64,000 nucleotides of DNA from Rhodothermaceae bacterium bin80 (GCA_002238805.1 MPNB01000009.1:123-64122); one strand, 5' to 3'. Shown: positions 1 through 64,000, counted from the stretch's first letter. Numbers and translations: made by a program. The notes: generated by a model from the sequence alone, not told the origin.

Positions 1-289
1 CGGAAGCCCCAATAATATAGACTCCCGAGGTGTTCTATCATTCTGAAGTTGCTAGTTCGTAAAGTTCCTCTACCTATAATTGGATCAGAGTCCAGCGTAT
101 ATTTCAACTATCTGGCAGACACTATGAACGATTCTTTGACTTTGATTACACGCTACCAATGTGAAGGGGATATTGGTAATTACGGCGGCTAATCAACTGA
201 TATGTGTGCATTGGTCCATATAGTGATGTTCGATTTTGTGAAATGGTTGGCGGGCCATAAATCCTCAATTTGGGCCTGATCGTCTAGGA

Positions 290-1186
290 ATGCGTTCGTA
301 CTCACAAGGAAGGAATTTTCAAACCTCAGTATTTGAAGAGTTTGAGCCATCAACGATTCCGGCTGCCAACGTGTCTAGCGTGCCACAGCGAAGTCTTCTT
401 AGGTACCCTGGCGGGAAAACATGGCTTGTGCCGCATATACGCAAATGGCTTATGGATCCTGTTGACACTCTCATTGAGCCGTTTGCCGGCGGCGGGATTG
501 TCTCATTAACAGCTGTGATGGAGGGATTGGCCGAACGGGTTCTCATGGTGGAGATAGATCAAGATCTATCTGCTTTCTGGCGGGTGGTACTGGATGATCC
601 GGAAAAGTTGATTGAACGCATTCAATCCTTTGCCTTCAGTCGTACAGAGGTTGAGCGTATAGCCAAGAGAGTCCCAAAAAGTGTTCTTGATCGTGGATTT
701 CGAACCCTTGTTCTCAACCGCACTCGATATGGAGGGGTTTTGGCGCCTGATGCTTCCTTAATCAGAAGCGGTGAAAATGGCGTTGGAATCGGTTCTCGGT
801 GGTACCCCAATACACTGGTAAACAGGATAAGGGATATTGCTCGGTATTCGGGTAAGCTGTCATTCCGTGAAAGTGATGGTGTGCGCTTGCTGGAGTTGTT
901 GTCTGATCGTCCCGAGACCGCTTTTTTTGTCGATCCACCATACACGGCGAAAGGGGGAAAGCAAGCAGGCACCCGACTCTACACTCATAACACTGTAGAT
1001 CATGCTCGTATTTTTGCCGCTTTGGCTAGGAGTCGAGCTAACTTTCTGATGACCTACGATTGTTCTTCCGAGATCATCAAACTGATTCGAAAGCACGAAT
1101 TTCAAGCTACTCTTGTAACAATGAAAAACCTTCACCATTTAAGGGTGCCCGAATTGATCATCACGCGTGACGAACTGTTCACTTGA
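290..1186 (+). CDS. D12-class (Dam-like) N6-adenine DNA methyltransferase
   Basis: 298-aa ORF with ATG start. N-terminal LRYPGGK block, SAM-binding EPFAGGG, and catalytic DPPY at 932-943 (FFVDPPYTAKG). Confidence 0.85.
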   Translation: MRSYSQGRNFQTSVFEEFEPSTIPAANVSSVPQRSLLRYPGGKTWLVPHIRKWLMDPVDTLIEPFAGGGIVSLTAVMEGLAERVLMVEIDQDLSAFWRVVLDDPEKLIERIQSFAFSRTEVERIAKRVPKSVLDRGFRTLVLNRTRYGGVLAPDASLIRSGENGVGIGSRWYPNTLVNRIRDIARYSGKLSFRESDGVRLLELLSDRPETAFFVDPPYTAKGGKQAGTRLYTHNTVDHARIFAALARSRANFLMTYDCSSEIIKLIRKHEFQATLVTMKNLHHLRVPELIITRDELFT

Positions 1187-1261
1187 ACGTTTCGGAATCT
1201 TCATGCGAAACGTCGTAATTCATGATGTTCGTCCCATCAACTAAAAAGCCCACAGCACCCT

Positions 1262-2323
1262 ATGAACACCTGTAATATTTCCCCATCCGACCTCTATCTT
1301 GATCCAACGAATCCACGGATCGGGTTTGAGGAATTCTCTCTAAGCGACCAGAAGAAGATCTTGCGCTGGCTCTGGCGAAATAATTCGGTGGACGAATTGG
1401 TGGACTCCATTCTCGCCAATTGCTACTGGGAACATGAGGAACTGTTCGCGACCAAAGAAGCAGGAAAGTTTGTTGTAGTTGAAGGCAATCGACGTCTTGC
1501 AGCTGTAAAAATCATCTCGGACGCTCATCTTCGGGAGGATTTAGGCATTAACCTAGAGGAGGGGCCCTCGAAACAAGTCCTTGATTCCATTCAAAAACTT
1601 CCAGTGATCTTCGCATCGCGAAAGGAGCTATGGAGTTTTGTCGGTTTTAAGCATGTTAATGGGCCACAAGTTTGGGATTCCATAGGTAAGGCTGAGTATG
1701 TATACAATGTGAGGACCAACTTCAATGTGTCCCTTGCTGAGATTGCATCAGGGATCGGGGATCGTCATGAAACTGTGACTCGCCTGTACCGGGGGTATGT
1801 TGTCCTTCGACAGGCGCAGGATCAACTGGCCTTTGATAAAACTCAGAGCCATCATTTTCGATTCCCGTTTTCCCATCTGTGGACTGCTCTGGGCTATTCA
1901 TCCATTCAAAGGTATCTGGGGGTTGATTCTAGAACACTTGAGAATGAAAATCCTATTCCCGAGCATCGATTACCACAACTTGGTCATCTTATGAACTGGC
2001 TTTACGGGAATCGGGACCGCAATATTGAGGCAAAGGTACGTCGACAGAATCCAGACCTCCGTCATTTGGCACAATCTCTTGAAAATCAGAAAGGTATAAA
2101 TCTGTTGGAATCAGGAAGTCCACTCTCGTCTGCATTGAATGCTTCACTTGGCGACAAATATCTGTTTCGAAATGCGCTCACGGAAGCTGATAAATACGCT
2201 AGGGATGCCATGCAATTTGTATCCACCGGGTTTGAGGGTGAGACTGATTTGATCGCAACAATGGAGAGTCTCCATAGACAGGCAGTGTCGCTAAAGTTTC
2301 TCATGAATCGTGACAATTCATGA
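1262..2323 (+). CDS. ParB/Srx N-terminal domain protein with central HTH-like segment
   Basis: 353 aa. KFVVVEGNRRLAAVKII (EGNRRLAA = 1481-1504) matches the ParB-type GxRR box. SLAEIASGIGDRHETVTRLYRGY looks like an HTH. The stop overlaps the next start (ATGA at 2320-2323). Confidence 0.6.
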   Translation: MNTCNISPSDLYLDPTNPRIGFEEFSLSDQKKILRWLWRNNSVDELVDSILANCYWEHEELFATKEAGKFVVVEGNRRLAAVKIISDAHLREDLGINLEEGPSKQVLDSIQKLPVIFASRKELWSFVGFKHVNGPQVWDSIGKAEYVYNVRTNFNVSLAEIASGIGDRHETVTRLYRGYVVLRQAQDQLAFDKTQSHHFRFPFSHLWTALGYSSIQRYLGVDSRTLENENPIPEHRLPQLGHLMNWLYGNRDRNIEAKVRRQNPDLRHLAQSLENQKGINLLESGSPLSSALNASLGDKYLFRNALTEADKYARDAMQFVSTGFEGETDLIATMESLHRQAVSLKFLMNRDNS

Positions 2324-3240
2324 CGGTGACAATAAACCCAAGTTTTCCAGCTGAAGAAAACGCCGACATCTTAGAATGGACCTGCGTAAAGGACTCTAAC
2401 GGCTACCTTGCATGGGCCGATGTGTTCTCCAACCTAAGACTTCTCCTCTCGGAGGATGAAGTAACCGCCACTTACGGTGAGTCTGATGATTTGAGGTCCA
2501 AAAGAGAGACCTTTGAGCTTATTCTGCAGGAATGGGTGGAAGTTCTTTCCCATCGGTTCCTAGCCTGCGGATCCGGTGATGGATATCCATTCAGGATCAC
2601 CGGGCAGGGACTTGAAGTTCGTGAAAGAACGTGTCCTGCGTATTTGTTCCAGCTCCTCGTATCTCTCGGCAATGATGATCGCCATCCTGATGGGACTACT
2701 GTTCCCAAGTTGTTTGAGGAACTGAGTGCCGCAGCTGCTGGGCGGTATCTAGGCGATAGCGAAACATGTGTAGTGTTTGGATTTCCACGAAATGATCTTC
2801 CTCAGGGATTTCGTGATGCAGTTGACCACTTGGTGGGATTGTTACGCGAGGGGAGGGCTTGTGCAAATGATCCCGAACTCAATAAATTAAAGGATGATGG
2901 TCTTGACGTTGTAGCGTGGAGAGAATTTCCCGACCGAAAAGCTTCAAAGCTGATCTTGTTTGGCCAATGTGCGACTGGTCGACTTTGGCGAGAGAAGACA
3001 TCTGAATTGCAGCCGGATGATTGGTGCAAAAATAACTTAGCAGAATCTCTCGCCGTGAATCCAGTCCCGGCATTTTTTGTCCCGAGGACCCTATCAGAAG
3101 TAGATGCTAAACGAACTGGAGTCAATAAGATTTTATTTGATCGCTGTCGTATTTCGGCATTATGTTCTGGAAAATTAAGCGGTCAGTTAAAGGAAAAGCT
3201 CTGGGGTTGGATTGATGTTTTCTGCAGTCCCCAGAGTTGA
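2320..3240 (+). CDS. Hypothetical protein, possible Mrr-like PD-(D/E)xK fold (lysine-less variant)
   Basis: 306 aa, translationally coupled to the ParB-like ORF. The blocks LFEELSAAAAGRYLG ... KDDGLDVVAW ... LILFGQCATG (2893-2979) resemble the FE / DGxD / QxK blocks of Mrr-type nucleases, but the K is replaced (QCA). Confidence 0.45.
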   Translation: MTVTINPSFPAEENADILEWTCVKDSNGYLAWADVFSNLRLLLSEDEVTATYGESDDLRSKRETFELILQEWVEVLSHRFLACGSGDGYPFRITGQGLEVRERTCPAYLFQLLVSLGNDDRHPDGTTVPKLFEELSAAAAGRYLGDSETCVVFGFPRNDLPQGFRDAVDHLVGLLREGRACANDPELNKLKDDGLDVVAWREFPDRKASKLILFGQCATGRLWREKTSELQPDDWCKNNLAESLAVNPVPAFFVPRTLSEVDAKRTGVNKILFDRCRISALCSGKLSGQLKEKLWGWIDVFCSPQS

Positions 3241-3556
3241 ATGCATATTCCGACCGAGTGGACTACTGATATATGTCAGACTGGTTTGCATCACCGTGTT
3301 GATTCGTTTTCCAGTTCTTGTTGTCTCTGCACTTTGCGCATGGACTCTCCGGTCAACTGGATTGTTGAGCATTGTTGACGAGTCCATCCAGGATGGCGCC
3401 TGCTATGGGGGCATGCATAAATGAATGTATCCATCTTGTCTGATTTGAATCCCTTGGTGTTCCTGTTTTTACGTGGGCATTGTTTTATTGTGAGTTGAGA
3501 TTTTCCACGATATATAACTGAACTTCCCCCCTATTTCTCACCCAATCGGTTGTTTT

Positions 3557-3599
3557 TGAGGACTAAATCTTTTGGTTGAGGCTTCAGTCCTCATTTTTT
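3557..3599 (+). terminator. Rho-independent-terminator-like hairpin
   Basis: TGAGGACT (3557-3564) pairs with AGTCCTCA (3586-3593). An alternative inner 5-bp stem is TGAGG/CCTCA. A T6 run follows at 3594-3599. Confidence 0.45.
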
Positions 3600-3700
3600 C
3601 GTAGCAATTCCCCAGAGCGGGGACATATAACGCTCATTTTCACTGATTTACGCCCCAATTGGTATCATTTCGGGAGTTTTGTCTGAGAATGTGTCTGCCC

Positions 3701-4321
3701 ATGTATGTCCCCAAAATTCCCAACCGGAATTCCAAACCAACCTGGCTCATTCGCGAGTCAAAATGGATCAATGGCAAATCTGTCAAAACAACTCTCGCCA
3801 ATATCACCAAGCTCCCCATGGAAACCATTGAGGAGTTTCGAATCCTCTTGGCGGGCGGCACCGCCGTCAAATCCGTCAAAGAGGCCCTCACCATTCGAAG
3901 CAACACCCCGCACGGACATGTAGCCGCCGTATTGGGCATGATGAACCAGCTCCATCTACCCGAACTGATTGCGCCGAAAAATTCCCGCTTCCGCCGATTG
4001 GTGCTCGGTATGATTGCTGCACGCGTGATCAAGCCGGCCAGCAAGCTCTCGACCAGCGCCATGCTGGATGTGCATACCGCGTCCACTACGCTCAATGAAG
4101 AGCTTGGACTCAAACGCGTGGATGAGGATGATCTCTATGATGCGATGGATGAATTGCTCAAACGCAAGACGAACATTGAATGTCGTTTGGCGAAACGGCA
4201 TCTCAGGCAGGGGAGCATGGTGCTTTACGATGTGACCAGCAGTTACGTGGAAGGCGAGAAAAATGAATGGGTCGCCTATGGCTACAACCGGGACAAGAAG
4301 AAGGGTGTATATTCAGATTGA
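3701..4321 (+). pseudogene. IS1634-family transposase, N-terminal fragment (about 207 aa of an expected ~550)
   Basis: MYVPKIPNRNSKPTWLIRESKWINGKSVKTTLANITKLPMETIEEFRILLAGG is the typical N terminus of this transposase family. It ends at ..GYNRDKKKG, where an IS21-like end begins. Confidence 0.7.
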
Positions 4322-4800
4322 CGTTGCCCGGGCATTCAGATTGATGTTGCCCACCTTGGGTGGATAACATCCGATTGATTTTCGGTGCAATTTTGATCTG
4401 AATTTCGAGACAGGATTTGTTGTTGGAGCAGGAAGAATTACAAGGCATTAGCGGCCCTGAACCAATCAGAGCAACTCATGCCACAACAACGAATTTCGAT
4501 GAAAACCATCCGTGACGTGCTGTGCTACTACTTACGATGAGGACTGCAGTAAGCGTCAAATCGCGGGCTACCTGCAGATCTCACCGGGGACGGTGCGTAA
4601 TTATCTTCGTCGCGCCGAGGCTGCGGGCGTGTCCCGGCCTCTTCCAGCGGAGTACACCGATGAAACCCTTGAGGCCTTGCTGTTCCCGCGCAATCCGTTT
4701 CCTTCCGATCGTCCCCAGCCGGACTGGACGGACCTCAACAGGCAGTTATCCCGGAAGGGGATGACCTTGGAGCAAATCTGGCATAACTACCGCCAAGTTC
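4305..4800 (+). mobile_element. IS21-family left end plus truncated, frameshifted istA
   Basis: Tandem 19-nt repeats ATTCAGATTGA(C/T)GTTGCCC at 4311-4329 and 4334-4352, with an inverted partial copy at 4395-4403 (IS21 ends carry multiple terminal repeats). The istA N terminus starts at 4478 (MPQQRISMKTIRDVLCYYLR), has a frameshift, then reads CSKRQIAGYLQISPGTVRNYLRRAEAAGVSRPLP...WHNYRQVHP. Similarity stops near 4800. Confidence 0.65.
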
Positions 4801-5196
4801 ATCCTCAATATGCTCAAGGATGCCCATTGCCAAGATGCAGTCAAAAGCTCCCTTAGCTTGGGGTTTCGTCACGTCATCAACCAACAACTTGACCCGATCA
4901 GACAAACCGAAGGCTAGAAAACAGCGGGCTGCCCGGTCTAAATAATCTTTTTTAACGTCTATCCCGGTGACCGAAACTCCTGAATACTTTCGTAGCACAT
5001 ACCAGGCATACTGCCCGAGGCCGGTGCAGGCATCCAGAAGCCTTGAGCCGGGGCCGAGGCTCAAATTTCGCAGTACACGATGGACATACCACGTTCGGAG
5101 GAATAATAAATCCAGAATTCCAAAAAGGATAGGGAGCAATCTCGGACGCGAGTCAAGCAGGCTGCTAAGCCGATCCTTGATCGGATCATACTCCAT
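4735..5196 (-). pseudogene. Class I SAM-dependent methyltransferase, C-terminally truncated at the IS21 junction
   Basis: LLDACTGLGQYAWYVL (motif I, xDxGxGxG-like), VTGIDV, LLVDDV, and ILAMGILEHIEDE. After about 4805 the reading frame runs into IS21-derived sequence. Confidence 0.6.
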
Positions 5197-5275
5197 CAGA
5201 TATCATCATTGTACCCATACCCCATACTGTAGAACAGGACCGTTGCAGTAACCAGTAGCTTGATTGACTGAAAAT

Positions 5276-5461
5276 TTATCGAGGCATTTCAAGCTCAAAT
5301 ATGCTGTCCTGGGCGGTTGTTGTTCCAATCTGTGTGCAATCAGTGAAAACGGTCACAAGTTCCAGGGGTTCTCCAGTGCGTTTGTTAGTTACAGTTCCGC
5401 GAACGGTAACCTGGGCCCCTGCGAAAACTGTGGTCAAAGCAATCACAGAGATAGCAAAAAC
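5276..5461 (-). pseudogene. TonB-dependent receptor (SusC-like) N-terminal stub
   Basis: My own translation of the minus strand gives ..FAISVIALTTVFAGAQ/VTVRGTVTNKRTGEPLELVTVFTDCTQIGTTTAQDSIFELEMPR*. That is a signal peptide plus the start of a CarboxypepD_reg-like domain, then a stop. There is no ATG and it is only about 60 codons long. Confidence 0.4.
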
Positions 5462-6002
5462 GTGTCAATGTCCAATGTCAAAATTTTCGGGATTGGCCTC
5501 CCGGTGCCTGCCAGAAAATACCTGTACGGACCTGGAAGACCAATGTCTGCCGATTGGCCGGCTTAAACGAGGCACTGGAGGAAACGCCCACATTCCACAA
5601 GCCTGCTCATCTTCGTCACTGCGAGATCAACTTTGAACCACGAATATCATTGAAGCATCGACAGCCGACTGGCACGCATCGCCACCCGATGGTGTAACTC
5701 GGATCAACGTCAACGATGGATTGCCGCAGCGTGCCTGGAGATTGAACACCGATCTCTGAAACCGATCCCCCAAGACTGGCAATGGGAAACCTTGATCCAG
5801 GCACTGAAACGACACAACCAAACCCCAAACCAGTATACTAGCATAAGTAGAGGGTTACAGCTTTCCAGATCTCCACTAGCTTTGATGCATCCCCCGCTGA
5901 TGAATTGGGCGATGAACCGTAGTTTAGGATTGATGTTTCAGGGCGATGTTGGGATTAGGATTATGTTCTAGGAATTGTAAAAGCCCGAGATAGTCTTGCA
6001 TT

Positions 6003-6320
6003 ATGGTTGACAATACGCCTGCCGATACTGTGTCTCAGTCTATCCCCATCTCTGATCACGATTTGCAGAAGCAGATAGAGGCATTAGACAGAGTCATTGA
6101 ACACCTTCGGCATGCCGCTGAGGCCAGAAGGAAAGTGAGAGAAGGGTGGGTCCCGAAAGAAACTTTCTGGGATGAGTTAATTGATGTAAACTGTACTCCC
6201 ATGGGGCAGAACACAGAATATGGTGAAGATGCTTATTGGCATAGTATGCAGGGAGTATGGCATCTTGTAGGAGCCTATTTGGCGGAAGCTATGTCCTTGT
6301 ATGACGACGATCTAGGATGA
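6003..6320 (+). CDS. Hypothetical protein (105 aa)
   Basis: Open frame with ATG start. No recognisable motif. Confidence 0.3.
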   Translation: MVDNTPADTVSQSIPISDHDLQKQIEALDRVIEHLRHAAEARRKVREGWVPKETFWDELIDVNCTPMGQNTEYGEDAYWHSMQGVWHLVGAYLAEAMSLYDDDLG

Positions 6321-6334
6321 CAGACCAACGGTAA

Positions 6335-6550
6335 ATGGAGACGGTGAAGCCAATGATGAAGCCGAAGATTTTTGAAGATTTCGGCCCAATTCAGGTCAAT
6401 ACCGCCGGAAAGGGCCCTCAGAGTGGGTTATACGCCCCAGAAACGGAAAATCTAGATTTGAAGGAATATCTTCGTACCGCAGCCCGCGCAATAAAATCAC
6501 GAAATTCAGCCCAAAATCGCCCAAAATCGACGCATATGACCCCTTTCTGA
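6335..6550 (+). CDS. Hypothetical protein (71 aa)
   Basis: Short ORF 15 nt downstream of the previous one. No motif. Confidence 0.2.
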   Translation: METVKPMMKPKIFEDFGPIQVNTAGKGPQSGLYAPETENLDLKEYLRTAARAIKSRNSAQNRPKSTHMTPF

Positions 6551-6601
6551 CGGAAATTAGAATACTTTTGCTATTTCCGGGCAAGCACTACATAATTCTC
6601 T

Positions 6602-7129
6602 ATGCATATGAGTCCGTATAACGTCGGTACGTCGAGGAACTGGAATCATTGGGGCGTCATTACTCTGGCCGTTTGCGCGCTACTGGTGCTCACCCATTGC
6701 GACAGTGGTTTCGTTAATTCACAGTGTACGGAGGACCAGGAAGCGATCGCGAAGGAGTATGACAGTGCGGAGTGGCCGTGCGAAAAATTCGTCGACAGCG
6801 TGACCCCCGGGGACGGCACAGACAATCATTCGACGGGCTATCTCTCAGGTGCGTACAAGTCTGGCAGGGATGCCGTATGGTCGTACATGAGCTCCGAGTT
6901 TGATGTCTCCGGATGGATCGGATCCGACTGGCGTTGCCCGGAGGGCAACACGAGGGTGGGCGGCGCGTCGGGAAGCCAGCACGTGCAGGGCACGGCGGGT
7001 GACTTCACCGCCGATGGCTTTGACGAGACGATGTGGGAGAAGTTCGAGAAGGCGGCGATAGACGCCGGAAGGGGTTGGAACTCGGCCAAAGGGCGATACA
7101 CGAGTCATATTCACATAGATTGGAGGTAG
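6602..7129 (+). CDS. Peptidase M15A-like (zinc D-Ala-D-Ala carboxypeptidase / YcbK-DUF882-type) cell-wall hydrolase
   Basis: SGWIGSDWRCPEGNTRVGGASGSQHVQGTAGDF ... HIHIDWR matches the SxxRxxxxNxxVGGxxxSxHxxGxAxD ... H.D zinc-ligand pattern. N-terminal hydrophobic segment ends in a Cys (LVLTHC). The region is GC-rich. Confidence 0.7.
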   Translation: MHMSPYNVGTSRNWNHWGVITLAVCALLVLTHCDSGFVNSQCTEDQEAIAKEYDSAEWPCEKFVDSVTPGDGTDNHSTGYLSGAYKSGRDAVWSYMSSEFDVSGWIGSDWRCPEGNTRVGGASGSQHVQGTAGDFTADGFDETMWEKFEKAAIDAGRGWNSAKGRYTSHIHIDWR

Positions 7130-7131
7130 CG

Positions 7132-7962
7132 ATGCGAGTATTAGGAAGATATTTATATTTCACTCAGGCCCTGTTGCTGCTGGGGCTTCCGGCTGTGAGC
7201 ACCGCGCAGGAGCGGGCGGCCCCACCGCCGATGGCGGAGCAGACGGCGGCAGCAGCGCTCGCTGAGGGTCAGTTGACGCCGGAAAGGGACCGCGCGCTGG
7301 CACTCGCGCTCGACCTTGGCGCGCGTGCCGGGTTTGAACTACGAGGCGCCGTTATCAACGCGGCGTGGGCGGAACTGCGTGGCGAGACGGACCGACCCGA
7401 GGGCTCCGAGGCGATCTTCGACTATATGCACGCCGTGGCACAGCTGGGGGATCCACGCGCAATCCCGTTTCTGATTGAGGTGCTGGGGAATGGGCAGAAT
7501 GCCTCGAACGCACTGGCGGACTTCGGCGCGGCGGCGTTCCCTGCCGCGCTCGAGGTCGTGTCGAATCCCGACGAAGACCCATCCCGTGTCCACGGGGCTC
7601 TGACGGCGCTCCGGTTCATGCTCGAGGACGGAGTCCTGACTGCCGGGCAGGCGGACCAGGTGCGCGCGGTCGTGCGGGGCCGGCTCTCTGGATCCCAGAC
7701 TCCCACTGTCGTGAGCACGGCCCTGCGACTCGCGCTGGCGCTCAAAGATCTGGAGCTGCGGGGGATTGTAGAGAGGTTCGTGGACGACCGGGGCTTCGCC
7801 GAGACGCTTATATCGCCTTATCTGCCTTCCGGCGTTACACGCAGCAGCCGAGACTACGCCCAGTGGGTCAACCTCGTCCAGAAGGAAGCACGGACGTTCC
7901 TGGACGGCGGCGGCGCGGACATCGGGCCGTATCGTAGCCGGATGGCCGTAGCTATCCATTAG
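7132..7962 (+). CDS. Secreted HEAT-repeat-like protein
   Basis: The ATG at 7132 lies 2 nt after the M15 stop and gives a signal peptide, MRVLGRYLYFTQALLLLGLPAVSTAQ. DPRAIPFLIEVLGNGQNASNALADFGAAAFPAALEVVSNPDEDP is HEAT-like. The track ORF start at 7033 overlaps the upstream gene and is unlikely. Confidence 0.6.
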   Translation: MRVLGRYLYFTQALLLLGLPAVSTAQERAAPPPMAEQTAAAALAEGQLTPERDRALALALDLGARAGFELRGAVINAAWAELRGETDRPEGSEAIFDYMHAVAQLGDPRAIPFLIEVLGNGQNASNALADFGAAAFPAALEVVSNPDEDPSRVHGALTALRFMLEDGVLTAGQADQVRAVVRGRLSGSQTPTVVSTALRLALALKDLELRGIVERFVDDRGFAETLISPYLPSGVTRSSRDYAQWVNLVQKEARTFLDGGGADIGPYRSRMAVAIH

Positions 7963-8368
7963 AAAGCAAGGCGGCCTGAGAGGGCGCATTAGCTGCCCAG
8001 GTGTGGCGTCCGTGAAAATGCGCCCGCCAGTTGAGGTTGCCCGTGTCATCTACGGGGCGGATGAGGATGTGTATATGGGGCCGTAATTCGTCCCGGTGGA
8101 GTTGTGCGAGTTCTACTTGTCCGGGCACATGCTGTTGGCCCCATTCCATTGTGGCCCTGGTCCACACCCGTATGTCTGTTTCATTTGTCTTATCCAGTTC
8201 CTTAGGCAATGTGCATATCATGGAGGCCATGAGGTTGGCATCAGATCTAATTTTGCGTCCATGCGGCTGGTGCTTTGGCACTGGGCCGAGTTCATTTTTT
8301 CGAAAGATGAGGCAGATCGGGATCTCAAGCAATGGCTGAAACCGGAGACTCCGGGTGAGATAGCTCAA
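7952..8368 (-). pseudogene. Mob_Pre-type mobilisation relaxase fragment
   Basis: ..VELAQLHRDELRPHIHILIRPVDDTGNLNWRAHF.. matches the H.DE..PH.H...P..dG.L motif of Pre/Mob relaxases. Only about 100 relevant residues remain, and there is no intact N or C terminus. Confidence 0.55.
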
Positions 8369-8485
8369 CGAATTGGTTCAATTCAGGGAGCCTCAATCTC
8401 ATACAGTGGTCCGTTGCCTCCTGCATCCGAGGTTGCCAAATATGAAGAGGTGTACCCTGGGGCAGCTGAACGTATTTTGGTTTAG
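8096..8485 (+). pseudogene. DUF2335-type membrane protein fragment
   Basis: The C-terminal part YSGPLPPASEVAKYEEVYPGAAERIL matches the DUF2335 signature (sGPlPpP..l..Ye...PgaaeRI). The frame then stops at 8485 and the expected membrane part follows in other frames (8519-8700). Confidence 0.45.
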
Positions 8486-9023
8486 CTGAAAGTCTCCCGA
8501 AACTCCAAGAAAAGGCGCTTGATAAGCAGCATATACGGTCCTCAAAGCAGTCACATCCGCACTGGTATCTTTAAGCGTGATAGCAGTAGCTGGACTTACG
8601 GTATGTGTGATCCAGCGTGGTTATCAATCCCGCTTGGAGGCATAGGCATTTTGGGTTTATTATTGAGCGAGTGGTTAGAAGAACAAGAGGTCGGAAACAG
8701 TAATACTTTCAATCCGGCTATAGAGATTAGTAGGTTCTACCGTGATTGTGGTAGATGGAGGTTTAAGCTACCGCAGAAGAAGAGGATTGCAGATTTGAGG
8801 TTGTTGAATCTTCTGCAACCTCTCCCGATGGTTTTCATCCTGGATATTCCCATTGAGTCGTTCGCCTTGGCATTGGATTGTTCGTGACGAAGTGTGTACT
8901 CATGCCTCTGAGAGGGCGTTTTAACATCTTGGCTGTTTCCGTAACCTATATCAAGCTGTGGTTCAAGAGCGTAAGGGGCAGCTGTCAAGGTCTGAAAATC
9001 TGCTCCATACCCCGTGGGCCAGG

Positions 9024-9998
9024 CTACGGATGTTCAGTTTCGTCAGGAGGTCTGGCCACCTTCTGTTGTAACTCAGCGATGATATAGGGTTGCCGCTCCT
9101 CCATGCGTCCGCGCAGTATGAGGTCGCCGAGGAAACCCGTACACATAGCCTGTACGCCAACAATGATGAGCAGTGCTCCCAGCAGGAGGGCTGGACGATC
9201 CCCCACGGGGTTGTCGTAAACAAGTTTGTCGATGGTGATCCACAAACTGATTATAAAGCCACCCAGAAATGCCAGTAGCCCCATTGAACCAAAGAAATGC
9301 ATGGGGCGCGCACCAAAACGGGTCAGAAAACTCACTGTCATCAGATCCAGGCATCCTCGGATGTACCGTTCGAGTCCGAACTTCGAACGCCCATGCCGGC
9401 GTGACCGGTGCTTCACCGGACGCTCCCCAATGCGGTAAAATCCCTCCCATTTAGCCAACAGTGGTATGTAGCGATGCATCTCGCCGTAGACCTTTATCGC
9501 CTTTACCACTTCGAGCCTGTACGCCTTGAGTCCACAATTGAAGTCGTGCAGCGGAATACCGGATACAATGCGGGTAACCAAGTTAAAGAAGCGGCTTGGG
9601 AGCGTTTTGCTCAGGGAGTCTTTTCGTGTCTTCTTCCAGCCGCTCACAAGATCCAGCCCTTGGTCTATGGCATCCACGAGTTGGGGGATTTCGTGGGGAT
9701 CATCCTGTAAATCCGCATCCATAGTAATCACGATGCGGGCGTTTACGTGCTCAAACCCCGCTGCTAAGGCTGCACTTTTGCCGTAGTTACGACGGAATCG
9801 AATACCATTGTAACGCTTGTCAGCTGCACATTGGCGTACGATCTCAGTCCAGGAATCATCAGATGAGCCGTCATCTACAAACCAGACTTGGAAGGTCAAT
9901 CCGGCTTCTTCACAAGCCTCGCGTATCTCGTCAGCAAGCAGGCTGACGGTTGCAGCCTCCTCGAAGACTGGAACAACGATACCAACGACCGGAAGCAT
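9024..9998 (-). CDS. Family 2 glycosyltransferase (polyprenyl-phosphate sugar transferase type, ArnC/GtrB-like)
   Basis: VVPVFEE..., FVDDGSSDDS, ITMDADLQDDP (DxD), and two C-terminal TM helices. Confidence 0.85.
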   Translation of the reverse strand: MLPVVGIVVPVFEEAATVSLLADEIREACEEAGLTFQVWFVDDGSSDDSWTEIVRQCAADKRYNGIRFRRNYGKSAALAAGFEHVNARIVITMDADLQDDPHEIPQLVDAIDQGLDLVSGWKKTRKDSLSKTLPSRFFNLVTRIVSGIPLHDFNCGLKAYRLEVVKAIKVYGEMHRYIPLLAKWEGFYRIGERPVKHRSRRHGRSKFGLERYIRGCLDLMTVSFLTRFGARPMHFFGSMGLLAFLGGFIISLWITIDKLVYDNPVGDRPALLLGALLIIVGVQAMCTGFLGDLILRGRMEERQPYIIAELQQKVARPPDETEHP

Positions 9999-10004
9999 CA
10001 GCTT

Positions 10005-12065
<2,061 letters not shown>

Positions 12066-12285
12066 TCAAAGCCGTTGCAGGCACACGGGACTCTATTAGA
12101 ATTAGACCTCCTCTACACTTACACCGCGAAGTAAACACCTGCGGATTGGGATTATCGTGTTCCACAGCACGCAGCATTAATACCCTGTCTAGTCAACCAG
12201 TCTGCAACGATTCTGTTCACTGTTTCTCTGTTACGATTCTGTCACGATTTCTTCGAATACTCGAATCTGCGTGATACAGGGTTCA

Positions 12286-13635
12286 CTATTGATGGCTATG
12301 GGGGTATGCCTTGTCTGCAGGTACCTGACGTAACCCTTTGTGTGGTGCCAGGAGGTGTGCAAGCTCATCGGCCCGATCCCTTGCAATTCGGTAATGTACA
12401 TGCAGAGCTTCCTGTGCAGGTTGCCCATTATTGCTGACCTGAACCAACTCTTCGCCAATCACTGTCCCCAAGCGTCGGATGCCCGCCAGTGTGCGGCCAT
12501 CAGTAACCGGAATGAGCGCTGCCCCCTCAATCTGGGCTCCCTTCACCATCGTCTCAAGCCGGGCGGTTAATGTGTTCAGGCCAATCCCGCGCAAGGCAGC
12601 AATAGGTACTGCTTCAGGATAATCGCGCTTCAGAGCCGGCAGTGCCAACTCCGGCTCCTCGAGAGCGTCTATTTTGTTAAAAACCAGCAGTGTAGGGATT
12701 TCCAGTGCACCTATTTCCTTGAGAGTCTGACGTACAACCATCATCTGGTCCTCAAAACGGGGATGTGCAGCACTGACAACATGAATCAGCACATCGCTTT
12801 GTCGCACCTCATCGAGCGTACTCTTAAAGCTCTCAATCAATTTATGCGGTAGTTTCCGGATGAAGCCAACGGTGTCGGAGAGCAGCACTGTGGTTGCGCT
12901 TGAGAGCACACATTGGCGCGTAGTTGCATCCAGGGTTGCAAAGAGCCGATCTTCTGCAAGCACCCCACTCCGGGACATAGCATTCATGAGCGTAGACTTG
13001 CCTGCATTCGTGTAACCCACAAGTGCGACCCGGCGGTATTTTGCTCTGCGCCTCCTTTGCGTTATACGCTGTTGATCTATCCGTTCTAGACGGTTCCGAA
13101 GCGTAGCCATTCGCTGACCAATCAGTCTGCGATCCGTCTCGATCTGCGTTTCACCGGGGCCACGTGTACCAATACCGCCCTGCTGCCGGGAAAGGTGCGT
13201 CCATTGCCTTGTCAGCCGCGTGCGCAAATAGTCAAGTTGGGCCAGTTCAACTTGGGTTTTCGCGACTGCTGTTTTCGCTCGTTTTGCAAAAATATCCAGA
13301 ATGAGTTGGGAGCGATCAATGAGTTTGCAACCGAGTGCTTTCTCCAAATTACGGACCTGATTGGGACTTAGATCATCATCAAACAGAACTGTGCTGATCT
13401 TCTTTTCCTGCACAATTTCGGCAATTTCGCCGACCTTTCCAGATCTAAGGTAGGTTGCTGGATGCGGTTTCTGCAGAACCTGAGTTACGCGTCCCAGTAC
13501 TGTTGCCCCGGCGGTTTCCGCCAGTTGGGCTAACTCATCCAATGAATCCTGTGCTCTACCTCCTCTGCGCACGGCGCCCACAAGCAGTGCGGTCTCCTCG
13601 TGCGGCTCTCCAGTGATATACAGTTTACGTCCCAT
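12286..13635 (-). CDS. hflX: GTPase HflX
   Basis: DLSPNQVRNLEKALGCKLIDRSQLILDIFAKRAKT (HflX N-domain), G1 GYTNAGKST, G3 DTVGF, G4 NKID. Confidence 0.9.
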   Translation of the reverse strand: MGRKLYITGEPHEETALLVGAVRRGGRAQDSLDELAQLAETAGATVLGRVTQVLQKPHPATYLRSGKVGEIAEIVQEKKISTVLFDDDLSPNQVRNLEKALGCKLIDRSQLILDIFAKRAKTAVAKTQVELAQLDYLRTRLTRQWTHLSRQQGGIGTRGPGETQIETDRRLIGQRMATLRNRLERIDQQRITQRRRRAKYRRVALVGYTNAGKSTLMNAMSRSGVLAEDRLFATLDATTRQCVLSSATTVLLSDTVGFIRKLPHKLIESFKSTLDEVRQSDVLIHVVSAAHPRFEDQMMVVRQTLKEIGALEIPTLLVFNKIDALEEPELALPALKRDYPEAVPIAALRGIGLNTLTARLETMVKGAQIEGAALIPVTDGRTLAGIRRLGTVIGEELVQVSNNGQPAQEALHVHYRIARDRADELAHLLAPHKGLRQVPADKAYPHSHQ

Positions 13636-13638
13636 ACG

Positions 13639-15678
13639 CTAACGATTTTGCCAGCGCGCAGCAAGCATCATCTCAGCTGCTAAAAGGACGAGTCCAAGAA
13701 CAAGAAAATGCCGCCAAAGCTCCAAGCCGGTCCTTGCCCGGTTTACTGCAGCCGAAACGCCCTCTCCAGACGTAACATTCAACAATTCGACCGGGGCACC
13801 CAAAGCCTCTGCGAGGGCCTTACGGGCCTCTTCCGGCTCCATGTACACAAGACGTGATTCCCGGGGATCCAGTCCAACACTTAAAAGCCGTACGGAAGCG
13901 TCAGCAGCCAATACTTCAGCTACGCCTGGCGAATCCATATCAAGGTCTAATAGACTGGCGCCAAATACCTGACGCTGAGGTGGCATGAGTTCTGTTCCAT
14001 CTGGAGCTTTCACTGTGATATTACCCTGTACAGCAGGTATTCTTATGGAGGTCTGATGGCCGGCCAGAAGCTGTTCTCCCTGCACTGACCCACCTGCTGA
14101 AAGATAATGTGCTGCCCGATACATCAGCGGAACAAATAAACCACGAACAGGCAAATCGCTCCAGCCCAAATCCGGTGCCACGGCCAGAAAAAATATACGA
14201 CCATTGCCGAATTGGATTTCCTGCAAAAGGGGCGCCCCCCCCAAGAGTGTAATCAATGTATGCTCCGCGCCCGTCACACCAGGTACATACCGTGCGGAAC
14301 GATAGACCGTCACCGCCTCGAGTCTCTGTACGCGCTCCGAGGCTGTAAACACCCCTTCAAATAACGGATGCTCGAAATCTGCTTCATCGATAGATGTTTC
14401 CGATTCCTGGATGCTCACACGGCCAGCGCCAACGACCTCCAGAAATGCGTTGGTTGGTGTTGGTTCTGCAGCGGGAAAAATCAGCACTCCACCGCCATCT
14501 TGAATGTATTGTTCAAGCTTTGCCATCTCGCCGGTACTGAGTTCATCCGGGCTGATCAGAAAGATTGCCGAATATTGACTAAGCAAGGTGGCTGCCAGTG
14601 CACGCTGCGGGATTTTGGTCGTACGCAAAGCGTCCGATTCACTACGAAGGGAAAGGGCCAACTCTATATGGTCCGTCTGTGCTTCGGCGCCATGCACCAA
14701 GAGAATATCCCTGCGCGCAGGCACGTTAAGCGTAAAATATCTTCGATTATCTTCTTCAAATCCATCATCTTCCGTCATCACGTGACCTGCAAGCCATCCA
14801 CGCATTGTTGGTGCACCTCGAAGCATTACCCGAACAGGTATTTCCGGTGCAAGGGCAATGCTGGTTTGTGCGACACGTTCATCCCCGAAATACAGGCTCA
14901 CAGCATAATCGTCAATGGAGGAATTCCCATGGTTGACAACCGTGGCTTCTATTGTGGCTGGGGTATCCAGATCCACAATCCGGCTTGTTACTTGTACATC
15001 GGTAATTCCTACATTGGGCCGCGTTTCAGTTGCGCCTACAGGAACGAGTACTACACGAACTCCGTTGTCCAAGGGAATTTGTACCGAATCAAGCAGTGTC
15101 GATTCCTGCATGTCTCCTAGATAGTAGACAATTTTATCAAGATGAGAGGCCTCTTGGGCGACCAGTGCGCCAGCACTGCGAATAGTTGACGCCGCAGTCT
15201 GTGTTGCCGGGGTTGGGCCCCGATTTACGAGAACATCTGTCGTTTCCAAATATTGTGCCTTTTCGCTCAACATGAACAATTCATCCCCTGGTTCTGCTGA
15301 CTGAATGATAGCTTGTGCGGCAGACTTGGCCTGCCCCAGTCGCGTCCCATCAGAATCACGCTGCATCATTGACAACGATGCATCCAGTACAAGCACCGCA
15401 GATGTGCTGGAGCGCCCTAACAATCGGGTACCAGAAGAGTCCGTCAGGGTCGGACGGGCAAATGCAACAACTAGGGTGCACAATGCCAGCATTCTTAAAA
15501 GGAGCAGCAACCAGTTGCGGATACGGATCCGTTGCAGAGTCGTACGCTGTAGTGCCTGCAGGAGAGCAAGCGAACTGTAGTCCAATCGCTGCGGCCGCCG
15601 AAAATTAAAAAGATGTACAAGTAGGGGTATGGCTGCCGCGATCAATCCAAACAAGATGAGCGGGTTTATGAAGGCCAT
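13639..15678 (-). CDS. BatA-N-terminal-domain membrane protein (aerotolerance-operon-type, vWA-like)
   Basis: MAFINPLILFGLIAAAIPLLVHLFNFRRP is the typical BatA_N start. There is a second TM helix and a C-terminal TM. 679 aa. Confidence 0.65.
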   Translation of the reverse strand: MAFINPLILFGLIAAAIPLLVHLFNFRRPQRLDYSSLALLQALQRTTLQRIRIRNWLLLLLRMLALCTLVVAFARPTLTDSSGTRLLGRSSTSAVLVLDASLSMMQRDSDGTRLGQAKSAAQAIIQSAEPGDELFMLSEKAQYLETTDVLVNRGPTPATQTAASTIRSAGALVAQEASHLDKIVYYLGDMQESTLLDSVQIPLDNGVRVVLVPVGATETRPNVGITDVQVTSRIVDLDTPATIEATVVNHGNSSIDDYAVSLYFGDERVAQTSIALAPEIPVRVMLRGAPTMRGWLAGHVMTEDDGFEEDNRRYFTLNVPARRDILLVHGAEAQTDHIELALSLRSESDALRTTKIPQRALAATLLSQYSAIFLISPDELSTGEMAKLEQYIQDGGGVLIFPAAEPTPTNAFLEVVGAGRVSIQESETSIDEADFEHPLFEGVFTASERVQRLEAVTVYRSARYVPGVTGAEHTLITLLGGAPLLQEIQFGNGRIFFLAVAPDLGWSDLPVRGLFVPLMYRAAHYLSAGGSVQGEQLLAGHQTSIRIPAVQGNITVKAPDGTELMPPQRQVFGASLLDLDMDSPGVAEVLAADASVRLLSVGLDPRESRLVYMEPEEARKALAEALGAPVELLNVTSGEGVSAAVNRARTGLELWRHFLVLGLVLLAAEMMLAARWQNR

Positions 15679-15796
15679 GGGGGAATGATGCGCCCGTACA
15701 GCGGGCTACCTGCTACAGATGCATTACTGCACTGTTCCAGGTCTCACACCAGTGGGCGAAAAATTACCGGCCATGAGATCTGTAGGTTGTGAGGCT

Positions 15797-16129
15797 TCAC
15801 CAACGAGTCAATAGGTGGACTGCCCATCCCATGTCTGCCGCTCTCCCACGCAGGATTATTAGTGCTGAACAAGAAATTAGCTTCATTGTGAGACCATCGG
15901 CAATGTTAAACGTCAGCGGCATGCCAACAATTACAGGCAGAGTTGGCACGGCGGGATCTAGGTCATCCCGGACAAGGTTTCGCACAAGCCCCAGTGTGGT
16001 GCTCCGATGATAATCAGGGCAGCTGCAACCGCCTATGATGTGGTTCGCATAGATCTTCTGAAATTTCTTTAACTCCATACTCCTCGAACCAAACCAGTGC
16101 TTTAAACTCCAGAAGGTCAACCTAACCAC
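15797..16129 (-). CDS. Hypothetical protein
   Basis: Open frame in an otherwise empty intergenic region, with an alternative ATG at 16078 (MELKKFQKIY...). No motif recognised. Confidence 0.25.
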   Translation of the reverse strand: MVRLTFWSLKHWFGSRSMELKKFQKIYANHIIGGCSCPDYHRSTTLGLVRNLVRDDLDPAVPTLPVIVGMPLTFNIADGLTMKLISCSALIILRGRAADMGWAVHLLTRW

Positions 16130-16379
16130 CTAGTGCTTGTAACTGGTCGCTCATTTCTCTGCGCGTTGCTCCAAAGTCAGCCATTAAAGCTGGATCACTT
16201 TTTCAGTGCAACAGTCTCGAGAGGTTCTGCGAGAATTCACAAAACGTTATATTCCTCACGTGTGGGTTAGCCGTTTTTAGGTCAGCAGTGCATTTCCAGT
16301 CTCTACGACTCGCCGCAATCAAGCCTTCCTCAGGCAGTCACTGCCAGTCGAGTGACAGAGGTGGGCGGAATTTCACAGG

Positions 16380-18563
16380 ATGAAATTGCTTCATAGTCCC
16401 CTTGTTCTTGCCGGGAAGCTTCGTGCTGCATTCTCTTCCCCGTCGTTGCTTCCGGTGCTGTCGGCCGGGATCGTTTCGGGTCTCAGCTTGCTACTCGTCC
16501 AAGTGGCCTTTGGCACCTTCATCTTCTCTGGAGCGCTGTCTGCGTATTCTTCGCAGGGAATCGGCTTGATCTTATTTGGGAATTTCGCTGTGTGTTTACT
16601 CTTCTCTCTTTTGGGTGGGTATCGTGGCGTGGTCGCTGGTCTTTCCCCTGCGGTGGTACTCGTGATGGCAACCGTTGTGGCCTCTGTGGATGCGGATGGC
16701 GAGGCACTCCTAGTAACCGCAGTGTGTACGCTGATCTTCAGTGCTGCTGCGACGGGCGTATTCTGTCTCCTGGTCGGAAATTTCCAGCTCGCCAATCTGC
16801 TGCGGTTCATCCCGTATCCAGTAGTGGTTGGATTTGTAGCCGGGATCGGGGGGGCTGCCTGCCTGGCGGCCCTGTCTCTGATGGGAGTAAATCTGGGCTT
16901 ACAGCCCACGCACTTGCTGGAACCAATCGTGTTGTGGACCTGGCTACCGGGTTTGATATATGGGGTAGTCTTGTACGGTGCTATAAAGTACTGGAAGAAT
17001 TCTCTGATCTTGCCGGTGAGCGCTTTGTTTTTAGTCAGTGCATACTTCCTGGCTCTTTTTGTCTTTGGCATTTCCTACGACGAGGCCAGAGAGGCGGGAT
17101 TACTACTTACCAGTACTGCACAAGGAAACCTGTGGCCGGCAATCTGGCCGACCGACCTTGTACACATAGATTGGTCTGCAATCGTCGGGCAAATACCGCA
17201 CATGATCATGCTGATCCTGATCGCCCTGATCGCCATCGTCATGAATATTGCCGGGCTAGAGGTTGCCGTGGGCAAGGATCTTGACTGGAATCGCGAGTTC
17301 CGGGTGACTGGCATTGCCAGCATCTTTGCTGGATTAGGTGGGGGAACGGTAGCGACCATCATCGTTCCCATATCGCTCCGCCACAAGCTCCTCCGCGCTA
17401 GCACCCGGGTGACGGGAATAATCGTAGCCTGTGTCATCGGGTCTGCGCTATTGTTTGGTGACGGAATGCTACAGTTCGTTCCAACCCTGTTTGTCGGCGG
17501 CGTACTGGTCTTTGCGGGTCTCGGTATGCTAGACCAAGGCCTTATAGAGAGCTACAAACGCCTGCCTAGAACAGAATTTGCCATCGTCCTCCTGATCTTC
17601 GTGGCAATCACATTCTTCGGCCTGCTTGAGGGCGTGATTTCCGGTATGGTTGCTACTCTCTTATTCTTTACTGTGCGTCTCAGCCGGCTAAACCCGATTG
17701 AATCCGTTTTTACCACGCGTGAACATCGGAGCAAGAAAGCCCGCACGGTCCCCGATCGAGCTATCCTTCTGGCGGAAAGTGCTCGGGTAAAGGTATACAA
17801 GCTTCAGGGATATATCTTCTTCGGTAGTGTTAATATTCTGTCCCGCCATCTTAAAGATTCTTTGGACAGCTCAGCACGACTTTTTTGCCTGATGATTGAT
17901 TGTACCAACATCACCGGGTTTGACTTTTCGGCAGTAAACGTGGTGGCCCGATTAGTGAAGCAGGCAAATGCAATGGGTGTGCATGTGGTCTTCAGTGGCC
18001 TTTCAGAGAACTTGCGGGTCGGTCTGGAGCGAAACCTTCCATCTTCGGTATTTGGGGAGTTGTATCTGGAACCAAATATTGACCTGGGTATGGAGCGCTG
18101 CGAAGAGCTCATTCTCGCGGCGTGGAAAACAGATAAGGCGACGACGGGGCAACGACGGGCCTCATTATTTGAGAATACCGTCGAGCATCTTGAGCGCTAT
18201 CTGGATCGACAGATTCATTTCGAGAACCTGATCGAAGGCCTTCAGCCGTGGTTGATCCCCCGACGTTATGCCACCATGGAAACCATTTCAGCACCCGGGG
18301 TCCCATACGAAGGCTTGCATTTGCTGATATCAGGTCTAGTCTCCATCTACAATTCCGATGGACTACGACTACGCCAGTGTCGCCCCGGTGATGCAATCTG
18401 GCCGACCCATCCATTGACCGAGACAGCGACGATTATTGTTGCAGACGAACCATGCCGCACAATGTTGCTCAAACCTGAGACCCAGCGTTGGCTGGAACAA
18501 CACGAACAGGAATTGACCATAAAACTTTATCAGTATCTGCTCGCTGATAAATATCGGAACTGA
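16380..18563 (+). CDS. SulP-family anion transporter with STAS and cyclic-nucleotide-binding-like C-terminal domains
   Basis: 727 aa. About 440 aa of polytopic membrane domain, a STAS-like segment (VYKLQGYIFFGSVN ... VHVVFSGL), and a C-terminal ~120-aa cNMP-binding-like region. Confidence 0.8.
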   Translation: MKLLHSPLVLAGKLRAAFSSPSLLPVLSAGIVSGLSLLLVQVAFGTFIFSGALSAYSSQGIGLILFGNFAVCLLFSLLGGYRGVVAGLSPAVVLVMATVVASVDADGEALLVTAVCTLIFSAAATGVFCLLVGNFQLANLLRFIPYPVVVGFVAGIGGAACLAALSLMGVNLGLQPTHLLEPIVLWTWLPGLIYGVVLYGAIKYWKNSLILPVSALFLVSAYFLALFVFGISYDEAREAGLLLTSTAQGNLWPAIWPTDLVHIDWSAIVGQIPHMIMLILIALIAIVMNIAGLEVAVGKDLDWNREFRVTGIASIFAGLGGGTVATIIVPISLRHKLLRASTRVTGIIVACVIGSALLFGDGMLQFVPTLFVGGVLVFAGLGMLDQGLIESYKRLPRTEFAIVLLIFVAITFFGLLEGVISGMVATLLFFTVRLSRLNPIESVFTTREHRSKKARTVPDRAILLAESARVKVYKLQGYIFFGSVNILSRHLKDSLDSSARLFCLMIDCTNITGFDFSAVNVVARLVKQANAMGVHVVFSGLSENLRVGLERNLPSSVFGELYLEPNIDLGMERCEELILAAWKTDKATTGQRRASLFENTVEHLERYLDRQIHFENLIEGLQPWLIPRRYATMETISAPGVPYEGLHLLISGLVSIYNSDGLRLRQCRPGDAIWPTHPLTETATIIVADEPCRTMLLKPETQRWLEQHEQELTIKLYQYLLADKYRN

Positions 18564-18891
18564 ACCAACCAAGGTTGTGCCTCAAGATTGAAGTTCAGCT
18601 ATATCACACACAAAGGCACACCTACACCTTCACAAGAATACGGCAGTATGCGTGAAAGTATGCATCACAACGAGAATCATGCGGAATTTGGCCCTCCATC
18701 GAGCAATTCTTGTGGCCTAGAGCGTACCTAAGTGCGACTAAGACGATCTGAGCCGCCGCAAAGAATCTTGCCATATCTGCACACCAACAGCTACCAGACA
18801 TCATCCCGCTTGGACCTGGGCACCTCCTTATCTTCACTCTGATGTGTCACATATTCAGTTTCCAGGGACTATGCTCACAAGATATCCCCGG

Positions 18892-20091
18892 TCATCGCCC
18901 CAAGCCTTTACTCCGATGCCCGGTGAACCCCATCGGTGGCGATCCGATCTCTAGAGGGGCGTAGTTCTCCACCAGCCAATCCTGCATAGATGGGATCGGG
19001 ATCGCGTAGCGCCCGCCCTCCGTCAATTGCAGGATGCCGCAGTGCCGTGCCCGGCGAAACAACTTCTTGGTCGTAGCCTCCCCATATTCACGGGACAGGG
19101 ATGACAGGATCGTCTCACGGGTCGTGCTCCCTCCAGTCGGAATATTCTCGAATACCCTTGCCAGACAATGCCGCTCCTCCTCGACAAAACCGGCCGCGCG
19201 CCTCTCATAGTACTTCGTCCGAAAGTCGAGTCCCGCATCCAAGACGGTGGATAGCCCATCTTTGGTCATGGTACCACCATGAGTGTGCAGGTATTCCACA
19301 GCGGGTCCCACATACGACAGGATGTGCTGGGGCCATCCGTGCGTTTCCTGCTCGATGGCATCAATCCACTCCTTGGGATCTCCTTTGGCTCCACCATCCT
19401 CCGTAAGCCAGTCGCGGATGATCGCCCGCTCCGCATCTTTGTCCAAGCTCCCCAGCTCTACAAAGCTCCTCCGCTCAAACCTCGAAATCCCCAAAGACTC
19501 AAAGGCATCCACGGTCGTGTCCAGCCCACCCACCAACAGGACGAGGGGGCGCCCCACATCGCCATTATGAATCGCCGTCAGGACCTCGCCCACGGAGAGC
19601 CGGATGTCAAGCTCACTGCTCAGATCCTCCAGCCGCTGCGCTTCATCCAGCTTAAGGAGCAGCGGGCCAACCCCACCCCGGAGCATATCTAGGACGGATA
19701 CTGCACTCTGATCAATGACCAGTCCACCATCCACAAGAGACTTTCCGCCATACTGGGACGAACGTAATGCGCCTGGCCTCCAGAGAGGGAACATGCCGTC
19801 AATTCCCGCAATCCTCCATCCCGATTCCTGTGCATACCTCACACATTCAGATAGCAGCGCTGTCTTTCCCACTCCCGGGGGACCTTGAATCAGGAAAGTC
19901 CCGCCGGAGGCGTTATTACCGTAATGCTCCAGCAGACAATCAAAGTCCCCCAGTATCTTTTTTCGCCCATGGAAATGCTTTGCCTCCCCCCGGTCGATCA
20001 CGGCGGGCGTTGGATGTGGCGAGCGGATGGGGGATCCGGGAGGCTGCATAATCGGCGGAGTTTTGTGCTTTTGTGTACTCACACGGGGCAT
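18892..20091 (-). CDS. AAA_16/ORC-Cdc6-like P-loop ATPase
   Basis: FHGRKKILGDF lead-in, Walker A GPPGVGKT (19861-19884), Walker B LLLKLDEAQ, and a helical C-terminal half. 399 aa. Confidence 0.65.
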   Translation of the reverse strand: MPRVSTQKHKTPPIMQPPGSPIRSPHPTPAVIDRGEAKHFHGRKKILGDFDCLLEHYGNNASGGTFLIQGPPGVGKTALLSECVRYAQESGWRIAGIDGMFPLWRPGALRSSQYGGKSLVDGGLVIDQSAVSVLDMLRGGVGPLLLKLDEAQRLEDLSSELDIRLSVGEVLTAIHNGDVGRPLVLLVGGLDTTVDAFESLGISRFERRSFVELGSLDKDAERAIIRDWLTEDGGAKGDPKEWIDAIEQETHGWPQHILSYVGPAVEYLHTHGGTMTKDGLSTVLDAGLDFRTKYYERRAAGFVEEERHCLARVFENIPTGGSTTRETILSSLSREYGEATTKKLFRRARHCGILQLTEGGRYAIPIPSMQDWLVENYAPLEIGSPPMGFTGHRSKGLGR

Positions 20092-20163
20092 GCGGGGTCC
20101 CTCGTGTTTTCACTCGAGGCTATAACACTATACAGTTATTATACAATCCGCCGGCTCCTTTAA

Positions 20164-20739
20164 TCACCCTCCCACCACCTTGTAAGGGGTAGAGCAGGCG
20201 GGGCAGTTAACTGTTATGTCAATTCCGAGGAGAGGGACTCTGCTCTTCTTTTTGCATCTTGGGCAAGAAATGATTTGCTTGTCTAGTGCTGGGGGAAGAT
20301 ATCCAGCCCTCGGCGTTTTCCCTGCAGGGATCTGCCATAGGCTACCTGCCTTATCCAACACCTTAACCACATTCATGATAGGAGCATTGAAAAACTCCTT
20401 CCCGGGATTCAGCCGGGAGTCTTTCATTGTCTGATGCACATATTTCTCGGCTTTCAGACGATTGGATACATGGACAAAGTATGCGAGCCGGAAATTTTGG
20501 TACACAGATGTCGACGTGCTCAGTCCCTCAATTCGCTCCGAAGGAGATACCCGGGTTTGCCCAATTTTGAAGACAGTATCTACAAAACACGGATTCCATG
20601 CTACATACACCCATCCGAGGTGTTTGTATTCACGACGGCGCTTATCAAACGATTTAAGATTGAGACTGCTCAACGCCTCCGCTAAGTGGAAAGCCCCACG
20701 CGAATTTATGATCTCTTCCGTTAATCCTTCATCCCTCAT
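20164..20739 (-). CDS. T5orf172 / MUG113 (GIY-YIG-superfamily) domain protein with C-terminal zinc ribbon
   Basis: GWVYVAWNP...VFKIGQTRVSPSERIEGLSTST...LKAEKYVHQTMKDSRLNPGKEFFNAP matches the T5orf172 pattern. The C-terminal CPRCKKKSRV...CPACSTPYKV is a CxxC-x17-CxxC ribbon. Confidence 0.65.
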   Translation of the reverse strand: MRDEGLTEEIINSRGAFHLAEALSSLNLKSFDKRRREYKHLGWVYVAWNPCFVDTVFKIGQTRVSPSERIEGLSTSTSVYQNFRLAYFVHVSNRLKAEKYVHQTMKDSRLNPGKEFFNAPIMNVVKVLDKAGSLWQIPAGKTPRAGYLPPALDKQIISCPRCKKKSRVPLLGIDITVNCPACSTPYKVVGG

Positions 20740-20903
20740 ATTTGACTTATACCTGGATTGCCTACAAACGGTGGCTGTGAGCGGTTTGTTACCCTAGTGC
20801 TTTTGCTGGTGCGACACTGGAAGTGTTCTCCTCGGTAGATTGCTGGTGTGGGTGTGGCAGCGTGTTGATGCGATGGGGCGAATCAACACGGTGGTACTGA
20901 AGA

Positions 20904-21188
20904 TCAAGCTTCATCCTTTTCAGCAACCGATTCTTTCGTGGTATCTGGTGTCCCGTTGGTCGCAGTCTGGGACTCTTTCTCATTCTTCGGAGATTCCTTC
21001 GCAGCAGGTTTAGCAGCGTAATCTGTCTGATAAAAACCACTGCCTTTGAAAATAAATCCAGTTCCTCCACTAATGAGTCGCTGCACCGGTTGACCGGTTG
21101 TCGGGCAGTGCGTAAGCCGGTCTGCAGTGATTGGCTGTAAGATCTCGAAGACAGTTCCATCAGCCCGTCTATAGTCGTAAGTCGGCAT
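20904..21188 (-). CDS. FmdB-family protein (zinc-ribbon regulator family), cysteine-depleted variant
   Basis: MPTYDYRRADGTVFEILQ...THCPTTGQPVQRLISGGTGFIFKGSGFYQTDY aligns with the MPxYEYxCxxCG..FE...CPxCG...RlISg..f.fKGsGFY family pattern. It retains only one of the four Cys. Confidence 0.6.
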   Translation of the reverse strand: MPTYDYRRADGTVFEILQPITADRLTHCPTTGQPVQRLISGGTGFIFKGSGFYQTDYAAKPAAKESPKNEKESQTATNGTPDTTKESVAEKDEA

Positions 21189-21252
21189 ACAGGTTGTAAG
21201 TACGGTTAGGACAGCGGCTGCGAAAGCTCAAACGTGATGATTGTTCCGTATC

Positions 21253-22518
21253 CTATTCGGGCAACGTCCAGAAAAATGCCTCATAGACCGCATCTGCAAC
21301 CGATCCCCGAATGCCCCTGAATCGTTCGTACTCGTCCCTCGTCGGATAGACACGGTTGGTGAGCAGAATTATCCAAACCTCTGAATCAGGATCAATCCAC
21401 AGGGAAGTTCCAGTAAAACCAGTATGACCATAACTTCGCGGACCGAAGTATTGACCGGCGGAAGACGGCTCATCATTCAGGTTTCGCGTATCCCAGCCCA
21501 GTGCGCGTGTACTGAATGAAGTATCCGCCACAGTCGTAAAGAGATCAATTGTTTGAGGTTTCAGAAATTCCTTTCCAGAGAAATTTCCTCGTTGTGCCAT
21601 CATCTGAGCAAACCGTGAGAGATCCAATGCTGTGGAAAAAAGCCCGGCATGGCCAGCTACCCCTCCCAGTGTCCAAGCGGTTTCGTCGTGTACCTCCCCC
21701 TGTATCAGGCGATTACGGAAGTAGTCATCCAATTCAGTAGGTACGACGGTGAGATCCGGTGTGCCTGTACCACGAAACCCTGTGGATGTCATACCAAGCG
21801 GTCCGAAAATATTTCGATTACACCATTGATCAAAAGGTTCTCTCGTGATTGATTCAATGGCTAATGCAAGCGAAATCATGCCAAAATCACTGTAGAGGTA
21901 CTCTTCTCCTGGTTCTGAAAGAAGCGCGGTCGTGAGTATGGAATCCAGTACTGCTTCGCGGGTAACAATACCGTCGAGGTAGAATGGCCGCCAGGCAGGC
22001 AGCCCGCTTGTATGTGTCAAAAGATGGCGTACGGTAATGGAGCGTCTCTCAGGTGTGTTGTATGCGTTCAAGTAGTGAAATACGGGTGCCTCTATATCTA
22101 GCCGACCCTGCTCGTAGAGGATCATAGTTGCTGTCGTTGTGGCAACGACCTTGGTCAGGGATGCGAGATCAAAGAGTGATTCCAGTTCCATACGCCGTTG
22201 GGCAGCGTATGTATATGTACCATACTCAGTCATTTTGACCACATTTGCTCCCTGTCCTACGGACACTACCGCGCCAGGAAAGGCTTGCGCATCAATGAAA
22301 TCCATGACCAGCGAATCAATACGCTCAAGTGCAGCCGGATTAACGATGACGGGGGTGTTGACAGGTGTGCGGGGGTGTTCTATAGCGGGGGGAACACGTC
22401 TTGGGCTGACATAACCCCAGCCTGACGGGCCATTTTGGACGGTTTCTCTAGCCGACTGGCAGGCACTTAGGGTCAAAATTGCGATAGCGAGAGTGTAAAA
22501 ATTCCAACGCATCCTCAT
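21253..22518 (-). CDS. Serine hydrolase, beta-lactamase (class C / PBP4*-like) family lipoprotein
   Basis: Lipoprotein signal (ILTLSAC), SxxK motif (ASLTKV), YSD (YxN-like), and HTGFTG. Confidence 0.85.
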   Translation of the reverse strand: MRMRWNFYTLAIAILTLSACQSARETVQNGPSGWGYVSPRRVPPAIEHPRTPVNTPVIVNPAALERIDSLVMDFIDAQAFPGAVVSVGQGANVVKMTEYGTYTYAAQRRMELESLFDLASLTKVVATTTATMILYEQGRLDIEAPVFHYLNAYNTPERRSITVRHLLTHTSGLPAWRPFYLDGIVTREAVLDSILTTALLSEPGEEYLYSDFGMISLALAIESITREPFDQWCNRNIFGPLGMTSTGFRGTGTPDLTVVPTELDDYFRNRLIQGEVHDETAWTLGGVAGHAGLFSTALDLSRFAQMMAQRGNFSGKEFLKPQTIDLFTTVADTSFSTRALGWDTRNLNDEPSSAGQYFGPRSYGHTGFTGTSLWIDPDSEVWIILLTNRVYPTRDEYERFRGIRGSVADAVYEAFFWTLPE

Positions 22519-22584
22519 GATTATTTGATATCCGTAGAGATAGTAGTATATTCAGACAGGATTCGCTCACAAAACTTGATGTAG

Positions 22585-22944
22585 ATGCCAAAGATAACGG
22601 TTTCTGGGTATGGAATTTTCGAAATTGAAGAAGGACAGCGGTTGGTAAATGCGCTGGAAGCAAATGGAGTTGATATTGGACACCGTTGCGGTGGGTATGC
22701 ACGCTGTACGACCTGTCGAGTGGAGATCAGCGAGGGGGAGCCTGAGGTCATTTCTCGAGCGGAGCAGGAAAAATTAGCAGATCGTAATCTGTTTGGGGAG
22801 GTAAGGTTAGCTTGCCAAATTCTTGTGGAGCATGATATGACGCTTAGGCCATTAATGACCGTTAGCGAGATGGGATGGTCCGATCCGGGCCCGGATCCTG
22901 AGGAAACTGTTACTCCCATCCCTGACTGGATTGAGCGATCCTGA
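22585..22944 (+). CDS. Plant-type [2Fe-2S] ferredoxin
   Basis: HRCGGYARCTTCRV ... ACQ cysteine pattern. 119 aa. Confidence 0.8.
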   Translation: MPKITVSGYGIFEIEEGQRLVNALEANGVDIGHRCGGYARCTTCRVEISEGEPEVISRAEQEKLADRNLFGEVRLACQILVEHDMTLRPLMTVSEMGWSDPGPDPEETVTPIPDWIERS

Positions 22945-23160
22945 GACGCAATATAGAGGGTATCCGTTAAGAGGACATCGTTTCACAGTCGGTTGCCAAA
23001 TTTAAAGGTGTAACTACGAAATATTCACAATTGGTAGGCATGCTTTTTGCGGACAGTATGTAGTCGCTTTGAACTATTACATTTGGATTAGGTATCCAGT
23101 AGCGGAATGGTAGGCGACTACAACCAGATACAGGATTAATCACATACGATCAGTGTAGCG

Positions 23161-25809
23161 ATGGCCAAGTTCGTACTCGTATTTCAAAGATGGTTGATTT
23201 GCTTTTTAGCCGGTGGTCTCTTGGCCGCATCCGTCGTGATGGCACAGGGTACGGCTACCTATGAGTTGACCTTCACCCCAACCTGGAGTGCCTCGACACA
23301 TCCGAATGGCTTTCCACCCAACCCTCATTTTTCCGGGCTAATTGGAGCTACTCACAGTGATGCTGTGCACTTCTGGCGTACCGGGGAAGTTGCGACGGAT
23401 GGCATTAAGCAAATGGCTGAGCTTGGGGCTAAGGGGGCGTTTCGTAGCGAAATCAACCAAGCAATCAACGCATCGAACGCGGATGCTATCGTGGATGCGT
23501 CGGGGGTTAATTCCCCCGGTGTTCGAAAAACAACCTTCGAGGTCCGCCCGCCTTGGAATTTTGTGACGGTCACATCAATGCTCGCCCCGAGTCCTGACTG
23601 GTTCGTCGGTGTATCTGGTCTGGATCTGCTGGATGGGGATATGAACTGGATTGATACGCTGGAAGTAGAGCTGTTCGTTTACGATGCAGGAACTGACAGC
23701 GGATCCGACTACACATCACCCAATCAACCCACCAGCCCGAGAGAGGAAATCAGACGTATACAGGAGGCGCCGTTCCTAGTGAGTGGGGTAGTAAAACCGG
23801 TGGGCACTTTCCGGTTCGAACTGAAAGAAGTAGAACTTCCCTCGGCCGGCTACTTCAGCGTTGGCGGAACGGAAATTTTGGATGCGAATGGACAGCCTAC
23901 GGTAATCAAGGGCATGGGTCTTGGCGGCTGGCTATTGCCGGAAGGTTATATGCTCCATATTTCAACGAGGAGTCAACCAACAGACGGCCCCACCGGAATC
24001 CGGAACCAAATGATTGATCTCATTGGTGAACGGGGGACGGACGAATTTTTCGAGTTGTTCAGGGAGAAGTACGTGCAGGAGAAGGATATTGCTAAGATTA
24101 AGGAGTGGGGATTCGATCATATTCGACTGCCCTTTCATTACCGACTGTTTTACAATCCTGAGCTTGATACTTGGGAGGAGGATGGTTTTGAACTGCTAGA
24201 TATGCTCCTGGAATGGTGTCGAAGGCATGAAGTAAATGTGATTCTTGATATGCACGCGGCGCCAGGCGCTCAGAATGAAGGCGGGATTTCGGACAGTGAT
24301 GGTGAAGCGCGGCTTTGGACTGAACCAGACAAGTATTGGCCGCAGACAATAAAGATCTGGCGTGAAATTGCTAGACGCTACAGTGACGAACCTCTGATCA
24401 TCGGGTATGATCTTATTAACGAGCCCACAGTCCCCGACGAAATCGCTCGGAGTCTGGCCAATCTTTATACTCGGATCATCGACGCAGTACAACCGATTTC
24501 TCCCAACCACCTGTTTTTCCTGGAAGGCAATTGGTGGGCGACGTCATTTGACGAACATCTGCGTAGCATTCCGCAGCAAAGAGGAAATGTGGTCTACTCG
24601 TTTCATCACTATTGGAAGGGAGCAGATCAGGGCGCTATCCAGTACCTGCTAAGTATGCGGGATGAGGACCAAGTGCCTCTCTATCTGGGCGAGACTGGTG
24701 AAAACTCAAACTCCTGGTTCTATGCACTCACGAAGGTGGCGGAGGAACATCGTATTGGAATCAATTGGTGGACGCATAAAAAAATCGAAACCACGACTAG
24801 TCCACTCAGTGCGCCGTTTGCACCCGGCTATGCTGAGGTAACTAGGTATTGGCGCGGTGACGGGCCAGAGCCATCTGGTGAGGTTGCGTACAGGGGTCTC
24901 ATTGGAATGGCTCATTATCTGGATTTGGATTCCGCTCGCGTGAATCGCGGCTTATTGGCTGCGCTCTTTGATCCAGAGTTCGGAACTGTACAAAAGCCAT
25001 TCAAGGAGCATGAGGTTCCGGGTATCATCAATGCTGCTGACTATGATCTGGGGAATCAGGGAGTGGCATACCAGGATTCGGATCACTGGGCAGTTACGGG
25101 AAACGCTGGAGGGGGCAACAGTGGACGGGAGTATCGCAATGATGGTGTGGACATTGAGCCTTCCACGGATCCAAACGGGTTTGCTTACAACGTGGGATTC
25201 ACTGAACGGTTTGAGTGGCTGGAGTTCACCTTGGATGTTTTGCACGATGGAGTCTACGAGATTGATGTTCGGGGTGCCAGCCAAAGCGGGGGGGATCGGA
25301 CTGGTTCAGATATCCTCTTCTCTCTTGACGGAGATCGTATCGGAGAGGTAGAAATAGGCAACACGGGCGGTTGGCAGCAGTGGGTTACGGAACAGGCGCG
25401 TACGCCTGAACTAAAGGCCGGCACCCAACGCATCCTCCGGGTAAGTTTCGCGGATCGGGAAGTCAATCTGAACCGAATGACCTTCCGCCTAGTGTCCACC
25501 ACTCAGCGGGAAGAAGCAGATGAGATACCAGCCGAGCCCGAGTTGCTTGCGACCTACCCGAATCCGTTTACAGAGGTTGTCCATATATCATTTTCCACCC
25601 CGGAACCAGTCACGGCAACTGCCGTGCTGTATGACATGTTGGGGCGTCAGGTGTATCAGGCAGATGATGCGACTTATAGCGCGGGGAGCCACGAGATATC
25701 CTTAACGCTGGATTTGGCGTTAGCACCAGGAGTTTACGTTTTGCGATTGAAACTTGATGGGCCGGGGTTGTCAAAAACCATTACGCGTCCACTCGTTGCT
25801 ACGAAATAG
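23161..25809 (+). CDS. Secreted Spondin_N - GH5 glycoside hydrolase - CBM6-like - T9SS C-terminal-domain protein
   Basis: ATYELTFTPTWSASTHPNGFPPNPHFSGLIGATHS (spondin N-domain-like). GH5 acid/base GYDLINEP and nucleophile YLGETGE. INAADYDLGNQGVAYQDSD (CBM6-like). C-terminal TYPNPFTEVVHISF...GVYVLRL (T9SS sorting domain). Confidence 0.8.
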   Translation: MAKFVLVFQRWLICFLAGGLLAASVVMAQGTATYELTFTPTWSASTHPNGFPPNPHFSGLIGATHSDAVHFWRTGEVATDGIKQMAELGAKGAFRSEINQAINASNADAIVDASGVNSPGVRKTTFEVRPPWNFVTVTSMLAPSPDWFVGVSGLDLLDGDMNWIDTLEVELFVYDAGTDSGSDYTSPNQPTSPREEIRRIQEAPFLVSGVVKPVGTFRFELKEVELPSAGYFSVGGTEILDANGQPTVIKGMGLGGWLLPEGYMLHISTRSQPTDGPTGIRNQMIDLIGERGTDEFFELFREKYVQEKDIAKIKEWGFDHIRLPFHYRLFYNPELDTWEEDGFELLDMLLEWCRRHEVNVILDMHAAPGAQNEGGISDSDGEARLWTEPDKYWPQTIKIWREIARRYSDEPLIIGYDLINEPTVPDEIARSLANLYTRIIDAVQPISPNHLFFLEGNWWATSFDEHLRSIPQQRGNVVYSFHHYWKGADQGAIQYLLSMRDEDQVPLYLGETGENSNSWFYALTKVAEEHRIGINWWTHKKIETTTSPLSAPFAPGYAEVTRYWRGDGPEPSGEVAYRGLIGMAHYLDLDSARVNRGLLAALFDPEFGTVQKPFKEHEVPGIINAADYDLGNQGVAYQDSDHWAVTGNAGGGNSGREYRNDGVDIEPSTDPNGFAYNVGFTERFEWLEFTLDVLHDGVYEIDVRGASQSGGDRTGSDILFSLDGDRIGEVEIGNTGGWQQWVTEQARTPELKAGTQRILRVSFADREVNLNRMTFRLVSTTQREEADEIPAEPELLATYPNPFTEVVHISFSTPEPVTATAVLYDMLGRQVYQADDATYSAGSHEISLTLDLALAPGVYVLRLKLDGPGLSKTITRPLVATK

Positions 25810-26032
25810 GTCAGTGTCAGATCAAGGCCGGGCCGGAGTCTTGATGGAGGGTACTCTGATGCGGAAGTGATTCCCATTTTAGGCCAATTGACCGGATTCC
25901 CGCTCAAATTCGCCATTTTCCCTCCGAAAGTTTACAGATTGGCCCACCAACCCGGGAGATCGGAAGGTATAGAGCGTATTTAGGTGTATGGCCTGTGGTC
26001 ATGCGGCCAGAGCAAGCAAATACAGAGCTGTG

Positions 26033-29000
26033 CTATTCCCAATCCGCATATCGCCCCCTTGGGCTCACATCAATCACGACGACATGAATTTTTTCACTAA
26101 GGGGCGGATCAAGTTGCTTTTCAAGTAGGCTTTTTAGTTCTTCCGGCCCGTTTGGGATGAGTCTTCCCTCGGTTTTCTCTGGTGCTATGACTTTCATATA
26201 TCTGATCCCAAACCAAAATACTAGATAGATCCCGAAACCGTCAGCTTCGGGATTTCGGGTATAATTGGCCACGAGTTGCTCGGAGATTCCGCGCCAGATG
26301 TCGCGATGATAAGTTTTTTTAATTTCTATTGGAATTGCAAGATCAGAGCCGAAGGACACGCGAATATCTGCCCTTTTTTCATCCGCGTATCGCCCTTCTG
26401 ATTGCGCATCAATCCGATATTTTTTGAGCATTTCGTTCAGATCTGATAGCAGTGCATCGCGGCAGTCATTTTCGTGTTGGGGGCCGATTAAAGTTTTCTG
26501 ATCCCGGTACCAGTATTGGCGCCAATCATTGGTTGATCCCTCACGTATTTGGTCTGCCAATTCTTCAAGGACATCAGTCGTCAGAGCGGCAAGGTCAGCG
26601 GCACTTGCAGGGGGACCACCCTGGAGTGCATTTTGAATTTTTTCTAGGTTGAGGTCAGATCGTTTGGCTGCGCGGAGCTTCCGGCCTTGCTCTTGCTGGG
26701 CTCTTGCAATTTCTGGCTTCCAAGCAGTCAGATCGGGATCAGCGGCCAACGAGGCAAGCGCCTCCACTGCGTCGTCGTCGCTACGTTCGGCAAGCTTCTG
26801 GATCCATGGGGTAAGAAGTGACAAGAATTTATTCCTATTGATCTCCTTCTCACTGAGAGAGTGTGGGCCGTCCCGGAAACCGGGGCGTTGTACCCATTTT
26901 CCAAGTGCCTGGATGAGTTGGGACATCTCTTCAGGACTCCAGTCGTCAGCGCTTTTCAGGATGAAGTTTCCACCGTCCGGTACAAAGAAACCAAGTACAC
27001 GACGTATCCGAGACTCGTGACCCGCTGAAAGAAACTCTCCCAGTAGCGGAAGACAGCGGTCTCTGGCAGCATGTACTCCTGCACAAAGCCACTGGGCTCG
27101 CTGGGCTATGTCCATATTTTTACGATCCAGTCGTTTTAGGACAATCTTCTGTAATTCTTCAGCGGACATGTCGCGGGCCAGAATAGTACTCCAGAGAACG
27201 GCCCGAAGAGATTCCAATTGCCGCTTGTTGCATCTGGTGGGGAAAACCGCGAACATTCGGCTCACAGCCAATGGTGCTATTTGAGCATATGTCTCGTCAA
27301 AGGCCATTTTGAATAGCTGCTGCCTTGGTGGTTCCTTGGCGCGAACACATGCATTGTGAACTGAGACCAGCGAATCAGCCACGGCCTCTGGATAGTGTTT
27401 TAGAGCCTGCTCATACCATGGCGGGAGGTTATTTTCATTGAAAATGAAGAAGTTTTGTGAAGTTTGGCGGCGAGGTAAATCAGTAAAAAGGTAAAACCCT
27501 ATTGCCCTCCGCCTTCCTTTTTCAGACAAGCGGTCTAGTATATTCTCGCTTTCCTCCTCCATTCCCGCGAGAAATGGAAACGCAAAGAGGGATATCTTGC
27601 TGCTTTCGTAGAGTTGGGTAATCTGGTCAAGGTCCGGTAAGTCGTCTCGATCCAACAGGCTACGAAATCCTGCCAAAGCTACCTGTACGAGGCTCACATC
27701 ACCGTCCAAATAGGATTCCAAATAATTTTTCGGCTCTCCACCCTCTGTGGCAAAACCATCGAAGTAGATTGTGGCAAGATCGTGGAGCAGGGTAGGTGAA
27801 CAAGTTCCTGTTGCTAATTCGGCTTTTTGCCGACGTATATGCTCAAGTTCTTTCCGTTTCTGTTCAAGGAAGGTGTTGCTGGATTTCTCTTGTTCCTTTG
27901 CCCATTTGGCTTGCTCCGCTTTGAGTTGGTTGTTGGCACTGATTCGTCTGCGGTTCCATTCGCACAGGCTTGGTGTGCCAGATACCGCCTGCGCCACTTC
28001 GTCGTCAGACAGCGGATATCCCCATCCTTCCTGTTCCCTGACGGACCAGCCTGCAAGCTTCTCGGCCGCTTTTGGGTGGGAGTTCCAGATCTCTCCGGCG
28101 TGGGTGAGACACCATGAACGAAATCCGGCAGGTGCATCTTTCCCTACGAACTTAAGACCTATCCGGTGGTTGTGTCGCTCATTCCCAGATTTGGATTCCC
28201 GTTCAATCAGTCCGTGTTCAATGAGTCCAAGCTGGAATGATTCTCGCTCATTCAACCAATTACGGATTACTTCATTCGCCTTATTGTTGCTCCGACTGTG
28301 TACTCGATCCAAACTATGTATCGGGAGCAACTGAGATGTGTCAAAACCAAACTCAACCAATTTGAACCACCTATATAGGTCTGGGATGGATAGTTCATCT
28401 CCCAACAAGTTCAGTCCTCGTGCAAGGAGCTTAAGAACAGTATACGCCAATCTGTTATCTGCCAACTTCGGAATCACTTCAGAAGCACGATCGCAAAGAG
28501 AATCAAGCAGATCTCCGATTTGATTTTTCTGTGACTTATCTGATAGATGATCCCAGAATTTTAAGTAGACGTTGCAGCCATATGCAAGGGTTCCGTTTAC
28601 GAGGTAATCCCATATTTCCGAAGGTTGTAATTCGCTGGGATACAAGAAGTCCAATAGATCACCCCTCAGATCATTCTTTTTATCTTGCAGGCGATTTTCT
28701 TTCAAATCTGCGAGAATCTTTTGAAGGACTGCAGGCCGATTTGGATTTCTGGTGAGTGTTCGGTTCAGTGCACGAAGCGCCTCGCGGCGTACAGATCGAT
28801 CCCAGCTAGAATCATAGACGATTTTCCGCAGGTTTTTGCAGTCAATTTCTGATGGGGTTTCTGAAGTTTTCTTCCCATCTACATTCACACCGTATTGTCT
28901 CTGCGAAACGCCTTGAAGGAGATAATAAACAAGGTTTTGCCTGCTATCTGAGCGTTCAGGCGAATCCGTCAATTCCCAGACGAATGGTGTGCCTTGATGA

Positions 29001-30229
29001 CCAGCCAAAGCTTCAAGAGCGGCTGCAGAAGGCCAAGTGTAGGTGAGATCAATGCTACGCTCAAGATTATTGAGCAATTCTCGCCGTTCCTCGTGGCTGA
29101 ATCTACTCGTATCGCCGTTGAGAGCCACGGCAACTGGATCTGCATGAATTAAAGCTGTTCGTGCTTCGGGATTAAAGGCAGCGAGCCAAGCCGCAAGTCC
29201 CCGGAGATCAGGAAAGGGGATTCCGTCATGCCCCGTGAGAAGAGCCAAGACCCGTCGCACGCTCAAGCCATCCCGGATCTTTTTGTCCAGATATCGGCCC
29301 GACAGAAATTCGGCGAGGAGTCGATGGATTGGAGCCCGACAGTCAGGATTCCCCTGAAAGAGCCCCGAACTAAAAGCTGTGAGAAGTGCAGAAGAATCTT
29401 GAGTCTCCACGTCTCGCAAAGTGAGAAGCTCAGATTTTTGTATATCATGCGCGGACCAACCAGACTTATTTGCAATCAACATGAATGCAGAAAGCTGACC
29501 GGCTGCGCTTAGGACGGCTTCGGGTTTCGGAAGTGTTTCGGGTAAGCGAGCGTAGTGGTATTCAGGGTTCTGTTCCTGTATGAGTTCCTTGCAAGCATTT
29601 TCGAATGTCTTAGTTGGGCTGTTAGACCAGCCGCCGTTTTTCACGGATTTATGCAGTACGGCGAGTAACTGTGGATTCCCGAGAAAGGCCTCCATATGAT
29701 GCTCATGAGCCTGCTGAATAAATGCATTGGCTTCCTTCTCAGAAATAATTTTCCGAATGTCGTCGTACTTCAACGGATTCAGTTGCAGTACCGGTATATC
29801 TTCAGCGTCTGAGAGTGTGGCAAGTTCTTTTCGATCTCTGGCTCCCAACCAACTGATAGAGCGGCACGATAGACGAAATTGGGGATTCCCCAAGACTTCA
29901 AGGCGTTCGATGATTTTATCCAGCGCAACTCTTGGATCCCCGCTTCCGATACGTACCTCATCAAGTCCATCAATAAAAAGGGGGCCTTTTCGCCAGTTAG
30001 GATGACTTTTTAGATTTCGGTTGATGAATTGGCGCGCAGGGATTGTGGGATTAGCATGAACCCGGCCAGCTTCTTTCTTGAATTCTGTTGTCTTTCCCAT
30101 CCCCGGCTCACCCAGAAGTACATAACCGTGGTCAGATTCGAAGTCGCTTAGCGATAGCTCCTCATTCCCAAGACGTTGATCGTCTCTTGGTTCCATCAGG
30201 CAAACCGTACGTTTCACAATCGGTGTCAT
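26033..30229 (-). CDS. NACHT-like STAND NTPase with long helical region and C-terminal PD-(D/E)xK nuclease-like module (1398 aa)
   Basis: Walker A GEPGMGKT aa40-47 (30089-30112). Walker B LFIDGLDE aa84-91 (29957-29980). RLSCRS, and the winged-helix signature IHRLLAEFLSGRYL. The C terminus reads RADIRVSF-x7-IPIEIKK (D1288/E1302/K1304, 26318-26368). The ATG overlaps the upstream stop (ATGA 30226-30229). Confidence 0.75.
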   Translation of the reverse strand: MTPIVKRTVCLMEPRDDQRLGNEELSLSDFESDHGYVLLGEPGMGKTTEFKKEAGRVHANPTIPARQFINRNLKSHPNWRKGPLFIDGLDEVRIGSGDPRVALDKIIERLEVLGNPQFRLSCRSISWLGARDRKELATLSDAEDIPVLQLNPLKYDDIRKIISEKEANAFIQQAHEHHMEAFLGNPQLLAVLHKSVKNGGWSNSPTKTFENACKELIQEQNPEYHYARLPETLPKPEAVLSAAGQLSAFMLIANKSGWSAHDIQKSELLTLRDVETQDSSALLTAFSSGLFQGNPDCRAPIHRLLAEFLSGRYLDKKIRDGLSVRRVLALLTGHDGIPFPDLRGLAAWLAAFNPEARTALIHADPVAVALNGDTSRFSHEERRELLNNLERSIDLTYTWPSAAALEALAGHQGTPFVWELTDSPERSDSRQNLVYYLLQGVSQRQYGVNVDGKKTSETPSEIDCKNLRKIVYDSSWDRSVRREALRALNRTLTRNPNRPAVLQKILADLKENRLQDKKNDLRGDLLDFLYPSELQPSEIWDYLVNGTLAYGCNVYLKFWDHLSDKSQKNQIGDLLDSLCDRASEVIPKLADNRLAYTVLKLLARGLNLLGDELSIPDLYRWFKLVEFGFDTSQLLPIHSLDRVHSRSNNKANEVIRNWLNERESFQLGLIEHGLIERESKSGNERHNHRIGLKFVGKDAPAGFRSWCLTHAGEIWNSHPKAAEKLAGWSVREQEGWGYPLSDDEVAQAVSGTPSLCEWNRRRISANNQLKAEQAKWAKEQEKSSNTFLEQKRKELEHIRRQKAELATGTCSPTLLHDLATIYFDGFATEGGEPKNYLESYLDGDVSLVQVALAGFRSLLDRDDLPDLDQITQLYESSKISLFAFPFLAGMEEESENILDRLSEKGRRRAIGFYLFTDLPRRQTSQNFFIFNENNLPPWYEQALKHYPEAVADSLVSVHNACVRAKEPPRQQLFKMAFDETYAQIAPLAVSRMFAVFPTRCNKRQLESLRAVLWSTILARDMSAEELQKIVLKRLDRKNMDIAQRAQWLCAGVHAARDRCLPLLGEFLSAGHESRIRRVLGFFVPDGGNFILKSADDWSPEEMSQLIQALGKWVQRPGFRDGPHSLSEKEINRNKFLSLLTPWIQKLAERSDDDAVEALASLAADPDLTAWKPEIARAQQEQGRKLRAAKRSDLNLEKIQNALQGGPPASAADLAALTTDVLEELADQIREGSTNDWRQYWYRDQKTLIGPQHENDCRDALLSDLNEMLKKYRIDAQSEGRYADEKRADIRVSFGSDLAIPIEIKKTYHRDIWRGISEQLVANYTRNPEADGFGIYLVFWFGIRYMKVIAPEKTEGRLIPNGPEELKSLLEKQLDPPLSEKIHVVVIDVSPRGRYADWE

Positions 30230-37956: not shown

Positions 37957-39546
37957 ATGAATAATCTGAATGAATTAATGCGTACGCTGTCTCAGTACGA
38001 GTTGCTGAGAGTTGTTGAGCGAGAAGCTAAAGACCTGGAGCTTAGCGTGTACGCGGTTGGTGGATTTGTTCGGGATGCAATTCTCGGGCGTCCAACGGTG
38101 GATTTAGATTTTGTGGTTTTGGGCCACGGTGCAGGCATTCGGCTTGCTCAATCGGTGAGTAGACGCCTAAATGGTTCCATGGCCCATGTTTACCCGAAAT
38201 TTGGAACAGCTGCTGTTCGAGTGGGGGATACAATGTTGGAGTTTGTGGCCGCTCGGCGGGAGAGTTATCGAGCAGATTCTCGTAAACCGATCGTAGAAGA
38301 TGGTACGCTGCAGGATGATTTGCTTCGGCGGGATTTTACCATTAACACGCTGGCAATCAGTCTTACAGGAGAATTGCCATTTGGTGAATTACTGGACCCG
38401 TTCGGTGGTCTTGTAGATTTAGATGCGGGTCGTATTCGCACACCGAGGCCTGCCAGGGCTACGTTTGCAGATGATCCTTTACGTATGATCAGGGCAGCCC
38501 GGTTTGCAGCTCAGCTGGATTTCCATGTTAACGTAGATACCTGCAGGGCTATGCGACAGGAAGCCCGACGTATCGGCATTGTGAGTCAGGAAAGGATAAC
38601 GGATGAGTTGCACAAGATTATGGCAAGCCCGAAGCCTTCGGTTGGACTGCGAATTTTGGAGGAGATGGCGCTCCTTCACGAGTTTATCCCTGAACTCAGC
38701 GCATTGCGAGGTGTGGATACAGTGGCCGGGCAGCGCCATAAGGATAATTTCTTCCACACGTTGCAGGTAGTGGACAACGTGGCTGAAACGGCTCCGCCGG
38801 ATAAGTACTGGTTGCGTTGGGCTGCACTCCTGCACGACATTGCCAAGCCACGCACCAAGCGGTTCGTGTCTGGTACTGGTTGGACATTTCACGGTCATGA
38901 GGATCGCGGTGCCCGGATGGTTCCCAAGCTGTTCAAAAAGTTACGCTTACCGTTGGATGAGCGGATGACCTATGTCAGCAAACTGGTAGCTCTGCATCAT
39001 CGACCTGTAGCACTTGTGGATGACGAGGTGACGGATTCTGCGGTTCGCCGGCTATTGTTTGACGCTGGGGAAGATATTGAAGACCTGATGACACTGGTTC
39101 GTGCGGATATTACCTCACGTAATCCACATCGTGTACGGCGTTACTTGCGGGCATTCGATTCGGTAGAGAATAAGTTTGCAGAAGTCGAAGCTAAAGATCA
39201 TCTACGGAATTTTCAGCCGCCATTGGGTGGGCGGGAGATCATGGAGGTTGTTGGGATCAAGGCCGGTATTGCTGTTGGAATTATTAAGGACGCAGTCCGC
39301 GAAGCTATTTTGGATGCGAAGATTCCAAATGAACATACTGCCGCGTTTGCCCTGATGATGGAGATCAAGGATGACGCGCTGCGTCGAGCCCAACTCTACG
39401 AGGAGGTGATTTTACCAATGCGCGGGAACGAGCGGCGCGTAGCACACGCGTTGAAGCAGGAAATCATGGGCGGAGATATTCCCGAAGACCACAGTGCTGC
39501 TTTGGCTCACCTGATGGCGCTGAAAACGCGTTTACTCGTCGTCTAG
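37957..39546 (+). CDS. Poly(A) polymerase / CCA-adding tRNA nucleotidyltransferase family protein with HD domain
   Basis: VYAVGGFVRDAILGRPTVDLDFVV (GGxVRD..DxD), RRDFTINTLA, and an HD motif (ALLHDIAKP ... HGHEDRG). 529 aa. Confidence 0.85.
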   Translation: MNNLNELMRTLSQYELLRVVEREAKDLELSVYAVGGFVRDAILGRPTVDLDFVVLGHGAGIRLAQSVSRRLNGSMAHVYPKFGTAAVRVGDTMLEFVAARRESYRADSRKPIVEDGTLQDDLLRRDFTINTLAISLTGELPFGELLDPFGGLVDLDAGRIRTPRPARATFADDPLRMIRAARFAAQLDFHVNVDTCRAMRQEARRIGIVSQERITDELHKIMASPKPSVGLRILEEMALLHEFIPELSALRGVDTVAGQRHKDNFFHTLQVVDNVAETAPPDKYWLRWAALLHDIAKPRTKRFVSGTGWTFHGHEDRGARMVPKLFKKLRLPLDERMTYVSKLVALHHRPVALVDDEVTDSAVRRLLFDAGEDIEDLMTLVRADITSRNPHRVRRYLRAFDSVENKFAEVEAKDHLRNFQPPLGGREIMEVVGIKAGIAVGIIKDAVREAILDAKIPNEHTAAFALMMEIKDDALRRAQLYEEVILPMRGNERRVAHALKQEIMGGDIPEDHSAALAHLMALKTRLLVV

Positions 39547-39933
39547 CGGGGCTGGGCGCACATCCCAACTCAGCATTTGCTCAATCGTTGCGAAATCCTC
39601 CTCTCCGGTTGTGTCTGTGAAGGCATAGTCGCCGAGGGTGATCCGAGCCATTGGACTTAACCGCTTCCACTGAAACTCTTCCCGATCTTCGAACTCATCA
39701 GGAAAAGGGCTCGGGACTTCGTAACCGGGATGATAGGTTTTGTAGGTTTTATGCGCTTCGTGGATAGCTGCCCGGCGCGCCCCGGGTTCTGTGACGCTGG
39801 AGCCTTGCACCTCAAAGGGAGTCACGGTAATTGTTGCCGTGACTGTACCATCTTCATGCTCCTCGTATTCAGGACGCATAACCTCAAAGTCCAAGGGCTT
39901 GGGGTATGCACTCCGCTCATCAAAATCACGCAT
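39532..39933 (-). CDS. Hypothetical acidic protein (133 aa)
   Basis: Open frame with ATG start. Its 3' end overlaps the convergent upstream gene by 15 nt. No motif. Confidence 0.35.
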   Translation of the reverse strand: MRDFDERSAYPKPLDFEVMRPEYEEHEDGTVTATITVTPFEVQGSSVTEPGARRAAIHEAHKTYKTYHPGYEVPSPFPDEFEDREEFQWKRLSPMARITLGDYAFTDTTGEEDFATIEQMLSWDVRPAPLDDE

Positions 39934-40364
39934 CTATTACGATAGAATGTTTTTCACGTAGCTCTCGGTACCTAAGTTTTATTCTCCCCATGGTACCGCG
40001 TCGTAGACTTTAACTAGAATACTTGGAGCGAGGTTCAGCTTTTTCACAATACTTTGGGGATACCGCGTGGATAAGTCTATGATCCTGTGGAAATGCTATT
40101 GCAATAATGGCATTTGTATTTTGTTTATCTTGAAACTCGCTCGGGCATGATCATATCGTAGCAAAATCGTATCATAAATTCCCGAACTCAGCCGGAACTT
40201 AGCGGGCAGAAGGACTTTTCATATATCACACATTTTGCTATACATTGTAGGTTTAATGGCATTTATGTAGTAAATTAGGGCGCGTAGCCCGTGTCGGAGC
40301 TTCCATAACGCGGTTCGTCGAACTTTTAACCACATCGCACACCACCAAACCCTTTACCATAGAG

Positions 40365-43331
40365 ATGGAGCCAGTGACTGACAAACACATTCCCCCGTCA
40401 TCACCTACCGAGTCTACAAAAGATGGACTGTCTATTGAACGTGTTTTCTCTACGGAAGGCGAGAACGCACTTGATTCAGTCGAATGGGAACGTCGGGATG
40501 CAGTGATCAAGAATCCTCAGGGAGAATTAGTGTTTGAGCAGAAAGAGGTTGAGTTTCCCAAGGATTGGAGTCCCTTGGCGACAAACGTCGTGGCTTCTAA
40601 ATACTTCTATGGAGATCAGGCAAACATATACTTGGATCCAGATGAAGGAGGACGTGAGTATTCGCTACGCCAGTTAATCCACCGCGTGACGCGTACAATA
40701 GCCGACTGGGGGCACAAGCAGGGCTATTTTTCCACCCAGAAGGATGCTGATTGTTTTTACGATGAACTCACTTGGCTTTGCGTGAATCAACATGGGGCCT
40801 TCAACTCCCCGGTGTGGTTCAACGTCGGTCTGCACGAGTGTTATGGCGTCAAGGATTCGGGGGATCGGACGATCTGGGGCTGGGATCCGACCGAGCAAGA
40901 TGTTGTGGATGTAGATCCATACGAGTATCCACAGGGATCGGCCTGCTTCATTATTTCGGTTGAGGATTCGATCGATGATATCTGGCAGCTGATGAGTGAG
41001 AGCGCCCGCCTATTCAAGTTTGGTTCTGGTGTCGGTGCTGACTGGTCGACACTCCGATCGACCCATGAGAAACTATCCGGTGGTGGTATCCCAAGTGGTC
41101 CGGTGAGCTTCATGCGTGTCCAAGATGCTACCGGAGGTACAATTAAGAGTGGAGGCAAGACACGTCGGGCTGCAATAATGCAGACGCTGAAAGTCTGGCA
41201 CCCAGATGTCATGGAGTTTATTGATGCCAAAAAGACAGAAGAAAAAAAGGCATGGGCATTGATTGAACAGGGTTATGATGGATCATTTAACGGTCCGGCC
41301 TATGGTTCTGTGGCGTTTCAAAACGTGAACCAATCTGTGCGCGTGAACGATGAGTTCATGTATTCGGCGGGATCGGGTACACCGTTTGCGCTCCGCAAAG
41401 TGACAACGAATGAGGTTGTCACAGAGGTTGATGCCAGGATGGTCCTTGATCGTATCGCCGATGGCACGCACATCTGCGGAGATCCCGGTATGCAGTACGA
41501 AGACACGATTCAGCGATGGCATACCTGTAAGGTGACGGGTCCTATCAACTCGAGCAATCCCTGCTCTGAGTACATGTTTCTGGATAACTCTGCGTGTAAC
41601 CTAGCCAGTCTTAACCTGCGCAAATTTCAGCAGGAAGATGGTTCCTTTGATGTTGAGCGTTTCAGAGCTGCGGTTCGAATCTACATTACCGCGATGGAGA
41701 TTATCGTGGATAATGCCGGGTATCCGAGTGAAAGTATTGCTAGAAACAGCCATCTTTTCCGTCCATTGGGGCTTGGCTTCGCCAATTTGGGTGCTCTCTT
41801 GATGGCTATGGGACTGCCGTACGACAGCGATGAAGGGCGTGCAGTGGCCGGTGCGGTCATGGCGATGGAGCATGCGGAAGCGTATGCCCGGAGCGCTGAA
41901 ATCGCTGCTAATCCCAGAATTGGGCCATTTGAAGGCTATGCGGAAAACCGTGAGAGTATGTTGGACGTGATGCGTATGCATCGGGATGCTGTCGACGAAA
42001 TCGATCAAAATTGCCCGGATTATCTGCTCAGCGCTGCTAAGGAATCCTTGGATCGTATGGTCACGCTGGGTGAATCTCACGGCTATCGGAATGCACAGGT
42101 GACGGTACTTGCCCCAACGGGCACCATTGCCTTTATGATGGATTGTGATACTACCGGCATAGAGCCGGATATCGCACTGGTGAAGTACAAGCTATTGGCG
42201 GGTAAGGGGGATGGTACACTCAAGATTGTCAATCACACGGTACCTGAAGCACTGGTTCGTCTAGGTTATGATGAAGGGCAGATTGAAAGCATACTTCGTT
42301 ATATAAATGAGCATGATACCATAGAGGGGGCTCCTGATCTGGATGAGGCACATCTCCCTGTTTTTGACTGTGCATTCAAACCGTTCAAGGGGACGCGAAG
42401 TGTACACTCCATGGGACATATCCGCATGATGGCGGCTTGTCAACCGTTTGTATCAGGTGCAATCTCGAAGACAGTGAATATGCCGGAGGAGGTTACCGTG
42501 GACGAAATAAGCGAGGCTTACATGGAGGGTTGGCGCTTAGGTCTGAAAGCATTGGCCATTTACCGCGAGAACTCCAAGAGAAGCCAACCCTTATCAACCT
42601 CGAAGGGTGGAAATACCAAAGGTGCTTCCTCAGGTGACGGGTTACCGGAAGCACCGAAGGTTGTGGAAAGGGTCGAATCCCGCATCATATACAAGTCTAC
42701 GCGTAAGCGTCTTCCAGATGAGCGACCAGCCCTTACACACAAGTTCAGCGTTAGCGGTCACGAAGGGTATTTACATGTAGGACTATACCCCGACACAAAC
42801 CTGCCGGGAGAGATCTTTATCCGAATGGCAAAGGAGGGGTCAACGATATCTGGACTGATGGATGCCTTTGCTACGAGTATTTCGATTGCTTTGCAGTATG
42901 GTGTTCCCTTGGAAGACTTGTGCTCTAAATTCAGCTTTATGCGCTTCGAACCGAGTGGACCCACGAATAATCCAAATATTCCAATGGCGGCGTCCATAAT
43001 GGACTACATCTTTCGGTACTTGGCACTCACATTCACAGAGGAGCAGGTTATGTCGGATGTCATAAAAAACGTCATTGGAGCAATAGAATCAGACATTGCG
43101 AGTCAGCGGGATGCTGAAGAAGAACAGCAGGTATCGCTTGAACTTGGACCTGCGCCGATCAATTCGCCCCAGGCAGGAGCCGTGCAGCCGGCAGAATCTG
43201 TTAGTACAGAAAACGGTACCTACCAACACCAGGACGATGCGCCCATATGTCCAACCTGTGGATCAATTACCGTGCGAAGCGGAGCGTGTTATGTTTGCAC
43301 ACATTGCGGAAGCTCCAGCGGCTGTGGATGA
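40365..43331 (+). CDS. nrdJ: Adenosylcobalamin-dependent (class II) ribonucleotide reductase
   Basis: 988 aa. NSSNPCSEYMFLDNSACNLASLNL (active-site Cys/Asn/Glu loop), VLAPTGTIAFMMDCDTTGIEPD, ISKTVNMP, and a C-terminal CPTCGS...CYVCTHCGSSSGC zinc-ribbon tail. Confidence 0.9.
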   Translation: MEPVTDKHIPPSSPTESTKDGLSIERVFSTEGENALDSVEWERRDAVIKNPQGELVFEQKEVEFPKDWSPLATNVVASKYFYGDQANIYLDPDEGGREYSLRQLIHRVTRTIADWGHKQGYFSTQKDADCFYDELTWLCVNQHGAFNSPVWFNVGLHECYGVKDSGDRTIWGWDPTEQDVVDVDPYEYPQGSACFIISVEDSIDDIWQLMSESARLFKFGSGVGADWSTLRSTHEKLSGGGIPSGPVSFMRVQDATGGTIKSGGKTRRAAIMQTLKVWHPDVMEFIDAKKTEEKKAWALIEQGYDGSFNGPAYGSVAFQNVNQSVRVNDEFMYSAGSGTPFALRKVTTNEVVTEVDARMVLDRIADGTHICGDPGMQYEDTIQRWHTCKVTGPINSSNPCSEYMFLDNSACNLASLNLRKFQQEDGSFDVERFRAAVRIYITAMEIIVDNAGYPSESIARNSHLFRPLGLGFANLGALLMAMGLPYDSDEGRAVAGAVMAMEHAEAYARSAEIAANPRIGPFEGYAENRESMLDVMRMHRDAVDEIDQNCPDYLLSAAKESLDRMVTLGESHGYRNAQVTVLAPTGTIAFMMDCDTTGIEPDIALVKYKLLAGKGDGTLKIVNHTVPEALVRLGYDEGQIESILRYINEHDTIEGAPDLDEAHLPVFDCAFKPFKGTRSVHSMGHIRMMAACQPFVSGAISKTVNMPEEVTVDEISEAYMEGWRLGLKALAIYRENSKRSQPLSTSKGGNTKGASSGDGLPEAPKVVERVESRIIYKSTRKRLPDERPALTHKFSVSGHEGYLHVGLYPDTNLPGEIFIRMAKEGSTISGLMDAFATSISIALQYGVPLEDLCSKFSFMRFEPSGPTNNPNIPMAASIMDYIFRYLALTFTEEQVMSDVIKNVIGAIESDIASQRDAEEEQQVSLELGPAPINSPQAGAVQPAESVSTENGTYQHQDDAPICPTCGSITVRSGACYVCTHCGSSSGCG

Positions 43332-43965
43332 GAGCGTACCTCGAGGAGATGAGGAGCTGAAAAATCTCTTGGGCAGGGTCAAAGAGGAGTTTTGATGAGT
43401 TGATCATCATAGCGTTGCTGAAGGGGATCCAGATAGCTTCGGGTCCATCGAACAGGATATGGTGGTTCTCGCAGCATTCCAGAGGTATTCGCGGAAGTTC
43501 CCCCTTTTCTCAGTTACTCCAGAGTGAGATATTCCCCGATGATTCGAGACGTTTTGGGGTAGATTTGCCACGGTCAGAGGGGCGGGATAGCAGATTTATT
43601 CTGTGACGTCTGTCCTATAAGCTGGACGACTATACTGTGACATCCACAAGTTTGAGGGCCCGTCTTTGTGTGTCGCTGATCTCCTCAAATCACGCTGAAA
43701 ACGGAGACCACCGCGACCTGAAAGTCAAGCCGATTTTTCAGGATGGGGCAGATACGTCTTGATTTCTTTTTCCAAACGAGGCAGTATGTCGCATTTACGG
43801 GGTATCGGAGATACGACTTGCATATACTTTTCATTCGAGAGCTGTCAAGCCATCTAACGGATATGTGGAGCGGTGCGATTGAAAAAATTTCCGAGGCTGT
43901 TTGCGTCCTGCACCGTTGCTGACCAGCTGAAGCCGCAGCCGAACTTATGGACTTCTGCTGTGTCG

Positions 43966-46900
43966 TCATTTTATGCGTACGAAGCTGCCTGTGTGAACGG
44001 AGCTTCTCTCCGGCGAAGTAGCCGTCAGACGGTACAGGTACAAGCCGGAGGGCAACGCACGACCGCTCAGTGGGATCATGTGCTTCCATCCTGCAGCTTT
44101 CCCGGTTGCCGGCACGGTAAACACGCGCCGCCCCGTTATGTCCATGACCTCGATCGTCACGCTGGCAGGCCAGGGAAGGTCAAACACAAGGCGCGTGGAC
44201 TCCCGGAACGGATTGGGATAGTTACCGTGTACGGCAAAGGACTCTGGCAACGATTCGTGCTCGGCGGCCACCGGAGAGAATACCTCCACAGTAAACAGCA
44301 AACTGTCGCGGGAGCCGTTTGCCCCGGTGGCGCTGTACGTGTACGGCTTTGGAGCATCTGTGACCACGGTCGGCGTTCCGGTCAAAATGCGGGTGGTGGC
44401 GTCAATAGCCAGTCCTGCCGGAAGCGCGGGGGTCAAGGTATACGTTACCGGAGCAGCGCCTCCTGCGGCTTCGGGAAGAACGAGTGGATCAATGGGTTGT
44501 GCGCGAGCGAAGGACAGATCGGCAATCATGTCCCCGAATGAAACGGCCGGAACGACTTCAACCGTGAACGTCAAACTGGCGGCGTTCCCGGAGTGGTCAG
44601 TAACCCAATACATATAGCTTGCAGCGGGCGTGACCGCCGTCGGTGTGCCGCTAATGGTCCTCGAGGAGACATCAAAACTCAATCCCGCGGGCAGTGCAGG
44701 CTCCACCGCATAGGTGTACGGCGTCGCACCGCCGGTGGCCTCGGGAAGGACAAGCGAAGCAACGGGCCGGTTCACGGTAAAGGTCCGGTTATCCATGTCA
44801 CTTGCAAATTGCAATGGGCCACAGGTCGGACCTCTTACGTCCGGGATACCGCTGAGCCAACCCTGAAAAGCGTCGTCAGACGGAGCGCAGAGCGTCTGGC
44901 CGCGAAAGTAGAAAGACCTGAGATTATCCAACTGCATCAAGCTGCGCGGCAGCACGCCCGTCAAATCATTGTCGTCCAGCCACAGGAACTGCAGCTGCGT
45001 GAGGTTGCCGAGCTCGGGCGGAATCACCCCGGTAAGGGTATTGTCGGACAGCCACAGCCACTCCAGCTGCGTGAGGTTGCCGAGCTCGGGCGGAATCACC
45101 CCGGTAAGGGTATTGTCGGACAACCACAGGTACAGCAGCTGTGTGAGGTTGCCGAGCTCGGGCGGAATCACCCCGGTAAGAGAATTGCCGCCCAACAACA
45201 GCGACCCCAGCTGCGTGAGGTTGCCGAGCTCGGGCGGAATCACCCCGGTAAGGGCATTGTCACCCAGCCCCAGCGACTGCAGCTTCGTGAGGTCACTGAG
45301 CTCGGGCAGAATTGCCCCGGTAAGGGCATTGCCGGACAGCTGCAATCGCTGCAATTGCGTGAGGCTGCCGAGCTCGGGCGGAATCCCCCCGGTGAGGGCA
45401 TTGTAACTCAGAGTCAGCGACTGCAGCTGCGGGAAGTTGCCGAGTTCGGGGGGAATCTCCCCGGTAAGGGTATTGTTCCACAGCCCCAGCGACCGCAGCT
45501 GCGGAAGGTCACCGAGCTCAGGCGGAATTTTCCCGGTAAGGGAGTTGCCGCCCAGATCCAGCTCCGACAGCTGCGTGAGGCTACCGAGCTCGGGCGGAAG
45601 CTGTCCCGTGAGATTGTTGTTCGACAAGCCCAACGTGACCAGCCAGCCCTCGTTAAGAAAGACACCAGCCCATGTGCCCAGATCTTCCTCTGTTGGAACC
45701 CGCGTGATGTCCCAGTTGTCATTACGCGTCCAGTTGTCGCCGCCCGTCGCCGTGTAAAGTGCACTCAGGCTCCGGTGCACTTTCTCCAATGAACGGTTAA
45801 CCCGAAAAGAAAGCATGTCCGGCTGGTCCTCGTGCGCACCGTCACGGATGTAGGTAAAGAACCGCACCCGCTGGTTCGCAGGTGCATTCGCAGCTACCCT
45901 GAATTCCAATCGGACCTCAACCGAGTTTCCGCTGGCCAGGTAGCCAACATCCGCTTCCGCCACTGACATGTCTATGAACGGATAGGGTTCAGCCCCCACA
46001 AGCCCCACCCTGAGCTGATGGGCATTGGAAAGGTAGTTGACCACCGTCGCCGTGACCGTTACCACATCGCCGGATGCTATCTGACGGTCACCGTCGCGGT
46101 CGGTCCAGCTCCAGCGCTTGAGTCGCACCCCGGGCAAAGACGGAGCCTGAACAGCGGCCAGCGCATTGACAAAGCCGCGCCCCAGCTGCCCGGCATAAGC
46201 CGGGTTCTCCGCGTCAATGTTGTCGCTCGTCAGACGAATGTGCTCTCGCAGCGCGTCCGGTGTCATCTCGGGAAACCTCGTCTTCACCAATGCCGCTACG
46301 CCGGCCGTCAGTGGCGACGAATACGACGTGCCGCTGATGGACACATACCCGTTGCCGGATCCGGTCGTCAAAATGGTCACACCTGGTGCAAAGACGTTCA
46401 CCAGCTTCCCGTAGTTCGAAAAGCCCGCCCGCCTGCGCGTGGACTTCTCCGTGGCACCTACCGACAGCACCCGTGGATTGCGGGCCGGGTAGTACCGAAA
46501 AAGGTCGCTGTTGCGATTGGCGTTAGTGGCCGCTGCCACCACGAGTGCGCCCATGTCGGTGGCCAAATCCAGCGTTTGGTCAGGGAGCTTGACTTGATCG
46601 TCGGTATCCACCAGACCGCTCCAGCTCGCGTTAATGAGGTCCGCCCCGTTGGCGGCCGCATAAAGGATGCCTTCGTAGCCGTAGCAGATGTCCCTGTCAT
46701 GACTGCAACTGCTATTGATGTGCATGATCTCGGCGTTCCAGGCCGCACCGGCTATGCCTGTGCCGTTGTCGGTCACGGCGCTCGCCGGTCCCGCACTCGC
46801 CGTGCCGTGATTGGCATTCCAGGGCGTCTCCGGCAGCCCCGTCGGATCGTTGTTCCTGTCGTCTTGGTTGGCAAAATTGACGCCGTGCACATCATCAATG

Positions 46901-47571
46901 AATCCGTTGTTGTCGTCATCAATGCCGTTGCCGGCGACTTCGTCCGGATTCGTCCACACGTTTGCGCGAAGATCCTCGTGGCGCCATTCGCCGCCCCCGT
47001 CCACGACCGCGATCACGACCCGCGGCGCGCCCTCCTTGCCCCTGATCACATCCCACGCCTCCGGCAACTGCAACAGACGAAGCTCCGGCTGATCGCCAAA
47101 GCGTGGATCATTTGGATCCACGCGCTGCCCGCGGTCCGCCTGCGTCCGGTTAATAGGCACCGGCTCGGCATACACCACGCCCGGCGCCGAAGCCAGACCG
47201 GCGGCGACCTCTTTCGGTAGGGCGTCGGCAGTATAGCGCACATAATACGTGCGACGAAGTGCCAGAAGGTTGCGTCGGGTCTTCGGCGTCGGCTGTACGT
47301 GATCCAGAAACGGATACACGCGCGCTATCAGGTGAACGCCGTAACCCGCTGCCCTCTGGTCAAAGTCCTGCAGTCCTGCATGGGCGGCCTTGTTGGCAAT
47401 GGAGACCTCTGGAGCAAACTGGACCACGACGACGCCAGCCTTGTACGCCGGCTCTTCCTGCGCCAAGGCAGCCGTCGCAAGTAAGGCCAGAACCAGTGGA
47501 AGGACCGCATGGGCGAAAAACCATCTGCCGCTAGGTTTGCATGCAGAAAGAAGTACCCTTATCTGGCCCAT
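43966..47571 (-). CDS. Secreted S8 (subtilisin-like) peptidase - 10 x LRR - 2 x Ig-like (He_PIG-type) - T9SS C-terminal-domain protein
   Basis: Catalytic triad contexts VIAVVDGG (D), NHGTASAG (H), SGTSYSSPLTAG (S). Ten 24-residue LRRs (LTGxIPPELGNLTQLxxLxLxxNx). Two VLPEA(T/A)GGA.P.TY...PALPAGL...TGTPT modules. C-terminal GNYPNPFRESTRLVFDL...GLYLYRL. Confidence 0.85.
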   Translation of the reverse strand: MGQIRVLLSACKPSGRWFFAHAVLPLVLALLATAALAQEEPAYKAGVVVVQFAPEVSIANKAAHAGLQDFDQRAAGYGVHLIARVYPFLDHVQPTPKTRRNLLALRRTYYVRYTADALPKEVAAGLASAPGVVYAEPVPINRTQADRGQRVDPNDPRFGDQPELRLLQLPEAWDVIRGKEGAPRVVIAVVDGGGEWRHEDLRANVWTNPDEVAGNGIDDDNNGFIDDVHGVNFANQDDRNNDPTGLPETPWNANHGTASAGPASAVTDNGTGIAGAAWNAEIMHINSSCSHDRDICYGYEGILYAAANGADLINASWSGLVDTDDQVKLPDQTLDLATDMGALVVAAATNANRNSDLFRYYPARNPRVLSVGATEKSTRRRAGFSNYGKLVNVFAPGVTILTTGSGNGYVSISGTSYSSPLTAGVAALVKTRFPEMTPDALREHIRLTSDNIDAENPAYAGQLGRGFVNALAAVQAPSLPGVRLKRWSWTDRDGDRQIASGDVVTVTATVVNYLSNAHQLRVGLVGAEPYPFIDMSVAEADVGYLASGNSVEVRLEFRVAANAPANQRVRFFTYIRDGAHEDQPDMLSFRVNRSLEKVHRSLSALYTATGGDNWTRNDNWDITRVPTEEDLGTWAGVFLNEGWLVTLGLSNNNLTGQLPPELGSLTQLSELDLGGNSLTGKIPPELGDLPQLRSLGLWNNTLTGEIPPELGNFPQLQSLTLSYNALTGGIPPELGSLTQLQRLQLSGNALTGAILPELSDLTKLQSLGLGDNALTGVIPPELGNLTQLGSLLLGGNSLTGVIPPELGNLTQLLYLWLSDNTLTGVIPPELGNLTQLEWLWLSDNTLTGVIPPELGNLTQLQFLWLDDNDLTGVLPRSLMQLDNLRSFYFRGQTLCAPSDDAFQGWLSGIPDVRGPTCGPLQFASDMDNRTFTVNRPVASLVLPEATGGATPYTYAVEPALPAGLSFDVSSRTISGTPTAVTPAASYMYWVTDHSGNAASLTFTVEVVPAVSFGDMIADLSFARAQPIDPLVLPEAAGGAAPVTYTLTPALPAGLAIDATTRILTGTPTVVTDAPKPYTYSATGANGSRDSLLFTVEVFSPVAAEHESLPESFAVHGNYPNPFRESTRLVFDLPWPASVTIEVMDITGRRVFTVPATGKAAGWKHMIPLSGRALPSGLYLYRLTATSPERSSVHTGSFVRIK
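44931..45650 (-). repeat. Tandem 72-bp coding repeats (LRR units) inside the S8 protease gene
   Basis: The units at 44992-45063, 45064-45135, 45136-45207 and 45208-45279 share a long identical core, GTGAGGTTGCCGAGCTCGGGCGGAATCACCCCGGTAAG. More diverged units flank them on both sides. Confidence 0.85.
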
Positions 47572-47648
47572 TTGGATTCACGGATGAGCCAAGTTGGGTT
47601 GGAGTTACGGTTGGGGTTTTCTCTACAAACAAGGACAGTAGTATTCCC
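47568..47648 (-). mobile_element. Relic of the 5' end of an IS1634-family element
   Basis: The reverse complement is about 80% identical (hand alignment) to 3688-3766. It encodes PNRNSNPTWLIRESKW, versus PNRNSKPTWLIRESKW in the 3701-4321 fragment. Similarity ends exactly at the protease start codon. Confidence 0.55.
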
Positions 47649-48020
47649 TTTAAGTAAGGATCAGTTATATCAAACGTACAGAATAATACGATACAACACA
47701 AATAATTTGAAGTAATAAGGCGGAATTCAATGGGATGCCCCTGGTATCGGTATCACTTGTAGTCGGAGAGCTATACAAAAGATATCGCTCCGGTGACATT
47801 AGTATGGAACAGTTTAAATCAATGTCGGCGAGTGCAACTGGCATAAAATTCGCAAAATTCACAGCTTTGCTTGTGGGCTTGAGTATTCCGGGAGTTAATG
47901 TGGTTGTTGGGGCCGGAATGGTGGCAAGATGGTCTACACGTTATCCAAGCATTTGGAGGGACGCCGGGGACCCTTGGAAAGATCAATTGTCTGAGAGCAA
48001 TATCAGATTATCAATGCTGA

Positions 48021-49946
48021 TCAGTGCTGGGTATTGCGAAAGAACAGCAATCCGCCGCCCAGTCCGCCGCTGAACACGTCCAAGTCACCGTCGTTGTCTA
48101 TATCTATAAAAGCAGGTACCGCAAGTATCGGGAACGGAGCAGGCAGTGTACCGGATTCAACAAAGAGGGGCGCTTGCGCAGTACCCTGATTCATGTATAG
48201 GACCACACCGTCGGCCTCCCGGCCCAGGATCAGATCCTGATCCCCATCTCCGTCCAAGTCTGCAAAGCGTGGGACACTTCGACGTCCGACATCAATTTCC
48301 TCGAACTTATCGCTCACCAGATCAAACTTTGGTGCGTTGGGGCCACCATTATTGAGGTAAAAATTCAGATCTCCAGAAGACTCGCCAATAAACAGGTCGA
48401 GGTCGCCATCAGCATCGATATCTACCAAGGCAGGTGTGCTATTGCTGCCCCGGGTTAGTGTGACAGTGTTGCTTTCGTCCAATACAAAATTTGGGGTGCT
48501 GGGCGTTCCATCATTACGGAAATACAAACTGCCCTTATTCCAGGTACCAACCAACATATCCAGATCGCCGTCAGCATCCAGATCGGCAATGGCGGGGGCA
48601 AGATTATAATGCCCGCCAATATCTAGGGGCTCCCGCTGCTGCCAGCGCAGTGTTCCAGAGTCAGAAATATTTTCAAAGTAAAAAATTTCGCCAGTCTCGA
48701 AATCCTGAGCCGAAATCTTGTTGGACACTAAAACGTCCTGATCCCCATCTCCGTCCAGGTCAGCAAACACTGGATAAGAGTCTGCGCCAACATCAATTCC
48801 AGACAACAGCGTTTTTGTTTTTAGTGTATATCCATCTGGTGTGCGATCCAGGTGATAGAAATTCTCCGCTGCAGATGTGTTGGGGTTGAAGGCCCCTCCA
48901 AGCACTCCAAACAATAACTCTGAATCTCCATCGCCATCCAAATCGGCGAACAGCACGGAATTATAACCGCTGGTCTTCACTGGATCATCAGGCGGATAGG
49001 CTATTGGCTCATTGCGCAGATTGGGGTCAGCACATGTGCCAGTGTTGGCGATTAGCAGGACACCAGCTTCAAAAAAGTCACCCCAAAAAAGATCTTCGTC
49101 TCCATCATTATCCACATCATGAAAGGTGAGTGCATTTGCGCCGTGCAGTGTGGCGAACATCCCCACAATTTCTATATCCTCAAATCGGTTGGTTACGAGT
49201 GCGAATCGTGGCAACCCGGAGTCATCTGAGCCAATGGACTCGTAGTGGAGCACAGTACCGCTTACTCGGCCAATAAACAGGTCCAGCAGGCCGTCACAAT
49301 CAAGGTCTGTTATGGTCGGGATATTTTGGCGATCCATAAAGAGTGGAACACCTTCGGCGTCCCTCAGGGAATCCAGCGGCGCAGAGAATGACGGTGCTGT
49401 TGGTGTTCCCTCGTTGCGAAAGAGGCGTACATAACTGAAGGGGGTTTCCCCCATAAGATCATAGTCACCGTCCTGGTCCAGGTCAACAAACCGGTACCAC
49501 TCTCCCACGTCCAAGTTACGGTATTGATCTGAGCGCCACGTGAATGAGGGATCAGTGGCACTACCGGTATTTTCGAAGTACTTCACATAACCCGTCAGTT
49601 CCTGGACAAACAAATCCAGATCGGCATCTCCGTCAATGTCAACGAACTGTGGTCGGGGGAGATTTAATCCACCGTGGAACGGGTGATCCAAAATCTCGCC
49701 ATCGGAGTTGAGCACCTCTATGCCGTAGACCTCATGCACATAGGAAGGTGGAAATGTCGGGGCTTCCAGACTTATTTCCTGCGTTGTTGCGCAGCCTGCA
49801 AAGAGTACAGCGGCAAGCCCAAGAATTACCCTGAACGGGTTCTTAGCGTGTTCCGAGGCCCGTAGGGTTCGGACCCACTTCGAGCATCCTTGTGATTTCA
49901 CGACTTTCCGAGTCAATGACTGCGATCGCACCTGGAAGATATCCAT
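48021..49946 (-). CDS. FG-GAP/VCBS-repeat lipoprotein (integrin-alpha-like beta-propeller)
   Basis: About ten D.D.DGD.D(L/V)(F/L/V).G calcium-binding repeat motifs. Lipobox-like LAAVLFAGC. The start is uncertain: ATG at 49946, with GTG alternatives at 49931 and 49901. The track ORF start at 50036 overlaps the upstream gene by 190 nt. Confidence 0.8.
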   Translation of the reverse strand: MDIFQVRSQSLTRKVVKSQGCSKWVRTLRASEHAKNPFRVILGLAAVLFAGCATTQEISLEAPTFPPSYVHEVYGIEVLNSDGEILDHPFHGGLNLPRPQFVDIDGDADLDLFVQELTGYVKYFENTGSATDPSFTWRSDQYRNLDVGEWYRFVDLDQDGDYDLMGETPFSYVRLFRNEGTPTAPSFSAPLDSLRDAEGVPLFMDRQNIPTITDLDCDGLLDLFIGRVSGTVLHYESIGSDDSGLPRFALVTNRFEDIEIVGMFATLHGANALTFHDVDNDGDEDLFWGDFFEAGVLLIANTGTCADPNLRNEPIAYPPDDPVKTSGYNSVLFADLDGDGDSELLFGVLGGAFNPNTSAAENFYHLDRTPDGYTLKTKTLLSGIDVGADSYPVFADLDGDGDQDVLVSNKISAQDFETGEIFYFENISDSGTLRWQQREPLDIGGHYNLAPAIADLDADGDLDMLVGTWNKGSLYFRNDGTPSTPNFVLDESNTVTLTRGSNSTPALVDIDADGDLDLFIGESSGDLNFYLNNGGPNAPKFDLVSDKFEEIDVGRRSVPRFADLDGDGDQDLILGREADGVVLYMNQGTAQAPLFVESGTLPAPFPILAVPAFIDIDNDGDLDVFSGGLGGGLLFFRNTQH

Positions 49947-51201
49947 CCTGCCATGTGTATCGTCCATGATAGGCTCCGTTGAGGTTATTGTTTGAAATAT
50001 ACACTGTACGTCCGTCGGGTGATATTGCGGCTCCATGCGGTTCAGAAAGTCCTTCTACTGTTGCCACTACTGCACGCTCTGCGATATCTACGACGGTGGC
50101 CCGATTACCCATTTTGTTACCGAACCAGACAACGCTGCCATCCGGGCTGAAAACCGGATGCCACGGCGCCATCCCAACTTTGATTGATTCGACTAGTGTT
50201 GGGGTAGCAGGATTCGACGTGTCGAAGAAAAAGAACTCTCCGGTAAGCTGTCCGCCCACTACCATGGTCTGGCCATCCGGCGAGACGGCAAACTGTACCA
50301 GTGTATGCGTATCGCCTTCGATCGATTGTAACTCGGGGCTTTCCGACGCATAATCAACTGTGGCCATACGGTTTTCTGCGAGGCTTCCCACGTACACGTA
50401 CGTCCCGGTTGGGTCTATTGCAAGTGCATGTGGACGAGGGAAAAAGACGTCCAACTCCTCGAGATCCAAACTTTCACGTTCAATAATACCGATCCGCTGT
50501 GGCGGGTTGACGGCTTTCATTGAACGCCCTACAAACAGTTGGTGGCCAGCAGGGTTGACCACCAGCATCCCAGGACGCTCGAAGGCAACCTGATCAATCA
50601 ACTCATTCTCACGATTAAACTTGAGCACGGCGTCATCGCCGATCAGGGATACGTAGAATGCGGATCCATCGGGCTCAACGGCCACATGGTGTGGTCTGGA
50701 ATCTGCTGTGAACCCTAACTCCTGTAGATCAATGGTGCGAATCACCAGGTTCGCATCCATATCAATTACTGTCAGTTGAGCTGCCCCCTGGATGCAGGCA
50801 TAAAGGAGGTTGGAGGCATCTGAATAAGCAATGTCTCCGTCATCACTTGGAGCTCCGCGTTCAATCCATGACCGGACAGTCGACAGGTCTTCTTCGGAGA
50901 TATGAGCGGCGTGCATGCTCAGCGGATCCTCGCTGGATAGCTGTGTTGCCAAGCGGATAAGTAGGCTTCCGTCCGAGTCGTAGGGGATCACAACTTCTCC
51001 GTGATCTGAACCTGCCATCAATGTCTCCCATGACTCGAGGGTCAGGCCGGTCTCCCGCTCGAGGAGCGGTTGAAATTTTTCCTGAATAATAGGCAACACT
51101 TCATGGCTAAAAACGCCCGGCATTGATTGAGCCAGTGCGGGCCCCGTAATTGCCGCGAACAGCAGTGCGAAGCTGACCGAAGATTTACGAATCATGATCA
51201 C
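49843..51201 (-). CDS. Secreted YVTN/YncE-type beta-propeller protein with N-terminal haem-less PSCyt1-like domain
   Basis: Signal peptide SFALLFAAITGPALAQ. The N-terminal 90 aa parallel planctomycete cytochrome c domains but lack CxxCH. Recurrent propeller strands follow (PHHVAVEPDGSAFYVS, PHALAIDPTGTYVYVG, PHGAAISPDGRTVYISN). GTG start at 51201, or ATG at 51195. Confidence 0.7.
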   Translation of the reverse strand: MIMIRKSSVSFALLFAAITGPALAQSMPGVFSHEVLPIIQEKFQPLLERETGLTLESWETLMAGSDHGEVVIPYDSDGSLLIRLATQLSSEDPLSMHAAHISEEDLSTVRSWIERGAPSDDGDIAYSDASNLLYACIQGAAQLTVIDMDANLVIRTIDLQELGFTADSRPHHVAVEPDGSAFYVSLIGDDAVLKFNRENELIDQVAFERPGMLVVNPAGHQLFVGRSMKAVNPPQRIGIIERESLDLEELDVFFPRPHALAIDPTGTYVYVGSLAENRMATVDYASESPELQSIEGDTHTLVQFAVSPDGQTMVVGGQLTGEFFFFDTSNPATPTLVESIKVGMAPWHPVFSPDGSVVWFGNKMGNRATVVDIAERAVVATVEGLSEPHGAAISPDGRTVYISNNNLNGAYHGRYTWQDGYLPGAIAVIDSESREITRMLEVGPNPTGLGTR

Positions 51202-53582
51202 AAGTCAATATTCCGCTTCCGAACGATAAAGAGACCTTCATTCATGCTGGTGATTAAAATAGTGCCGCTGGGGAAGTAGGGGTAATTGCTCCATGAACCA
51301 GCAAAACCTGGGTCGTCATCACCATGAGGGACGGTGTCAAAGAATCCAACCTCCACTGGATTGATTCGGTCGCTGATGTCGAAAATGCGCAGGCCGCTCT
51401 TGTAATTAGACTGATACATCAAGTCTCCCTGAATATAAAGGTTATGATCACTCGCAAGGTTTTCTGACACGAACTCTTTAGCGAGTTGTGGATCATCCAG
51501 GTCGGTGATATCCCAAATGAGCGTCCGGGTACCAACAATTTTCCCCTGCAGTTCGTCCAGCTCATCATTCATATAGAAATATTCAAAGTCGTCCGTGACC
51601 CAGCCTTGGTGTGCATATCCTACGTTCGGGTATTCCGCCGATGAAAGGGCGACTGGTTCTTCCTTATTGGTAACGTCCGAGATACTCAGCGCGGTTTCAT
51701 TCGCGTTGAAGCAAATTTCTTTGCCTTGGTGATCTGCATCCGGTCCTTCGTAGATCACGCACTGTGCATCATGCGAATATCCTGTGCCTGAGCGTCCGGT
51801 ATTTTCGTCCGCAAAGCAGCCGGCAAATACAGGCGTGAGAGGATCCTGTATGTTGATCATGTGCAGACCGCCTCCACAGGAGTTGCCGCCGCCACTGCTT
51901 CCTACGGCGTAGGCGAAGCCAGTATCTTCGTTGATCACAATGTTATGCGCGCTTGCGATACCGTCGTAAACAGCATCTTCGGAATACTTCACGGGCTCTT
52001 CGGTATCCTCACGCAGGTGTCGGAGATCAAATACCTGCATTCCGTGCTGTCCTGCGTTGTCAGCAACGATAAAAGCGTGATCTGCGTAGACCTTGACATC
52101 CCGCCAGGTAGAAGGGTTTGCGCCTTCCGTTAACGGGAGATCTCCCTTCAAAACCGGGTTGGCCGGATCACTGATGTCCACAAATACCATTCCGTCGTTG
52201 CGGCCCACTAATGCATACTCACGGTCTGTTTCAGGGTCTATCCAGCCCCAGACATCATTCGCATGACTGCTACTGGTCCCCATTAGATCTTCCACAGTCA
52301 TGAAGGACAATAGATCTACATTGTTGCAGCCAAACTGGCCCGCAATTCCTTCGGTGCAGTCTACTGCACCACTGGATACGAGCGGAGGTGGTTCTTTGCC
52401 GGTTTTCAGAGGCTCGCTTATTGCCCACTCACCTGTTTCCGAATCCAAATTGGCTATGCGGACGGTGCCTTGTCCCATGCCGGAGGCGGGAGCACTAATG
52501 ACGGCTCCCTGGTCGCTCATGGAGATCACAAGCCCGAAGATCTGATCTCCATCCCCACCTGCTATTTCGCCTGTCTTGGTCCACATCATTGTTTCGGGAT
52601 CAAGCTCATAGGCCCAAGCACCTCCTGCCTGACCATTCGCGATCGGGGTGCCTACCAGCAGTTGCGTATCGCTATGGTCAAACCCAATGGCGAAGATGTC
52701 AGTTTGCCCATCCGATTCACCATCAAGAACCTGGAGGATTTCGGGTCCCTCTTCTCCAATGCTTGCCCAGACCAGTTTACCTGGAGGAGGTGGCGCAGTG
52801 GGTTGGGTGTTAGGAGTGATTCCAGGGCCTGCTGCGAGCAGAAAATCGTTGCCAACAGATTTTACCAGTGTGCCAAGGCCTGCAGCATTTATGCTTTCGT
52901 GGTCACCGCTCAGGACCATCTCTCCGTGCCAGTTGTCTCCGTGATCAGCAAAATGGTACACGGCACCGGCGCCTTCGTTGGCGCCTGGGGCACCGACGTA
53001 AACGGTCCCGTTGCCGGCAACGGCAATTGATGTTCCAAATAAGTCACTGTCCTGGACCCCTTCAGGAGCCAGTGTGGCAGTATGTTCGAGGCCGGCCTCG
53101 GTTTGCATGTAGACGGCAGCAGAATTGATAGTAGTAACGCCGACCATGCCACTGGTAACAAGTGTAGATACTGCAATGGCAATGGCTCCCCCGATGGGAG
53201 CTTCTGTAGAGCCGGTCGTTTTAGCTACTTCCTGCCAGTCGCCGGTTTCCGGGTTGCGAGCAAACAGGTAGACTGCTCCGCCAAGACTGTCCAGAGATGG
53301 CGCGCCAATCGCAAGATGATCTCCGTCTATGGCTATACTGTAGCCAAACGCGTCGCCTGGTTTTGCGTCCGAAGCCATGAGCTCGGCTGCAACTTCCCAG
53401 CCTTCTCCATCCTCCGAAAGCTGATAAACATAGACCAGCCCTGATTCGTCGCTATCGGGTACAGGATGCCCTATGAAGATTGAATTGCCGCTAATCTCGG
53501 AAGAGAGGCCAAAGGCGTTTGGCTGTGCGTAAGCAGCAGATGGAAGCAAAAAGAATAGTAAAAGGGGTAAAAAACGGTTCAT
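51198..53582 (-). CDS. Secreted FG-GAP-like + LVIVD-repeat (choice-of-anchor-B-type) protein
   Basis: The preferred ATG at 53582 gives the signal peptide MNRFLPLLLFFLLPSAAYAQ; the track ORF uses a TTG at 53624. The C-terminal half has LVIVD-like strands (GMQVFDLRHL, GLRIFDISD, LFIV). Confidence 0.7.
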   Translation of the reverse strand: MNRFLPLLLFFLLPSAAYAQPNAFGLSSEISGNSIFIGHPVPDSDESGLVYVYQLSEDGEGWEVAAELMASDAKPGDAFGYSIAIDGDHLAIGAPSLDSLGGAVYLFARNPETGDWQEVAKTTGSTEAPIGGAIAIAVSTLVTSGMVGVTTINSAAVYMQTEAGLEHTATLAPEGVQDSDLFGTSIAVAGNGTVYVGAPGANEGAGAVYHFADHGDNWHGEMVLSGDHESINAAGLGTLVKSVGNDFLLAAGPGITPNTQPTAPPPPGKLVWASIGEEGPEILQVLDGESDGQTDIFAIGFDHSDTQLLVGTPIANGQAGGAWAYELDPETMMWTKTGEIAGGDGDQIFGLVISMSDQGAVISAPASGMGQGTVRIANLDSETGEWAISEPLKTGKEPPPLVSSGAVDCTEGIAGQFGCNNVDLLSFMTVEDLMGTSSSHANDVWGWIDPETDREYALVGRNDGMVFVDISDPANPVLKGDLPLTEGANPSTWRDVKVYADHAFIVADNAGQHGMQVFDLRHLREDTEEPVKYSEDAVYDGIASAHNIVINEDTGFAYAVGSSGGGNSCGGGLHMINIQDPLTPVFAGCFADENTGRSGTGYSHDAQCVIYEGPDADHQGKEICFNANETALSISDVTNKEEPVALSSAEYPNVGYAHQGWVTDDFEYFYMNDELDELQGKIVGTRTLIWDITDLDDPQLAKEFVSENLASDHNLYIQGDLMYQSNYKSGLRIFDISDRINPVEVGFFDTVPHGDDDPGFAGSWSNYPYFPSGTILITSMNEGLFIVRKRNIDL

Positions 53583-53625
53583 GAGGGCTTGCCTTAGGCA
53601 AATGTTGATGGAAGACATGGACAAC

Positions 53626-55560
53626 CTACTCTGGTACGATATTTGCCTCAGTAGGATGCAAACGTGTATCAGGCGCCTTTTTCAGCACTAGGAAAGCAAG
53701 TGGAGGCAGTATAACGACGACACTTGCGGGGCATCCGTGGCAGGGGATGGGCACGCTTTCTGCCTGTCCCATGTTGCCCATGCCGCTTCCTCCATACACC
53801 GTTGCATCACTGTTTAACCGCTCCTGCCACCATCCTTCCTCTTTTACTCCAATCCTAAAATTCTCGCGTGGGATTGGAGTCATGTTCAGGGCAAAAATCA
53901 TACTTTCGGATCCTTGCTTGCGTTCGTAAATCAGAATCGAGTCGTCGGTGTGCTCACCAATCCACGACCAGCCATCTGCGCTATCGTTCCATAGAGGAGC
54001 ACAATCCAGATACAGAGTGTTGAGGTCTTGTACGAGGCGGAAAATTCCGCTGTTCAGTGGACGATCTAGCAGTTCCCAGCGGAGCGGTTGATCGTGATTC
54101 CATTCCTCAGTCTGGGCAAACTCACTCCCCATGAAGAGCATTTTCTTGCCGGGGTGACCAAACATATGCCCGAGGAGCAGACGGTAGTTGGCTGCTTTCT
54201 GCCATTCATCTCCTGGCATACGGTCCCATAGCGAGCCCTTTCCATGGACCACTTCGTCATGAGAAAGTGGAAGTACATAGTGCTCGCTGAAGGCATACAT
54301 GAAGGAAAACGTGAGCCGGTTGTGGTGATATTTTCGGTGCACAGGGTCCTCCTGTATGTAGGCGAGCGTGTCGTGCATCCAACCCATATTCCATTTGTAC
54401 ATAAAGCCCAATCCGTGATCGTAGGTCGGAGCCGAGACCCCCCTGAAGGCAGTAGATTCTTCAGCAATCGTAAATGCTCCCGGAAAATTGGAGTAGATGG
54501 CCTCGTTTGTTTTTTTGATTAGATCAATGGCTTCCAGATTCTCATTTCCACCGAAAATGTTGGGCGACCAGTCCTCACGTGAGTAATCTCGGTAAAGCAT
54601 GGAGGCGACTGCATCAACCCGCAGCGCGTCCACATGATATCTATCGAGCCAAAACAATGCGTTTGAGATCAAAAAATTACGCACTTCGGTTCTGCCATAG
54701 TCAAAGATGCAGGTTCCCCAATCCGGGTGATAGCGCATCTTTGGGTCGTCGTACTCGAACAGGGTAGAGCCATCATAAAAGACCAATCCTTGCGGATCCG
54801 TTGCAAAGTGGGCAGGCACCCAATCCAAGATCACCCCGATACCGTGCTGATGCAATGTGTCGATAAGAAACATCAGGTCTTCGGGTGGGCCGTATCGATG
54901 CGTGGGCGCAAAGTAGCCCATTACCTGATATCCCCAGGATCCATAGAATGCATGCTCAGCAACGGGCAGAAGCTCAACGTGCGTAAAACCCAGGTTCTTA
55001 ACGTGGTTCGCGAGCAGTGCGGCAATCTCACGATAAGAAAGAGAGGTACCCAGATCCTTGTGTCGCCAGGACCCAAGGTGCACCTCATAGATTGACATGG
55101 GCTTGTTCAGCGTACCCGGTCCATTGCGCTGATCCATCCACGTTTCATCCTGCCATTCATGTTCTAGGGGAGTCAGGATTGCGGACAGACCTTGAACACT
55201 GCTGCCATGTGGTACCGGCGGCTCCATCTGGAACGCAAAAGGGTCGGACTTATCGGCCGTATGCAGACCACGCCGAATACGGTATTTATACCGGTGCCCC
55301 CATGCAGCTCCGGGGACAAAACATTCCCAGCAGCCACTCCCGGTTCGTTGCATGGGATGCGCATCGGCATTCCAGGCATTAAAATCGCCAATGACACTGA
55401 CCGAATCAGCGTCGGGTGCCCAGACTGCAAACCACGCCCCGTCTACCACCAAATGTCCACCAAGTCGGTCATAGCTCTTGATAAGCGTCCCCTGAGACCA
55501 GAAATAGAGATCCTCATCTGAGAGCCACTTTCCATCATCTGTCTTGGATCTGGTTTTCAT
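53626..55560 (-). CDS. glgB: 1,4-alpha-glucan branching enzyme
   Basis: 644 aa. [20 protein letters not shown] (CBM48) and GH13 blocks: [39 protein letters not shown]. Confidence 0.9.
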
Positions 55561-55563
55561 CAG

Positions 55564-57537
55564 CTATACGAAATAGTCAAAGTCCGCTTCTGTCCGTACA
55601 CGGCGAAGAATTTGAAAAATTCGTACGGGCATAACATGCGGATCTATGCGGATATGGTGGTGGTTTCCCTGCCAGATATATCGCTCACCGCCAAGTAAAT
55701 CAAGCATCTGGAACGGTGCCGCAGCAGGCAATCCTAAATCTTCAAGGGGCAGACGGATTACTCCCTCCTGTACCTGAAATGGATCCAGGCTTACGACGCA
55801 TACAATTGAGTTTGGTCCTGCATTCTTGCAATAGGCAAGCATAAGTGGGTTCTGGATGCTCAGGAACTGCAAATTACGCAATTGCTGCAGGGCCCTGTTG
55901 TCTCTTCTGATTCGGTTGACACGCCGGAAAATAGCCTGCAGAGAATCAGGATCATCCCAGTTCCATGTGCGGATTTCGTACTTCTCATTATCGGCGTACT
56001 CTTCCCGGTCCGGGTGCTGGTTGGCAACCACATGTTCGTAGGGTGGACCGTAAATACCGTACACGGGAGACAGAGTGGCTGCGAGCACGTAACGGATAAT
56101 GTGTGCGGGGCGTCCACCGCTGGCCAGATACTCGTGCAGAATGTCTGGTGTATTCGGCCAGAAATTCGGCCGAAAATACTCGACAACATTGGTCGTGGTC
56201 AGCTCCTGGAGGTAAGTGGTCAGTTCTTCTTTCGTGTTACGCCAAGTGAAATACGTGTACGAATTATTGAAACCCAGTTTTGCAAGCGTGTACATCGTTT
56301 TCGGACGCGTGAACGCCTCTGCCAGGAAAATCAGGTCAGGATATTTAGTCCGGAGACGGGTTAGGCACCATATCCAGAATGCCAGTGGCTTGGTATGTGG
56401 GTTGTCTACCCGAAATATCCGTACACCACGCTTTACCCAAAATTCGAATATATCCTTCAGTGCTTCCCAGAGTGTACGCCACTCCGCGCATTCGAAATCC
56501 AACGGAAACACATCTTGGTACTTTTTCGGGGGATTTTCCGCATAGCGGATACTGCCGTCGGCGCGTTTTTTGAACCACTCGGGATGTTCTTTAACCCATG
56601 GGTGGTCGGGAGAGCACTGGAACGCGATATCAAGTGCAACTTCCAGCCCCAATTTGTTTGCTGTAGTGATAAACCGATCGAATGCAGGCAGACCACCTAG
56701 ATCTTTGTGTACGCTGGTATGTCCGCCGTCGGGGCCGCCGATTGCCCAGGGGCTGCCTGGTTCGCCCGGCTGCGCCACTGAGTTGTTATCCTTACCTTTG
56801 CGGAAGGTGGTACCGATCGGGTGGATTGGTGGCAAATAGACAATATCAAAGCCCATATCCCGTATACCTTCAAGGCGGGAGGCCGCGTCATCCAGTGTTC
56901 CGTGTATACCGGGCACATTGGTGCTGGAACGGGGAAAAAATTCGTACCATGCCGCAAAGCCAGCGAGCTCACGGTCCACATCTACTGTAATAACGGTGCT
57001 TTTGACCGCGCCCCTTTGAGGATCATTTTCCAGAGCTAATCGCAGAGGTTCCTGTGCTAGGGGAGCACGTATATTGCCTGCGGTATATTGCTCAGCGAAA
57101 GCCAGAAGTTGCTCACGAGCTTCACGGGGTGCATTCACGGCGTACTCCTTGAGCAAGGCTGCTCCGTCCAGGAGTTCTACTTTCAATTCAGTTTCGGGCA
57201 CTCCCCCCTCGACTCGACGTTTGTACTGCTCCTGCCATGATCCGTAACGATCGATCCAAGCACGCACGTGATAGGTATACAGGCCGGGTGCTTCGGTAAT
57301 GAAAGCACCAGTATATTCATCGTTGTGGACCAGCGTCATGGGTATCTCTTCGGTGGCACCGCCCAGGCGTGTGGCGTGGAGTCTGGCGCACAGTCGATCG
57401 TGTCCGTCAACAATTATGCCGGCGGTTACGCTGATAGACTCACCCACGATCCGTTTGATAGGCCAATCGCCATCATGAACGTAGGGGTATACAGAAGTGA
57501 TAAAAACGCGAGACCAACGTTCGGAAACGGACTTCAT
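55564..57537 (-). CDS. glgE: Alpha-1,4-glucan:maltose-1-phosphate maltosyltransferase
   Basis: 657 aa. The typical GlgE N terminus (RVFITSVYPYVHDGDWPIKRIVGESISVTA.IVDGHD), then GH13_3 blocks: VALDIAFQCSPDHPW, IFRVDNPHTKP, FLAEAFT. Confidence 0.85.
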   Translation of the reverse strand: MKSVSERWSRVFITSVYPYVHDGDWPIKRIVGESISVTAGIIVDGHDRLCARLHATRLGGATEEIPMTLVHNDEYTGAFITEAPGLYTYHVRAWIDRYGSWQEQYKRRVEGGVPETELKVELLDGAALLKEYAVNAPREAREQLLAFAEQYTAGNIRAPLAQEPLRLALENDPQRGAVKSTVITVDVDRELAGFAAWYEFFPRSSTNVPGIHGTLDDAASRLEGIRDMGFDIVYLPPIHPIGTTFRKGKDNNSVAQPGEPGSPWAIGGPDGGHTSVHKDLGGLPAFDRFITTANKLGLEVALDIAFQCSPDHPWVKEHPEWFKKRADGSIRYAENPPKKYQDVFPLDFECAEWRTLWEALKDIFEFWVKRGVRIFRVDNPHTKPLAFWIWCLTRLRTKYPDLIFLAEAFTRPKTMYTLAKLGFNNSYTYFTWRNTKEELTTYLQELTTTNVVEYFRPNFWPNTPDILHEYLASGGRPAHIIRYVLAATLSPVYGIYGPPYEHVVANQHPDREEYADNEKYEIRTWNWDDPDSLQAIFRRVNRIRRDNRALQQLRNLQFLSIQNPLMLAYCKNAGPNSIVCVVSLDPFQVQEGVIRLPLEDLGLPAAAPFQMLDLLGGERYIWQGNHHHIRIDPHVMPVRIFQILRRVRTEADFDYFV

Positions 57538-57580
57538 ATTGCGGGCAATTGTTTATGGGAATTATACCCGTGAGTAACCA

Positions 57581-58111
57581 TTATGTAGTTCCCCATTCAT
57601 CCATTTCACGGGTCATAGGAGTCGGTGACCCGAAAGCCCCTCGCAGTGCGGTTGTTCCAATACCCGAGGCCAGTATATATGTGGCCGCATTCAGGTCCAC
57701 ATGGTCACAAGCCACACACACGAATTTATTCTGGGTCGTTCGATTACCTGCCTCGGTATGTCCACACAAATAACACCGCTGACTCGTATACGCCGCTCTG
57801 ACCTTGATCACCTCACGACATTTATAGCCCAGCATCTGATCCAGCTGGCCCCAACCTGCTTTCAGGATTTCACAGTTGAGCCCAGACTTCTGCTTCACGT
57901 TTGTACTCGGGGATACAGTCGTCCCCTTCGCCGAACGCATCATCGCTTTCTCATACGCATCGTTTTGTTGTGCGAGCATAACGTTCCATATAAACCTGCA
58001 TGCGCCCGCTAAGCCAGCTAACTCCTTCGCTTTGCCTCGGCTACCAGGTAATGACTTGTACGTGATGTTGCGGTATGTACTAGCCGCTTCGTTCATAAAC
58101 AAACGGCCCAA
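57581..58111 (-). pseudogene. IS200/IS605-family TnpB remnant with internal deletion
   Basis: The C-terminal AAYTSQRCYLCGHTEAGNRTTQNKFVCVACDHVDLNAATYILASG gives RuvC-III plus the zinc finger. The N-terminal part has ...CRFIWNVMLAQQNDAY. Only 176 aa remain of an expected ~400, and the segments carrying the RuvC-I/II catalytic D/E are missing. Confidence 0.7.
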
Positions 58112-58306
58112 AATTTGGTTAACCGGGAGGCGGTCATAGCATCAGTGCGAATAACGATGTTATGGTAAGTACTGGGTCGGACGGCTAGTCGGCCCAGCGT
58201 GTCCGTATGTCCCCTTGACCAAAAAATTCATGGTTATTCATGGATAGAATCCCCTATGTGCTCATCCAACTTACCAAACATCGTATCTGCCCGTTGGGCT
58301 AGATGA

Positions 58307-60346
58307 ATGGTAGACAAAATTACAGCATTGGGGGCACAACTGGACCATAATGGCGTGAACTTTGCCATTTTCAGTGCGCATGCCGATCGAGTAGAGCTCG
58401 TTCTGTTTGATGAGGAGCACAGAATGGAGCGCACAATAGACGTGAGCGGGCGGACCGGGGATGTATGGCATGTTTATGTAGCTGGTGTACGTCCGGGGCA
58501 GCGATACGCTTATCGCGTTTACGGCCTTTGGGCTCCTGACGATGGACACCGGTTTAACGCTGCAAAACTGTTATTGGACCCGTATGCACGCGCGATAAGC
58601 CGAATGCCGCAGTGGCATGAGAGTCTGTTTGGTCACGATCGCAATAAAGACGACAGAGTACTGAATCCGGCAGACAGCGCACCGTACGCCCCGATCGGCA
58701 TAGTGGTCGGTCCCGGATCGACCGCGGACACGAAGGCATCTCCCCGCATACCCTGGACGGATACGGTCATATACGAAACGCATGTAAAGGGTCTGAGTGT
58801 GTTGCATCCAGATGTTCCGCCTGAACTTCGCGGTACTTACCTGGGAGCGGCGTCGAATCCGGTTCTTTCGCACCTTAAGTGTTTGGGGGTTACGACGGTT
58901 GAGCTCCTGCCGGTGCACGCCACTGTGCAGGACGAGCGCCTCGTTCAGGGGGGGCTATCTCAATACTGGGGTTATAATCCGTTGTCTTATTTTGTGCCGG
59001 ATTCACGCTTTGCAGCAGGCGGTGCTGCTTCTGCGGCAGCAGAGTTCAGGGCAATGGTTGATGCCATGCATGATGCCGGGCTCGAAGTCATACTAGATGT
59101 CGTGTACAATCACACGGGCGAGGGCAGTCATGTAGGGCCAACATTGTCCTGGCGCGGCATAGATAATGCTTCTTACTACGTGGCAAAACCAGGACAATCA
59201 CGTTTTCTTTACGACAGTACCGGGTGTGGCAACACACTGCGGGCAGAACACCCGTTTGTTCGCCGTCTCATCATGGACAGCCTGCGATACTGGGTGGAGG
59301 TTATGAACGTGGACGGCTTCAGGTTCGATTTGGCCAGCACTTTGCTTCGGGAACGATGTGAGGTCAACATGCAGAGCGGATGGCTGCAAATGGTGCAGCA
59401 GGATCCCATTCTATCCAAGGTAAAGCTGATTGCGGAACCGTGGGATCTTGGTCGCCTGGGCTATGGCTTAGGTGCATACCCGGCACCATGGAGAGAGTGG
59501 AATGGTAAGTATCGTGATGCTGTACGACGTTACTGGCGTGGAGAGTCGGGTATGGCGGGCGAGTTTGCTACAAGACTGGCGGGTTCCAGTGACCTGTTTG
59601 CGGAAGGGCATCGTCGGCCGTCTTCTTCTATCAATTATGTGACATCGCACGATGGGTTTACGCTTTTGGACTTGGTATCGTATCGCCAAAAGCATAATCT
59701 AGACAACCAGGAAGGCAATAAAGATGGTACGAATGCAAATTACAGTCAGGATTGCGGTAAAGAGGGGCCTTCCGCAGATCAGAGCGTAGTGGCACAGCGT
59801 GATCGTCTGAGGCGCAGCCTGCTGACCACCTTGTTTGTATCTCAGGGAGTTCCCATGATCCTTGGAGGGGATGAGCTCGGACGAACGCAACTGGGTAACA
59901 ATAACGCCTACTGCCAGGACAATGAGGTTTCGTGGTACGACTGGGATATTGATCCATCGAAGAAGGAGATGCTGGAATTTGTTCGCAAGCTTAGTGCCTT
60001 CCGCAAGGCCCACCCATCGCTGCGGCGCAATCGATTTTTAACTGGGGAGGTAGGGACGCATGGTGTACCAGATGCAGTTTGGTGGCACCCGGAAGGGCGC
60101 GTAATGCAGTCTGAAGATTGGGCAAACGTGCGAGCATTTGGTATGTGGCTGGCTGCCCCCGATATGTTGTTGATCTGTTTCAATCCTACGGATGAACCAG
60201 TTCGATTTAAACTCTCTGATGAGTATGCCTGGGGCTTGGGCTGGGGGGAGAGTAGTGTACTAATGGGCTCAGGATCAAAGGGGGATTTTGCAAGCGTGGA
60301 TTCCCAGTCTGTATTAATTCTGTCCGCTCAGCCGTCTGCTCTCTGA
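58307..60346 (+). CDS. glgX: Glycogen debranching enzyme
   Basis: 679 aa. GVNFAIFSAHADRVELVLFD (CBM48). GH13_11 blocks: VILDVVYNHTGEG, GFRFDLASTL, LIAEPWD, YVTSHDGFTL. Confidence 0.9.
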   Translation: MVDKITALGAQLDHNGVNFAIFSAHADRVELVLFDEEHRMERTIDVSGRTGDVWHVYVAGVRPGQRYAYRVYGLWAPDDGHRFNAAKLLLDPYARAISRMPQWHESLFGHDRNKDDRVLNPADSAPYAPIGIVVGPGSTADTKASPRIPWTDTVIYETHVKGLSVLHPDVPPELRGTYLGAASNPVLSHLKCLGVTTVELLPVHATVQDERLVQGGLSQYWGYNPLSYFVPDSRFAAGGAASAAAEFRAMVDAMHDAGLEVILDVVYNHTGEGSHVGPTLSWRGIDNASYYVAKPGQSRFLYDSTGCGNTLRAEHPFVRRLIMDSLRYWVEVMNVDGFRFDLASTLLRERCEVNMQSGWLQMVQQDPILSKVKLIAEPWDLGRLGYGLGAYPAPWREWNGKYRDAVRRYWRGESGMAGEFATRLAGSSDLFAEGHRRPSSSINYVTSHDGFTLLDLVSYRQKHNLDNQEGNKDGTNANYSQDCGKEGPSADQSVVAQRDRLRRSLLTTLFVSQGVPMILGGDELGRTQLGNNNAYCQDNEVSWYDWDIDPSKKEMLEFVRKLSAFRKAHPSLRRNRFLTGEVGTHGVPDAVWWHPEGRVMQSEDWANVRAFGMWLAAPDMLLICFNPTDEPVRFKLSDEYAWGLGWGESSVLMGSGSKGDFASVDSQSVLILSAQPSAL

Positions 60347-61801
60347 GGTGGCGTTGCGCAGCCACTGACCGAATTTTTCGCGCAGTTCGGTCTGCTGTCG
60401 GGGTAAGAGTCTCCAATGCCAGTTTCCAAAAGCAGTGCCAGGAAAATTCATGCGGGACTGACTATCCAGGCCTAGGACATCTTGCACAGGCGTAATCGTA
60501 AGGTCTGCATCCGAAGCCAAGCAGCACTCAATTGCCTTCGGGCAAATGTTTTCGTCGGAGTCAATCTGTAGGTATTCTCGCGCGAACTCTCGCTCATGCC
60601 CGGATAGCGCATCCCACCAGCCGCGAAGAGTGTTATTGTCATGTGTACCGGTATAGACACACTGGTTCGGCCGGTAGTTGTGTGGTAGATGCGGATTATC
60701 CATGCCTGCATCAAAGCCGAATTGAATCACGGCCATTCCGGGAAATGAGTTATCCTGCATCAACTCGACAACATCGGGCGTGATTACCCCCAGATTTTCG
60801 GCGATCACGGGCAGGATTCCGCATTCAGATATTAGCTGATCGAAAAAGATCTGTCCAGGGCCCTTCACCCAACATCCGTGCACGGCGGTGTTTTCGGTAG
60901 CTGGAATTTCCCAGTATCCGGCAAAGCCGCGAAAATGATCCAGACGTACACTGTCGTACAGGCTCAGTGCCCGTTTCATCCGGTGAATCCACCATTCGAA
61001 GCCGCGCTCCGCCATAACCTCCCAACGATAGATGGGGTTACCCCAGCGTTGCCCGGTTTTGCTGAAAAAATCGGGAGGCACGCCGGCTACTACCGAGGGT
61101 TCACCTGCGTCATCTAACTGAAACAATTCAGGGCTTGCCCAAACGTCAGCACTGTCATGCGCGACATAAATCGGCAGATCCCCCATAATCTTCACATTGC
61201 GTTCCCTGCAGTAGCCGCACAGGTTACGCCACTGACCATCGAAAATGAACTGTTCGAACAGATAGAATTGAATCTCCTGCAGATTAGGCTTCAGCGAATT
61301 TTTATCAGGAGAGGTTCGGTCATGTATGGGCCAACTGGTCCATATCTTGTCCTGATGTTTGAGCTTCCGTGCACGGAAGGCGGCGTATGGCAATAACCAG
61401 TCGGCCTCCCTGTTGATGAATGCCTGAAAGTCATCCGTACGGGGCCGCCTGATAAATCGGAAAAATGCCTGCCTCAGCAGTTTTGACTTATATGCTGCAA
61501 CAGACGGATAATCGACGATACCCGGCGGACTGGCAGGGTAGGTGTCAATTTCTGATTTGGTTGCCCATCCGTCCTGAACCAGAAGTTCAGGGCTTATCAA
61601 TAATGGGTTGCCTGCAAATGATGAGGGGCTCGCATAAGGTGAGTCTCCCAGTCCTGCCGGGCAAACTGGAAGAAGCTGCCACCATGTCTGTCCGGTTTCG
61701 ACCAGTGTATCAACGAAGCGGCGGGCTTCAGGCCCAAGATCTCCAATTCCAAAGCGGGACGGTAAGGAAGTAACATGTAGCAGAAGTCCACTGGAGCGCA
61801 T
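60314..61801 (-). CDS. malQ: 4-alpha-glucanotransferase (amylomaltase, GH77)
   Basis: MRSSGLLLHVTSLPSRFGIGDLG start (ATG at 61801; the track ORF begins 30 nt upstream), IMGDLPIYV, RLDHFRGF, YTGTHDNNT. Confidence 0.9.
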   Translation of the reverse strand: MRSSGLLLHVTSLPSRFGIGDLGPEARRFVDTLVETGQTWWQLLPVCPAGLGDSPYASPSSFAGNPLLISPELLVQDGWATKSEIDTYPASPPGIVDYPSVAAYKSKLLRQAFFRFIRRPRTDDFQAFINREADWLLPYAAFRARKLKHQDKIWTSWPIHDRTSPDKNSLKPNLQEIQFYLFEQFIFDGQWRNLCGYCRERNVKIMGDLPIYVAHDSADVWASPELFQLDDAGEPSVVAGVPPDFFSKTGQRWGNPIYRWEVMAERGFEWWIHRMKRALSLYDSVRLDHFRGFAGYWEIPATENTAVHGCWVKGPGQIFFDQLISECGILPVIAENLGVITPDVVELMQDNSFPGMAVIQFGFDAGMDNPHLPHNYRPNQCVYTGTHDNNTLRGWWDALSGHEREFAREYLQIDSDENICPKAIECCLASDADLTITPVQDVLGLDSQSRMNFPGTAFGNWHWRLLPRQQTELREKFGQWLRNATSESRRLSGQN

Positions 61802-61855
61802 AGCAGTCTGACGGCGTAAACAAGCGCGCAAACTTCACTTAAACGATTTCGTGCC

Positions 61856-62314
61856 ATGAAAGCTGACATTTACGTAGAAAGGGCCACATTTAGCGAATTG
61901 CCTCGCTTGTCTCAATTATTTGATGATTACCGACGGTTTTACCGGATGACGTCGGATACTGTAGGTGCAAGTGCCTTTCTTGCGGCACGCATGCGACACA
62001 AAGATTCGGTTATTCTCGTAGCACGGGTAGAGGATAAACCGCTGGTTGGATTTGTACAGTTGTATCCTGCGTTTTCGTCGGTACGTATGGGGGCGATCTG
62101 GATTTTGAATGATCTGTACGTTCAACGTGATTGGCGAGGGCAGGGCGTGGGACAGAGATTGATGGAGGAAGCCAGGATTCGGGCAATGCACAGTGGATGC
62201 ATTGCACTGGAGCTGGCAACTGAGAAAACAAATGCAAGTGCCAAGCGCCTGTATGAGAAACTGGGTTACTCACTGGATGAGACCTTCGATCATTACGCAC
62301 TTGAGCTCACCTGA
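61856..62314 (+). CDS. GNAT-family N-acetyltransferase
   Basis: 152 aa. Acetyl-CoA motif A: LYVQRDWRGQGVGQRLMEEA. Confidence 0.8.
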   Translation: MKADIYVERATFSELPRLSQLFDDYRRFYRMTSDTVGASAFLAARMRHKDSVILVARVEDKPLVGFVQLYPAFSSVRMGAIWILNDLYVQRDWRGQGVGQRLMEEARIRAMHSGCIALELATEKTNASAKRLYEKLGYSLDETFDHYALELT

Positions 62315-62362
62315 TCAGCGGGCGCCAACCCTATCACAAGTAATCATTATCTAAGTGGCCGC

Positions 62363-63100
62363 ATGCAAAATTTATTGATGGAGCTTTCGCGTGAGGACTA
62401 CGCGTACATGATCCGAATCATTGAGGGTCCTTTTGATCGCTGTGCAGACCTCAAGAAGCACCTCGAGGCATTGGATTCGATGAATCACCGGGTAGCATTG
62501 TGTGAGGGTCTCGAAAGAAAAATCCGTTACTTGGGCAGCAGCGACATTGCATATAATTTTCGGAGGGTTATAGGCTCGGAGCCGGGGGCCGATTTCCGGT
62601 ACATTATTCGTGATACAGCACGGTTCCTGAAAGTCCCCTTGGCTGATCAGGGCACAGAGAGGGATTTGCTCGTCCGCATGGCACAGGATTATGCTGTGGA
62701 TGCTTTTTCAAAGTTCACACAAGCCGAACAGCAGCAAATTTTGGAATCTCTCGGCGTTGGGCGGGCGCGTGTGATATCCTTCCTGAAAAAGACGGGTGGT
62801 GTATTTGCCGCACCTGCATTTTTGCAGGCTTTTGGTACACTTGTGGTCGAAGGTTTGATCAAGACAGTTTTGTTCGGACTGACTGCTCGCCTGATTGGCC
62901 TAAAGCTGGCAACGTCACTGTTTGCTTTTCTTTTTGCCCGTGTACCTTGGTGGGCGCACGCCATCATACCTGCGGCATGGACGATCTCAATTGGATTGAC
63001 TGCGCTGGATCTCCAAGGACCTGCCCGGCGCAAGGTAGTGCCGATTCTGCTCTATCTGGGGCTCAGCTGCATGCGCCTGGATGCCGAGAAGCAGGGTTGA
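62363..63100 (+). CDS. Hypothetical membrane-associated protein, possibly YaaW/UPF0174-like
   Basis: 245 aa. Soluble N-terminal half (..KIRYLGSSDIAYNFRRV..IIRDTARFLKV..) and two or three hydrophobic C-terminal segments. The family assignment comes from memory only. Confidence 0.35.
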   Translation: MQNLLMELSREDYAYMIRIIEGPFDRCADLKKHLEALDSMNHRVALCEGLERKIRYLGSSDIAYNFRRVIGSEPGADFRYIIRDTARFLKVPLADQGTERDLLVRMAQDYAVDAFSKFTQAEQQQILESLGVGRARVISFLKKTGGVFAAPAFLQAFGTLVVEGLIKTVLFGLTARLIGLKLATSLFAFLFARVPWWAHAIIPAAWTISIGLTALDLQGPARRKVVPILLYLGLSCMRLDAEKQG

Positions 63101-63312
63101 TATCCAAATTATAGGAATTACCCGTTTAAGTGAAACTTTGTTGCCGATTACTTGGATCTCCGTTTGGTCGGCTTTGCCTGGAAAAGAATCCTCTCCACTT
63201 CTTTGGGGGTCCTGCCACGATAGAACGGATTAATCGCCGGTGTATGGGATCGTTTCTCCAAGAGTCGTAACCGCTCTTGCTTCTTTGCGCTGTTCTGAGT
63301 TGGAGACTGGTT

Positions 63313-63558
63313 TCATGAAATCGAGAGCGCAATCGTTAGTGCAGCGCCGATGATGGCAATGACCACGATTAACACATTATACTTTGTGTTCTGAGCATCA
63401 ATTTTTGCGTTTTGGGAATCAATCTTAGACTCCAGCCTTGAAATGAGATTTGTCGATGCCATTTCTCCAATTATATCGATTAACTTGACAGCTTCAGTAT
63501 CTGAAAGCCCTGTCTTTCTTAGAAGTTCATAAGCCTCAGTGTTGTTACCAGTTCCCAT
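63313..63558 (-). CDS. Small tail-anchored coiled-coil protein (DUF1640-like)
   Basis: 81 aa. Coiled-coil middle (LISRLESKIDSQNAKIDAQNTKY) and a C-terminal TM helix (VLIVVIAIIGAALTIALSI). Confidence 0.4.
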   Translation of the reverse strand: MGTGNNTEAYELLRKTGLSDTEAVKLIDIIGEMASTNLISRLESKIDSQNAKIDAQNTKYNVLIVVIAIIGAALTIALSIS

Positions 63559-64000
63559 TCATGTTTTTTGGGTTTGATCCAAGTACCCGCTTATTTCTAA
63601 TTTACGCCTAAATTATGGAAAGTTCCATATTTAATAAAAATGGTGTGTACATTATGCGCAATACATTCTCGTCCGAGAAATCCAACACGTCGGAGCTAGT
63701 TGCAAAACCCATTTTGTTGCAACTAGTGATCTGCCCAATTCGGGGCATAAATTGGTTCAATTTTCTTGGATTACGTGAATGATTGGGATGTGTTCACCGC
63801 TTTCTTCGAACCTCCGAGCGATTGGCCTTCAATGAGGTGTTAACTTGAAGAATTTCGTCCACGATCCGTATGGATTCAACGCATCAATCCCACGGCTTCT
63901 TTGTTCCGGAACCCCCAAATTCTATACGCTGCTGTCAGATGGTCCGGTTTAGTGGACCATGCGCAGCAGCGCATCCACGGTGAGCACAACAACTCCGAAC

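Follow-up and report, generated by a model that had tools for sequence, protein, structure and literature searches.

The window, a stretch of 64,000 nucleotides, carries close to its start a DNA methyltransferase gene followed by two genes whose products resemble, respectively, a ParB-like protein and a nuclease. The question raised by this locus is what a modification enzyme accomplishes in such company. An earlier note on this DNA recognized an atypical restriction-modification-like arrangement. The analysis reported here indicates that the trio is a widespread, unnamed module of restriction-modification type, with PD-lambda-5, an anti-phage system, among its relatives. We further consider it probable, at roughly 0.6, that the three genes constitute a three-component restriction-modification-like defence module residing on mobile DNA.

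All three genes are read from the + strand: ORF1 at 290-1186 (298 aa), ORF2 at 1262-2323 (353 aa) and ORF3 at 2320-3240 (306 aa). Coordinates and sequence agree with the co-directional layout initially described, in which a 75-nt gap separates ORF1 from ORF2 and an ATGA overlap of 4 nt (2320-2323) joins ORF2 to ORF3; the motifs quoted by the earlier note were likewise all found in the three proteins. The ORF1-ORF2 spacer (1187-1261, + strand) contains a perfect inverted repeat with arms of 8 bp, ACGTTTCG at 1187-1194 and CGAAACGT at 1206-1213. This repeat was considered as a conserved operator or attenuator and rejected because it is absent from relatives displaying the same gene order. About 340 nt past the ORF3 stop, a terminator-like hairpin with a T6 run is located at 3557-3599 on the + strand and can be drawn in two ways: either the T6 run comes after TGAGG...CCTCA (3577-3593), or a longer stem of 8 bp begins at 3557. 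The transcription unit might end here. The hairpin had been noticed previously and is present, but such sites are no commoner in this region than in shuffled sequence (5 observed versus 4.2 +/- 1.9); the promoter and terminator scans of the region both returned site numbers that did not exceed those of shuffled sequence. Downstream of the trio lie fragments of an IS-type HTH protein, of an M15 peptidase and of a Mob_Pre relaxase, as well as a truncated SAM methyltransferase. These fragments correspond to the 'IS graveyard' said to border the locus; the ORF at 3659-4321 itself has no Pfam match.

The assignment of ORF1 as a D12-class (Dam-like, alpha-type) N6-adenine DNA methyltransferase proved correct. 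Residues 39-268 align with positions 1-240 of the 253 of Pfam PF02086 (D12) at 2.9e-15, with 57.1 bits (cut-off 22), and residues 34-296 align with positions 5-273 of the 291 of the PADLOC model PD-Lambda-5_B (PDLC04018) at 5.7e-42. The SAM motif FAGGG (aa 65-69, window 482-496) precedes the catalytic DPPY (aa 215-218, window 932-943).

ORF2 is predicted to consist of an N-terminal domain of ParB/Srx fold followed by an HTH (1733-1798, + strand) and an all-helical C-terminal domain. Its AF2 model (pLDDT 88.8) retrieved 29 PDB matches with Foldseek at E <= 1e-3, all of them ParB, Noc, KorB or Spo0J proteins with a probability of 1.00; the best E value to ParB/Noc/KorB was 4e-6, and a sulfiredoxin matched at E 0.037. 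Alignment with 16 genuine ParB proteins by hhalign gave E 1.5e-4 and a probability of 51% and kept the register at Box II as well as at the HTH, the ORF2 segment VVVEGNRRLAAVK being paired with ISGERRLRAA of genuine ParB. These comparisons uphold the ParB-type N-terminal domain and the HTH suspected earlier. Along the + strand are encountered the Box I-like DPTNPR (1301-1318), the ParB-type box VVVEGNRRLAAVKII (aa 71-85), with Box II EGNRR within 1472-1516, and a conserved KHVNGPQ-WD block (1646-1678). Residues P18-R19, E74-G75-N76-R77-R78 and K130-H131 are invariant across the family, for which a word-indexed search identified 1,486 homologues. No Pfam model matched ORF2, including ParB_N (PF02195), and its C73 paralogue reached only E 0.089 with ParB_N (13 bits, cut-off 26). 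Sequence searches of the PDB using ORF2, ORF3 and the profiles of both families brought no meaningful match. The HTH ranks among the most conserved segments of ORF2, even between loci carrying different methylase classes, and for this reason ORF2 is unlikely to read a site matched to the methylase. Judging from its fold and motifs, ORF2 is probably a ParB-type, nucleotide-gated DNA-binding protein.

The third protein, ORF3, appears from its predicted structure and motifs to combine a variable N-terminal domain (~aa 1-125) with a PD-(D/E)xK-like C-terminal domain. Foldseek comparison of the AF2 model (pLDDT 90.7, pTM 0.90) with the PDB returned VC1899, Card1, Can2 and EcoT38I at E 0.01-0.6, none at E <= 1e-3, and more weakly BsmI and NucS (E 1.8-3.7), while in a viral library E values of 0.02-0.04 were obtained with proteins named 'restriction endonuclease' or 'Mrr domain'. 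The fold matches are weak, yet all are PD-(D/E)xK nucleases. ORF3 has no match in Pfam (E <= 1), NCBIfam or PADLOC, and the members of its family that carry QCK have no Pfam match even at E <= 5. Alignment of the family by hhalign with 14 real Mrr_cat domains, using the whole protein, the C-terminal domain only or the QCK subset only, was non-significant (E 0.005-0.03, probability 1.6-7%), with the motif register right in two of the three runs. The resemblance to Mrr that had been proposed is visible in the D...QxK motif, with Ala at the lysine position, and the weak fold matches are to restriction-type nucleases, but the resemblance has no statistical backing: it finds no counterpart in Pfam, and the hhalign probability stays at or below 7%.

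ORF3 had also been described as lysine-less, and this statement needs to be qualified. The C-terminal domain displays, in order on the + strand, FEEL (aa 132-135), DDGLDVVAW (aa 192-200, 2893-2919, with D192 and D196), LFGQCATG (aa 213-220, 2956-2979, with Q216-C217-A218), Lys226 (2995-2997) and DRCRI (3136-3153). Conservation among 261 relatives is high for D192 and D196 (260 each), Q216 (255) and E133 (253), and R275 and R277 are near-invariant. The canonical QxK position is indeed occupied by Ala218, and by alanine in 238 of these relatives, but a lysine is present at position 226 in 248 of them. The two positions are used reciprocally: K226 only in those 248 proteins, K218 only in 10, neither in three and both in none. 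An exact QCK occurs in ten family members, including the C73 paralogue of the same genome. On the aligned sequences, such mutual exclusivity is the pattern of a putatively relocated catalytic lysine, eight residues downstream, and it leads to a precise prediction for site-directed ORF3 mutants. From the weak fold matches together with the motifs, we predict that ORF3 is a PD-(D/E)xK-type nuclease with a moved lysine. Homologues numbered 313 in a word-indexed search, and an exhaustive search yielded 2,965 cluster representatives at 50% identity. Fused ParB-ORF3 proteins were looked for and none was found among the best 150 representatives, all of them 200-360 aa long and free-standing. This family of ~3,000 clusters, distributed over many phyla and P2-like coliphages, is without a Pfam, NCBIfam or PADLOC model, and present defence-finding pipelines would report at most a partial PD-lambda-5 match at this locus, or none.

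The association of the three genes extends far beyond this genome. Among 80 genome loci drawn from about ten phyla, ORF2 adjoins ORF3 in 76, and in three of the four remaining loci ORF3 is cut at a contig end. A methyltransferase is found within 1.5 kb of the ORF2-ORF3 pair in 76 of the 80 loci (N6_N4 in 39, D12 in 37). The objection anticipated by the earlier note, that ORF2 and ORF3 might not be conserved next to the methyltransferase, fails because they are kept beside a methyltransferase across phyla. The ORF2-ORF3 tree requires seven or more switches of methyltransferase class, yet the classes remain clustered compared with shuffled labels. Class swaps combined with constant presence therefore indicate that the methylase is needed but that its identity is replaceable. 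The pairwise identities of ORF2 and of ORF3 across loci are correlated (Pearson 0.89): the two proteins co-diverge, ORF2 being the more conserved.

The distribution of the trio is patchy, with 11 of 24 same-genus genomes carrying it, in zero to three copies each, some of them decayed. The host genome, whose closest public relatives are Rhodothermaceae/Rhodothermales MAGs, possesses three complete trios. The presence of three diverged trios in a single 4-Mb genome shows a heavy investment of this lineage in the system. A GmrSD_N gene is located beside the trio in the nearest relative and an integrase gene in another. The P2-like phages Wphi, vB_EcoM-12474III and Pseudomonas vB_PaeM-D14A encode ORF2 and ORF3 homologues beside a C5 methylase, and in vB_EcoM-12474III the cassette lies directly 3' of the portal gene. 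The neighbourhood of the P2 portal gene has been described as a defence hotspot (Vassallo et al., PMC9519451).

As a defence module, the trio could operate as follows. ORF1, given its family membership and intact catalytic motifs, would methylate host adenines and thereby mark the DNA as self. ORF2 and ORF3, translationally coupled and co-evolving, would form the restriction half, in which ORF2 would bind DNA and bring in or license ORF3, and ORF3 would cut DNA devoid of the mark. The likeliest seat of target or partner specificity is the poorly conserved N-terminal domain of ORF3. More speculatively, and with the odds somewhat against it, ORF2 might act as a nucleotide-gated (CTP-like) clamp, recruited to serve as the communication module of a restriction enzyme, that loads on DNA, closes and slides when nucleotide is bound, and delivers ORF3 or switches it on where the mark is missing. 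Such a clamp would leave the ORF2-ORF3 pair largely indifferent to the class of methylase providing the mark, and site reading would fall to the variable N-terminal domain of ORF3 or to the methylase itself. If true, it would represent a new coupling of self/non-self marks to DNA cleavage, as well as a modular 'ParB sensor' connected to HEPN (PD-lambda-5), ATPase/DUF3226 (PDC-M38) or PD-(D/E)xK (trio) effectors.

Other readings of the locus were weighed against the restriction-like module. In an abortive infection or addiction system, ORF3 would be a toxic nuclease restrained by ORF2 or by methylation; set free when a phage infects or the element is lost, it would kill the cell with no selective cutting of foreign DNA. 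PD-lambda-5 has been termed RM+Abi (PMC9519451), the element is mobile and patchy with decayed copies, and three interchangeable methylase classes would be easier to reconcile with a general 'methylation present' signal than with a strict match between sites. However, no HEPN or other RNase domain was detected in the trio with Pfam, NCBIfam or PADLOC, a nearly obligatory methylase is characteristic of systems that must protect themselves from an effector acting on DNA, and three trios cohabit in one genome without obvious conflict; we regard this possibility as rather unlikely. An ordinary Type II restriction-modification system, where ORF3 alone would recognize and cut the ORF1 site and ORF2 would be a regulator or accessory such as an expression-delaying controller, also seems unlikely. 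With 353 aa, ORF2 far exceeds controller proteins in size, it retains invariant motifs of the ParB nucleotide-pocket type, it is better conserved than ORF3 while co-diverging with it and it is present in 76 of 80 loci. Moreover, a single alignable nuclease family serving D12, N6_N4 and C5 partners would be rare for differing specificities. These features outweigh the adjacency of a methylase and a PD-(D/E)xK-like protein, the HTH of ORF2 and the variable N-terminal domain of ORF3 that could be a recognition domain.

ORF3 might instead be inactive and serve as a DNA reader or adaptor, either in a BREX-like limitation operating without cleavage or in combination with nicking by the ParB/Srx domain of ORF2. 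The near-invariance of D192, D196, Q216, R275 and R277 and the reciprocal K218/K226 pattern, which speaks for a lysine being required at the site and is expected of an active rather than a decayed enzyme, make this quite improbable, even though the canonical lysine is an alanine in 238 of 261 relatives, active nucleases are matched weakly in both fold and profile, and some ParB/Srx proteins nick DNA (cited in PMC12839542). Finally, the resemblance of ORF2 to partition and KorB-type proteins and the neighbouring mobile-element fragments could evoke a partition or maintenance cassette without a defence role, composed of a ParB-like segregation protein, a processing nuclease and an orphan methylase. 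We consider this very improbable: neither the window nor the gene lists of two related loci show a ParA gene beside the trio, the genuine chromosomal ParB of this genome is encoded elsewhere, on contig C186, the cassette is found among P2-like phage accessory genes, portal-adjacent in one case, the methylase is almost always adjacent, and the two relatives of the ParB module that are linked to a methylase are each a defence system or a defence candidate.

The restriction-like module has its closest characterized relative in PD-lambda-5, described as a compacted RM+Abi system with broad activity, T-even phages included (Vassallo et al. 2022, PMC9519451). PD-lambda-5 possesses a D12 methyltransferase of the same subfamily as ORF1, as judged from the near full-length PD-Lambda-5_B match, and the ParB-type N-terminal domain of PD-Lambda-5_A is shared with ORF2 (1e-17, ORF2 residues 5-163 against positions 13-173 of 473). 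Both PD-lambda-5 and the trio are found on prophages and mobile islands. The similarity stops there: BLASTP aligned only residues 6-150 of ORF2 with a genuine PD-lambda-5_A protein, which itself covers positions 4-381 of the 473 of its own profile. PD-lambda-5 is composed of two genes with an A protein of 430-590 aa, whereas the trio has three genes with an ORF2 of 353 aa; an ORF3-like part is absent from genuine PD-lambda-5_A, while the trio encodes a separate PD-(D/E)xK-like third protein. The A protein has been reported to carry a HEPN domain (bioRxiv 10.1101/2024.10.26.620412), and Pfam found no domain in the PD-lambda-5_A example of Marinobacter phage AS1. From these sequence comparisons, the trio is best described as an effector-swapped relative of PD-lambda-5 and not as PD-lambda-5 itself. 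The earlier note could not place the trio in a named system and had missed the kinship of ORF1 and of the ORF2 N-terminus to the PADLOC models of PD-lambda-5. Cloning of PD-lambda-5 required an mrr-deleted host, which implies that its methylase is active in vivo (PMC9519451). The phages against which this system performs best are the T-even ones (PMC9519451), with DNA that is refractory to most classical restriction, and for that reason simple restriction-modification logic may not hold for this group.

The entire ParB-N, HTH and helical module of ORF2 is found in PDC-M38A of the PADLOC candidate system PDC-M38 (ORF2 residues 39-332 against positions 57-349 of 715). In this protein of ~715-720 aa, the module is followed by an AAA_15/AAA_21 ABC-type ATPase and the next gene encodes a DUF3226 protein, neither of them related to ORF3; the trio itself has no ATPase and no DUF3226 protein. 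PDC-M38A was considered as an ORF2-ORF3 fusion and rejected since its C-terminal half is the ABC-type ATPase. The ParB-type module is common to PD-lambda-5, PDC-M38 and the trio, each with a different putative effector. Our literature search found no described system associating ParB, PD-(D/E)xK and methylase components and nothing on PDC-M38. Mrr_cat (PF04471) and ORF3 have in common a motif order, D-x-x-hD-h-h-a and then h-Q-(A/C)-K on the next strand. Unlike Mrr, a Type IV enzyme, ORF3 has its lysine relocated in 95% of members, and it is linked to a methylase and presumably attacks unmodified rather than modified DNA. GmrSD, BrxU and SspE likewise couple a nucleotide-binding domain of ParB/Srx fold to a DNA nuclease in defence (PMC12373910, PMC10952713), in their case a ParB-like NTPase of the DUF262 type linked to a nuclease of the HNH or DUF1524 type. 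In contrast, neither ORF2 nor ORF3 matches DUF262 (PF03235) or HNH, ORF2 lacks DGQQR, its Box II being EGNRR, and ORF3 has no His-Me finger nuclease; GmrSD, BrxU and SspE depend on modification and do not bring their own methylase.

The three-part architecture of the trio is encountered again in the Wphi gp98/gp96/Mth cassette of P2-like phages (AY135739, NC_049457, BK061475). The ParB-like proteins of this type are 28% identical to ORF2 over 86% of its length, and the ORF3-like proteins are recognized by hhalign with probabilities of 96.5-97.8% (E 1e-9 to 7e-13) and share with ORF3 the D-G-hD...QC(A/G)...K motifs. Their methylase differs in being a C5-cytosine enzyme encoded on the opposite strand, whereas that of the trio is of D12 class and co-directional. 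The annotations of these phage proteins go no further than 'hypothetical' or 'ParB N-terminal domain-containing'. Should the trio prove to be a working restriction system, it would add an architecture of three components that involves a nucleotide switch of ParB type in restriction, and the Wphi / E. coli W version, being present in a laboratory organism, would offer a tractable entry to a PD-lambda-5-like mechanism.

On sequence grounds, the D12 methylase (ORF1), the ParB-like protein (ORF2) and the nuclease-like protein (ORF3) appear to constitute a real and widespread three-gene restriction-modification-like module, and we put the probability that this trio operates in R-M-like defence at roughly 0.6. 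The three co-directional genes occupy positions 290-1186 (ORF1, 298 aa), 1262-2323 (ORF2, 353 aa) and 2320-3240 (ORF3, 306 aa). The gap between ORF1 and ORF2 is exactly 75 nt and an ATGA overlap joins ORF2 to ORF3, as the earlier note had described; all the motifs it quoted were likewise found, with FAGGG and DPPY in ORF1, VVVEGNRRLAAVKII in ORF2 and FEEL, DDGLDVVAW and LFGQCATG in ORF3. Directly 3' of the ORF1 stop codon lies an inverted repeat with perfect 8-bp arms (ACGTTTCG, 11 nt, CGAAACGT; 1187-1213), which is not kept in relatives sharing the gene order. The module is separated from the end of its contig (C163) by about 410 nt and has a G+C content of 47%, against 51% for the genome. 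It is followed by a degenerate mobile-element stretch (3640-7129) comprising an IS-type HTH fragment (4512-4856), a truncated SAM methyltransferase on the minus strand (4735-5196) and a Peptidase_M15_3 gene (6602-7129). Between positions 7000 and 8000 of the window, G+C reaches 62-67%, compared with 46-50% on either side. This region, apparently a patch of another origin, holds a 309-aa ORF without a Pfam match (7033-7962) that adjoins a Mob_Pre relaxase fragment (7952-8368, minus strand).

ORF1 belongs to the D12 class of adenine methyltransferases and keeps their motifs intact. The D12 assignment proposed earlier is borne out by a score of 57 bits against Pfam MethyltransfD12 (cut-off 22). 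Its top PADLOC model is PD-Lambda-5_B (5.7e-42, nearly full length), which belongs to the named anti-phage system PD-lambda-5; generic Type II methyltransferase models rank behind. The association of the three genes was surveyed by scanning one genome per species, and 80 loci encoding ORF3 relatives were kept, from Gemmatimonadota, Rhodothermales/Bacteroidota, Planctomycetota, Acidobacteriota, Chloroflexota, Actinomycetota, Verrucomicrobiota and others. In 76 of these, an ORF2 relative directly precedes ORF3; in three of the remaining four, ORF3 is cut by a contig end. A DNA methyltransferase occurs within 1.5 kb of the pair in 76 of the 80 loci as well, so that conservation of ORF2 and ORF3 beside a methylase extends to other genomes. 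This near-obligatory partner is an N6_N4 enzyme (PF01555) encoded downstream in 39 loci, a D12 enzyme downstream in 27 and a D12 enzyme upstream in 10. Pairwise identities of ORF2 and ORF3 across loci are correlated (Pearson 0.89). A tree built from ORF2 and ORF3 concatenated requires at least 7 switches of methylase class (at least 9 with position counted), and the classes are far more clustered on it than shuffled labels. The obligatory ORF2-ORF3 pair is the stable core of the module, whose methylase is always required yet replaceable.

ORF2 matches nothing in Pfam or NCBIfam. In PADLOC, it matches the first ~160 of ~470 positions of the PD-Lambda-5_A profile and positions 57-349 of 715 of PDC-M38A, a profile of the defence candidate PDC-M38. 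Its confident AF2 model (pLDDT 88.8, with 38 homologues as input) retrieved 29 PDB chains with Foldseek at E <= 1e-3, every one of them ParB, Noc, KorB or Spo0J, in alignments spanning the nucleotide-binding N-domain and the HTH. At the sequence level, hhalign against a set of 16 bona fide chromosomal ParB proteins of related genomes gave E 1.5e-4 and a probability of 51%, in register: VVVEGNRRLAAVK of ORF2 falls on ParB ISGERRLRAA and the HTH helices are also aligned. Conservation among 72 loci is highest in Box II, in a KHVNGPQ-WD block and in the HTH. Given these fold matches, this register and these conserved blocks, the initial description of ORF2 as a ParB box plus HTH was right, and the protein would be expected to bind a nucleotide.

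ORF3 has no match in Pfam, NCBIfam or PADLOC. Its family is large: a word-indexed search gave 313 proteins, and an exhaustive profile search gave 2,965 representatives of clusters at 50% identity. The top 150 of these representatives, 200-360 aa long, are without exception standalone proteins. Foldseek with the confident AF2 model (pLDDT 90.7, pTM 0.90) gave no significant match; the best in the PDB, at E 0.01-0.6, are VC1899, Card1, Can2 and EcoT38I, all restriction-type PD-(D/E)xK proteins, followed by BsmI and NucS (E 1.8-3.7). In a viral structure library, 'restriction endonuclease' and 'Mrr domain' proteins were matched at E 0.02-0.04. The Mrr-type blocks proposed for ORF3 find a counterpart in motif alignment but fall short of statistical significance: hhalign against 14 real Mrr_cat domains from related genomes gave E 0.005-0.03 and a probability of 7% or less, and still puts KD-x-LDVVAW...FGQC of ORF3 on GDGGIDV...VQ(A/C)K of Mrr_cat.

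The earlier note considered ORF3 to be lysine-less, which holds at the canonical position and not overall. Among 261 family members, including the two other copies of this genome and three phage homologues, position 218 (the Mrr 'QxK' lysine, in ORF3 numbering) is alanine in 238 and lysine in 10, and position 226 is lysine in 248. No member carries both lysines; 10 have K218 alone, 248 have K226 alone and 3 have neither, two of these being scrambled sequences. This exclusivity (Fisher's test 8e-16) is uncorrected for phylogeny and may reflect a single event. D192 (260/261), D196 (260/261), Q216 (255/261) and R275 (257/261) are kept. Because the two lysines are mutually exclusive and these residues are maintained, the lysine of the putative active site appears to have moved, a pattern that is not that of a dead enzyme.

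The 4.08-Mb assembly (94% complete) contains three complete trios. Besides that of the window, a trio in the same order lies on contig C73 (3126-6108, minus strand; 69%, 37% and 31% identity to the window for methylase, ParB-like and nuclease-like proteins) and another, ordered ParB-like, nuclease-like, methylase, on C29 (36437-39471, minus strand; 60%, 35% and 27%). The canonical lysine (QCK, in FGQCKTG) is present in the C73 nuclease, which lacks K226. Decayed methylase copies have probably left the short ORF1-like fragments at C80:1124-1385 and C129:13683-13799, whose identity is at most 80% (over 30 aa). The distribution is patchy: within the genus, 11 of 24 genomes have the family (0-3 copies per genome, some with stops), and none of the 16 genomes sampled in other families of the order does. 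In congeners, ORF3 copies are interrupted by in-frame stops or truncated (G010:C82:28634-28999, G323:C130:1013-1945, G326:C52:26167-26820). Within the genus, the family undergoes rapid gain and loss. The closest relative is a Rhodothermaceae MAG, in which (L001:1-9218) the trio has a defence-island setting, with an HTH_31/MqsA-domain protein of 1,382 aa on one side and a GmrSD_N (DUF262) protein of 584 aa on the other; in another relative the trio is adjoined by an integrase. Homologues of ORF2 (28% identity, 86% of ORF2 covered) are also present in the P2-like phages Wphi (gp98, gp96, Mth), vB_EcoM-12474III and Pseudomonas vB_PaeM-D14A, each adjoined by a full-length ORF3 homologue (hhalign 96.5-97.8%) for which PADLOC has no model; the C5 methylase next to them is encoded on the opposite strand. 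The vB_EcoM-12474III cassette comes straight after the portal gene, and Vassallo et al. (PMC9519451) call the stretch adjoining the portal gene in P2 a defence hotspot.

In the mechanism we propose, the methylase would mark self DNA, the ParB-like protein would engage DNA, probably in a nucleotide-gated manner, and recruit or license the nuclease, which would cut DNA devoid of the mark. A ParB-clamp mechanism for ORF2 would be compatible with the evidence and is, in our view, possible yet less likely than not. The ORF2 HTH is highly conserved across loci differing in methylase class, and the N-domain of ORF3 is its most variable part (mean identity 31% vs 42% for the C-domain); site matching, if any, therefore more likely resides in the ORF3 N-domain or in the methylase. 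Alternatively, the system may dispense with strict site-matched R-M logic.

Named systems carry the ParB-type module with other partners. Marinobacter phage AS1 encodes a genuine two-gene PD-lambda-5 (A profile matched over 4-381 of 473) which, unlike the trio, lacks an ORF3-like part and shares with ORF2 only residues 6-150. PD-lambda-5 was validated in E. coli, termed a compacted RM+Abi system and required an mrr-deleted host for cloning (PMC9519451). A HEPN domain is listed for it in a preprint (bioRxiv 10.1101/2024.10.26.620412) and found no support from Pfam in the Marinobacter phage AS1 example. In PDC-M38 (L123:1495-4558 and L124:605-3663), the ORF2-type ParB-N/HTH module is fused to an AAA_15/AAA_21 ATPase (PDC-M38A, ~720 aa), and a DUF3226 protein comes after it. 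The two halves of the fusion are also encountered as separate genes in the phylum. We found no paper describing a PD-(D/E)xK version. Since PD-lambda-5 and PDC-M38A associate it with other partners, the ParB-type module appears to come with three different effectors, the trio being the putative PD-(D/E)xK version and an effector-swapped relative of PD-lambda-5.
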